Shown here one piece after another: positions 1 to 64,000 of a stretch of DNA of 64,000 bases (the stretch's first letter is position 1; each line of letters opens with the position of its first letter). This DNA is from Lingula anatina (Eukaryota > Animalia > Brachiopoda). A program made the translations under genes and the position numbers. The stretch covers positions 7,874,001 through 7,938,000 of the forward strand of contig CM120645.1 in NCBI GenBank assembly GCA_051362555.1, in the 5' to 3' direction. Below the pieces are notes generated by a model, which was given only the letters and a program-made list of their open reading frames with translations, was not told where the DNA came from and did not search any database.

Positions 1-357
1 ATATAGAGAAAGACGCCCAAACAACGCTCATCGGTCAAGCAGGATGCAGAATGATCGTAGAATAGACGCCACTGATCGCCGATGAAGGTACAGAGAACGC
101 AGCAAGAATGCTCAATGGTCGCTCAAACATCGCAATGGATGCCTTTGGTTGCACAGGGGACGTACAGTGGAGGCAGGCAGGTTGCTCGCAGTTTTACAGG
201 TAAAATCAAGATTCGGTCGTTCAAAGGACGCACAGGGGACGCAGACGCCTTTACACTGAGACACGATTTAATTGCTTTGGCGACCGTTGAGCGTCCTGAC
301 CACATTTTTGAACGCAGAAGGGACGCAGAAAGGACGCCGTCCAGTGTAAAGGGGCCC
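1..357. mobile_element. Right end of a probable PIF/Harbinger-type non-autonomous DNA element (truncated by window edge)
   Basis: Ends in ...CCAGTGTAAAGGGGCCC followed by TTA (Harbinger-like terminus and TWA target); GC-richer than flank with repeated GACGCAGA/GACGCC submotifs. Left end not visible. Confidence 0.4.
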
Positions 358-1769
358 TTAGCTGGGACACTGAATGTATCTGATCTACTATTATGTAATC
401 CACCCACAACCACTAATGACGTAATTCAAGGTGTGAGTAGTAGTAACTGTTACAAAAATGTTTGATTCACTAACATTTCTAATTATTTTGCCATAGTTCA
501 ACTTTTTAGCATGCCATTTCCATCGTCATTCGGATCTCGGAAAGTTCACATTTCTTCTGATACCACTTTTGTCCACTTTTAGTTACATCTCATGCTGTAA
601 ATTTACAATATAACGCAGCACCTGATGTTCATGTCTACTCAACTCTGCTCAACTCAGTAGTTCCATAGGAAATAGGAAAATAAGCTTATGAAAGTAGTAC
701 GTATATAATAATGAAAATTACACGAAGAACATAGGATTGTGTGCGTTAGAAAAATGATATTAGGCAGACAAGTTTGAAAGAACTAAAGTCTGAGAAGTTT
801 ACATTTATTATCACTGAAAATAAAAATATTTATATTTAATCAAAGACAAAAAAAATTACACAGTTTTAGAAAGTGATGTTTAATTATGCATAAAATTTTG
901 AAAAATAAAGATTTCATATATTAATTGGTATTTTCTGATGGATATTCATCATAAGTTTAAACGTTTCATTTTCTGTACACAATAAAGCAAATCCAATGTT
1001 AAAGCATTAGGTCACACTGTTACCTTCTTCAGTACGTGTGTGATATAATATAACGAGACTGCATGAGCACTACTCATCCTTGCATCAGTAGCTTCGCATT
1101 TTGATAGTGGGATAGTTGCAATGTTAAAATATCTAACAACTTACACAAATTACAAATAATACTGTGAGGACATTGTATTGGTGCCAAACACTTCAAAAGT
1201 CTTCAAATGGTCCACGGGGTAAATATACACATTCTTAATACTAGTACGGTAGTATTTGTAATTGCGATATGTAGTTCGAGGCTATAATTGGACTTCCGTC
1301 TACGCAAATATTGCGTTGCGATTGTAGGGTAAATGCTTCGAGTTAGCAGGGGGGTGCAATCGTCAGTGCATATAGCGATCGATTGCAATGATTGCGTGCG
1401 TTTGCAATTTGCGATGATTTCAAGCTAACGTTCCCTGCTCCTCTGTCTATGCAGCCCTTTAATATGGTACCAGTTAAGCAAATAAGTCAAGTCCAATAAA
1501 TACGATTGCCTTGTCTTCCACTGCCTACCCACTGCAGAGCAACACTTTACCGTAATTGTTTGAAATGTTATCCCATAATCATTATGTTAGGTCAACCAGC
1601 CTCTACAACATGTTGTATGTTCTAGTGAATAATTAGGTCTAAGCATATCTATAAATCATATACATGTCATCAGGGCCCCATAACTCGAAAGCATCGCATC
1701 GCGACCGAGCTCAAGCAGTGCGATTCGTCGCTATTTGGGAGGGCGATTGCACCCACCTGTAAACTCCAA

Positions 1770-1993
1770 GGCTTCGTTCACATGAAAAATCTATTTTCTA
1801 AAAATCTATTTTCTATTCGCGGTATCTTGTGATCACGGTCTGTGCCCTGAATACCCCGCGGCGTAATTACTGGCAGCGCGAGCCAGTTACTTCCAAAGCT
1901 GTTATTAATTCTCGGCTGCGCTCGGAGTGATCACAAGATACCGCGAATAGAAAATAGAATTTTAGAAAATAGATTTTTCGTGTGAACGGAGTC
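1770..1993. mobile_element. Harbinger-like foldback MITE
   Basis: Long inverted arms (GGCTTCGTTCACATGAAAAATCTATTTTCTAAAA...CGCGGTATCTTGTGATCAC and reverse complement), flanked by 3-bp direct repeat CAA (1767-1769, 1994-1996). Confidence 0.75.
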
Positions 1994-2759
1994 CAAGCCT
2001 TAGCAATTATAGCCTCGCACGCTATAAAATTTGATTGCCGCTTAAAGTGAAGAAGTCAAAACACAATTACGCATAATTTTATTTCAGTATGATGCTAATC
2101 AAGAGATTGTTTTAAATAATAGGAATGTCACAATTACAAATACTGATATAAGAAGTGTTTGTCAACGATATAATGTCAAAAACAATTCGATAAGCGTAGC
2201 GCACGTGTTTGGACTGATACAATTACTTATTAATTGGTGAGTAGGTTCAGTATCACAATACATACCTAGGGATGTTATATGACCGTGGCGATATGATGAT
2301 CACTGAAGCCTGTCCATTTAGGCAAGCTTCAGTGAAGATCGAGGGCAACCGACATTTCTGCGTAGCGTCTCTCGGAAAACTCGGATTTAACCTCGATGTA
2401 GTCTAGAATTTCACGACTACATCTTGGTTAAATCAGTCGAGCTGAAAGCCAAAGACAGAGTGATCATGTGACCTTCTTGACATCAAGAGAATAGTGACGT
2501 TGCTTGCGTTATATACCTACATGTACCAGTAGACAAATTTAAAATCTCTCACGCTCTTAAAAAATTAGCATAAACTTTTCACGTTTAACAATGATTATTT
2601 ATCATTTTATCACACTAAGTCATATCATATAGGTATGGTTTGAAAACAGGAATTAGTTTACATTTAAGCCACACGTGCATACAAATTATTTGTAAATCTA
2701 TAACTTTTTAACGAGGGTTGTGTTATTTACCTTTTGTTTTTAAGCTGTTCATTCTTCCC

Positions 2760-3180
2760 CTTTATCAGATATATCGGTAAAAATAAAATGTATTCTCCCT
2801 TTGAACTTGTAATTACATGTAGCACATGAATGCTCTGAAAACCAGCACATGTATATTCCGAAACCGCCTCGTAGTAAAAAAGAAATGTCACCAAAACGTC
2901 AAATTATTACCCCTGTGGACTTGAAATAAACATCCGTTTGATTTTGACTATATTCAGTAACCGCCTCGTCGTCAGAAATAACAATAAAAAACTAGAATTA
3001 TTACTCCCGTGAACTTGTAATAAACATCCGTCGATTTTGAATATATTCCGAAACTGCCTCGTTGTCAGAAATATCACCAAAAAGTAAATTCCTTTCTCCT
3101 TTGCACTTGTGAAATATAAGTTTGACTATATTTCGGTCTGACGCTCCTTTTTTATCAGAAATGTCACTAAAAAGTAGAGG
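2760..3180. repeat. Diverged tandem minisatellite, unit ~95 bp, about 4 copies
   Basis: Recurring TATATTCCGAAACCGCCTCGT...CAGAAAT.TCAC.AAAA...GAACTTGTAATAAACATCCG blocks. Confidence 0.65.
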
Positions 3181-3483
3181 TTTTGCCTTGGGACCTTGTT
3201 TCCGTTGCAGTCCCAGCTAGGTGTGGCTCAGCTGAGACGTGCATGGTCAGTGTCGACGGTTGATTAAATACTTCTCAAGACAGTTGAATGTCCACGACAA
3301 GTATTTAGCAAAAATTGACCAAATTGGTCAGACATTACGTAAGAATTTGGAGGGAGGTGACCAGCGCACGTGGACGAGTTTATTCCGTATAACATCTCTA
3401 GAGCGTGATATAGGGTCACTTTATTCGGTTTTAGGGGTGTTTTAGGATGAAATGACTGTATTTTTTCTCAGTATGTATGTCAA

Positions 3484-3580
3484 ATAATACACTGTCACCC
3501 TCTCGCGATATATGCCATGAACACCTCTCGCTGACGCTCGAGGTGTTATGGCATATATCGCTCGGGTGACAGTGTATTAT
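3484..3580. repeat. Palindromic hairpin repeat (MITE-like)
   Basis: ATAATACACTGTCACCC..GCGATATATGCCAT.AACACCTC / GAGGTGTT.ATGGCATATATCGC..GGGTGACAGTGTATTAT arms around a short loop. Confidence 0.7.
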
Positions 3581-4157
3581 CTCACACATAACAGACACTG
3601 AGGAAGGTCACGGTGTGACCAGATACTTTGGTTCTGCTTTTTCATTTTATGTACAAAATGAAACTTTTAAACTTATGATTATTATCAATAGCTACTTCGA
3701 TGAATATTTATCAAAAAATATAAAATGATATATGAAATGTTTAATTTTGAAATTTTTTATGCATAATAAAACTTAACTTTAGCAATCTTCGCGTGAAAAT
3801 TTACCGCAAGTTTTTCTATCAGAGGTACCTAGTGACTTAATCTTTTATAAGCTTTGATGCTTTGTTATATGTTATAATGAGCAGCAACCCAAACTTGCCG
3901 CCATGTTTAATAACATAAAAGTCACTATAAAATGACGTATTATGCATACGCAAAGGACATTGCCGCGGGATTTACTCGTCGCAAATGATAGCCTCGAAAC
4001 TAAAGGTGATACCGCTATTAGCGCTCGGATAGCGACGCCATGCTTGAGCCCGGGCGCAATTCGCCATGCTTTCGACTTCCGGATCCCAGCTAGAATCATC
4101 AAGGGTTCATCACCTTAGGGAGTTCAACATCAGTATTCTATATTCCTCCAGATCGCG

Positions 4158-4489
4158 ATGTGGATGTATGCAGGATTATTCTTCTTCGTTACTATACTTT
4201 TATTTCTTTTTGCCGCTGCAGCCCTTCTCATGGCAACGCGGAATGGGACGAGTCTGCCCCTAACCAATGGATTGACAATGAGAAGATGGGTTGAGCCTCA
4301 TGGGAAAATAGCTGAAACTATCATAGCAGAAATTCAGGCTATTTCCATGAATTCCGTGGGATCGCTGTTCACTCACACCATGCTTCATGGAGACGTCGAG
4401 GCTTTACGAAGACGAATAATAATGATCATCTATAAACAGGGAAAACCTGTTATGTTTCACGTAAGTCTCTCCCTCTCCCTCTCCCTCCT

Positions 4490-4525
<36 letters not shown>

Positions 4526-5990
4526 CGCGCGCGCGCGCGCGCGCGCGAGCCAGACGTGGATTGGCCTCACTTGTTGCGCCAGAGTCCGTGCGAAAGTAGG
4601 TAGGTAGCAAATAACTACCAGGTGTATGGGAATTCTAACTATCGATGCAGTCGACATTGGGCGAATACAATGCACAATATTCTCACATTATGATATATTA
4701 TTACCTTTGCCAAGGAGGTTATGTTTTCATCCCTGTTTGTCTGTCTGTCTGTTTTGTTTGTCATCAACATTACTCAAAAAGTTATGGACCGATTTTGATG
4801 AAATTTTCAGGGTAGGTGGGAAATGGGTTATCTTAGAAGTGATTAGTTTTTGGTGGTGATCCGGATCAATAATAAATCAATAATAATAAAAAATCGCTGC
4901 CTTGGCGGAGGTCTGGGATCTCGGAGTGCTTTTCTAGTTACATATATAACATTCTGTATACATATACGACTCAGACACATAAAATGATTTGCCAAACTTT
5001 AACATCACTTGGTTGAAAAAAAGTTCCCTGAAATGTAATTTGGCCATGAAATCGCCATTATGATACTTCAGCGCAGATAGACCAGATGAGGCTCAACGTG
5101 TGTGCTACTGTTGTATATGTCTTTATGACCTCATTTAGTCTCATAAAGAATGTACAGTAATTTTAAGACGTTATTCTTGTTGTCATCCATAGTTCACCCA
5201 ATAAGGTCGTACTTTATATATGCCTGCACGCAGGACCCGTTAAACTTGTTTAATATTGAAGTGTTTGTGCACATACGGCAGCGTACTTCCCAATGCACGT
5301 AAAGCGCAAACATTTGCTAACTCTAAAAGCACTTACAGCTAAATCCCTTTCAAAGCTTGCTTAACTGTTTTAATTCTTTAATTATTATTGTCGCCTCTCT
5401 TTAGTCGTTTTATTGTTTTTCAGGCTATACTTAAGGTCAAAAAGCTGTCTGATCACAAGACGCCTATATTCCACGTAGGCTTAGTGATGGTTATAAGCGC
5501 AATGAAGCGGAAAGGACTGCAAAAAATCACAGCACTGAACTTGTGGCTATTATCATTGGATTATTTCACAACCACGTTTATCGCCACCGATGTCGGCGCC
5601 TCCCCGAGTGGTTATCGCTTACTTTGTCATATACTGGAAGATCCGTACCCGGACTACAGAAATCCTGAGGCGCGTCCCAGTGAAGAACACGTGCTCATCG
5701 CCAACCACGTTATTAACTGCCACAAACCAGACATGGGAATGAGCAGCCTGGCAACTTTTAATCAGGACACATTTGTTGTGAAAGATTCGAGCAAGAGGGA
5801 AGGAGGAGGAAGCTACCAGTGCGCGCATACATTGCGTGATGGTGAAAGTAGCAATATTGCCGTGAACGCTTTCTTTATTGAACGGATTGGGGGCAGGCCG
5901 TTTGACGAGGTGTTTTTTGTCGGTCGAGTTCATTTCTTAAGAGTCTTAGTTAAAATGGCGTGTATGCTACTACAGAAAGGTAAACTCTGA
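4158..5990 (+). CDS. Uncharacterised ~289-aa protein with N-terminal hydrophobic anchor and GNAT-like acyltransferase motif; exons 4158-4460, 5424-5990
   Basis: ORFs 4158 and 5388 join in phase 0 through GTAAGT (4461) and TTTTTCAG (5423). N-terminus MWMYAGLFFFVTILLFLFAAAALLM is hydrophobic; IFHVGLVMVISAMKRKGLQ resembles GNAT motif A (beta strand then R-x-x-G-L). Confidence 0.7.
4466..4547. repeat. Compound microsatellite (CT)n-(GT)n-(CG)n
   Basis: Directly visible just after the 4461 splice donor. Confidence 0.9.
4698..4939 (+). mobile_element. Non-autonomous Helentron/HINE (DINE-1-like) element in intron
   Basis: Starts TTATTACCTTTGCCAAGGAGGTTATGTTTTC, internal (GTCT)n-like repeat, subterminal inverted copy CCTTGGCGGAGG, ends GAGTGCTTTTCTAGTT; architecture of widespread animal HINEs. 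Confidence 0.7.
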
Positions 5991-7521
5991 AGTAATGATG
6001 ATGATAGTCATCCCATGATTTATTTTTTGGGCATTGTAATGTGTACTTTACTGTTGGTGAATGTACCACAGGCATTGTGATATTTTATACAATAAGGAAG
6101 GACATTTATGACATTATGTAACAGACAGATATAAGAATATTAGTAACACTACAGGCTATCTACAAACTACATGTATCAGAGCATTATCTGTTATCTCGAG
6201 CAACACATTTGCCTAGACTAAGTATGGTTATTAGGTCACTAGATGTCAATAATTGAGGACACTTTTTCACCATCGGTAGAAGAGATACTTCGCTATGTGG
6301 GCAGATTGCGGTTGTTGAGACGTTATTGCGATTGTTGAGACATCCAGATTCCTGCACTGTTCCCATTGTAGACTTAACTAAAATGTCAACATATAACAGC
6401 CTCATGTACCCAGCAATATATTCATTTAAAGTTTTGTCCGTCGGCCTCAATACTTCCCTCGGTAAGCTAATGAAGGAATGATAAATCTCATATCCGTCTG
6501 AAATATCAAAATGTGGTTACTTAATCCACAAAACAACATTTAGCTGACGGACCCAGTGTTTATCACTGTTATAAATCTATATGCCAACTACTGTATCAAA
6601 TCTATTTTAAGCAGCCATGCAACTGGGTCGGGTGTATCAGTGAAAGCATTTGGATTCAGTCAGATAACAGCAATAAAATATGTCACCACGTCTGTTGTGT
6701 ACATAGAGATAGCGCCATGTTGCTGATAAAGGTGACTTGAACACTGAACGTCTCGCCTGACCAGGTGTACATGTCAAGAGAGACAGCACATCTAAATTGC
6801 GACTTTGGGCAAGTACCTGCCACGAAGAGAAATATAACTGGAGAAAAGAGAGGTAAATCTGATTTCTTTTCAGAAAACATACTGCCTAGGTGATTATTAC
6901 AGTCTGCGTCTGAGTAGGGTGGTAAAAACAACTCGTTGCTACGCAGTTAGAATTTTATTATATTTGTTCTTTGATATTTTCGGTTGGGTTTTTCTTCTTC
7001 GTTCACTGTTTAAAAGATTTTTTATTCCTGCATATTTGATATTCTGAATATCTGTGAAGTATTTGCCCGTCCTTGTACCTTCCCTATAATCTTTCGGTTG
7101 CCTTCCTTTTTTCATCATTTCCATCTGGCATTTATTTCATAATTCACTTGATTGATTTATGTTTTAATTACGCACCTTTATGTATATTTTTACTTTCATT
7201 TCCTCTATTTATTTAAAATCATTTCGCTTTGTGGACGTGCTATATTCTGTGTCATGTTTCCTATTATCGGATGAATTTTATTCACCTCTCTGCCGTGATG
7301 TAAAGTATTGCACATCCACCCCATAAGGATCCTTGCGGGAAGTTTCATAACTTCTCTTGCCTATGTCAGACTTGTCTTATTTCATTTAAACATTAAGTCT
7401 CATACCTTACATTACACTGATTGCATAAAGCTTAATGATATGTGTTAATCTCAATTTCCAAACTTTATCATTAAATCCAGGCTTTCCATTCCTCTATTTT
7501 AAGATATTGATCCCAGGAGCC

Positions 7522-9423
7522 ATGTCTCTGTCCAAAATCCTGACGGAAGATTTCCTAACGTGCAGCATATGTCTCGAAAAGTTCAAAGAACCCAAGGTCC
7601 TCGGCTGTACTCATACGTTTTGCCAGCATTGCCTCCAAGACCATTTGGACAAAAATTTCAAAGGTCAGCCTCGCTTCCCTTGTCCTATCTGCAGACGTCA
7701 GTGTGACCTCCCCAGGGGCGGTGTAAGTTGTTTACAAAAAAACCATCTTCTAGTAAGCATATCATACACACTTGGTCAAGTAGAACAAGCGAAAGATGCC
7801 AAGAAGTGCGAAGTATGTTGTCTGAAAAATGTCTGCAATCCACCAACGGCAACGAAACGTTGTTTGAACTGCGAGGAAAGTATGTGTGGAAAATGCTCTG
7901 AGGACCATGTACTTCATAAGTTAAATCGTGAACACAAATTGTTTCCAGTCGACCAGATTGACAGCGACGAATACGTGGCAGAGCTGCGTGCCCGACAAAA
8001 CGTACTTTGTGACCACAACAACAAGGACCCCGTAGAAATCTTCTGTCCAGTGTGTAAAAAGTACATCTGCGCCACTTGTATGTTTTTAGAACACCAAGGT
8101 CATGATTGCCTTAGGATCGAAACTGCTGCCGACAAACGCAAGAAAGAACTACAGCTCCGCGTGAGACCCATCGAGAAGAAAAGTCGACTCTTTGATCAGT
8201 TCAAAAGTGCTGTTGAATTCCAAAAAGCGTCAGTAAAATATGGAAGTGCGAAAGCAAAGGATGAAGTAAACAAACAGTTGGAGCTTATTATTAAGATGGG
8301 CCGTCAATGTGCCAAGGATCTTTTGGAAGAAATAGATGCCAAGTCGAACGCCAAATTAGACATTTTAAATGGTTTAATCGAAACTGCTGCCGCCAACCAA
8401 AACCAACTGGACAACGTTATAGAGTTCTCTAGAAAGCTTATTAACCATGGGAACGATATGGATGTCTTGCAAATGGCCTCGGCCTGTGAGCAAAGCAGTG
8501 AGAGCGTTCAGACTACTGACATCCCGACCCTACCCGCAGCTATGACCCAGCTACAGCTTATCACCAACAACATGGAGCTGTGCGTTTCCAATATCAACAG
8601 TTGCCTTGGAGACGTGGTTCCCGCTGTGAGTGGAAGACTGGTGGCATCATTCAAAGTAGAACTGAGCCTGTCTCCTGACGAGGCTATCAGTCACGTGACC
8701 ACTGATGCAAATGGTGACATCATTGTTGATATTTGGTGTAATGGTGACAAGTCACGGAATATAATCCACATCTACGATAGTACCTTTATCCTACAGGGCA
8801 AAATTCCAAACCCAAGACTAGGAAAAGTGGATGGATTTGGTGGGATTGCCATTGATCATGACGGTAATATCGTCACTAGATGCCGAGAGTCAAATGAAAT
8901 CATCGTCTTCACCAAGACAGGAGACCAAGTAAGAACATTCCACTGTGAGTTACCAGAAGCAGTGGCGGTCAACAGCAAGGGTCACTATGTAGTAGCCGGT
9001 TGTAATGCTCTGACTGTGCACCACAAAGAAGGCAAGGTCCTGCAGACAATACCAGACCCAAACGGATATTATCACAAATACATCCACTGTGGCGCGAATG
9101 ATGACGTCATCGTCACAGATCAAGAAGATCACACCCGTGTGTACGATTCCACTCTCCAGCTTAAATACAGATACGGTACCCTGGGTGATGAGGAAGGACA
9201 GGTGGACAGTCCATGCGGTATGTGCTGTTTGGATAATGGAGACATCATTCTAGCAGACATGAAAAACCATCGTCTACATTTGGTGTCACCAGATGGTGAA
9301 TTCAAGCAGTTTCTCTTGAACAAAGAAAATGGACTTTGCAAGCCGAAAGATGTTACTATAAATCGTCTCGGACAACTGGTCGTTGTGGAAAGATGGGGCG
9401 ACATTAAATTTTTTGAATTATGA
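7522..9423 (+). CDS. TRIM-NHL E3 ubiquitin ligase (RING, two B-boxes, coiled coil, NHL beta-propeller; TRIM2/3/71-like), single coding exon
   Basis: RING CSIC..CTHTFCQHC..CPIC; B-box1 CEVC..CLNC..CGKC..H; B-box2 CDH..FCPVCKKYICATC..HQGH; coiled coil; NHL repeats (GGIAIDHDGNIV, PCGMCCLDNGDIILADMKNHRL, PKDVTINRLGQLVV). GCCATG at 7522 preferred over the 7435 ORF start. Confidence 0.92.
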   Translation: MSLSKILTEDFLTCSICLEKFKEPKVLGCTHTFCQHCLQDHLDKNFKGQPRFPCPICRRQCDLPRGGVSCLQKNHLLVSISYTLGQVEQAKDAKKCEVCCLKNVCNPPTATKRCLNCEESMCGKCSEDHVLHKLNREHKLFPVDQIDSDEYVAELRARQNVLCDHNNKDPVEIFCPVCKKYICATCMFLEHQGHDCLRIETAADKRKKELQLRVRPIEKKSRLFDQFKSAVEFQKASVKYGSAKAKDEVNKQLELIIKMGRQCAKDLLEEIDAKSNAKLDILNGLIETAAANQNQLDNVIEFSRKLINHGNDMDVLQMASACEQSSESVQTTDIPTLPAAMTQLQLITNNMELCVSNINSCLGDVVPAVSGRLVASFKVELSLSPDEAISHVTTDANGDIIVDIWCNGDKSRNIIHIYDSTFILQGKIPNPRLGKVDGFGGIAIDHDGNIVTRCRESNEIIVFTKTGDQVRTFHCELPEAVAVNSKGHYVVAGCNALTVHHKEGKVLQTIPDPNGYYHKYIHCGANDDVIVTDQEDHTRVYDSTLQLKYRYGTLGDEEGQVDSPCGMCCLDNGDIILADMKNHRLHLVSPDGEFKQFLLNKENGLCKPKDVTINRLGQLVVVERWGDIKFFEL

Positions 9424-10239
9424 GTGATTACTATGCTTACAATTGACTCTAAATCAATATTTTAGATATAGACAATATACGGAATATATAATAAGTTGCT
9501 AGATGACTAGTAACTAACCACTTAATACGCTCTTATGACACTCGGTTAATGAAGGCTTCTTATCAGTGAAGATACCTTGGCAAACAGCTAGCACATAAGG
9601 ACCAAAATTGTCACAAATAAAAAATGCATCGGACATTGGTTTGGAAAGTTAGGAAAACAAATGATCGCAGTGAAACCTGAAAAACAGACAACGCGCGTAG
9701 GACCATTAAGGGTAAAAATTTGAAGCAATATTTTAATTATATTTGTGGCGCAGGGCATTGTTTTTTTATTATTTATACAAATTCCCGTTGAAACATGGCC
9801 ATTGAATTGAAATATTAGGGAAAGGATCGCCATGTATCTGATTTTCACTGGATTTGGTGCTCAATAGAAATACAGGAAATAGGAAGAGAACAGCGAATTC
9901 TCTTACGCTTTCGACTAGACACGAGACTCAAGAGAGAGCAACTTTCGGTCACAGGGTCTCAAATAAATACGCTTTTTATTCTCGACTTAATTTGTTTGCA
10001 CCCATCTGACTTAAACCTCACCACCAGAACGTTCCATAAAAGGTATTTATAAGCGCGTCGCATGGTTGAGTTTTCTTTGCAAACGGCGACGTCATTTCGT
10101 GGAATGAAACTAGGGACCTTGAAACGAGGGGCCTTGAAACTGGCGTTTGAATTATATTCTGCTACTCTTTTCTGGGGACACTGGTTGTCTTTGTACGACC
10201 AGCACAGAGATCCAGTGTTCTTGTTGTGATACGAGGACA

Positions 10240-10500
10240 CAGTGGCGGATTTACAGGGGGGTGAGGGGGTCCTGCTCCCTCCCCCCACCTTCGATTTCTG
10301 GTCCCCTATTGAAATTTTGACTAGCTAAATCATAGTTCTAAACCGTACCAAATGGCACCGTTCTCCCTCTAAAATATCAATTTTTTTCGGGGCCCTTCAG
10401 CGGGCCCGTACCCTCACGCCAAGTGGGGGAGGGGGGAGGGTCGGCTTTGCATCCGCAGATATTGCCGAAAAGACCACCCCTCACATTTCGGACCACACAG
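10240..10500. mobile_element. Partial short interspersed DNA-element relic
   Basis: Begins CAGTGGCGGATTTACAGGGGGGG...CCCCCC, a common animal MITE terminus; no clean matching end. Confidence 0.35.
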
Positions 10501-12581
10501 CATATAACTGCATGCATCCATTGTTTCGAGAGTTGTGTGGTAATTACGTAACTCATCTAGCTACACATGGAGTGACACCTCAGTTTCGGATTTAAAATAG
10601 TTAAAGAGAAAATAAATATTTTATAGAAAATTTGCTAGCCAAAAATAATATTCCATATTAAGTATCAACCCAGTATACCTCTCTTACCAACACGTTTCCT
10701 GCGACTCCTTTTTGGCGCGTTATAGTAACACCCGGGGCTCAGTATTTAATGCATAAGTGACTTGCAAAGAGTTTGTGAGAAATTGCACGTTCTGCAGACA
10801 GTACGCGGAGAGGGAAGCTGACAGTTTTGATCGAGTTGTCCAAAGTTAAAATACAGAACGCACAAAAAAATCGATGATTTTCGATGGATTTTCTCAACGG
10901 TTAGGGTATACATTATCAATTTGAAAAAAAAAATCCAGGAAAATGTTTTTATTTATTTATTAATTTAGTTTACTTTATAAAGGGCTAGCCTGCTTTGTAG
11001 ATTTTCGTATCCATGTCCTTTAATTTAAATTTAAAAAAGAAAACATGGACCGACCCTGTTCAGCTACTATGATGGTTAAACCTAAATCAAAGTGTATTTC
11101 GTCTACTGACCATGTTTACAGACACCCGTCGCTCGAGAAAGAAATTATCTTGGTCTTATCTACATTTCTACTAATGTACCCTCCTAGTGCATTTCACGTT
11201 AAACAATTTAAGTAATGTTTATGTCTTAATTTTCTAATTACACGTAATAATTAAAGAGGAATCAAATAAGTAAAATAATAGGGAGTTATTGTGTGCAAGT
11301 TTAATATTTTTACGAGTCGACAAGTGTAGAAATTATTTTAGTGTTAAGAAAAGATGAAAAAGGCCAAAGTCAAATGTAGTTTTATTTATTTTGTTAATTT
11401 CACAATAGAGTTTTTGTTTTCTGTCACGTGCATAATACATGCTACCTTAGTTAACCTGCATCTCAAGTTTACTTATATCATTTTCCACTGAACACCCACC
11501 AGAAGTAAAAGACTATCGAAAGGTTCGTCGTTACCCTCGCCCTTACAAACGAACTGAATTGGCAAGAGCTGGACTCTTTCCCATTCTTGTCACATGTCAC
11601 GTGACTTAAAAAACGGTAATTCCATGTAAAACAAGCGTATCATATCTGGTCCGGTCTGTTACCATGATCTGGTGCAGCATCAACTGATATCCTTAAAGCG
11701 GGCGAGCTCGTGTCACGATAAACGTGACATCGTTACGCTTACGGCATCATGACGCTACCCGCTTAAGGTAAACCTCGTGCATTTTCTTATGGTGATAATG
11801 CCGGGGCATGGTTTGCTTTAAAAGATAAAGTTCAATGCTTTTGAATATAAAATGAAATAAATTATCTAAAAAATTCATTCATTTATCCATGAAGTAAATA
11901 TACACATATTCTGCAGTTTTGAGTGCTTCTTGTAAGAATTAGCAATTTTTAACCCAATGCACATCGGTATACATTGCAACATTTTTCGGTCTGATGTGGT
12001 CATTTAGGACCCAAATATTTCAAACCATTTAAGGGTCCGTTAGAACGTGAATAAAAAGTGCCTTACACATCTTATATAAGTATAGATAAACAGAATAAAT
12101 ATTGATTAAAATAAATAAAATTTAACCCTAATTCTATTTTTGCGTTAAATATTTCCATCCTTATATATCTAATATGTGAATTTATTTCCTTTAATTTTTT
12201 TTATTTGAAAGAAACGGCCATGGAGTTATGGCAGGTTACAATTTTTAAATGTGTCATTTTATAATGGAATTTCACTATAGAATTTCGCTACGGAAAGTCA
12301 ACGTTTTGCCATACCATCAGTCAAATTATTTTTTATGACCACAAGGAATTTTTCCGCACTGCAATACAAGTACAGCACAGTTTTGTAAACGGGAAATACC
12401 TACTTATGCCAGGTCCTGCGCGAGAGGGTAGGCTTGCGTTAGCATGCAATGGTGTGTGGCAACTCAGGGCTTGTGCGAGAGGGTAGGTTTGTGATTGCAG
12501 GCTTAATTCTGTGGCAACTTACAATCTGTTTGAACGTGAATTTAAAGGCTAACAGTTGACAAAGACCCTCACTCCGGAAAC

Positions 12582-15500
12582 ATGATTCGACAGTCCGCGT
12601 ATTCAAGCCTCCTTCTTCTGTGTATTGCAGGTATGTATGCCTTACTATTTCTGTCAGAAAGAATAACATAATTTATCATAAATCATAAATGACCATAATC
12701 TAGATACACATAATATGTGTATCTAGATTATGGTCATTTAAGCCTCCATCTTTTGATTCTGTTCTATGAGATCTGCACCGTTCTCAAAAGGTAAACTAAC
12801 AAACGGCGGCAGTATTAAATGTGTAGCGTGGAAAGTGTGGGGATCCTTTCAGCTGTCACAGTCAAGATTTTCGGTTTTCTCTATTTTTTCAAAAAGGCAA
12901 TGTCCATTAGCTGCAATGTATACCTTTACATCGGTTGGCTGAATTGTACATATAAAGGTTTAATAATTTCATTATATTTTTTAATTACAAAACCTTTGCT
13001 TTAAGTTCTTAGGGAATGAAAAAGTTGATAGGGTAAAGGCGATGTAACGAGACACACTCATTCAAAAAATGACATGAATGCTCTTAGTGTCAGAAATTAT
13101 AAAGAATCCTTGAAAGTTACATGGCTAAGAAGAATCATGTATAAAACTGTAAAAGATTAACCTTTTTACGTAGCTTCATAGTAAGAATGTGAAATGGTAC
13201 AAATGGGAATAATTGAGCATCATACTTACAGTGTGATGTGCCATGAATGAGTTTCAAAAGCAGTTGACAGTTTGTATAGTAATGTTGAATTCCTAATAAT
13301 GACAAGAGATAAAAATTGTTCGTTTTGGTTAAAAACTGATTTTCCTGGCGTAAAATACGACTTCACCATACTTACCAATGGTAAATAAATCCATTCCGAC
13401 ATTCAAAGTTAGTTTGATTTTTTTTTTTTTTTCAATTTTTTAATAACCTCATTAGAGATTATTGCGGATGTATAAAAGGCCATTTATGAAGGTCTGCGTG
13501 ATCTGATGGCAATCACAGATTCTAAAATAATTGCGATAACCAGCACGACGCAGGAAGAGGACCGGACCTACCTACCTACCTACCTACCTACCAAACAAAG
13601 AACGGTGGCTAGTATTGACATAAAGCAATTTCCAGTGGACCGGTAAAGATCATCCTCCAAGGTTCTGTCGCAGGTTGGGGAAAAAGAAGCATGGAGAAAA
13701 AGATAACAAGAGGACCCAGAAGAGTTGCTCCTGTTATATAACTGACACAGTATGAGGCGTTATAGAAACTACCCTACGACCCCAAAGGATTGTTAAATGC
13801 GTTGCTTTAGATAATAGTCATCGTATGGCTTACAAAAAAACCAAAGGGCCTAGGAAGTACTAAGTCAGAGCGCCAGAGATGTTCTGCAACGGGTTCAGTG
13901 CAAAGGCAGTTTATAATCTGTTTTATCTAAACATTTCCAGAGTTTTTCCTTATCATTTTTACCAAAAACCGAAACAGATTGAAACAGATTGTCTTGCCCA
14001 ACATGAGATTCATATTATAAATCCTTTGCCGTATTTCAATTTCTCTTTGATATCATAAGCGGTCTCCTCGGCCGCCGTGATCAGCTTAAGGGCGTCCAGG
14101 GCTGCGGGAAAGAGACCAGGCTCTCCCACCAATTCACACAGCTGCAGTTATGTAAGATCTGTACCCAGTAGCCTGCGCAGTCCCACGAACATGGGTCCCA
14201 AAGGGTTGGATACGTTTTACCAGAAATACACTGAGGCATATGGAATACCAGTGCTTGGTAAGTTCAAATGAGGCCCAGATTTTTTGCCATGGCGATTGGA
14301 ACCTTACTTGTACCTAGCAGCGAGTTGATAACATTAGACATCAGGCAAGAGTAGTTTAATTTCTTGAAAAGTTTTCTTTGGCGTTTATATTCAAAGCTTC
14401 TGCCAAAATATTTAAACGCATCTTGAAACATGCACTATTTTCCAACCTCCAGGATCCAGAAGCGTCCCAGATGATGCACTTCGCCGTGCCTGCTACACCG
14501 TGCGCTTTCTTTTCGCCGACCGCCTCGATGTTCGTACTGCATATTACCAACGCTTCGGCCGCTTTGCCGTCATGGGCAAAGACGAAGTCACCACCGACAT
14601 CCCAGAGCACTCCCACCTCGATCCCACCTACTGGGACAAGCGTGCACGTGGTCTCGGGGCGACTCTCTCAGCACCGGTTGCAACAAGCGCAGAGGAGAAC
14701 CTCCTTTGCTACACTAAAGACGGGTACCGCAGTGAAGACATCGCCCTCCATGAGTTTGCGCATGCGCTTCATAACTTAGGCGCCACGTATGGTGTGTCCA
14801 CTTTCCAGAGCCGCCTCAAGAGTGCCTATGATAGCGCCAAATCTAGAGGATTATGGGCAAATACCTACGCCATGACCAATGTCAACGAGTACTGGGTGGG
14901 TTTATTCGTAGAACTTAAACTTATATTTCGCTTTTGTAAACTGTTCAGAGGTATGCTTGTGTTTATATATTATTTCTGTGTGTAGGATGCTTTCGTTGAC
15001 TTTATTTTGTGTTACCAATATCTAGACCGATTGCCAATTTTTCATGAATAACTAAGTGCGTGCCTGTCCTTGTTCGTATCGTACAAACCGGCACGTGCTC
15101 GGGTAGCATGTTTATTTTAAGCACGTTAACTTTAAGTTTACAAGTCATAAATTCCAGTTGATCGACGCACCAAGATGTATACAACTTTTTGATTGGCATC
15201 TGAGCAGTTCTGAGGTTACATTTATTTTCTCACAGGCGGAGGCAGTACAGAGTTACTTTGGCGTAAATACCCACAGCGCCACGGCTAATGGCGTACACGG
15301 CCCAGTCAGCACCAGGGACAAACTGAGGACCTATGACCCCACTGTGTACGGACTGATCCAGGAGATCTTCCCGTGTAACAACAACTACATCAAGAGGTGT
15401 GATAAGTCACGTGGTAAGCCGGTGCTTTCTATCTTTGATTTAACTTTAAAATCTTTGTTTTTTAATATCACTGATCAAGGATATCAATTGTTAATTGTGC

Positions 15501-17186
15501 CTCCATTTAAGTCACAGTTCTTTTTTTTTTCAAACAACGGAATCATCTTCCCCCTCCCCAATATTTCAATATCTAAACAGACAAATATAGGGGACGAAGA
15601 AAATTAATTTTTATTCGGCTGTTGTTCGAAGAAATTCCATGTTTTATTGTCAAATTGAGCGCTGGTAAAATGCTTTACTTGGCTACTTATTTGTTTTGCT
15701 TTGCCCAATAATCATTTGTGAGATATGTGGTATACGATGTTTTTTTCGGCAAAAAGAACAGATTGCCTTCCCAGGCCTTGGATTGTGCCATTATCAGATG
15801 TAAGTGCCATCGTCAAATTTGGATAAACTTTTCATTTAAGAAATGATAAATAAGTTGTACTGTTGAAAACTGTTTCCTATTCCAGCGAGCGAGGCTGCCC
15901 AAACTCTGCGGATGAACTGTGACTCATCCGGAACAGGTACAGGTAGGGCGACAACATTGCCTCAAGTAGCTTCAAGACATGCGCTTGGTCGCTTTTATAT
16001 GTCATTCACAATTGCTTTGCGATTTTTGATAAGTCCAAATGAATATTGGCTGTAATTCTAATTAGTAACAAGGCATCGGGACTTGCTTCCTCTTTGCTAC
16101 GTAGGACCCAGAGCATGTACTTGTTCGTAAGATATGTTTTGCAACAGGGCAATAATTGTCAAAAGAATTTGCCTCTACTAATCCTTACAGATCTGGATCT
16201 GAATGGGATACGTTCATTCAGTATTCAAGACTTACAGTACTTGACTCCATTTCAGGCACAACTGCTGACTGCAAAGATAACAATAAATACTGCCCAAGCT
16301 GGGCTAAAAATGGCGAATGTCAGAAGAACCCGAGTTACATGTTGCCCAACTGTAAGCTCAGCTGTAACCGTTGCTCTGGTAAGTGTGGTCTGGCCTTATC
16401 ATAGTGAAAGAACTTTTTAAAAAACTGTAGAAAAATATCGATTGGCAAATGTATACCCGGTAGAATTTAATTTTGGTTGAAAATAACTTATGGGCATAAA
16501 TTGTTATATGTAAATACAATCATTTGTTTTGTTTTTGTTGGAATTAAAACTTAATTATAATTAAATGAAATAACTTATGAGTGTAAATTGTTCAATGAAA
16601 ATACAACCCTAATATTCTGTAATAAAAATAAACAGTTAAGTGTTTGGAAAGACGTGCTGATCGATACATAAATGAAAAGAATCATTTCTAAGTAGGAAAT
16701 GAAAAAAGCCAAAACGTAACACGATAACGAGATTTGTAACATCTCGTCATCTCGAGATGATACCTGTAACGTTGACAGAGGTCCAAAAATCAGCATAAAA
16801 ATGGAGATAACCTTAATGATGAGATCATGTAATTTTAACAGACAATTTAACTTATTTTTTTAATAGATTGGAGCATTTTTGATTCAGGTACAAGTACTGC
16901 GTACCGAATTCCATTCAATAAGGTCAACAGATTTTTAGCGTTTCGTTTGGCATGTAATGCATCACGATGAGGAATCATTTAACTTCTGTTGGTGTTTTCT
17001 ATTTTTCGCACACACAAACACACACATATCAGACTTTACAATCGTACGAATAATCTTTCTATGTTTTCAGGCGTGAATTGCGTAGATAATAACTCAAACT
17101 GTCAGAATTGGGCCTCGAGAGGGGAGTGCAACAAAAACCCCGGCTACATGCTCTCGAATTGCAAGAAGAGCTGCAACGTCTGCTAG
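12582..17186 (+). CDS. Secreted HEXXH zinc metalloprotease (lethal factor/PPEP/MtfA-like) with two C-terminal ShK domains, copy 1, ~387 aa; exons 12582-12630, 14060-14257, 14453-14895, 15236-15413, 15886-15942 (alt. donor after 15936), 16256-16378, 17071-17186
   Basis: All junctions GT-AG and phase-compatible. Signal peptide MIRQSAYSSLLLLCIAAVSSA; EDIALHEFAHALH; YAMTNVNEYWAEAVQSYF; RDKLRTYDPTVY; two 6-Cys ShK domains (CKDNNKYCPSWAKNGECQKNPSYMLPNCKLSCNRC; CVDNNSNCQNWASRGECNKNPGYMLSNCKKSCNVC). First exon is the least certain. Confidence 0.85.
12686..12740. repeat. Perfect palindrome, 27-bp arms, 1-nt spacer
   Basis: TAAATGACCATAATCTAGATACACATA-A-TATGTGTATCTAGATTATGGTCATTTA. Confidence 0.92.
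12990..13150 (+). mobile_element. Eroded L1/Tx1-type LINE ORF2 fragment
   Basis: Fragments translate to FLGNEKVDRVK and ESLKVTWLRRI, resembling post-RT L1/Tx1 motifs FLWNGKxDKIKR and SLKxxWLRR; frame broken. Confidence 0.4.
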
Positions 17187-17775
17187 GAGTTGAAATGGTA
17201 GACAGTTATTTGTCTATTCATCGGATAATTGTTATCAGTTCGTCTGATTATCTTTTTATGTTGCTAAATAATCATATGGTAAAAATAAGCATCGTCATAT
17301 TTTCTTATTTCTCCTATGACTGGGAATAAAATTATATACCAACATGCCATAAGACACCCAAAAATAATTAGATATGGGCATATCAGATTACATACATGCA
17401 AAAAAGTCCACATGACGACGATTTACAGCCTCGCGGGAATGCTTTTCCCTTGACGCTATTTGTCGCGCTGTCGGTCGAAGCAGCATAAATTTCAAAACAA
17501 ACTGACTGCAAATTAATCACGAATTTGAACCGCCAAGTATCGTAACAAGTTTTCATTTCTTGTACACATTGTTTCCACAAGTATTTTCTACCCAAACTAC
17601 CAAAAGAAAAAATTGTTTTCTATGTTGTTGGAAAAACTGCCCTTTTTCTCTGAATCCACGTCTTTACTCCCATTTCGCCTCCAGCTAAAAATCACCACTC
17701 AGGTTGACGTCTTACACTACTTGACGTCACATGACGTCACACTTCCTGCACAATCCTATCTCCTCCGGTACCCTC

Positions 17776-17894
17776 TATTGCATTCGGCTTAAGCAGCTCT
17801 GCATGGTGTCTGGCTCGCCTACTGAAGCTGCAAATTACCCCCTAACAGCTTCAGTAGGCATGTCAGACACCAGAGCCGCTTAAGCTGAATGCAA
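17776..17894. mobile_element. Core of palindromic MITE family (related copies ~31735-31830 and 37865-38087)
   Basis: ATTGCATTCGGCTTAAGCAGCTCTG..GTGTCTG..GCCTACTGAAGCTG / CAGCTTCAGTAGGC..CAGACAC.CAGAGCCGCTTAAGCTGAATGCAAT around AATTACCCCCT. Confidence 0.65.
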
Positions 17895-19890
17895 TTTAGT
17901 GAGAAACCTCTCGGAGATGGGCCGATCCTGCTAGATCGATCTAGGATTGGGAGCACAGTCTTAGAGAGGGGGTAATTTTTATTGAAACCTCCCGAAAATT
18001 AAATATGTGAACGGAACGATTCAAAATTTATATCAATAAGATTAATCATATATTAATATATTCATAATAAAGTCATTGAATTAACTATGCAAGAATTAGA
18101 TGTTTTTGTAATGTAAGATTTATGCATCTCGCGTCATAAAATCTCATTCAAACTAAAACCTGGTTATTTGCGAACCAAACCCAGAACCCCCAATGACCAG
18201 TTCAGTCCTTAGATCAGTACCTCATTGAGCATATGTAGGATATATCCTTGGAAATGGATAGCTGAGGGAAAAATCCTGCAAACTAAAATGATTTCATACT
18301 AAATTTGCCCCGTATGTGGAACACCATCACTCCGCAAAAGTTTCAGTACTTTTTCGCTTCCTGGTCCTGATGTTAGCCCGTGTGTGCCATGTTTGTGGTA
18401 GGACGGGTTTCACGGTTGTCATGAAATAAGATGTGTATTGTATTTTCGAGGTAGAAGTAGTTCCGTCTAGATTGTCGTTCCCATTTCATTGTAAATTTCT
18501 TACTCAACTATTTCTCTTTTGTTAGTTTTTACCTTTCCGTGCCTTTTTTTCACCGTTGCATTTATAGTAATTCGTTTTCCTTACATATAGTTATCATCAA
18601 ATGAGAAAATTGATTGATGATTATTAGTTTTTTACCGATAGTTGTACATTGTTAGACAAAGGTAATTAAATGGGAGTTATATTTTTATTTAGCTCTCTAA
18701 GATAAAGCCTTTTTTGCTATTCAAGATGAGTAGTTCCTGTGCCACTCTTGTGGTAGGAATGATTTCTTACAGATACCTTAGAATAATACGTGGGATGTAT
18801 TTTCAAGAATAAGAAGCTGGTATACTCAGAATCCTGAAAGTAGCCTTGCAGCAAATCTTTTGTCTTTTTAACAAATAAAAATATCAATATTACAAAACCG
18901 CAGTGTGCATGTTTAAATAAAATATAACTATTTATAACATTCTGTGCATACCCACGCTTAAAAGATTAATCTATAAAAATCGGAGATCAAACAGATCCAG
19001 GCAAGAGAACATTTCAGGACCACGCATGATATTCCCTAATGACTTTTACAGGTGTGCGTCCAGAACAGAGCTTCTCAGTGACAAAATTAAGACCAGGTGG
19101 TCCCTTTTTTTTTTTTAATCTTTTTTGATAATTTGATCTGAGGCCAGTTAAGAGCTGCAAAGTATTACAGATTGTTTTATTCTCGTAACGGTAAACCATG
19201 CACATTAAGTAAATGTAACAGACGCCTACTGATGCATAAATGTTTGTATATATTAACTTATCTCATTTAGGAAATAACTGAAACATTAAGACTTATCTGA
19301 TGTCGTCTCACGAAACCACTTGTTAGAAATCGTAAACATCGTCAAATTACTAAGAAAAAGGGTAAATATAGACACACAGCAATAGGACCTGTTTGAGTAT
19401 AAAGATAAAAGGGAATGATAAAGACGTCTCCTATGTCAGTCAGTCACGCACTCGTCTTTATAGTCTTCTCCGTAGCTTGCCTATTCCACAGACTATTCTA
19501 CCGGCACAGGTAAATACACGGTATAAATTTCTCTCTCTGTTTTGTACACATGTACTTGTGCTGTACATATCGACACATCCAAGATATTATAATTAGGGGT
19601 GTGTTTGGGGGGGGGGGGGGCACATCGATCATCATGTTGCCAAATTTATCAAAAAGGTGATAATTTAAGTAAACGTGAAATGTTGGTTCTTTATCTTTTA
19701 CAATTTCTTTGTGTGTTGTTGATTAATGAAAATATACTGGTACTAACTCTTTCAACAGATGTTGATCAAACCCTCTGATGACCAAACTTTTCCTTTATTT
19801 TAAATGTAATGACGGTTTTTATGTTTTCTTATATACCAGGGACAACAATATCGCCGTAACTCGGTAAAAGTGCATAGGTATTGAAGAACG

Positions 19891-22800
19891 ATGAAGACCA
19901 CTCTGATCTTGTTTATTACAGGTAGGCATTTTTATTTTATACATTTAGTAATGAACTCACTAATTTTCAGAAAGAAGAAATATGACCGACCCCAACGATC
20001 AAATGGAGGGGGGGAATATATTTTCGAGGCGTAGCTAGGTCAAACAAAAATGGATAAAATGTATAAAAGCGCACCCTTATTACGTGGTAATCAGTATTTT
20101 TCGATCCTCATTATTTTCAAATTTAAAGAATGCTGATTATTGGTTTGGAAAGTGGGGAAATTTACAGGAAAACCCTAAAAACAGACAACGTGCGTCGGGC
20201 AGTTTGGCATACCAGCTCCGTTGGTCTGCCGCTAGATGACGAGGTCCAAATACTACCAGTTCAACTAAAATTTCGCGCATTCTCGCTTGCGATTTCACAC
20301 TACATTTGGATATGGCTTGTAAACATATATATAAGTCGATGACTGTAAAATAACTGAAGGCAAATTATTCGAATGTGATTCCGTGACAACGAGAATTAAT
20401 TATGAATTGACTGAAAAATATCTTTTTACTTTTCATATCGTCCTTGAAAAACGTTATTGCTTTTTTTTCATGGGGCCTGGCAGCGTATATGTGCATCAAT
20501 CCTGACAAATGTTTCGACTATAAGTACTGATATGAGTAGGCCTCAGGTTACCTTGAACCACAGAAGTTTTTTATCTCATAAATTATTTGCCGCATTTTAA
20601 TTTCTCTTTGATATCATCAGCGGTCTCTTCAGCCGCTGTGATCAGCTTAAGGGCGTCCAGGGCTGCGGGAAAGAGACCAGGTTCTCCCACCAATTCCCAC
20701 AGCTGCAGTTACGTAAGATCTGTACCCAGTAGCCTGCGCAGTCCCACGAACATGGGTCCTAAAGGGTTGGATACGTTTTACCAGAAATACACTGAGGCTT
20801 ATGGAATACCAGTGCTTGGTAAGTTCAAATGAGGTCCAGATTTCTAGGCAAACCTAGTAATCTAGCAGCAATTTCATTTATTAGACATCAGACGTTTCAG
20901 AAGTAAAAATGAAGTTTAATTCGTTGAAAACCTGTCTTTGTTGTTTCCTCTCTGAAAATTAAAACATTAGTTTTGATAACCTCCAGGATCCAGAAACGTC
21001 CCAAATGATGCACTCCGCCGCGCCTGCTACACCGTGCGCTTTCTCTTCGCCGACCGCCTCGATGTCCGCACTGCGTATTACCAGCGCTTCGGCCGCTTTG
21101 CCGTCATGAGTAAAAACGAGGTCACCACCGACATCCCAGAGCACTCACACCTCGATCCCACCTACTGGGACAAGCGTGCACGTGGTCTCGGGGCGATTCT
21201 CTCAGCACCGGTAGCAACAAGCGCAGAGGAGAACCTCCTTTGCTATACTAAAGACGGGTACCGCAGTGAAGACATCGCCCTCCATGAGTTTGCGCATGCG
21301 CTTCATAACTTAGGCGCCACCTATAGGCTAGTGTGTCCACTTTCCAGAGCCGCCTTAAGAGTGCCTACAATAGCGCCAAATCCAGAGGATTATGGGCAAA
21401 AACCTATGCCATGGCCAATGTCAACGAGTACTGGGTAAGTTTTGCTGTACGACTTGAACTTTTGTCAACGTTATGTGATTAGGCCTACATGTATATATAT
21501 ATATATATCATGCATATAGGTCGGATTTAGTCGAATTTATTTTGAATTTCCAAATAATACCAAAGTGTGCGCCTGCATGTCCCTGTACGTATCCAAAGTA
21601 TAGGAAAATGCACGGGTAAGTATACGTTAACTTTAAGTTTACAAGTCGATATTCCTGTTGATTGACGCAAAGATGTATTTAACTTTTGGATTGGCGTCTG
21701 AGAAGTTCTGAGGTTACCTTTATTTTGTCACAGGCGGAGGCAGTACAGAGTTACTTTGGCGCGAATACCCACAGCGCCACGGCCAATGGCGTCCACGGCC
21801 CAGTCAGCACCAGGGACAAACTGAGGACCTATGACCCCACTGTGTACGGACTGATCCAGGAGATCTTCCCGTGTAACAACAACTACATCAAGAGATGTGA
21901 TAAGTCACGTGGTAAGCCGGTGCTTTCTGTCTTTGTTTTAACGTTTTAACTTTAAAATCTTTGTTTTTTGATATCACTGATCTAGGATATCAATTGTCAA
22001 GTGAACCTTCATCTAAGTTAGTTATAGTTTTTCAATCAACGGAATGAACTTCCCTCTCCATTATTTCACTATCTAAACAGACATCCTTTTAAGGGACGAA
22101 AAAAAATTAGTTCAGCTGTTGTTCAAAGAAACTGCGTGTTTTATTGTCAGTTAAAGCGATTGTGAAATGTTTCCTGGTCTTATTTGTTGTGTCTTGGCCA
22201 ATTATCATTTGTGAGATGTGTGGAATACGGGGTATTTTTCGGTAAGAAGTTCATTACCAACAACTTGTCCTTTCGGACCTCTGATTATGCCTTCATTCGA
22301 ATGGATATAAGTGCCATGATCAAATTTGGATAAACATTACATTTGAGAAAAGAAAAATGGTAAATAAGTTGTATTGTTGATAATTATTCTTATTCCAGCA
22401 CGCGAAGCTGCCCAGACTCTGAGGATGAACTGTGACTCATCCGGAACAGGTACAGGTAGGGCGACAACGTTACCTCAAGTAGCTTCAAGACATACACTTG
22501 GTCACCTTTATATATTATTCACAATTGCTGTGCGATTTTTGATCAATCAAAAAGAATATCGGCTTTAATTCTAATTAGTAACAAGCATCGGGAATTTCCT
22601 TCTAAAGGCTGCGTTGGACCCAGAGCGGGTACTTGTTTGTAAGATATGTTTTGCAACAGGGCAATATTATCAAAAGAATTTGACTCTACTTCTTAAAGAT
22701 ATGGATCTGAATCTGATACGTTTATTCAGTATTCAAGACCCAGATTGACTACATTTCAGGTGACTGCAAAGATAATAATAAATACTGTCAAAGCTGGGCT

Positions 22801-23858
22801 AAAAGAGGCGAATGTCAGAAGAACCCAGGCTACATGTTACCCAACTGTAAGCTCAGCTGTAACCGGTGCTCCGGTAAGTATGGTCTGGCCATATCATAGT
22901 GAAAGTACTTACTGACTGTAGATAAATACCGATTGGCAAGTGTATAGCCGGCATAACTTTGTTTTGGTTGAAAGTAGAACTTTTAATAAAATGAAATAAC
23001 TTATGGGCGTAATTTGTTAAATTTGTAAATACAACCCAAATATTCTGTCTAGTCTGTCCGGAAAAAAACAGTTAATTTTTTGGAAAGACATGTTGATCGT
23101 TGCATACATGAAAAGCATCATTTCTAAGTAAAAAAAATGAAAAAGGCCAAAACAACATGATAACGAGGTTTGTAATATCTTGTCAGTGCGAGATGTTACG
23201 AGTTATGTGGAGGGAGGTCGAAATATCACAAAAGAAATTGCGATCACCTTTAAGGTACACTTCATGAGATTTACCCGTCAAACTTGATCTCCCCAGGAAA
23301 ATAAGCAATCTCACAAATTATTAATCTATCCTTCTCTTCAATTGGATTCGACCTTTGATGAAATTTATATTATAAAGGTTGATTTTAGCCGGCCAGTCAT
23401 TATAACAGGGACCAGCCTATAAGCTGCTACGGAAACATCAGTATCAGGTACGCTCCAGAAAAATATTTTTAAAGGGGGCTAAATCATTTTAAGGTGTATG
23501 TAAGGTTTTATGAGAAGCTGTGGATGGCCAAAACGAGCATTTGGAGGATTTTCAAGCCCATAGACTGTACCTTTAATGATAAGTTCAAGTAATTTTTATA
23601 GGCATTTTAATGTTTTTTTTTTTTTTTGATAGACTGGAGCAGTATTTCTAGATATCATATCAAACATGATTAGTTACTTCATTTGGTGTGTAAGTACATA
23701 TATCCAAGTTTACGAACAGATGAAAAATAACTTTGATTTCAGGAGTGAGTTGCGTAGATAAGAACTCAAACTGTCAGAATTGGGCTTCGAGAGGGGAGTG
23801 CAGCAAAAACCCCAAGTACATGCTCTTCAACTGCAAGAAGAGCTGCAACGTCTGCTAA
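19891..23858 (+). pseudogene. Metalloprotease-ShK copy 2, frameshifted; exons 19891-19921, 20621-20818, 20987-21434, 21734-21911, 22399-22455, 22760-22873, 23743-23858
   Basis: Closely similar to copy 1 with the same splice sites from exon 2 on; exon 3 is 448 nt versus 443 nt (net +5 at ~21325-21330, TAT-AGGCTA-GTGTG versus TAT-G-GTGTG), giving a stop at 21822-21824 after splicing. Could be an assembly or allelic defect. Confidence 0.75.
23253..23572. mobile_element. Kolobok-like (TTAA-target) MITE in last intron of copy 2
   Basis: AGGTACA...TGTACCT termini at TTAA; the paralogous intron of copy 1 shows the empty site (GATAACCTTAATGATG, ~16806-16821). Confidence 0.7.
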
Positions 23859-23884
23859 GAGTTGAAATGGTAGACAGTTAATTG

Positions 23885-23992
23885 TCTATTTATCGATTTA
23901 TTGTTATCAGCTCAACTTATATAATAGTAATTAATATGTTTCTATTTATCGATTTATTGTTATCAGCTCAACTTATATAATAGTAATTAATA
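23885..23992. repeat. Tandem duplication (56-bp period) in 3' UTR region of copy 2
   Basis: TCTATTTATCGATTTATTGTTATCAGCTCAACTTATATAATAGTAATTAATA at 23885 and 23941. Confidence 0.85.
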
Positions 23993-25217
23993 GTAATTAT
24001 TATAGTACTATTAAAAATAAGTATGATCATATTTTCTTATTTTTCTTATGACTGGACAATAACACCATGCACCAACATGCAAGCCGCTAAGATCCGATGA
24101 AATTTCCGAAACTTAAAGAAATATGGTGCCTAATGGTAGACCGTACGAAATTTGCAATGTTGCGAACGAAAAAGTTTTTTTTTTTTTTTTTTGCATTCAT
24201 GACCATTGTATATGCAGTGTATGTATCTCTGCATTTGGAGACGATGTGACAGGAATAGTAGTCCTAGGAATTACAATCCTGGGCCCCATAGTATTAGTAA
24301 ACTCGGAAGGTTAGAGATAGCAGGAAGTATCGATGTCAGTATCTGAGACGAATGTCACTTTTACAAGGAAGCCTAAATGGCAGACGGACTACGGTCTTTT
24401 AGCTGACTACCATATCTGTTTGAGTAAGAACGGGTGACGACTTGGTAAATTACGCCATCACATGCAGTCGCTGTAATAGTATCGGAAATTTGGTGACACC
24501 TCTACCTACTTATAAGCCAAACGTTAAAGGAATAGGGAGGTTTCGCAAACGACGAACTATGAAGCTCGATTTGAAAACTACGTCATTTACTCTTATAATA
24601 AATACATACAATATGATATTGCATATTTTCGCTCTTATTCTTATTAAAAATAAGTATATAATTTGAATTTGTGGTTGTCAAGTCATTAACTAGGCCTATC
24701 TATCACTTTAATTGGGAAATTCATAGTCTAGCAATCTATCATGAAATTGTGACTATTGCCATTCCTAGTGCCTGTGACAGGTCTTTTTGCATCATTTTAA
24801 GACGTTTGTATTGTCAGAGATACAGTAACATTTACTTCCCGTATTGAGTGCTATTTAGAAAACTGTAGTTGTCCAATCGTCGATATGTGACGTCATCTAA
24901 CGAGGATGAAATAGGCATAATTTTGGGGAATCTGTGCAACCCCTATATGAGCGTGTGCTAACGCACTGCACTGAACTGCAACGGATCTACCACGTGTGTC
25001 GCGTGAACAGCTTACCCTCTACCAGGGCGACATCGATTTTCCACAGATATTCACAGATATATCTATAGATAAATAGACAGTCATTTTGGTATGAACAGCT
25101 CACGTGGGGACCAAAACCCGTGGCCCCTGCACAACAGCGGTTCAGAAGAAGTGCTTCCAATTCATACAACGCCGTCATGGTGCGTAACATAAAAAAATAT
25201 AGCTACTATCACCTACT

Positions 25218-28017
25218 TCACGTGGACAGGTCACGTGGTCCATCAAACACGTTTGGGTCACATGTTGGGGATATTGCGAAGCACCAAGCCGTTAAAGCAA
25301 TTGTCAGAAGAATGTAAATATACATTACAAATCTATCTACAACGGAAGCGGCGAGCTGCCATTCAGTTTTCGTTCGTGCTTCCTCTCTGGCCTCCTTCCC
25401 GCGGAAATCGTCTCCTCGCAGGGTTCGATGGATCTCATGTAAAACTAAAGTGGTGTTGTGGTAAGGATCGCTATTGTTGTTCTCTGCATTTTCTTTTTGA
25501 AAGGCAGGATTGGAGAAACCTTGCTTTCCGCTCTGCCTGGCGCCATATTTGATTTTTCTTGTGTCGACACCGTTGGGTTGCGCCAGCTTTTTTGTCAACC
25601 ATTCATAAGGGTCTTCCTATAGACGAAACATTAATAACAATAATAATAATAATAATACATCAAAGTGAAATATTGATTTTAACAGAAACATGAAACATAT
25701 GTGAAAGAAATCAAATATAAATAAAATTAATGTCACATAAAATGAAAGAATGTTTTCTCCATATTTTGAAAATATCGGTATAATGGGGTGCATTATTTCA
25801 ATGCATATAGATATTTCTATGGACTATTTATTGTCACAGTGGAACTGCACTGTGTATAACTGGTTAAGATTATGCGACAAATAGGTCAATCGATATATCT
25901 TAAATCCCAAATATAATCTTACTGATTAAGCCAAAAATTTTCCCAAATAATATGACAAATGTTATAAACTTTCAGCATTCATGAATTTATCTTCAATAAA
26001 TGTCATTAACACTGTTCGGGTCTTACGTACATCCGGATCTGTATATCCAAGCTGCTCATTCACGTCCTTTTTCATGCACAAAATGGGTGCCAGAGTAAAG
26101 ATGGCGAACTTCTGAGCCCAGCGCGGCAACTTCAAGCCCTTTTCCCCCTTGAAGTGGATGCTGCTAACTATTATGCTGGTGAGTGTGGAGGCACAAAGGA
26201 GAGCCAAGACACACGTAAGGTAGAGGCCTAGAAAAATGACAGATGTCTTTAAAAACGCTACTGATTTTTCTATAAGCATCTGACGGACTCAGCCTGTTTC
26301 ATTTATACATGTAGGTATAAACTTGCTGTAGGAATATGTTTTTACGTGAATTCAATCCAGGTTTATGAAAAAAAGGTTGGAGATAGTTGGTTAAATCACA
26401 GTTGATAATTGTTTGTAAGCTATAAACACCAGATTATAGACCATATTTGTACAATATCCAGCAAATCATACTTAGAATGGGAACGACGTCAGACTGTGTG
26501 GGTGTCAGATCCGAGACCAGCTGCAGGAACACCATCATGGCCAACACGGCAGTCACCCCAAAGGACACCTTTTCCCCGGATTCCACCGGTAGATAGAAAC
26601 TGATAGCCGTCATGATCAGTATCACGATACATGGCAGAATTAGATTGTAGATATAATACAGCGGCTTCCTGCACATGACTATGTAATATGTCACGTCGGG
26701 GTATGGTTCTGGACAACATGAGTAGTACTGCACCGTCCTTACTGCAGGCACCACACCCACGCGCCACTCTCCATTCTTTACAAACGTTTTGGTGTCTCCA
26801 TATTCAGTTTGGTTTTGGATGTCTAGTTGAAACCCGTCGTAGTGCCAAGAGCCGAATTTTATGGGACAGCTCTGTTTGTCGTTTGGGAAGTTGTAAATAT
26901 CTATGATACAGCTGCTCTTTAGGATAATTGGAGCTTTCCAACTCACGGTCCCATCGCTTGACACGGAGGCGGGATACGCACTTACATCTCGTTCTTCTTC
27001 CCGAACACTGTACATGAAAAAAATCAATATCGTTACTATTTCATTATACAAAGAGGGATCTTTTGAAGTCAAACATTTCCGCTTTTTGTCACCTTGAACC
27101 AAATATGAGTTCGGGTATGTTGAAGAAGTCAACATTAGGACAAGAATGTGGTCGACTCAGGGTGGGGGGGGGGGGGGGGCAAAACGGGCTCATTCCCCAT
27201 ACTTCGAAAGTACCTTCTTTCCCTTCTGATAAGATTCAGATATCATTTTTCTAACCCGTGACTTTTGAAACCGTGCTCTTGCCTTTTGAAACACGAGGCA
27301 TGACAATACCTCAAATCCATTAGTTATGTATGTGCGTTCATTTTAAAAATGCACTTCCATATATGAATTTGTACTCACTCGTTATATATAGTTATATCAG
27401 GTTTCCATATTTCTTCGAGAGTCACGTCGATTTGTGTGATATTGCTATGCTCGGTCGCGTTCCAGGAGAGCATTTCGTCACGCCATTTCTATGAAATATA
27501 GATGAAGAAATTATAATTATAACAACATGAAAAAGAATAGCGTACTTAATATTAATAATGGAATAAGATGAGAAGAACGTTTATTATCATTTAATTCAAT
27601 TTCAATTAAATTGACATATAATTCTTCTTCGGAATTCAAGTAAAAAAAAACAAAACTTCAGAAAATATTCTTGATTTTACCCCCCCCCCCTCCCCCCCCT
27701 CCCCCCCCCCCCCCCAATACTCACATACACTCAAAATCTCAAGGTAAAAACTAACAGAAAAGATTAACAGCGTCGCTCTGAATTAACCCATCACATATAC
27801 ACGCGCGATATGACTGAATGCACGTTAGGTCTCACCTGTCGTAGCCAGAAACTAAGAAACAATATCTGCTCCGCCGCATTCTGTGAATAGAAAAGACGGT
27901 TGTCTTAAAGTTCGCCACTGAGCTACCTAATTTGATAACTTGTAATCGTTTCTAAACAGTATATATGAATATGCATAATTCTGCGCTCTCTCGCTCTCTC
28001 GCTCTCTCTCTCTCTCT

Positions 28018-28060
<43 letters not shown>

Positions 28061-28185
28061 CAAATGAGAGAATATAGAACTGTAAAAAAATAGCAAGAAA
28101 TTAAAACCTTTGACAGGCATTCCGTGAATTATTATCTCTCTAATTTTTTAATTGCAGAATAACATACTGTTTTACTTCAAACGGT

Positions 28186-28216
<31 letters not shown>

Positions 28217-28489
28217 TAATAATAACAATAACTGTGAGCTACATTATATAATACTTTAAATTGTCAGGATCGTGTTTTGTACCCTTACCATTTCTATAAC
28301 TTGATTGACGCTAATATCCAGGTAAACAACAACGGTTTCGCTTTTGTTCTTTACAGGTCGAATGGTTGCATCATAATTCGCAAAAAGGTTCTTTTTAAGT
28401 TTGTAGGCCGCAGCGTAATAGTCATCAGAAGACGCTGCAAGTGAGGTAAATAACCTTGTGGTATTATGATGCAATCTATTATCACATAC

Positions 28490-28524
<35 letters not shown>

Positions 28525-29570
28525 GTAATATTGTCTTGATGATCAAATAAAAAACTGTAGGCTAACGCGTGATATAATGATAATAATAATAACGAATTCT
28601 ATTATGGTACATTCCATTAAAATATCAATGCGCCTTACAGTTTTTTTTAACTAAATATTACAATTTAAAAGAGTTAAATGTTACAATTAATGAAGACTTG
28701 AAACACCTAAAAGTTGAGAGTTAATGTAAAAATAGCAAACTAAAACTAAATTATAAATTGCAGATATAGCTTATTAATAACCTAATATTTTAAGTTTTAG
28801 ATTTAAAGATTATCATTTAAGAATACATAGATCTAAAGGAATAAAAACTGCTTGATTATTAACAATACACTGCTCTAAAAAATATAAGCCTTAAAAAATC
28901 TCTTTAAAAATTCTATGTCAGTCACTGCTCTTTTTTCAGCGGGTAACCTGTTCCAGCGTTTGGGTGCATACATCGTAAAGGCTCTTTCTCCGTAAAATTT
29001 ACCAACTTTTGTACTCTAAAAGAGCTTTTTCTTAGATTAAATGGGTACAAGTTGAAGACCTAATGACCCGTCCCTGTTGTTGTGGCTTAATGAGTTTAGA
29101 TATAATTAATTTAAACCTGGTAGAAGGAAAGTGAACCACACGCGCCGACTTTTAATAACCCACATGACCTCGAACCATTAAAAACCACCTAAGTGTTTGA
29201 ACCAGCGCATGGCTACAAAGTACACATTCACGCAGAGCTAATACCTGCATGAATGAAAATTGGAGTAAGAATATTGTCCTACCCTTTTAATTGTGTCACT
29301 TTATGGCTGCTAAAAAGCGGTGAAATGGAACAAGAGAGCTTCCATTTCAGCACAGCAAACCAGCTTTACGTAAAAGCTTGATGGATCAGAAATATAATAA
29401 GACATCACCGAAGTTAAACTGTCCATGCAGAGCATGGTTTGCCTCTTAAATGATATTACAATTCTGTTATCCACAGATTTAGGAGTTATTTTCAACTTAC
29501 CACAGACTTGCCATACACCTACAGACGTAATTGCCCAGATCATGAAATAATTCATAATTTTCCTCTTCAT
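25218..29570 (-). CDS. Nicotinic acetylcholine receptor alpha subunit A (alpha9/10-like), ~500 aa; exons 29570-29501, 28434-28289, 27880-27836, 27488-27379, 27007-26472, 26227-26031, 25616-25218
   Basis: Signal peptide; YDATIRPV; FWLRQKW; IWKPDITIYN; Cys-loop CIIDIYNFPNDKQSC; FGSW; loop C YYSCCPEPY (vicinal Cys = alpha); M2 preceded by GEK (cation channel); M4 after EWQLAASVVDR; all GT-AG in phase. Confidence 0.92.
27985..28058. repeat. (CT)n/(CA)n microsatellite
   Basis: Visible dinucleotide runs in intron 2 of subunit A. Confidence 0.85.
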
Positions 29571-29689
29571 GGTCTTCCCACTGACCTGCACTGACCCGAA
29601 GAAAGTCAAAGTGGACGTGGAATGCTGTGTTCATGCAAGCGTCAAAGCTACCCCTTAATGTAAACGCGTAGGCAAAGTCACCCTATTAT

Positions 29690-29810
29690 AGGCAGGTGAA
29701 ATAAAACGAGAGCATGAACGTCGTTATTGTGTTTTGTGTTCCTTTGTAAAGCGGGCCAATAAAATTACGCTCATGCCTAGATGTTTGTGCGCTGTGCTCC
29801 CAGGGTGCAT
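29690..29810 (-). promoter_or_regulatory. Conserved upstream block of nAChR A (also at ~31449-31565 and ~37398-37525)
   Basis: AGGTG(A/T)AATAAAA.NAGAGCA and GG(A/G)CCAA..CTCATGC blocks with a CCAAT-like box are kept at similar distance from the ATG in three copies. Confidence 0.4.
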
Positions 29811-30404
29811 AAGATAATATAATATAATTATAGGACCTTTTTGGCCTATATTTCCGTAGTGTAAATGATTCTCTTTCCTTTTCGAAGAATCCGCCTGTAA
29901 GAGCAATAAAATTCATCACTTTTGTCTGTTTGACATAGGTGTCATGTGCAATTTCTAAAAGGCAGTTGAGGGTATCCAAAAGGCATTTCAGTAGCTTAAT
30001 CATTTCAATTTTCTGAATAGGCTATTAATCAGCTTGCTATAATTATAACTCAAGACATCGACAATACTAACTAGTTTTCAGCCGGCTACAGCCCTTGGCA
30101 TAGCCGGTTAAATTGGCCCGTCACAAGGTGGCTGATGTGTTGAAATTAGCGTGTCATTAGTGTCATTAGAGAAACAACTCTTTGGTCAAGTAAAGGAAGT
30201 TGCTAATTTCAACAATAAAATATCAGGGTCCTCTATAAAAAGAATACAAAATTATTATGTATGAGCATGATACAAAATTATTGTAACAGAATACTACATG
30301 TAGCGCATACTGTGGTCAGAGAGTGGATAGTGCATCCTACATGTAGGTTACATTCGACTGTGCGAAGACTAAGGAACCCCTTCCTAACCTAATTACTTGT
30401 TTGC

Positions 30405-30632
30405 CAGTGGACAATAGAAGTGTCACCCCTACCGAACCAATACTTTGGGGGAGATAAATGACTGTGGAATGATGTGCTCCTGGTCTCATTTTATTAACAT
30501 CAAATTTCACAAAAAAAAATGAAGACCAGGCATTATACTGTAACTACTCAAGATCTGCCTACTTTGATTATTGATTACTTGATTATTATTTGATAACTCT
30601 GATTCAGGGGGTGACACTTCTATTTTCCATTG
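30405..30632. mobile_element. Tc1-like MITE
   Basis: Terminal inverted repeats CAGTGGACAATAGAAGTGTCACCCC / GGGGTGACACTTCTATTTTCCATTG. Confidence 0.65.
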
Positions 30633-31281
30633 TGTGTAGGTAAGCGAATAGGCAAAGGGCGTTTAGCTCCTCTGCCAGTTGCTTGTTTTGGGAAGACAAA
30701 AAAAAACAATCAAAGATGATTGGTTTTCTCTGGACCAGCGGGTATATTTGAACGGAACTAAATAGGTGGCGGCGTCAGTCAGCTGATTTCTTGAAAAGAG
30801 TAGTTTCCTCAAAAAAGTGCTAATTAGAGTAATTTGGTGCGTCTAAGCGAAAAGTAGAATATTTTATGGGGTTTGGAGGGATTTTGGAGGCGTTCGGAAA
30901 ATAATTGGGTATATCAGCCCGCTTGGTGCAATAATGGGGTTGACACTACCATTAAAAAACCAACTATTTGTTTGGACCAGCTCATGGTTACAAAGTACAC
31001 AAACACACAGACCTAGTACATGTTTGAATGACATTTAGAGTAAGAAAATATTTCCTTTTTATTACGTCACCTTAGGCCTATCGTTGACTTATCAGTGATC
31101 CAAATGACGGTGAAATGGAACAAAAGAGTTTCCATCTTAACACAGCAAACCAGCTCTACGCAGTAGCTCGATGGACCGCTGAAGTTAAACTGCCCATGCA
31201 AAGCACGCCTGTCTTTTCTCTTATATGCACGATGTTTCGCATTTTGATTATCCGCAGATTTAAGATTTATTTTCAACTTAC

Positions 31282-31348
31282 CACAGACTTGTCATAGGCC
31301 AGACGTAATTGCCCAGATCATGAAATAATTCATAATTTTCCTCTTCAT
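31282..31348 (-). pseudogene. Orphan duplicate of nAChR signal-peptide exon 1 with nonsense codon
   Basis: Translates MKRKIMNYFMIWAITSGL*QVC with intact GTAAGT donor; flanks (~30950-31565) mirror 29175-29810. Confidence 0.8.
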
Positions 31349-32827
31349 GGTCTTTCCACTGGCCTGACCTGACTTGACCTGACCTGATCTGAATAAGGTC
31401 AAACTGGACGTGAAACGTTAAAGTGCAGGCACAGTCACTTTCATATTGGGAGGTGTAATAAAAGCAGAGCACGAGCTTCGTTACTGTGTTATGCCTTTCT
31501 TCGTATTAAACGGACCAAAAGCATAACACTCATGCTAGGTTTTTGTGTTCCCAGGTTTCATTGTACATGTAAATCAGACAATATGATGCTTGTACGAGAC
31601 CTAGATGGTGCTAGATTTTGCTGTTGCACTCTCAGTGCTACTGCCGCCATTATGTGAATTAACGCGTTTTAGGGAGCGTTATCATAAACCCAAGGCATTA
31701 GTTGGTTCGATCTAGCTGTGTGGGGATTCTCAATAAATTGCATTCATTGTGAGCGGCTTAAATATCTGGCACGCCTACTCAAGCTGCCAGCGGGTAATTA
31801 ACGATAGTCAATTACCCCCTAGTTACTCAAGAGGGTGTTAGATAATTAAGCTGATTATGTTTGTGATAATCTTTTAATGATAATTAATCTAATAAATTAC
31901 TTATCAGTGTAGCACATTTTCCAGGTCTTCCTTAAGTTCCACATTCGAAAAAAAGCCTTTTTATTTAATCACCATTCACATTTAGGATTGACATTTGCGT
32001 ATGCAATTGAGGTCGACTTTATCCCGTAACCGGTAATACAGTGGGTAGTTACATAGGCCTTTAAAGGAAATCATCCACATAATTGCCCCCCCCCCTCCGA
32101 CACATATGGTTAAGCACTGTGAAGTATATGATATCATTTGACAAAATCTGTCCACTTTAACATATAAGCAAATGCAATCCACCCTGTTTTGCGGTTTGTT
32201 ATACCCCATTTCCAGTAAACTTGTGGGTTGCTAAGGCAAAGTGCCCGGATGACCGACTGTACGCCCGCTTGGTGACAGATGTCAGTGTTGCCCCTTAAAT
32301 CCTATGGAAGCCATTTTGTAAATTGACGCTTTTGAAACTACTGGTAATTTTCATAATAAACACCCCTCACTATTGTTGCATATCTGATTGTCAAAATCGA
32401 CGAGGTAGGCAACAATTTCCCAAGGATTGAGGGCATCCTCTGGCATATCAATTGTGTTTGCACAATCGCGTCTGTACGAAAGCAAATCGCCTTTGGAATC
32501 CCAGTCTAATAATTTTGTTTCCTGAGTTTCTGACACATGAACCTACACTTTCTTAAAGTTAAATGAAATGTCCTTATTGTTGGTTCCAATGTTATTTCTG
32601 AATATATAATTTGTGGGATCTATGTCCCTGGTCCTGCAGGCACTTGAAGTCTACAGTAAACGTCAGCCGGAAATAGTTCATCTACCACGTGCGGCGCGTG
32701 AACAGCTCAAGTCGTCGCTAAACAGTGGCTCCTGCCTTACAGCGGTGTACAAGAACTTCTGAAGTGCTACCAATTTACACACGCCGCCATGGTACGTCAG
32801 ATCATAATGTAGCTACTATCACCTGCT

Positions 32828-35800
32828 TCACGAAGTCAGGTCACGTGGTCCGTCAAACACGTTCGGGTCACACGGTGGGGATATCGCGAAGCACCAAGCC
32901 GTCAAAGCAATTGTCAGAAGAATGTAAATATACATTACAAATCTATCTACAACGAAAGCAGCGAGCTGCCATTCTGTTTTCGTTCGTGCTTCCTCTCTGG
33001 CCTCCTTCCCGCGGAAATCGTCTCCTCGCAGGGTTCGATGGATCTCATGTAAAACTAAAGTGGTGTTGTGGTAAGGATCGCTATTGTTGTTCTCTGTATT
33101 TTTTTCTTGAAAGGCGGGATTGGAGAAACCTTGATTTCTGCTCTGCCTGGCGCCATATTTGATTTTTCTTGTGCCGACACCGTTGGGTTGCGCCAGCTTT
33201 TTTGTCAACCATTCATAGGGGTCTTCCTGTAGACAATAAAGCAAAATAAATAAATATGTGTATAATAATAATAGTAACCAATTTGATTAAATTCTTAAAA
33301 CTTGAACTAAATGTTCTTTCGGTAATGCAGATATGTAAGACAAAAACCAAATCACACCTTGAACCGAACAACTCACTTTTTAACAGAATTATGAAATATT
33401 TGTTAACATCTCGGGTACAGATCAAATTATTGATGCATATAACAAATGGCTGATTGCCCAATATTATGTAAATATCAGTAGAATGGGGAGCATTGTTCCA
33501 ATACATAAAATATATTTACGTTATCAAATTTAAATGAAGTAATGGTTGCCAAAGTGGTGATTATCCATATTATGTATGTAGGTATAACTAGTTCACAAAA
33601 AAAAGTACGTCGATCAATATATCTAAAATCCCAAACAAAATGTTACTGATTAAGCCAAAACATTCTCCAAATTATATGACAAATGGTAGAAACTTTCGCC
33701 TCAGTCATTTTGAATAAAACGGCATCAATATTGGTCTGGTCTAACATACATCCGGGTCCGTATATCCAAGCTGCTCATTCACGTCCTTTTTCATGCACAA
33801 AATGGGTGCCAGCATAAAGATGGTGAACTTCTGAGCCCAGCGCGGTAACTTCAAGCCCCTTTCCCCCTTGAAGTGGATGCTGCTTACTATTATGCTGTTG
33901 AGGGTGGAGGCACAAAGGAGAACCAAGACACATCCGAGATAAAGACCTAGAAAAAAATGACATATTTCCTGAGCAAAAAAAAACGCTATTTAATTTTTTT
34001 AAACTGACAAATTCAGACCAACTTGTTTCATTAATTGGTATGTAATTGCTTTAGGAATTGTTTGCAAAGCTCTCTGGTTTTTACGTTAATTGAATAAAGG
34101 TTTATGGATGAATAGTTCAAGATTGTTGAACCAGAGTCGATGTTTTTTCTTTGATATCTCTAAATACCAGATAGTTGACAACCTTAATACAATGTCCAAC
34201 ATTAAAAAAAATCATACTTAGAATAGGTACGACGTCAGACTGTGTGGGTGTCAGATCCGAGACCAGCTGCAGGAACACCATCATGGCCAACACGGCAGTC
34301 ACCCCAAAGGACACCTTCTCCCCGGATTCCACCGGTAGATAGAAACTGATAGCCGTCATGATCAGTATCACGATACATGGCAGAATTAGATTGTAGATAT
34401 AATACAGCGGCTTCCTGCACATGACTATGTAATATGTCACGTCGGGGTATGGTTCTGGGCAACATGAGTAGTACTGCACCGTCCTTACTGCAGGTACCAC
34501 GCCCATTTGCCACTCTCCATTCTTTACAAACGTTTTAGTGTCTCCATATTCAGTTTGGTTTTGGAGGTCCAGTTGAAGTCCGTTGAAATGCCAAGAACCG
34601 AATTTTATGGGACAGCTCTGTTTGTCGTTTGGAAAGTGGTAAATATCCATGATGCAGCTGCTTTTTAGGATGATTGGAGCTTTCCAATTCACGGTCCCTT
34701 CATTTGTCACGGAGGCGGGATATGCACTTACATCTCGTTCTTCTTCCCGAACACTGTGCGTGAAAAAAGTTAATATCCTTACTATTTCATTATACAAAGC
34801 AGAGGCATTCATACTTAAGATGCATCTTTTGAATTCACAATATTAGCTCATGTATATTGCACTAGTCAACAGCAGTTAGTAAGCAATGGGGAACCAAGGC
34901 TGAGGGGGAGGGGGGCATGTCCAAAGCTGCGGAGGTCCCTTCGTTGTCTACTTATAAGATACAGACCACCTTTTCCCTAATCCATTGTGCGTTTTGAAGC
35001 ACGAAGCCTGAAACTCATTACCGACTGAACCTTCAGTTTAAAATTAGCTATGTTCTATTCTGTTTAGAGCCAAGAAAAATTAATTCTCCAAATCCAATAG
35101 CTATGTAAATGTGTGTGCTCATTTCAAAAATGCACTTCTGCACACTATTAATAAGTGTTTTGATGTACTCACTCGTTATATATAGTTATATCAGGTTTCC
35201 AGATCTGCGCGAGAGTCACATCGAGATGTGTGATATTGCTATACTCGGTCGCGTTCCAGGTCAGCATCTCATCACGCCATTGCTATTAAATATGGTTAAA
35301 AAAGAAAAAATAATTTAAAAAAAGACGATTAACAGAAAACTGAATTTTCATTCAAAATCATATACTGTTTGGCCACATCTCATTCGGAATTCAAGTTCTA
35401 AAATCAGAACGATTGAAAATATTCTTGATTTTACCCCTCTCCCGTCTCCCCCGTCTCCCCCCCCCCCTGCCCCACACACGAAACAAAGTAAATCTAAAAA
35501 AATTAACACAACATAGGAAAACCCTCTCACGCATTACCCATACAATGGGTATATCTCAACACAGAGTGGTCTCACCTGTCGCACCCAGAAACTTAGAAAT
35601 AATATCTGCTCCGCTGCATTCTGTGGACAGAAAAGACGTATTATTCACATTGTAAAGTTTGTCATCGAGTTGTCTTATTTCATAATTTATAATCGTTTCT
35701 AAACAATGTAAATATTACTAAACGGTAAGCATTCAGTTCAATGCACTGTTTATTTCTTTCTATTGCTGTAGGTCATGGGATGTTTATTGCTCTCTTCATT

Positions 35801-37286
35801 TATCTCATTAAAGTATATCTTCATTTATTGTTAGAGTCATGTATTATACTCTCACCATTTCTATAACTTGATTGACGCTAATATCCAGGTAAACAACAAC
35901 AGTTTCGCTTTTGTTCTTTACAGGTCGAATGGTTGCATCGTAGTTTTCGAAAAGCTTCTTCTTAAGTTTGTAAGCCGCGGCGTAAAAGTCATCAGAAGAC
36001 GCTGAAAGTGAGGAATATAAACAAAATTTGATGTTATGATATGAAATATAATCATATACCATCTCTCTCTCTCCTGTGTAATATTTATCTTGTCCCGGGA
36101 GTGATTAAATCAGGATAGGATGTGAAAATAGTTGCAATTTCCATTTACCGTGTTGTGCAGTTCTATGTGTACTATTACGCCCACATACGCATACATGTAC
36201 GTAAACGCACATATTTTATCGTTTAAGGAAAAATAAAAATAACTTTTTTTGTAAGGGTATACTAGCATGTTCAAAAATTTTAAACAAAAGTAGGTCTTTT
36301 TGTCAACTTCCCCTCCAATTACTCCATTTTGGTCGCTGTTCCAGTCCCAATTGCGCTTCGTTTGAACAGGTCCATAGGAGATCGGCTTTAACAATAACCG
36401 AACTTTTGGCGAATACCTTTCTATTATATAACATATCAAAGGCTATTTGTAAAAGTGCTCCGCGGGTATTCGTACAGAATCCTGCAGAGAAAATACGAGT
36501 AGAGTACGTATTAATACGACTTAAGTATGAACTAGAAGCATAAGATCGCATTGAAATAGTACAGGAAATGCTGAGGGTTAATAATTTTATACCAGCTCGG
36601 GGCAGTCGATGTATAAAAGCTTCGTCTCAAATTCCTCCATATTGCTAACCAGCAGGGTTGATCTTAGGAGAATTGCCCGGTTCTTAAATCCGACTACAAA
36701 AATCAAAACGCTGAATGTTTGTGTTTGCGTGTGTTGGTAGAGGGGCGGGGGTGGGGGTGGGGGGAGGGGCGGGGGTGGGGGGGGGCGTTGAGGAGATCGA
36801 ATGCCCTATGTTAAGATGCTGGTATATTTATCAATTTAAAGCAGTTAAAAAGAAAGTGAACCACACTTTCCGACTTTTAATAACCCTCACGACTTTGAAC
36901 CAGCGTATGGCTATCAGTACATGTTCACACGCACCTAATACATGCATGAATAAGATTTGGATGTAAAAAGATGTTTACTACTATTCTGCTTTTGTGTCAC
37001 CTTATCACTGACTAAAATGGAAGAAGAGATGCCCCATTTCAACACTGCAAGCCAGCTCTACATGAAGCTTGGTGGACCGATACAGGTACCGCTGAAGCTT
37101 GGGCATTCGTTATTATGTCAAAGGCTGAAGTTAAAGCTGGCCATGCATGTCTTGTCGCTTAAATGTACAATGTTTCACACTTAGATTATCCACAGATTAA
37201 GGACTTATTTTCAACTTACCACAAACTTGCCATACACTAGACGTAAGTGCCCAGATCATGAAATAGCTCATAATTTTCCTCTTCAT
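32828..37286 (-). CDS. nAChR alpha subunit B (close paralog of A), ~499 aa; exons 37286-37220, 36001-35856, 35620-35576, 35282-35173, 34753-34218, 33946-33750, 33226-32828
   Basis: Same motifs and exon sizes as A (146/45/110/536/197/399); Cys-loop CIMDIYHFPNDKQSC, YYSCCPEPY, GEKVSFGVTAVLAMMVFLQLVSD. Confidence 0.92.
36740..36786 (+). other. G-rich tract with G-quadruplex potential in intron 1 of subunit B
   Basis: About seven runs of 4 or more G separated by single bases. Confidence 0.6.
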
Positions 37287-37864
37287 GGTCTATGTCTGAC
37301 TTGCGGCTAGTTAAACTGGACGCGACACGCTTTGTTAATGCAAGCGTCAAAGCTGACCCTTTATGTTAGGGTGGAGGCACAGTCTTTCTGTTATAAGGAG
37401 GTGAAATAAAAGGAGAGCACCAACTCCCCCATTATACTATATATGTCCCTTTATATTTATGCGGACCAATAACATAATACTCATGCTTAGATTTTGTGAG
37501 CGGCGCTTCCAGGTTGCATTGTGCACGTAAATAAGACGGGGGGGGGGGGGGGGGGGGGGTTGAAGGGGAATTGAATAAAGTCATAGGAATAATACAACAT
37601 TTTTTTTATTTTTTATTCAACGAAAAAAGATTCACTTCTCAGGCATGTAAGCCAAATGGAATATTCAAAGAGAATATTCTAAGAGAAGTGCCCCACAGGT
37701 GAGGCTATGTCGATATTTTGGGATTAATGCCATTTTCGTTTTTTTCCTACACTCTTGCACCAGAATAATCTTGAATCATCTTGAAAAAGTAATACCGCTA
37801 TATCAATAAAAATTAACTACAAATAATTTTCTGTTATCTTCAAATGGACCTATTGAGAATAAGG

Positions 37865-38087
37865 ATGCATTCCCAGAGATTTAGATCGATCCAGAGATTT
37901 AGATGTAGTTGACCTAACTCCCTGGGGTTTCACGCTAAATTGCAGTCAGCCTAGCGCGCACCATAGTTAATTACCCCCTTACAGCTTTTAGTAGACGGGA
38001 CAGACGCTTAAGCCGGCTAAGCTGACAGTAATCTAGTGCGACTCCCCACAGGGATAGATCGATCTTAAATCTATGGGAATGGGGTCT
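37865..38087. mobile_element. Palindromic Harbinger-like MITE
   Basis: CATTCCCAGAGATTTAGATCGATC ... GATCGATCTTAAATCTATGGGAATG termini; core shared with 17776-17894. Confidence 0.6.
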
Positions 38088-39726
38088 CAGTGTTCTACGC
38101 CTTCTAGCGGCAGCTCCTGGGAGGTGCTATACCCGGTGTGGCGTGATAGACCCGTGCCGTGACGAAACCGTTCTGCACATGCGCATTGAGGGTAGATTGA
38201 AAGAAGTAATTTCCGGTATGACGATGTCGTCAGAAATGCAAGTGCGGTGCGACACACGAATAAAAGCTGACAAAATGTATCCCCGAATGTTGTACATAGT
38301 AATTTTCTCTTTTGATCTGACGGCTAACAGTCTACTGTACAACGGTACAAATTCGTGATTACTTGCTTGTCGTTTTTGTATTTTTCAAGTTCCCCTTTAA
38401 GGCGATATTTGCCCCGTCAATCCGCATTTCGCAACCAACTCATTTTGCAACCACAAGGAATTTTAAAATAAAAAGAGAGCATGATAACGTTTTTTTTCCA
38501 AGTGCGGTATTTAAGGGGCTTATTCATTCCAACTTTTGTATCCATGTAATGTGTTTGCTCTCCGCGGAAAAAATAAAGGATTAGCATAACAATGTAAGTC
38601 AATAAAATTACGATGCTAAATAAAAAATAGCGTTTTCGAGAAATTTCAAATAAAACGTGGCTGAAAAATTGAACATTTTATTCACTTGTCACTCTGTTAT
38701 TTCTTGATTACTTTATTCATATTTTCTAGATCAAAAAATTCTTAATGACTCACACAGGCACACTTCTAGCGGACATCCTCTGTGCCACGTTTGTACTGAA
38801 TACATACATGTACGATTATCACTGATTATTACATGCATCAAAGGGCAGTGCTCTACTCTTAATTGATAAGTCGATAAAACATATTTTGTACAATCATATC
38901 AGGCGTGATCAAAGTTTTTTTTTTTTTTTTTTTTGCAAAACTTTCTAAACTTTTCAAAGTATCATAAAAGACACAAAACTGTCCAAAGGTGTATATCTGG
39001 CACTGGTAAATGTGCAACTTTCTCAATTGTCATTGTCAGTTTATGTACCATATTTTAATAATAATCATCATGACAGTTAGCAACAAGGTACAAATTATTT
39101 GGACTCTTAACTGTTCTCTCAGACCCTTGCCTGGTAATGAGTTGAAATATTAAAATTACATTGTCTTGTTTTATTTGATTTCTAAAATAAATTTAAGTTT
39201 TCCAAATAGATATACTATTTGAATAAACCTACCTTACACAATTGTGAGTGAACAATTGTTATATCTGCACATTGTAGATAATAGCAATATACTAGTACAG
39301 TTTAGCCACTGATTAGTCTGGCAGTGCACATTAAAGGGATAATAACTCTTTGTATGAGATCTATATTTCACAATAAAAACATTGTGAACAACTTAAAGAA
39401 AAATAATATATTCTGTTTTACCACAAAAACGGCAGTTATAGCTATTATTCTGATTTTTGAGCTTGTCTTTAGACCACGTCACCTCCATTGATGGCTATAC
39501 TCTGTTAAAATCTCTTAAGAGATTTTAACAAAAAACCAAACTTTTTAGAAAATAAAAAATAAGGACTAACTTTGAATGTAAAATTGGATTCATTAACCAT
39601 TGGTAAGTAAGGGAAAATTGTTGTTTACTCCAGGAAAATTCATTTTTTGGCCGAAACGAAGAGTTATTATCTCTTTAAGTATTTGGATAGAACATCTTTC
39701 ATAAGCACTCATATTCTTTGCAGGAA

Positions 39727-42700
39727 TTACTGACTGTTTTCAATCACTGCCGGGTTACATGCTGGGGGCATGGAAAAGAACCATGCTGTCAAAGCAATAG
39801 TGACAAAAACGTAAATGTACAACACAAATCTGTCAATGATCGTAGCGGTAAATCTCCATTGCAGCTTGGACCGTTCGTCCGTCTTGGTTGCCCGGCCTTG
39901 TGCGTCTTTGCCTTGCAGCGTTCGATGAATGTTTTGTAAGACTAGTACCATCTCTTCATTGTTGCCCTCGTTGTTGTTTCTTGACTTTAAGTTCCTACGG
40001 ACGTCTGCCTGAAAGGCGGGGTTATTGTACTCGCTGCTGATGTTAAGTGCATCGCCATTTTGGCTTCCACGTGACTGACGGCGAAGGCTTGGGTCTGACA
40101 GTTTCTTTGTCAGCCATTTGTAAGGATCGCTCTGGAGAGTAAGTAAGAATGCCCCTTATCTATTGGGTAAATCATTAAATAATTCATTTACATTTAATTT
40201 ACTCAAATGATTATGGAATAATTCTTTGAGAGGGAACCTCGGAAACCCAGCTATCCCAAAACAGTTGAAACTATTCAACTGGTAGTGCGATACTGGCATT
40301 TATGTCACTCTTCTAAATAGTTTAAAGTAAAAAAATTAATATATTGTCAATCACATTTACGAAATGTACGCCCACCCCCTTTTGGGGAGGAGGGGTTGGC
40401 GCAATTATAAACACTTCTAAACATATTTTATAAAATCTGAACTCTGTAATTACCGCAAACACAAAGCAAAGATGTGTATATGCGTAACCTTGGAAAAACT
40501 TATGGAATGAAAAAAAAATCGAACCACGTACGTCGATATTGACATCGTCACCAATGGCGTCGTCTGCTGCGCCCTTGAAGCAGACGACACGTCCCAGACC
40601 GTTCAGGAACACCTTCTCCATCCAGAAAGGTAACGCTTGGCCATGCTCTCCTCGGTAATGGACACTGGTGACCATTATACTGCTTAAAGTGGACACGCAT
40701 ATCAGAAGCAGAACGCAGCCCAAGTACATACCTGAAATGGGGCAAAAAAAAAGACCCAATGCCAATTATATTCTGAGTTTTTAAAGTTTGGATTGCAATG
40801 CATTTTTGTTTTGGATGCTTTAACTCACTCAAAACAACGTATCGTTATTTTCAAAGTAAGCATATGGCAGAATTATTCGTCTTGAACCAGCAAACATGGT
40901 TCTTGCACGATACAAACCATTCATTAAGAAGCGTACGTTTAACTAAATTTAACATCTAATTAATTATTACATTTGCTTCATGTATTTATAAGATGCCAAA
41001 TCAAAATTGACTTGAATGATACCAAGGGGGAAAAAACAAATAAATAGGTGTGTAAAAGGGCGTGGAAATTTTACTTTAAAATGATAGTGACATAATTATA
41101 CCAAGAACCAGAGGCGCATTTAAACATTCAACATTACCAGTAGTAATGAAAAACATCGCACAGACTATAATAGGTGCTTACTCAAGACAGGAACAACTTC
41201 AGACTGCGTCGGTGTCAAATCGGAAACCAGCTGCAAAAACACCATCAAAGCCAGCACGGCAGTTACACCAAACGATACCTTTTCTCCAGATTCCACCGGC
41301 AAATAGAAACTTATGCCTGTCATGATCAGAATGACAATACACGGAAGAATAAGATTAAAAACATAGTATAACGGTTTTCGGCAGAGGACGAGATGAAACG
41401 TTACATCCGGGTACGGTTCCTCACAGCAGGCATAATACTCGACCGTCCGTATCGCTGGCACGATGCCCAATTCCCATTGGCCATTTCTCACGAACGATGA
41501 CGTATCTCCAAACGCCGTCTTGTTTATGACGTTCAGTTGAAATCCGTGGTAATGCCAGGAACCGAATTTGATGGGACAGCTTTGTTTGTCGTATGGGAAA
41601 TGGTAAATGTCCATGATACAGCTGCTTTTTAAGATAATGGGAGTGTTCCAATGGACCGTCCCGTCGCTTAACACATAGGCTGGGTAGGACGTGATCTCTC
41701 TCTCTTCTTCTCTAACGCTGAAGGTAACAAAAGGTTTTGTGTTTTGTGAATTTTTTAAAGACAAATGGCCTTTTTTGCCTTCAATGGTGTTTGTAGTGAA
41801 ATAGCTGCCAGTCATTTCTGTAAAACAGAAACTGGTCTGTCAACTGAATTTTTCACAGGTTGAGAATAAATGACTGAAACTTTGTGAACAGTGCATACAC
41901 ATAAGCGTGCGCACACACTCGCACGCACTCTCACACACGTGCACACGTTTACACAACATTTTTATTTTCCATTTGCTCTCCGCTATACAGATACTTACTC
42001 ATTATAGATGGTCAAATCTGGTCTCCAAATACTGCTTATCGCCACGTCAAACATTGTCTGGTTCGAGTACTCGGACGCGTTCCAAGTCAGTAATTCATCT
42101 CTCCACGACTGACAAGAGCAACCGATGCAACATGAAAATGAAAAACGCAAGCGTCAGTATACTTAAATAGTATTAAAATAAGTGTCCCCTAGATTCAGTT
42201 TAGCGGAAACTCTCCATCTTACTAGCATTTTATTACTTTTATTTTTTAATGCATTTTATTTTTTGCTTTTGATTAAAATAATTTTTAAAGTATTGCAACA
42301 AAGAGGCAGGAAGTAAAATTAAGCACCCTACGAAACTAACCAACATATTTGGGGATTTTCAAAACAAAGTATGCTTGAAACTAAAAACATCTAGATCTCG
42401 AGATATTTTCTTTGTCGTGTGTAATGCAGTATTTATAAACAAAGTGTAATAGCAAATTGTAATACAGAGTGGTTAAATAAGTCACATACCTGCCTCAGCC
42501 ATATGCTTACAAACAAGATTTGTTCGGCTGCATTCTATAAAATAAAATAATTAGAAATAGTTTGCTTCAATTTGGTGCTTGATCATAACAAAAGTTAAAT
42601 TGTTTGTGCTTTAAATAAAAACTTATTTAATTATAGTGGACTGCACTCGAATTAACCTGACAGGAAGTGGACTAATATAGTAACATTATGATCAACTTCC

Positions 42701-45565
42701 GGTCTAAGACCTTTTGAGACACTGGTTCCAAATCTCACTTTTGTGAAGCTAGCCTAGTTAACGGCTATTTCCGATATACACTCTTGCTATAAAGTATGGA
42801 TTTTTCCAACACCATGTCGATGTTTCGATTACAATAAGATCCAACTTAGTAAAACAATGAATTTATATATTGAATCAGTGATATGCATGTACATGGCACA
42901 TTGTAATCCTTCGCATTTGCTTGAGAGAATTTGAATTGCAACTGCATTTGTCAGCGACAACGACAGGTAAAAGAATAAATTATAGAATAAGAGATATACA
43001 TGAAACATTGTTACCCTTCGAATTTGCTTGACAGAATTTGAATTGCAACTGCATTTGTCAGCGACAAAGACACACTGGGGATATGCACATGTGACATTTC
43101 ATTCGGCTCCGATCTATTCAGCTGGGTATACAACTTAAACAACATACAATAGTAATGGATTTTCCACTTCCGTAGTCTGATAATTGCTCCAAAGTCAGTG
43201 CTAAAGCTCAGCATATATCAGTGACATTGTAGAAATTGCCATAGTGTTATTAAAAATTGAACGCATCTTAAATTTTGAAATATTGCATACAATCATGCAA
43301 AAGTGCTTAGTAAGTGAAAGTAGACTAAAAACTCAGAGAATTATGGAGAATGAATTACCAATTCTATGACTTGGTTAATACTGATGTCCACGCTGACGTT
43401 CACGGCGTCACGTGGGTCCAAGACAGGCCTCAGGTTTGTATCGTAGGTAGACAAAAGAGATTTCTTTAAGTCGTACAGGCTCTTGTAGTCCACACTACGG
43501 CCGGTTGTTGCTAGGAAGAAAAAAACACCACTTACATGAATATGTAGAGCCAGTTTGCAATTTTTCTTTTATCTACAAACAAATTAATATTTTTCACAGG
43601 TACACAAATCTCTCCAACCTGTATGTCCCCATTTCCAGTGAGACACTCAATAAGAAATGTTCACAACTGGACATGGATACCGCATCCTGTTTCACAAGTT
43701 TACGCGTTGGCCCTTCTTCACTAATATATGAGGAAGTGCGAATGGCCCTTCTTCACTAATATATGAGGAAGTGCGAAACCATGGCAATTTGCTGAGTTGC
43801 GGAAAAAAGCCCTGACACAAAAGGTGTAGGTTAACATGCCGTGTGCTAGGATAAAAAAGAGGGTCCCATTGGGTTCTTTTCATTACTCGTGAAAGCATCT
43901 TTCTATTTTTCCACGATGCGTGAAACGTTCATATTATTTAGCGTGATCCGTGAAGCTCCCCATTCCCGTGACTCATGAATGCGGATGTTTATTCCTCATC
44001 CTTCGTATAAAGATGCCATTATACTCGGTGATTCGTGATTTTCAACTCGCCAGACTCGCATTTTAATGAGATATGAGAAAAGTTTTATTTACTGTGATTA
44101 ATGATTTAATGATTTTTATTTCCCGTGAACTGCGATCACCCCCCCCCCCCCCAATGGGACCCTAAAAAAAAGGTGTCATCGATAGCACCTTGAAACTGAA
44201 AGTGTGGAACAAATAGTTTACCCATATTGGTAGAGAGAAGCGATCACCAAATACGAAAAAGTCATGTTACAAATGAAAAAAGAAAGAGAGAGTAGAGAAA
44301 CTCGTATTTTCCTTTGTATCATAGATTCACAATGAGGACTGACTGCTGTATAGATAGCGATAATGCTGCATTTCATGGCCACTGCTCGTGAAATAATATA
44401 CCTCATCTTAGGTGGTTGCTGAGCCGTTAAGGGCATTAAGACACATCAAGTTACTCAGTCGTTGAATGAGATGTTCAGCGGTCTTTTCTTAAACCTTAAA
44501 ACTATCAAAATAGTTTTACAGCCATCAGACATCTTGTAAATTGAAAAGTTTATAATTATTTAAGAATTTTATAGTAAAAGGTAGTGCTTCGACTACATAT
44601 AAGGCACTGTGGCATTACGTTGCCACAAGACCCCCCCCCCCCCCCCCACCCCCCATTCGAACTCAAGTCAAACAATTTTCATGCATAAAAAAAACGATAA
44701 AGTTGACATTCACTTCACCTTTCAGTTGATAGCATCCAGCTATCATGACACGGCAGGCAGGGTGGTAACTGCCCTGACTGCTAGTCTTTAGCTTGAAAAG
44801 GTGAAAAAAAATTACCGCACATATACCAAATGAGTGAGGACACGGCCTCGCTTGGTTAGTTTAGCACTGCTTTAGGTGAAGTTCAAGTGCCTATTAATTC
44901 GGTTTAGGCGTCACTCTGTTACTTGTGATCACCACAGTTCTTACAACAGAGCAAGGTGATTGAATGAGACGTTAATTAGCGCTTATAACGTGCCGTGACG
45001 TATCCGCACACGCGCATTCTTGCGTGTATGAATATTTTCCACCCAGTAGAGTTGTCTGTAATGTTCAATTTTATATCTTGGAGGCCATTTGCAACTGTTC
45101 ACAGAAATAGCAGAATATCGAAATTAATAATTAATGCTTTAATGAATTAGTTGCATGTTATTATAAGTGTAAATTGGACGTAACATTCAAATACGTAAAT
45201 ATGTATAATTCCAAGTGACCCATACAACATGATATTCCTTTTACTTCAACTTTGAATAAATGTAGAACGGAGAATGTTCTCCCCCCCCCCCTTGACACCT
45301 GTAAAGTCATTGCCTCAATCAATATCTACTTCAAGAACCAAACTGAGGAATCTGAACGGACTAGTGTTTACGTAACTTTTCGTGTTCAGTGGTAAGGAGT
45401 TTCAACTTTTTATCTAATACAAATTTTTTTATACGTCTTACACAATGACCTGCATATGGCGTATAAGACCTAGTACTAACGCTCAACTATCTACTTACAT
45501 ACAATCTGGCAGGCACATACTGTCAGCAGGAAGAAAAGAGCCCGTTTCGGTGTTTCCATCGCCAT
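39727..45565 (-). CDS. nAChR alpha subunit C, ~504 aa; exons 45565-45499, 43510-43359, 42534-42490, 42108-41999, 41717-41182, 40731-40532, 40131-39727
   Basis: Signal peptide MAMETPKRALFFLLTVCACQIV; YDTNLRPV; IWLRQSW; IWRPDLTIYN; CIMDIYHFPYDKQSC; YYACCEEPY; GEK-M2; phases match. Confidence 0.9.
42909..43067. repeat. Two ~52-bp direct repeats in intron 2 of subunit C
   Basis: CTTCG.ATTTGCTTGA.AGAATTTGAATTGCAACTGCATTTGTCAGCGACAA twice. Confidence 0.8.
43708..43777. repeat. Exact 35-bp tandem duplication
   Basis: TGGCCCTTCTTCACTAATATATGAGGAAGTGCGAA x2. Confidence 0.9.
43860..44163. mobile_element. MITE with AGGGTCCCATTGGG termini
   Basis: AGGGTCCCATTGGG ... CCCAATGGGACCCT, internal repeated CGTGA motifs, A-rich flanks. 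Confidence 0.6.
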
Positions 45566-46388
45566 GTTATCAAAGTACAAATAGTCCGATGTCACGCTCT
45601 GAAAACGCTGATAAATAATTGTATACAGGACCCGATTATACGTGGGATGTCATGCCTGATATGCCTTCCAATAGATGTCCATATGACAACGGTGAGTAGA
45701 AGTCAGTGGCAAGGCAACACTGAGGAATGCGCCTGTAATTAATTTAGGTTGTCATGGATCTCTTGCAACCGTTTTCTCCGTCCGGTATGAGTGGTCGATC
45801 AATCAATGCGACTAATGCTGAATATGTAGCAAGTATTTTCTAAGTAAAATCAATGTGTAATATGCATTTCTAAAGAAACGAGGTAAGCGGCCTTTGGGAG
45901 TCTGCTGTGAAATGCATCGCAGTCGGCTAAAGTAGGATTAGGATTGAGTCTAAAAGCTGACTTCAAACTTTTGTGAAACAGACTCATAGCAATCTTGAAC
46001 AAAACTAAGTTATTTTCGTGTGTGAGTATGTGTGTGTGCGTGCGTGCGCGCCTTTGTTTACGATGTCACGCTCTGAAAATTTTATCGCCTTTATTTCAAA
46101 CAAAATATTTTTCTGGCAAAGTTCCACTTATTCATAAGAGCAAACGCGTAACAAAACACCAACCAAATAAATGAAGCACAAAAAAAATTGAATCTGAGAC
46201 AAGTTCATCTCGTCACACCGTCATGTCAAGATGTCATGGCTGAGTGACTCTCCCAAGACAATGTGCAGACATGGCAACTGATGTACGTAGGGAACATCAA
46301 TAAAACACAATGACAGCGCCAATGGTGCTGCTTTGTGAGTCGTGCTACCTTGACTTTTGAAATAAACCTTGATTCCCAGTAACATAAA

Positions 46389-46574
46389 GAGCGCATTCAG
46401 AACAGCGAGCTAACAGGTCCGCTGATCAAAAATGGCCGACCCACTTGAATGCTTGTTGCGTAATCCCCGTGGAGAATCCACTCAGTATCTAATCGGGAGA
46501 TAAACAGCAAGCTTTTTTGGTGGGTCGCCATATTTGATCCGCGGATCTGCTAGTCCGTTGTTCTGCATGCGCTC
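46389..46574. mobile_element. Harbinger-like MITE, related to 62372-62539
   Basis: GAGCGCATTCAGAACA ... TGTTCTGCATGCGCTC termini; internal ATGGCCGACCCACTTGAAT and GTGGGTCGCCATATTTGA shared with the 62.4-kb copy in opposite orientation. Confidence 0.65.
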
Positions 46575-48650
46575 ATACATAATCACTCGAGCAACCATAA
46601 AAGAACTTTAGAACTGCATCTTTTTCAAAGTTTTGGTCGTAAATTTTCCCTACTTATCTGACCTACTTGTAGGTGTATCTGCCCCAATTATAAGCAGCAC
46701 AGAAAGTTAGCAGAAAATATTAGTTCAAATTTCTGGTTTTTTCCCCAGTAATATGAAACCATATCCTTCGATATATTTTCTTTTTATTTTATTTGACACT
46801 ATTTGGTCGGCATTTGTGGCAAAAAATTGACTCCAAATGCATCTCTAAAATTGTGTGATGTACACGCGTTTTCATTCACTTGAAGCAAACCTCTCATAGG
46901 ATTCTGGTTTTCCACAGCAAGATTATATTTTGTAAGTACTGTGAACAGCCCACCATATCTATAGCTATAGGTTTGGCGTATGTGCTTTGGGTTTAAAGGA
47001 AAAAATCGATGTGCCCGCAAAAGCCAACTTTTGTTCCACTTTCAATTTAGAATTAGCATTTGTTCTTGAATTTCACTTGCAAAACAACTGGACATATCAA
47101 AATATGTAAAAAAAAAATTATACAGTAAAAAAGCTCCCCTAATCCCTGCTTTTATTCTTTTTATTATATTTTTATTGTATCTTTATATTTAAATTTTAAA
47201 AAAAACTTCCCTCCCCACGGCCAATTTAGTCCCTAGCTAATGCATGTGCAGCTGTAGAGTTTTATTAATAATCTGCAACTCTTCTTCGCAGTCTCACTTG
47301 TCCCAGGTCTCATGTTATCATTATTATTTTCGTTCAGGTAAACTACACACAGAACGGCATATTTCCCGTTTTGAGTTTTGTTATATTGTTGTAAATCGTT
47401 CACGTGCTAACATGTTTCATATTTTCAATATGGCTCCTGCATCCTCGAGCTTGTATAAAGTTAGGTGCAGTGTTAAATAAAGGGGACTTTTGTACTTCTT
47501 CCCATGTATGAAAGCAGTCTGCATCAGGCTTCACAACGGTGGAATAGACTACATAACTGAGGAGTCTGGGCCAGGTGGAATAAAAGAACTCAATTTTAGA
47601 CCTAAAAATAGCCTATTGTCCAACAGGACAAAACAGCAATGACTCCATTTAAATGAGAATATTGCATAATTATTTTAAGCAGTAAGATTTATGAAAAGAT
47701 TCGTTTTTTAGAAGGATGTTTACTTCTTTCAATCTTTTTAAAAACAAATTTAGCCTTGCAAGTTTGACTTCACAGTTAGGACAAACTTCCTACTCCAATC
47801 CTTTACTGACACCGGTCTCAGGTCAAATTGTGTGGAAGCAGTGGTCCATATCAACTGTCACACAGAAAAAGTCATATAAAAAAAGACGCATTAGTGCACT
47901 TAATGTCACCGCTTAAAAAAGAATCTAGGGCATCTAGCGTATCCGCGAATAGAGAAAAGAATCAATTATATCAAAACTCGCAGCCGCATATACAAAATGA
48001 AAGTATAAAACACACTCGACTACCTGTTAATGAATAGCATCAACATTTGCGTCGAATAAAAGTGCTCTAATAATCAATTAATAAAATTGAGCTTGTAAGG
48101 AGTCTTATTAAATAAGATTTAAGAGATTTAAGAATCAATGTTAACCTTTTAAAAAGCTGCAGTTTCTCAAAACCCACCCAGTAATAATGTGATAAACAAT
48201 GACCGTTATTTTGAGTCACTTTTGGCAAACCCACGTTAATGGTCTTTCGCTTTTTCCGTATTCTTTCTCCTTTAAAACATATTAAAATAACTTTTTTTAT
48301 AAAACTTTATTGTTGAAGAAAGATGTGATTATTGCGTGGTGTTTTATTTGTTGGCTTAATTAGCGTGAAGGACATAGGCACACATGCAGAGCGCGTATGT
48401 TCTATACAATTAGTTCACACAATGTCCTCCGCAATGCGGAGCTGGAAGACATCTACTGGTTTGTATAAAACAGATAAAATGCTGCTACCTGCGGCACGTG
48501 CATGGAAAAATAAATCTTCAAATCTCATGTTGAAATACCGCGGGAGATGCTGCGGGAAAACCCTCTAGAATAATACTGCATTGCGGATGAAATCAGAGTT
48601 TTAAAAGTTTGTGGTTTTTTGCTGTATTGCTGTAACCACGGTCTTTTTGT

Positions 48651-51600
48651 TCAGTGACTTCCCTGCGAACAGTTTGGCGCAGATGCAAAAAACATCACAG
48701 TTGCAATTACAGTGACAATAAAGTAAATATACATTGCCAAAGTATCAATGATTACTGCTATGAGTTGCCATTCTGTCTGTAAGCTATCATCTTTACGGAC
48801 TTCTTTTTTATGCGTTTCCTCGGCTTCTAATTTATGAAGTATCTTCTGCAGAATTCGGTTTGTTTCCAACCGAGGATCTGGATCGTCTTGGAGCAATTGC
48901 ATCTGAACATCGGACGGGTCGGCAATGTCAGGGGATTCTCGGCTTTCATCGATGCACGCCAACACGCTCCCCTCGCTGTTGTTGTGGACGCCATTGTGGA
49001 GTTCGCCTGTGAATCTAAACTTTCCGACTTTTTGTTCCTTTTCGGATTTGTGCTTTTTAAAAGTCAGTGGTTGTTTGGACCTTTTCTGAAATATGCATAT
49101 ATTCCATAAATGTCCAATCAGAACATTTTAAACGTTCAAAACCCTTATAGGCCTAATTATTAAAATCAAAAATAACAATGTGCTAAATAGGACAAAAGAT
49201 TCCGGGAGTCAAAAGAAATTTTCTCTAAATCATACTTCCATTCCATTAACAGAAGATCATCTTTTAATTTAAAAGATGTCAAATAGCATCACATTTACTT
49301 AAACATGAAAATCCCAATCCCCTTCTTTCTCTTTAAATTAACTTTTTAATCACGCACGCGCAAACTCACACACACGCGCACACACACAAAGATCATATCA
49401 AAGACTTTCTATAATATTTACCTTCCTATAGATCCCTCCTAGAGCTTCCCTGACCGTTTTTCTCTTACACGTGATAGTTGCCAGGTAACCAAAGAACAGC
49501 GTTTGCATCCATCCGGGCACTTGGTGTCCGCGCTCACCGCTGAAGTGGTAATTACTGACCAAAACGCAGGAGGCAGTGGACAAACAGAGGAGAACCAAGA
49601 CCACGCCGAAGTAGACACCTAAAAAAATTAATTGGCAAGCAGATTCACGACACATTTTATACAAGCAAAGGAGAAATAATTTCAAGTTACAGTATTGTAT
49701 CTAAAGACAATTATATACTCGTGGTATGGAAAAAATAGCCATATAAAATTTCGGGGAAAAATGGATGCAACGTTTTTGTCGTTTCACCGCAATGGCAATA
49801 GCAGAATCCTCGTGGCACAACTAAAGCATCAGCCGTGATCACATATTTTAGAATGCACAGATGTGGGATTGTCCATCAATTTTGTACAAATATAAATGTA
49901 TTACTGTTTTTACTATAAAAAGAAACAAGGCCCTAACACTACATGTACGTCTAATAGGCCAATAGATCGGGATAGACCGAGCTGACAAACAAACAAACAA
50001 GAGAGCTGTGTTTGACTGAGTACATTTTATGGAATACTTCACCAGTGAAAGTTAATAGTAATCAGCTCATATAAAATTTTCTCACATAGGAATATATATA
50101 ACATCTCAACTTACCCAGCAGAGGCAATACCTCTGACTGTGTTGGAGTCTCTGAAGCCACAATCTGCAAGAACACCATCAAGGCAAGCACGACTGTGATG
50201 CCAAAGGAAACCTTCTCCCCAGATTCAACAGGCAGTTTAAAACTAACAGCAGTCATCACCAAGATGAGGATACAAGGAAGAACAAGATTATACACATAAA
50301 ACAGTGGTTTGCGACATAGCACCAAATAAAACGTCACATCGGGATACGGCTCTGGACAGCAACCGTAAACCGTTACTGTTCGCCGAACTGGCACGTCCAA
50401 AAGTTCCCAAGCTCCATTCAAGACGAAAGATCTCATGTCTCCGGTTGAACTTTTATTAAATAAATCCAACTGGTTCCCGTTGTAGTTCCATGAACCGAAT
50501 TTTAATGGACAGTCGTGCTGGTCGTATGGAAAGTAACGGACGTTCATGCGGCAACTTGCCCGGTATATGATTGGCGTATTCCATTTGACTGTCCCGTCAC
50601 TGCGGACGACTGCGGGGTAGCTTGTCACGTCTCTCTCTTCTTCCCGAACACTACAGAATATCAGAGATAATATTAACAATACGTAAAACCCTTTCTTTAT
50701 AAACTATAGTCAAAAACTTACTTAATATCCTGCTTTTAACAGAATTTATAAGCTATATAGGCTAATAATGACGCACTGTTTTAAAAATTGATTTTTTTAA
50801 CAAACATTCAACTGACAAAATACGAAAAAAAGACCCACAGTAACTTGAAACCTTTTCTTTTGTTTTTAAATAGATTATTTTATAAATATAATTGTTTTGT
50901 TTCTAATTCTGATCAAATTTATATAAGCTAATTGATGCTTAGGCACCTAGCGCTTGTAGGCCTGTTCGTTTTGTTGTCATCTAAAAACTTCGCTCCAGGA
51001 TGAAATTCCTTTAAGCCGAAAATTTTGATGATTCTATACAATGATAAATTTGTCGAAAAGGGAGTGAATTTACTATTCTATCGGTACATTTGGAGACGGC
51101 AAAGGCGTCAGACTAAAATTCTCTGGGCTAAAGTGAGCACAGTCTTTTTGGTTTCATTCATAGCCTTATGCACCACCTTTGAAGTAAAGTCCAAGGTTAA
51201 AGAGCTACTTGAAATGCAGCATGGTTATATAAACCTACAAATGTTCCTACCTTAACCAACATCAACGCTCCATGCATTTTAAACAAAAAGAGTTGAAGTA
51301 ACAAGAGGTGACTGTTCATTTTGACACACGGATAATGTCCCTCGCTGCCCAATATTGGGTTATTTGGGCACGTGAGCCGATTCATCAGCGTTATTCAGGT
51401 TTTTTAAACCAGTAACATGCGCCATTTGCCTCTCAATCAAATCATAATCGACTTAAAAATAGTTTGTCACATTCACCTATAAAATTGTCACTGAATTTTT
51501 ATTTAATACTCCAATCATATACACTGATGCTCATAAGTTAAGCAACACCCCGTTTTTTCAAAAGTTTCTTCTGTCATGATCATTATTTCATTTATTGGTG

Positions 51601-54600
51601 GGGTTATGCATATTTCTTTCATATTTTATAAATGACATATTAAATTTGAATATTTCGGGTAAAGAAATACACAAAATAGCTTATTGTAATAATCAAAATA
51701 ACTTTATTAACCAAACGGTACTAAAATATGCCAAATCATGTGTCAAAAAAGTATGCTCACACAGCAAAAAGTCCGTGATGATTAAAACAGCTTATTATGA
51801 AAAAATAAAGTTCGATCATCTAAGAATTAGTTTTAATAAAAGAAGACTGTAGATAATAGATGATTAATCGTCTATTATGCAATAAATATCGGGTGTGCCT
51901 TCCCTGGTTTTGAACAACAGCTTCACATTGTCTCCTGCAACTTGCCACCAAATTCTGCCAATCTTGCTTTGAGAGCCGGTTCCATTCTTCATTTACTGCC
52001 TGCTGGACCTCTTTAATGTTTCTAACTGGAGGTTGTCTCTCATTTACTGCCCTGTCAATCATATCCTAAGCATGTTCTATTACATTGAGAATTGGTAAAT
52101 ATGCAGGCCAATCCAAATGTGGGATACCGCGCTGTTGCAGCGCGTCTTGCACGGACCATGCTTTCTGGATGGGCGCATTGTCCTGCACCAAAATGATTTT
52201 TCTTTCTGGATTTGCTTGAGTGTGTGATTGTATGCACCCCAATGGTCTTTCGTCTCTGTATTGTTGACCAGGGCACCTCCCTTGAATGACGTACGGTGGC
52301 AATTTTTCATTGTTTGGTTGATATGAACTGGGCCTGGTGGCATAATCGAACCAGATATCATCATCTCTTGCGTCGGTTAAAATTATTCTACCAGAAAGAG
52401 GCTTGTCCAATACATGGTGAGTTGGGCGACATTTTGCTACCAGCTTGGACACTTGACTTGGTGCTACATTTTTGTTGCCTTGCAATCTGTCTCTTTGGCA
52501 CCCCAGCACGATGGCTTCCCATTATTTGCCATCTGATTACCTCGTTGAGTCCTCTTCTAACCATTGGTTGGTCCAAAAGAACAAATTGTGCCCATGAAAA
52601 AAGGCCAAACTGGAAGCTCCTCATGGCATGACCAAACTGTTTTTCGCAAGTGGGACCCCCATTGCATATTCTGTCGTGTCCAACAGCAAATAGTACTCTA
52701 ATGTCACGGTCCAGTAAGTCAAAGTAAAAACAAGAGAAATATCTAGCTATTGTACAAATTTTGCCTCAATAAAATTTTTGGTTGCTGAGAAATTCGAGAA
52801 ATAAGAAAGTGTTGCTTAACTTATGAGCATCAGTGTATATATTCTTTTAATCTTAAAAGATCATTTTTTTTTTTTTTGCCCTCCGTACTCACTTTTCGGC
52901 ATATGCGGCACATTTAGCCCGAGAAAAGTAACTGACGACACGCGAGATTGGCCTACTAGTGCTTCATAAACAATACCTGGGTTTAGGGGTTAGAGCAGAG
53001 GTAAAGCAACAGTAAAGTTCCTGGACTGGCATTGAAAGATATTGTTCGTATGGTAACTTTCAGCGTACCCTCCTCAGTGAGGTGAGATAATCCACACTAG
53101 TCTGAATCAGGACAAATTAATACAGACATATTGCCACCTAGTGCATTAAAATGCATGTGTAGGGCCTATGTAGAGTGCGGTATATAAAAATACTTTTTAA
53201 AAACTTTTTTAATCACAAATTACCATTAATTATTTCCGTTTTGGCCATATGCATATCCAGACATCTTGTCACCCTATTCCCTAACTCATTCATTTATTGT
53301 AGTGCCAATGTGATACAGCATAGAACATTAGGGCCTATGGAACAGGTTAGATAGTGTGCAGTTGCTGCCAGTGTCATCTCTGTGCACCACCGTGACAAAG
53401 ACGTCAAAATTAAAACGCTACTTGCAGTACTTAAATGTTGTGTTTGTCCTTGAAAACTCATACTTGAGACAGCGTTGCGTGTATTTAAAATTTAAAATAA
53501 AGTGACACGACACTGGCATTTTAATGTGGTGTCAAAACACGCCATGAAACTAGCATAATACTTCAGGAACGAGATCTTAAATTGAAAGGAGGTTCATTTT
53601 ATTTGACTTGAATTTATTTGGCAGTATGTGTTGTCTTCAGGTGATAACCCAGTTTTAATCAATGCTCAACGGTCACTTGAACAAAATAGGACAATACTCT
53701 TATGTTTGTATTTTTAACAATCTGCCCACAGCAACATAAATACCATTTCTGTATCAAAATACCTCCTCTCATTTTGAATAATTATCTACAGCTAATATGT
53801 CAGTTTATATCTAATTTATCAAAATTTTGCTCACATATCAATGTGCACCGTCATGCTAATTAGAAAATGTCTGATTTCCAAAAAATGGGACTACTACATG
53901 TTAAGGATTTTTATTTACTTCTTAGTCTTAAGTCCAGAAAAAGGGGCAGTATTTCAAAGCACGTTTTCTAAAATGGACATATTTTGCTTGGCAATAGAGA
54001 AATATTGGATGCCTAATATGCACTAAATACACACCTACTGGTAAATACCAGAGTCCCTTATTGAGAATAAAAAATGGTGTTGTCAATGAGCCTGATACAT
54101 AAGACAGGCCCCAAAAATAATACAAAGCCCACCCTAGCCCCATTCTACTTAGGACAGCCATCCCTTCCTTAGAAATATTCAACCGATTGTAGATTCAAAA
54201 TAAAATAAATCTGACCACAAGCGGTCACAATCTAGAACTTGCGGAGCGAAAGGGACATTCCCAATAAAAGTTATGTTATTTTTTTATCTCACTTACTCAT
54301 TATATAGAGTCGTATCTGGCCTCCATATTGATGTGATTGGGATATGAAATGACGAGATGTTATCATGGTCACTGGCGTTCCACTTTAGCAGGTGATCTTG
54401 CCATTCCTGCAATGATAAATAATTCTTGGTTTAAGATGGCTATCAGTTGGGTGTCGGAAGGGAGTAGCACAGTGTATTTACCTGAACCAAGAGCGGCTGA
54501 AAAGCCCTATTACTGGACAAGTCAGTCCTAAAAAAAAAGAAATTGAAACCCCCACTGATGTCTGAAAGCCAGAGTAACGTGCAGCATTCCATTTCCTCAA

Positions 54601-57600
54601 TGGACAAATAGTCGATGGTTTAGAATCGCCAAAATATAAATTGTGGTTACAGAAAATTACTGGTGTGTCATGACCTTATCATAACTTTATCCAGGATGGT
54701 CAATGTTATTTATATACTTTTTGTGTTTAAAGTTTGGAGCTATCAGATCATGATGGGGCCGAGTTTGAGGTCTCTCTGCACGGGGCCATGCAGTCACCAT
54801 TAGAACAGGACCAGCACTCTTCTTCCATATTGGTATATGACTGTGTTAAAGCACTTTGTACATTGATAAATACATATACTTTTAGTCATCTTTACCTTAA
54901 GGAAAATAATAATAACTGGGTTAATTCTGGGGTATGGTTCATTATGAAACGGAAAAGATCACGTTACTCCCACATGTATCATACTAGTACATAGCTATGA
55001 AAATACTACAAAAAATACATAAAATGATGGATTCCATTGTCAATTTTTACTCCATCATCATAAATATGGAAATTACCATTAAATGGTAATTAGATTTTTA
55101 AAGTACACTACAAAATCGCCTTGGATGTAGACCTTAAAATGAAAGGTATTTTACTAAGAGAGAAAGGAATCATAACTATGTAGGTTTTTTCTTCGTGAGT
55201 AGTAGAAAGTGGCGTGGGAAAAATAAATACCTGTAAATAGTGTTCTACGTATCGGCATAGTAAGATAAAAAGTCATGGCAGGGAACGTTTACCTACGGGA
55301 TCCCAGTTCATATTTGTGCTCTCTTTATCTACAGTTTGTATAATTTATGTTATAAAGCGCATTTGTTTACATTAAATTATCTCCCTTTGTATATTTTCTT
55401 ATCCATCTATTTCTTAGCGTTATTTGTGTATTTGTTATTCCTTTTATATAGCATATATTTTACAATAATGGATAAACAAATAAAATGAAGAAATACAGCT
55501 AATATTATATATCAACATCATGTCTACCTTGATAAATATTTAGCCCACGATGCGGTAGTTAAAGCATTTTGGTTTAATTTTCAATATGTATTTGATCTTA
55601 TTTTTGCCTATTGCTGAAACAAAAAAAAGAAAGACCCGAAATTTGTGCAGGGCTGAATCAAACTATTTCCCAACCAGAGAAGTAATAATTCCAGGTGCAA
55701 TGTTAGTGTTTGGAGACAGCGGGGAACAGATTGTTTGCACGTGGGATCTTATTTGTAAAACAGTATCAGCCCACTTTGCTTTTTTTCGTTAATTGTTATT
55801 TTCCTTAACATCTGTAAATATTTGGACTGCTTAATTCAGTCGGATAGGCTTGTACCTTCACAAAGTTAACACAAAACACCCCTTCCCCCAAAAGATGACG
55901 GCAAACTAGCAAAGCATGGTAGGCCTATTCGTTACATCTAGTTTTGCTTCATCGATCATTTTTACAAAATTTTTTGTTCGTTTGTTTTCTTGACAAATTT
56001 AAAATATCTGAGACACCTTCATAGAGATAATAAATACTTCATGAGATAGAAAAACATTCAAACCGAAATTGCACAACATTCCCTGGAATTTGCCCTTCAA
56101 AGCTACAATCAACAAGGAAAATGCTGTGCGTTAAAAGTTTACACGATCTTTGCATGGCATATAAATACAGCACACAGATCATATCTATGAAGTGCGTGAT
56201 TACTGAACGCTCGCTTACTTTTAGTTCGTTATGCCTAACGAGAGATATCTATTAAACCGAAAGACGAACCCATGTACGCTAAGAGAGCATTCACATCGAG
56301 AAGAGCCGAGGACTAGCAAGGCCGAGGCCTAAACATGGCGGACCTACATGAAGGAATCCTTTAATGGTCTCTCAATGACATTCATTCTCTAAGATCACAT
56401 ATTGAGAGGAGAAATGGGTTGGGTAATGCTTCTAATGGGATTTGTGTCGTTAATATTAACTGTCATAAAAACTCTCTCACCATGAAATAGAAACGCACCC
56501 TCAATCTCTCAGCAAGACTTATCCATATTATCAAAATAGTATTTTTTTCTTTTATTTTCAAACTGTAGATCTAGGCCTAACTTTTTGCAGATATTTTTAA
56601 TAATTCAAAAATTTACCCAACCCTTCTATTCGAATATTGGCCTGAATTTATATTTTCTGTTCAATCTATATAGCGTAGAAGCCAATTAGTTGCGCAACAC
56701 TTATCAGCGAGTTGTCAACAGTCGAGATTACCCCTGGTGTGGTGAATTACTATTTATGGCTTTTTATAGCTTAAAACTCAGGCCTACCCAACTACCAGAC
56801 TCGGCACATAAGGATCCTGAATTAACCGGTATATCGGGCCACACTACCCATTTTCAATGGGTGTGTGTCAGATCGCATTTCGGAGTATCAGTCAGAACAC
56901 CGACAGGATGAGCCCACGCTCGACTGTCACCTTGATTGGATAGTAACGGGTTGTCGTAAAATCGCTATATGCATAAATTTGAAAACCACCTAGAACAACC
57001 TTAGACTGCCACATAAATCTAATACAATGCAAAAAAAAGCCCAATCAAAAGTGGATAAAGCATTCAAACCGAATGTCGTAAAGTCCCCATATAACCCCAT
57101 AGAGACAATAAAATAGAGTAGTCTAAAGTAAGAGTACAGTCTAAGGTTGTTCTAGGTGGTTTTCAAATTTATGCACCCGGTTTTAAAATCATATAGCGAT
57201 TTTACGACAATCGTTTACTATCCAATCAAGGTGACAGCCGAGAGTGGATGAGCCCGCGGTCGTCCTACAAAATTTTGTTCTGGGGTGTGATACTCCGACC
57301 TTGAAAACGGGTAGTGTGGTCCGATATACCGGTTAATTCAGGATCCTTATGTGCCGAGTCTGGTAGTTGGGTAGGCCTGAAACTGATCCCGACACCAACA
57401 ACCGCAGCACGTAATGGGCACAATATTTTTTCACACAGGGCAAATAGACCTCCCTCTGAGTCTGTACCTGTCACATATGTGTCTGTGATTTTTCGGGCAT
57501 TGTGTAGGGCCTACATGCTGCTGTCACTTCAAAATTGTTTACAGATTCGCCTGTTGTTCGGTGAATTGCTGCACATGCACCTGCTGTTTCGCCAATTTTA

Positions 57601-60405
57601 ATACGCGTGGTCGTTCTTTGTGGGATTGTAATACACGCACTATTTATACCTGTTCATCATCATTAGCACCTTACTGGCAATTTTTCCAATATAATCCAGG
57701 TGCAAAAAATGTCAAACTTCCACGCGCAGTACAGGTTCTAATTTTCACAATCAAAAATGAAAATAGTAAAGTTCAAAAGTTTTCTAATGAAAAAAGTGAA
57801 CTTTCACGTGTTGAATTCTCCTGTTTTAAAATAACATCTTCGTGATCATGAATCAGCTTTTATTCCAGGACACTTGGCTTTGAACATATTTCATAAAATT
57901 ACTAGAGCACTTCTTGGAGTCACCCAATACAGCCCCTGGATTTTCTCCCTGCATGCAGGCTCATTTTAGCCGGAGTCACTTCAACCAAGGAGTTATTATA
58001 ACTCCTTGCTTCAACTATCCAGGGATGCTTAAATCACAGGTATAGGTAAAACTCAAGGTGAAAATTGTGGAAAGGCTACTCTCCCAAACTGCAAAAAATA
58101 TATACATTTCCAAATTTATTATGGATTTTGATGATGGATTCCCAATTAAACCGAATGTTAATATACAGATGTTATACGTACCTGCCTTACCCATATACTG
58201 ACAAACAAGGTCTGATCTACGGCGCTCTGAAATGAAAAAGGTAAAGATTCTCATACGGTGCTGTTACTTCCACAGAATAAATATTTCTAAAAATAACACA
58301 CGTAATGAAGGGTACAGTATCAGTCTGTCTGTTAATGCAATCCATTATTTATTTATTCATTTATCTTGCATGTTATTTTACAGTATATCCATCTAAACAG
58401 AAATGTTAGAATAATCTAATTATTGCCGCCAATGTCCTAATATTTCGTCAGAAGAGCAATATGGGAACATTTAAGCGGAGTAGTAATATGAAAAACCTGT
58501 TGATTGTACAACCCCACATATTAGCTTATATGCGGATGGGTCATATTTGCACACATGGGGCTCTGTTTTTAAGGCATTTTAAAGAAATATTTTTATGACG
58601 CCAACGTTTTGATGGAATCCAGTACTGCTTAACACCACTAACTGTTTCCATCACAAAGCTCCTATTTCATTGCTTTTGATTTCTTTTCATATTTTACGCT
58701 TCGAACTAGTTCCATGTTGATTTAAAACAGCGTGTTACGATATATCTTATCTTACATCTCTTAAATCGGAGTAATTTTATTTGATTAACCTATTTCGGCA
58801 AAAAATGGCCACTTCAACTTCAACTAGCACCACTACTACTACAAGTATTAACTACTACAGCTTTTGGTGGATGTAGTTGCAGTGCTGCTGCTGTTGTTGC
58901 TGCTACCATTACTGCTAAAATCATGATCACAACCACCAATACCACAACTACTCCTATTTCTACTAACCCTTGTGCTACTACTACTTCTACTACAACTTTT
59001 ACTACTACTACTAGTCTACTACTACTACTACTACTACTACTAACCCTGGTGTTGCTGCTGCTACTACTACTACTACTACTACTACTACCAACATCATCCC
59101 ACCACCACAACAAATACTACTAGGCCTTAATTTGTACTACTACTACTACTACTACTACTACCTTACCAGTTCTATTAATTGGTTTACGGCTATGTCAATG
59201 AGCACCGTCGTTGGCAAGGACTGGTTCCAGATCGGTCGGCTTCCGGGTTTGTAATTTTTCAAAAGGTCTGCCTTTAAATTCGTCAAAGAAGAATAGGAAT
59301 CTGCTCCGTGTGCATGTGTTCCTAAAATTATATTTAAAGATAAAACAGTGAGCTGGTCAAATTAAGCAGCTTCCCTATACATTTGTAAGTCACGGAACGA
59401 GTTGATACATGTATTATATTTAGTCTAAAATACATTATGTGACAAATATTTAGCAACAGAACACCTGATGATTACAAAAAGCAATTTTGATTTAAGTCCA
59501 AATTTCCCATTAATGATTTAAGTTGTTTGTAATCATGATAACAACTATTCTTTAACGAATATGAATGTAATCTGAAATTAACAACGATTAAAGGGTCACA
59601 TTAAAAGCTGTTAACCATTTGTCTCTGTAGTGTCATAAAACTTGTATATTGACATTCGTTGTCTAACTGGGTATTCTCTGATATGGACATCCTCTACCTG
59701 TAACTTATTATTAAAATACCAAGAATACATACGATAGATCTACTAAATGGCCGTGTTTGTCACCAGGCACTAAGGGCTCTTTCTAATAAACCATCGTTTT
59801 ACGCAGAAGGATATTTTCACTGGAAATGGGCCCTTGGGGTTAAAATGACCATATGGACAACATAAGCGATGATATTAGCGGCAGCGAGGAATAATAATTC
59901 AGAGTAAATGCAAATTTCGCAGTAATCTATCGTCAATTTCATTGAACGCTAACCACATAAAATCCGGTTGAGCCGTTAAACGGCTTGTGAGGAATAACGC
60001 TAGTTATACACTACTTCCTTACTTGCAGTATATTACCTCCTGATTGAATGGACAAAATACACATTTAAAGGTATTTCAGGTTGACAAAGCTTCTCTCGAG
60101 GGACGAGTCACTGCTTATTTCATATAACCCTCATTGATAATTTAAAGACCTACTCATTAATCAAATGACTGTGTGATGTCCAGTTCACCCAGCGATAGTG
60201 CATGTACATGTATATATAGGCAAATGTCGTCGCTAAAATTTGATAGCATCCTATTTACAATAGACTTACTACTTGGTGCTGCGCGTCTATGATAAGGAAT
60301 TAACGGGTGCTGTTGATAAGAAGTCAAGTTTTAAATAGGACAACACGACGTTTATTATAAATGAAGCGACAGGAAAGTATCTGTTTTTTCAAGTGTGTGT
60401 GTGTG

Positions 60406-60458
<53 letters not shown>

Positions 60459-60634
60459 AGGGAAGGAGTGACCGAGAGAGAGAGGGAGAGAAGAGGTGAA
60501 CGAGAGAGAGAGAGAGAGAAATGTCCTGAAAAATACCTACCCAGACATAAACTCGAAATGATAATGACATACAAGCTCATCACAGTGCTCACAATCCAGC
60601 GGAAATTTAATCCAACGACGAATAAATAAACCAT
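48651..60634 (-). CDS. nAChR alpha subunit D (most divergent), ~523 aa; exons 60634-60541, 59321-59167, 58226-58182, 54406-54297, 50650-50115, 49618-49422, 49085-48651
   Basis: YKPGSRPI; IWVRQEW; IWRPDTTLYN; CRMNVRYFPYDQHDC; FGSWNY; YGCCPEPY; GEKVSFGITVVLALMVFLQIVASE; exon sizes 45/110/536/197 as in paralogs. Start could instead be the ATG at 60580. Confidence 0.88.
51522..52835 (-). mobile_element. Decayed Tc1/mariner transposon in intron 4 of subunit D
   Basis: Perfect 27-bp TIRs CACTGATGCTCATAAGTTAAGCAACAC, TA target duplication; frameshifted transposase pieces (HTH region MVRRGLNEVIRWQIMG..RQIAR; QDNAP; LDWPAYLPILNVIEH; EEWNRL..GRHTRY). Confidence 0.92.
56779..57379. mobile_element. 601-bp foldback element with ~230-bp arms and 5-bp target duplication
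   Basis: CAGGCCTACCCAACTACCAGACTCGGCACATAAGGATCCTGAATTAACCGGTATATCGG and its reverse complement at the other end; AAACT on both flanks. Confidence 0.85.
58820..59160. repeat. Degenerate (ACT)n/(GCT)n trinucleotide tract
   Basis: Visible; abuts the exon-2 donor of subunit D. Confidence 0.85.
60393..60519. repeat. (GT)n(GA)n microsatellite
   Basis: Visible; next to the exon-1 donor of subunit D. Confidence 0.9.
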
Positions 60635-62371
60635 CCTCTTTGGTAGATCTTAAGTCATGTGCCTCGATAGTCAATCAGATGGCATTCAATTATCTCCATG
60701 AGCCAGCTTTTTTCCCTAGTTAGTCCATAATTGTCCACGGTATTCACATCGCTACGGCTACAGATAATCCATTCAAGTCGAAATTCTTATATTTGGGACA
60801 AATAATTCTCGAACAAGTTTTACCTGTAATACAGGAAAGAGATACGATATGGAAGTCCGTGTTTTTGTAACACACGTCTAGGATGTAAAACGAGATTAAA
60901 TAAAACATAAAAGGCCCACGCTTCCACGTTGTTCACACAAAACCCTGTCTGTAACCCATTCACGTGCTCTAATACACAACTACTATTTTTCAGGTCAAGT
61001 TGGTTGACTCATTATGATGGGGGAGCGACTCAAACAGAAAGTCTGCCACGATTCCGTGTCAAACCACAGAGCTAACACTGCTGCTATGGCAACAATCGGC
61101 TTGCTTGAGCCCAACATACATGTATTGCTGTGTAGTGTTTTTTTTTTTAATTTAGCTATAGTGTACTCCACGTTTAATCTACGTTGCACACTGCCATTTG
61201 CTACTATTCCACAACATCAGCCAACCGGTTACTCAAACATTTTCTCCATCCAAGCAACTAATTATGACATTTAAAATGTGCAATGAAAAGCGTGACTCTC
61301 ACCCACTGCTATCACTGTGTAGATGAAATTAGATGAATATTTCAGTTGTTTCCGAATCGAACTTATAAATCCAACACAAGTCTGTCGATTAAGCTGAATC
61401 CATTAACGATTTCCAAGTCGCTTCCGGATACACAAGACTGAAAGAGAAAGCGATATCGACACGTTTGCAACTGCCTGTGGATGATAAGGTCGTCCTGTGA
61501 ACTAAGCCAAGGGCATGCTATAATACAGGGATTTCGCTGGTGCATACCTTAATTGAATCTGATTAAGAGGTTAGGTCGTATAACATATGTTATGCCACAG
61601 TAGGCCTATCAAGTCAGAATTGCACTGAAGTACTGTATATGTAGTATAAACGTACTATATAGCATTTTAATTCGCTTTTTTCTTTTCTCTTTTATTTATT
61701 TTTTAGATGAAAAAAAAAAACACAGTAGCACTTGATTCACGTTTGTAAGTGTAAGTTGGCCTATGTACAATTGGCCTTTACGTTTACTCTATAAAATTAT
61801 ATTTCGTTTAAGAAGTATAATCTTACTATGACACTTATAGTTACTATTATAATTGACAATGAAGAAAAAAGTGCTGGAATGCGATTATTCAGAAAACACG
61901 GTGTTCATACTTGCCAACGTCGCATCCCCGGCAAAACTTAACTATCGAATCAAGTTTTATCAAATGAACTTCTGATCAGTTTTTTTTTTTTTTTTCAAAA
62001 TAAACTTAGAAGTTTTGGATACAAATAAAGGTACAGTGAGTCGTTGATCATGAATGACACTGAAGACCCATACGACCGTCAATCAGAAACTTACTTTTAG
62101 TGAACGTTTTAGGTGCACTTAAAGCACACGAAGTGCACGCACCTAATGCGATATTGTCCAAAATAACATTATAACGGTGGTGTCAATCCTTGTTTGCCTA
62201 ATCTATTTTTCATGTTCATTTAGAATGGTTTTAATTATTAAAACGCATCAGCGTATCGACAGACATCTGAAGATGTGCGCTTCATCAATGACATATCATA
62301 CTGAAACACCTGTAGCATTCGGCTTGAACCCGCGTTTTGTTAAAAATGGCTTCGAATAAATCACTGTCTAA

Positions 62372-62539
62372 GGCCCCATTCAGAATAGGGGACCAACTAG
62401 TCCGAGGGTCAAATATGGCGACCCACTACAAAGTTTGCTGTCTTATCCGCTAATAGACACTGTGGAAGTATGGAAGTATTCAAGTGAGTCGGCCATATTT
62501 GACCCTCGGACTATTTAGTCCCCTATTCTGAATGGGGCC
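62372..62539. mobile_element. PIF/Harbinger (Tourist-like) MITE
   Basis: GGCCCCATTCAGAATAGGGGAC..TAGTCCGAGGGTCAAATATGGC arms, TAA target duplication on both sides. Confidence 0.85.
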
Positions 62540-63788
62540 TAACATTCACTAATGAGATCTAAAGGTATTAGATTAGTATGAATGTTGAACTGAATGTTTC
62601 TAGGGGATTTTTTATTTGACTTAAATAGATTGTACGCCAAAGTAATCCTTGAATGAAATGTGGTAAAAGTTGGAAACAGAGGGACAAGACCTCGATCGTC
62701 ACTTTCCTCTGTAAAGAGAAGCTTGAGAAAACGTTTGGCTTTTTTTAATCATGGTGGTAGCAATCCTGTCCTACCTGCTCGAGGAGGTGTGTCAGACAAA
62801 TAAGCTGATTGCACTCAGCCAGAATCTCCGCAGTGTTGGACCGTCTTAGCTACTACGTTGTGTGGATCTGAATGCTGTCCTACTTTCAAAACTATTGTCA
62901 ACAGTTTGATACACTGAACTTTTAAGGCAATACTGCAAACTAGAAATTCCACTGCATTTTCATTAATAATTCTTTAGAAATAGTTGGTGTGAATTAATCT
63001 TGGTGTTTTTTCCACTCAATAACATATTATACGATAATATATGATAATCAACTACAGCAATATATACAAAACTCTATCCAGATGATATACTGGAGTAAAG
63101 GAAATGAACTGCTCTTTCAGTGACAACATGTAATTAGAAATTTTTGATTACTTTGAGGGCAATATCAGATATTTTTCCATTCTTCATAGATAAATGCAAA
63201 AACTGATTTCTGTTTTGTGCCATTTTTTTTTCCTTTATTTTCTTTTGGCTATTTTTTATTATAAAAATAGGACAAGTAATAAAAAATTCTAATCTAAAAT
63301 TTTACTCTTCTAGCTACAAATGATCACATCTAAAATTAGATGTCTGATACAGTGAAAAATATTCATTGACATTTGTTGAACATGGACCACAGTCGGTTAA
63401 AATTTTGTATTTTAACACATCTGTAAATAGTGATAGAAGCCAATTTGGGCCATACCACCAGTAAAATGGTCACCTTTTTCTATACCATATTTCTTCTCAC
63501 TACCTTAAACAGTGGATGTTAATTGACAAAATCCCTCATGGAGTGCTACAACAATGGGAATAAGAATGAGAATTAAGACCATCAGAGTCTTCAGCGCAAC
63601 CAATAACACTCCCACCCAATCAGCACACATCAATATATTCGCCAGCACATTTTTCTGATCCCACAGCTCATTTCCAGCTAAGTTTCTAGCGTAGTTTATC
63701 ACACAGAATTGCTTTCAACGTCCAAGTCAGTCCAATCCTGTTCAGTCATTGGCCAACCATTACACCAATAATCAGCGCGTGTTATTCC

Positions 63789-63932
63789 TCAGGTGGGCGT
63801 GATTCGTCCCTTCAGTATCTTGACGTCCTCCACTGGTTTGTCGTTCTGGTCAGTTTCGACCATTCCCAGTCTCTGGACCACAGACATACCTGATGCCACT
63901 CTCCCAAAGATAGCATGTTTGCCGTCCAACCA
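63789..63932 (-). CDS. PPIL1: Last coding exon of a cyclophilin-type peptidyl-prolyl isomerase-like 1 (gene continues beyond window)
   Basis: After TTTCCAG acceptor: WLDGKHAIFGRVASGMSVVQRLGMVETDQNDKPVEDVKILKGRITPT*, matching the PPIL1 C-terminus. Confidence 0.85.
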   Translation of the reverse strand, partial: WLDGKHAIFGRVASGMSVVQRLGMVETDQNDKPVEDVKILKGRITPT

Positions 63933-64000
63933 CTGGAAATAATATAATAAATATATGACGAAAATATTTTTTTATAAAAACTGAAAACATTGACACCTGC

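Follow-up and report, generated by a model that had tools for sequence, protein, structure and literature searches.

A predicted secreted M34-like metalloprotease with two ShK domains in Lingula anatina and its likely bacterial origin

Results

The window analysed here is a 64,000-nucleotide stretch of the Lingula anatina genome. A seven-exon gene lies on its forward strand at positions 12582-17186, with a coding total of 1164 nt (387 aa plus stop). The protein consists of a signal region, one catalytic domain, a linker and two ShK domains. The six introns all have GT-AG ends and lie in phases 1,1,0,1,1,1; GC content is 0.53 in exons versus 0.35 in introns. Exon 1 (12582..12630) holds the start codon and most of a signal peptide that is predicted from hydropathy alone. 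It is the least certain exon: of the ATG candidates between 10500 and 14059 it scored best as a hydrophobic first exon of phase 1, with neither a homology match nor RNA support. Exon 2 (14060..14257) encodes the end of the signal peptide, the RASR motif, the RPG..C opening of the catalytic domain and the FYQKY..YGIPV strands. The catalytic core, with RARGLG, EEN, HEFAH, a Tyr and a distal Glu, is found on exon 3 (14453..14895). Exon 4 (15236..15413) supplies the rest of the Glu helix, LRTYDP and the FPC..C that closes the catalytic domain, and exon 5 (15886..15942) a linker with an animal-specific Cys followed by a Gly/Ser/Thr spacer. The first ShK domain occupies exon 6 (16256..16378, phase 1-1); the second shares exon 7 (17071..17186) with the stop codon.

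When aligned separately, exons 2-5 match residues 69-116, 118-263, 264-322 and 324-341 of the Mytilus relative P0006, exon 2 at 65% and exon 4 at 64%. Because these segments tile P0006 without gap or overlap, the splicing of exons 2-5 is supported, by homology and not by RNA. Among 8 of 9 RNA runs with the same label, of which about 6-30% each was read, exon depth was only trace and no splice joints for the gene appeared. These runs may stem from a divergent population, since they also carry many mismatches on the adjoining TRIM gene.

A tandem copy lies 3′ of the first gene on the same strand, with exons 2-7 at 20621..23858 and a candidate first exon at 19891-19921. A frameshifting indel interrupts its exon 3 near 21325, directly after the HEXXH motif, and dN/dS relative to the first gene is 0.125. 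The neighbours of the protease-ShK gene are TRIM and Cys-loop receptor genes. Six spliceosomal introns, a tandem copy and these neighbours establish that the gene is integrated in the host genome and is not contamination.

The spliced reading frame and motifs of the original prediction were confirmed: the 387-aa protein contains RASR, RGLG, EENLL, HEFAHALH, YAMTNVNEYW/AE (interrupted at the slash by the phase-0 intron) and LRTYDP. Zinc is predicted to be bound by the two histidines in HEFAH and by a Glu lying 46 residues past the first of them. The HEXXH Glu is predicted to be the general base, assisted by the Tyr seven positions ahead of the distal Glu. The 46-residue spacing in the exon 3 domain compares with 49 in lethal factor (His686-Glu735; PMC5668564). 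Six active-site positions are conserved in 105-110 of 113 animal-clade domains, HEXXH itself in 108-110 of them. The general-base Glu is kept in 108/113 animal-clade domains and in 495/507 others, and a ligand is lost in some amphioxus and bacterial copies. Four cysteines are near-fixed among animal-clade proteins and rare in bacterial ones. The RASR sequence, originally read as a possible processing site, is present in the window but is not conserved; a basic site occurs at this position in 16/66 relatives against a background of 14%, and we rejected a conserved furin-type propeptide.

The astacin/metzincin motif, HEXXHXXGXXH (PMC9848320), is absent from the window gene and from all 587 of 587 domains with HEXXH. 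This bears out the view that the protein is neither an astacin nor an MMP. Fold comparisons used predicted models of P0006 (pLDDT 84) and of window exon 3 (pLDDT 95). The P0006 model matched PPEP-2 at Z 11.8 (rmsd 3.4, 169 aligned), PPEP-3 at 11.6 and lethal factor at 10.1, with 3dl1, a Klebsiella structure that we take to be MtfA, at 7.5 and the top eukaryotic zincin, ERAP1, at 4.8. The exon 3 model gave Z 10.3, 9.0 and 7.3 across the PPEP/ATLF fold, the first with PPEP-2 (rmsd 2.9, 129 aligned) and the last with lethal factor, and 3.3 for MMP-12. A standard metazoan zincin, which would have told against the original prediction, was thus the best match of neither model. In Foldseek, PPEPs made up all matches listed at E<=0.001 for the P0006 model, and the exon 3 model had no match at that threshold. 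No astacin or MMP was among the strong structural matches listed, an absence that by itself rules out nothing.

By sequence, the links to ATLF and M90 are weak. Searched against PDB at E<=10, a family profile found only four sequences, each a lethal factor or a PPEP (E 0.12-1.4). These alignments pair HEXXH and Y......E...E, and the Y-x6-E segment lines up with lethal factor and PPEP-3. Exon 3 alone matched no PDB sequence by phmmer; on Pfam it reached Peptidase_M90 at E 0.16 (12 bits vs a cut-off of 26.2) and had no ATLF match. Among 65 family members, 41 match ATLF and 33 match Peptidase_M90 at E<=0.1, with relatives down to E 5e-7 and some bacterial members clearing the ATLF cut-off. NCBIfam had no model for the catalytic domain in the eight proteins checked. 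The M34-like fold and active-site set originally proposed are supported by model Z scores and profile alignment. The catalytic domain is predicted to be closest to the PPEP/lethal factor fold, not to metzincins, and the protein is very probably an active M34-like peptidase.

Both ShK domains are of the six-cysteine type and, as originally described, each lies on a separate exon entered in phase 1. They score 38.1 bits (E 2.3e-9) and 42.7 bits (E 8e-11) against PF01549, above the cut-off of 20.9. The residue before Tyr gives Ser-Tyr and Gly-Tyr, not Lys-Tyr, and a Lys-Tyr pair occurs in 6/117 family ShK domains when the position is matched by pattern. The nearest PDB sequence to domain 1 is 2mcr, described as a Brugia immunomodulatory peptide.

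Homologue searches covered the best 120-150 of 610, 3679, 4314 and 5206 matches, most of them without names. Among the matches listed, animal members come from 25 named genera plus Sanderia, in eight phyla, and mostly carry ShK. They range from jellyfish to amphioxus and include mussels, acorn worms, sea cucumbers, a barnacle, pond snails and a nemertean. Filter feeders commonly carry members; Mytilus, Elysia and Branchiostoma each have several paralogues. The ShK pattern is present in 77/111 animal-clade proteins versus 0/360 others. Hydrophobic N-termini were seen in 83/107 animal and 289/350 other proteins, compared with 88/2355 internal windows. No named non-animal eukaryote appeared among the matches listed or among 30 proteins looked up; the EukProt entries with a species name, among those looked up, were all jellyfish, and every unnamed eukaryote-like row fell inside the animal clade. 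Against a broad spread across opisthokonts, which would speak against the original prediction, these matches are only a weak test. One close Atlas cluster was 73% bacterial and 27% non-bacterial. One scan of viral contigs returned no relative.

The nearest non-animal kin among the matches listed are unnamed, secreted-looking bacterial proteins with shared motifs, from Planctomycetota, Bacteroidota, Myxococcota, Poribacteria and others. Identity to 109 named bacterial rows reaches 50%, with a median of 43%. This bacterial family comprises 1350 clusters at E<=1e-30 and is patchy across genomes (17, 8 and 12 of 401). Its fusion partners are PKD, Ig, cyclophilin, sulfatase, hydrolase and DPP-IV domains, without ShK. 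Cyclophilin fusions make up 30 of the best 120 matches, probably as one clade, and DPP-IV fusions 5/54 proteins.

IQ-TREE was run on hand-picked sets of 63 and 43 rows, the second with long branches removed; 15 duplicate or fragment loci were taken out first and 14 partial loci later, of which three had joined beside the animal clade (support 76). Animal sequences form one clade (100/100), and a split at 100/99 sets the distant bacterial homologues apart from animals and close bacteria together. The maximum-likelihood trees nest animals in Bacteroidota/Myxococcota (97/81, 98/92, 98/84; second set 97/83). Nesting within bacteria, the tree check set by the original prediction, is thus preferred but not forced: AU tests with animals outside one close-bacterial clade did not reject that arrangement (p 0.169 and p 0.371). 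The animal stem is long, at 0.6-1.1 changes per column. The sister group shifted by tree among Myxococcota, two unnamed proteins, Bacteroidota-rich sets and long-branch rows, so we rejected any named bacterial donor.

Discussion

On balance, we favor a model in which this gene encodes a secreted M34-like zinc endopeptidase with two ShK domains, acquired from bacteria before the cnidarian-bilaterian split. The protein would cleave extracellular proteins at gut or body-surface epithelia. One bacterial gene would have entered ahead of the split, and the cysteines, introns and ShK exons would have been gained later, after transfer. The ShK modules may act as a tether or substrate binder, as in ShK-astacins, rather than as a channel blocker.

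The PPEPs (PPEP-1/2/3, MEROPS M34; PDB 6fpc, 9g0j, 5a0x) provide the top structural match, and their HEXXH, Tyr and distal Glu align with those of the animal protein. Proteases of the PPEP/lethal factor fold are described as a secreted bacterial clan, and PPEPs themselves as secreted proteins with one catalytic domain, joined in some homologues by additional anchor domains (PMC8610288). However, identity to PPEPs is 12-20%, and their reported range is two Firmicutes orders. The animal/bacterial family is longer and has its own RARGLG/EEN motifs, to which animal members add cysteines and ShK. Lethal factor (PF07737, ATLF) shares the gluzincin-type His-His-Glu and the Y......E...E segment at about 15% identity, but it exceeds 700 residues. 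The window protein lacks a protective-antigen-binding or other delivery domain and shows no sign of cell entry. The active-site architecture of MtfA is described as related (PMC5668564), yet the window protein falls below the cut-off for Peptidase_M90 (PF06167), and its match to the MtfA fold is weaker than that to PPEP.

ShK-astacins and MMP-23 share the layout of a secreted zinc protease with C-terminal ShK and occur in the same groups of animals (PMC9848320, PMC6409789), although their catalytic family is unrelated. ShK-astacins are described as expressed mainly in barrier and gut epithelia, and for astacins a transfer from animals to bacteria, the opposite direction, has been proposed (PMC9848320). 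The true sequence relatives of the animal proteins are the unnamed bacterial M34-like proteins, which differ in fusion partners and patchiness.

The original prediction described a bacterial-type protease domesticated by its host. Its bacterial kin and introns agree with this, but domestication most likely did not take place in this lineage: the family is old and found in eight phyla, so both the acquisition and the fusion to ShK are most likely older than the cnidarian-bilaterian split. A single ancient gain from bacteria ahead of that split is the best reading of the data, likely though not proven. We place reasonable confidence in a gain from bacteria at or close to the animal stem. If the transfer is true, animals have widely kept a bacterial gene acquired long ago whose bacterial kin are unusually close, and the protease plus ShK layout of astacins arose independently here.

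Alternatively, the gene may predate animals, having entered or been inherited by earlier eukaryotes and retained in animals. The long stem leaves space for unsampled lineages, the AU tests are non-significant, part of the Atlas cluster is non-bacterial, and protists, sponges or fungi could lie beyond the best matches. We nevertheless find this origin doubtful, as the named eukaryotes among the matches listed and the proteins looked up are all animals and the eukaryote-like rows fall in the animal clade.

A rival reading of its function is that the protein serves specifically against microbes or biofilms by cleaving bacterial surface proteins, as PPEPs cleave adhesins at Pro-Pro bonds. PPEPs are the nearest solved folds, the cyclophilin and DPP-IV fusions of bacterial kin hint weakly at proline-rich substrates, several animals keep multiple paralogues, and aurelin is a known antimicrobial peptide of ShKT type (PMC4848628). 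Such specialization seems unlikely given the low identity to PPEPs, and the sulfatase, hydrolase and PKD/Ig fusions fit general extracellular digestion. It is a similarly tentative speculation that one early transfer, fitted with ShK before the cnidarian-bilaterian split and put to mucosal use, turned a bacterial enzyme on bacterial surface proteins.

MtfA is a cytoplasmic regulator that binds Mlc, and it is very unlikely that the catalytic domain here likewise acts mainly through zinc-dependent binding and cleaves little: the 3dl1 and Peptidase_M90 matches and the ligand losses are consistent with this, but the general-base Glu is almost always retained and secreted PPEPs outscore 3dl1 structurally.

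Finally, the protein probably has a non-venom extracellular role. A toxin for venom or predation would both cleave proteins and block Kv channels through its ShK domains. Fusions of a protease with ShK are found in the venom transcriptomes of cnidarians, with a suggested dual role (PMC4848628), family members are present in jellyfish and a nemertean, and 2mcr is the closest PDB sequence to ShK domain 1. Lys22-Tyr23 is held essential for Kv block, though insufficient alone and with exceptions (PMC6409789). The venom and channel-block part of the original prediction was not supported. Venom is unlikely for the family because it is common in filter feeders and Lys-Tyr is rare among its ShK domains; for the window protein, with Ser or Gly before Tyr and no cell-entry domain, and with relatives kept in mussels, amphioxus, acorn worms, sea cucumbers, a barnacle and pond snails, we regard it as highly improbable. 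ShK-bearing matches in venom screens need not be toxins. The family offers a new protease specificity that can be tested, and it appears to represent the PPEP/lethal factor fold within animals, as a branch retained in eight phyla and so far without a family name; among the records seen, its proteins are labelled merely "uncharacterized" or "ShKT domain-containing".

Results

The protease-ShK gene (12582-17186, + strand) has seven exons separated by six GT-AG introns (phases 1, 1, 0, 1, 1, 1), an open frame of 387 amino acids, and a GC content of 53% in exons versus 35% in introns. It contains every motif listed in the original prediction, and its last two exons are the two ShK domains, both exceeding the Pfam cut-off. 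Aligned singly, exons 2-5 cover a Mytilus relative without a break, leaving one residue for each split codon, so their splice sites are independently fixed. Exon 1 is a candidate drawn from hydropathy and splice signals, and RNA reads, at trace depth on the exons, confirmed none of the splice joints. The locus is flanked by a single-exon TRIM gene with RING, B-box, coiled coil and NHL (7522-9420) and by a tandem array of four or more Cys-loop (nicotinic-receptor-like) channel genes (25200-50700, - strand), and therefore lies on an animal chromosome. In P0015 (Aplysia), P0013 and P0033/P0036 (Xenia-like), the predicted proteins stop short or jump ahead at places that correspond to introns 3 and 4 of our gene, which, as far as protein records go, hints that these intron positions are shared.

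A second copy of the gene (20621-23858) is frameshifted by an indel in its exon 3, near 21325. Over 361 compared codons, the copies differ by about 42 synonymous and 21 non-synonymous changes (dN/dS 0.125), with no stop codons in the tandem copy. Either purifying selection acted on both copies until recent times, or the indel arose in the assembly. In the last ShK domain of the tandem copy, though not in the first gene, the conserved Tyr is preceded by Lys. The candidate first exon of the tandem copy (19891-19921) has no sequence relationship to its counterpart in the first gene.

The protein is not a metzincin, as the metzincin motif is absent. Exon 3 (14453-14895), holding the catalytic core, matches no PDB sequence on its own and matches Pfam Peptidase_M90 weakly (E 0.16). 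Searched with a profile of 42 family sequences, the PDB yields four sequences at E<=10, each of them lethal factor or Pro-Pro endopeptidase (PPEP), in alignments that bring HEXXH and the Tyr-x6-Glu segment into register. The predicted kinship to these proteases is supported by structural models: the full-length model of P0006, the Mytilus relative, appears closest to PPEP-2 (Z 11.8), PPEP-3 (11.6), lethal factor (10.1), Certhrax (8.4) and the Klebsiella structure 3dl1 (7.5), with the best eukaryotic zincin at only 4.8. Foldseek with this model agrees. Exon 3 of the window, modelled itself, scores Z 10.3 with PPEP-2 versus 3.3 with MMP-12; Foldseek with the exon-3 model returned nothing at E<=0.001.

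The active-site Tyr would have a helper role, as in lethal factor and PPEP. Of 113 animal-clade domains, 105-110 retain each of the six active-site positions, which makes an enzymatically active family likely. According to passages of PMC5668564, His686, His690 and Glu735 bind the zinc of lethal factor and Glu687 acts as the base. The ligand spacing is 46 in the protease-ShK gene and 49 in lethal factor.

Named relatives among the matches listed include cnidarians (Xenia, Hydractinia, Rhopilema, Sanderia), molluscs, an annelid, a nemertean, a sea spider, a barnacle, echinoderms, hemichordates and amphioxus. Of those listed (the best 120-150 per search, most nameless), none carries the name of a vertebrate, insect, nematode, sponge or protist. 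Database labels read uncharacterized or ShKT-containing. Of 111 animal-clade proteins, 77 show the ShK pattern, versus 0 of 360 others; Ig, TSP1, ZP or F5/8 domains replace or accompany ShK in some members. Four amphioxus proteins (P0017, P0155, P0217, P0352) hold the same protease domain within long Ig/TSP1/FN3/ZP proteins, and P0017 has lost the first zinc histidine. Three short intron-free metagenome contigs (L131-L133) coding for animal-clade members are likely spliced transcripts of relatives.

The closest non-animal relatives are bacterial, with at most 50% (median 43%) identity to the protease domain over 109 named rows; the 55 named animal rows reach 47-66%. The wider family comprises 1350 clusters at E<=1e-30. 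Coverage of bacterial phyla is patchy (17, 8 and 12 of 401 genomes carry the family, counts that take in distant matches and a centre genome picked for having the gene). The bacterial branch (L001-L080, P0214-P0357) is a large unnamed family in itself, often with tandem double domains or fused to cyclophilin, PKD, sulfatase, DPP-IV or VHL-beta domains.

Discussion

Animal sequences form one clade in every tree, with no named bacterium within it (support 100 in a 702-row FastTree tree, 100/100 in IQ-TREE with a mixture model). Within this clade, the cnidarians form one group and most ambulacrarians another, and the 702-row FastTree tree places our gene with lophotrochozoans at modest support. 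This branching is as expected for vertical descent from a cnidarian-bilaterian ancestor. Four cysteines that bacteria rarely have are close to fixed in animals.

The original prediction of a domesticated bacterial protease holds in part. When the tree is rooted with distant bacterial homologues, which split off at 100/99, the animal clade falls inside a set of Bacteroidota and Myxococcota sequences; however, a topology in which the close bacterial relatives form a clade of their own, sister to animals, survives AU tests (p 0.169; p 0.371), and the immediate sister of the animal clade differs from tree to tree. The visible outgroups are bacterial under either topology. We consider it fairly likely that the gene was acquired at or close to the animal stem. 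Eukaryotes outside the sample may carry it too; one Atlas cluster is 27% non-bacterial.

Hydrophobic N-termini prevail in animal (83/107) and other members (289/350) alike, versus 88 of 2355 internal windows, so secretion looks ancestral judging from sequence. RASR, proposed as a processing site, is not conserved as one, with a basic site in 16 of 66 relatives versus a 14% background.

The nearest analogy is to the ShK-astacins, which passages of PMC9848320 describe as expressed mostly in barrier and gut epithelia. By this analogy, we infer that the protein would work outside cells as an endopeptidase in secretions of the gut or body surface, the ShK domains serving as a tether. A bolder alternative, a dedicated antimicrobial protease with proline-directed specificity, has just two hints in its favour, the PPEP structural match and the cyclophilin and DPP-IV fusions of bacterial kin. 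The suggested venom role is unlikely because filter and deposit feeders keep the family, a delivery domain is absent, and the Lys-Tyr pair, regarded as essential to Kv block in passages of PMC6409789, is present in just 6 of the family's 117 ShK domains.

Neither the PPEP/lethal-factor fold nor the protease-ShK layout is new in itself. Our literature search, of sources other than supplements, subscription journals, MEROPS and CDD, found no published description of the family, of the combination of fold and layout, or of an animal branch of the fold. The Lingula locus is real and testable but unexceptional within its old family, with transfer and function putative.

Elsewhere in the window, two runs show strand-specific RNA coverage across 5000-6950, their first mates lying on the - strand, over a 202-amino-acid open frame (5382-5987) with no Pfam match. 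RNA reads over the TRIM gene show many differences, and a DDE_3 transposase remnant lies at 52069-52521 on the - strand.
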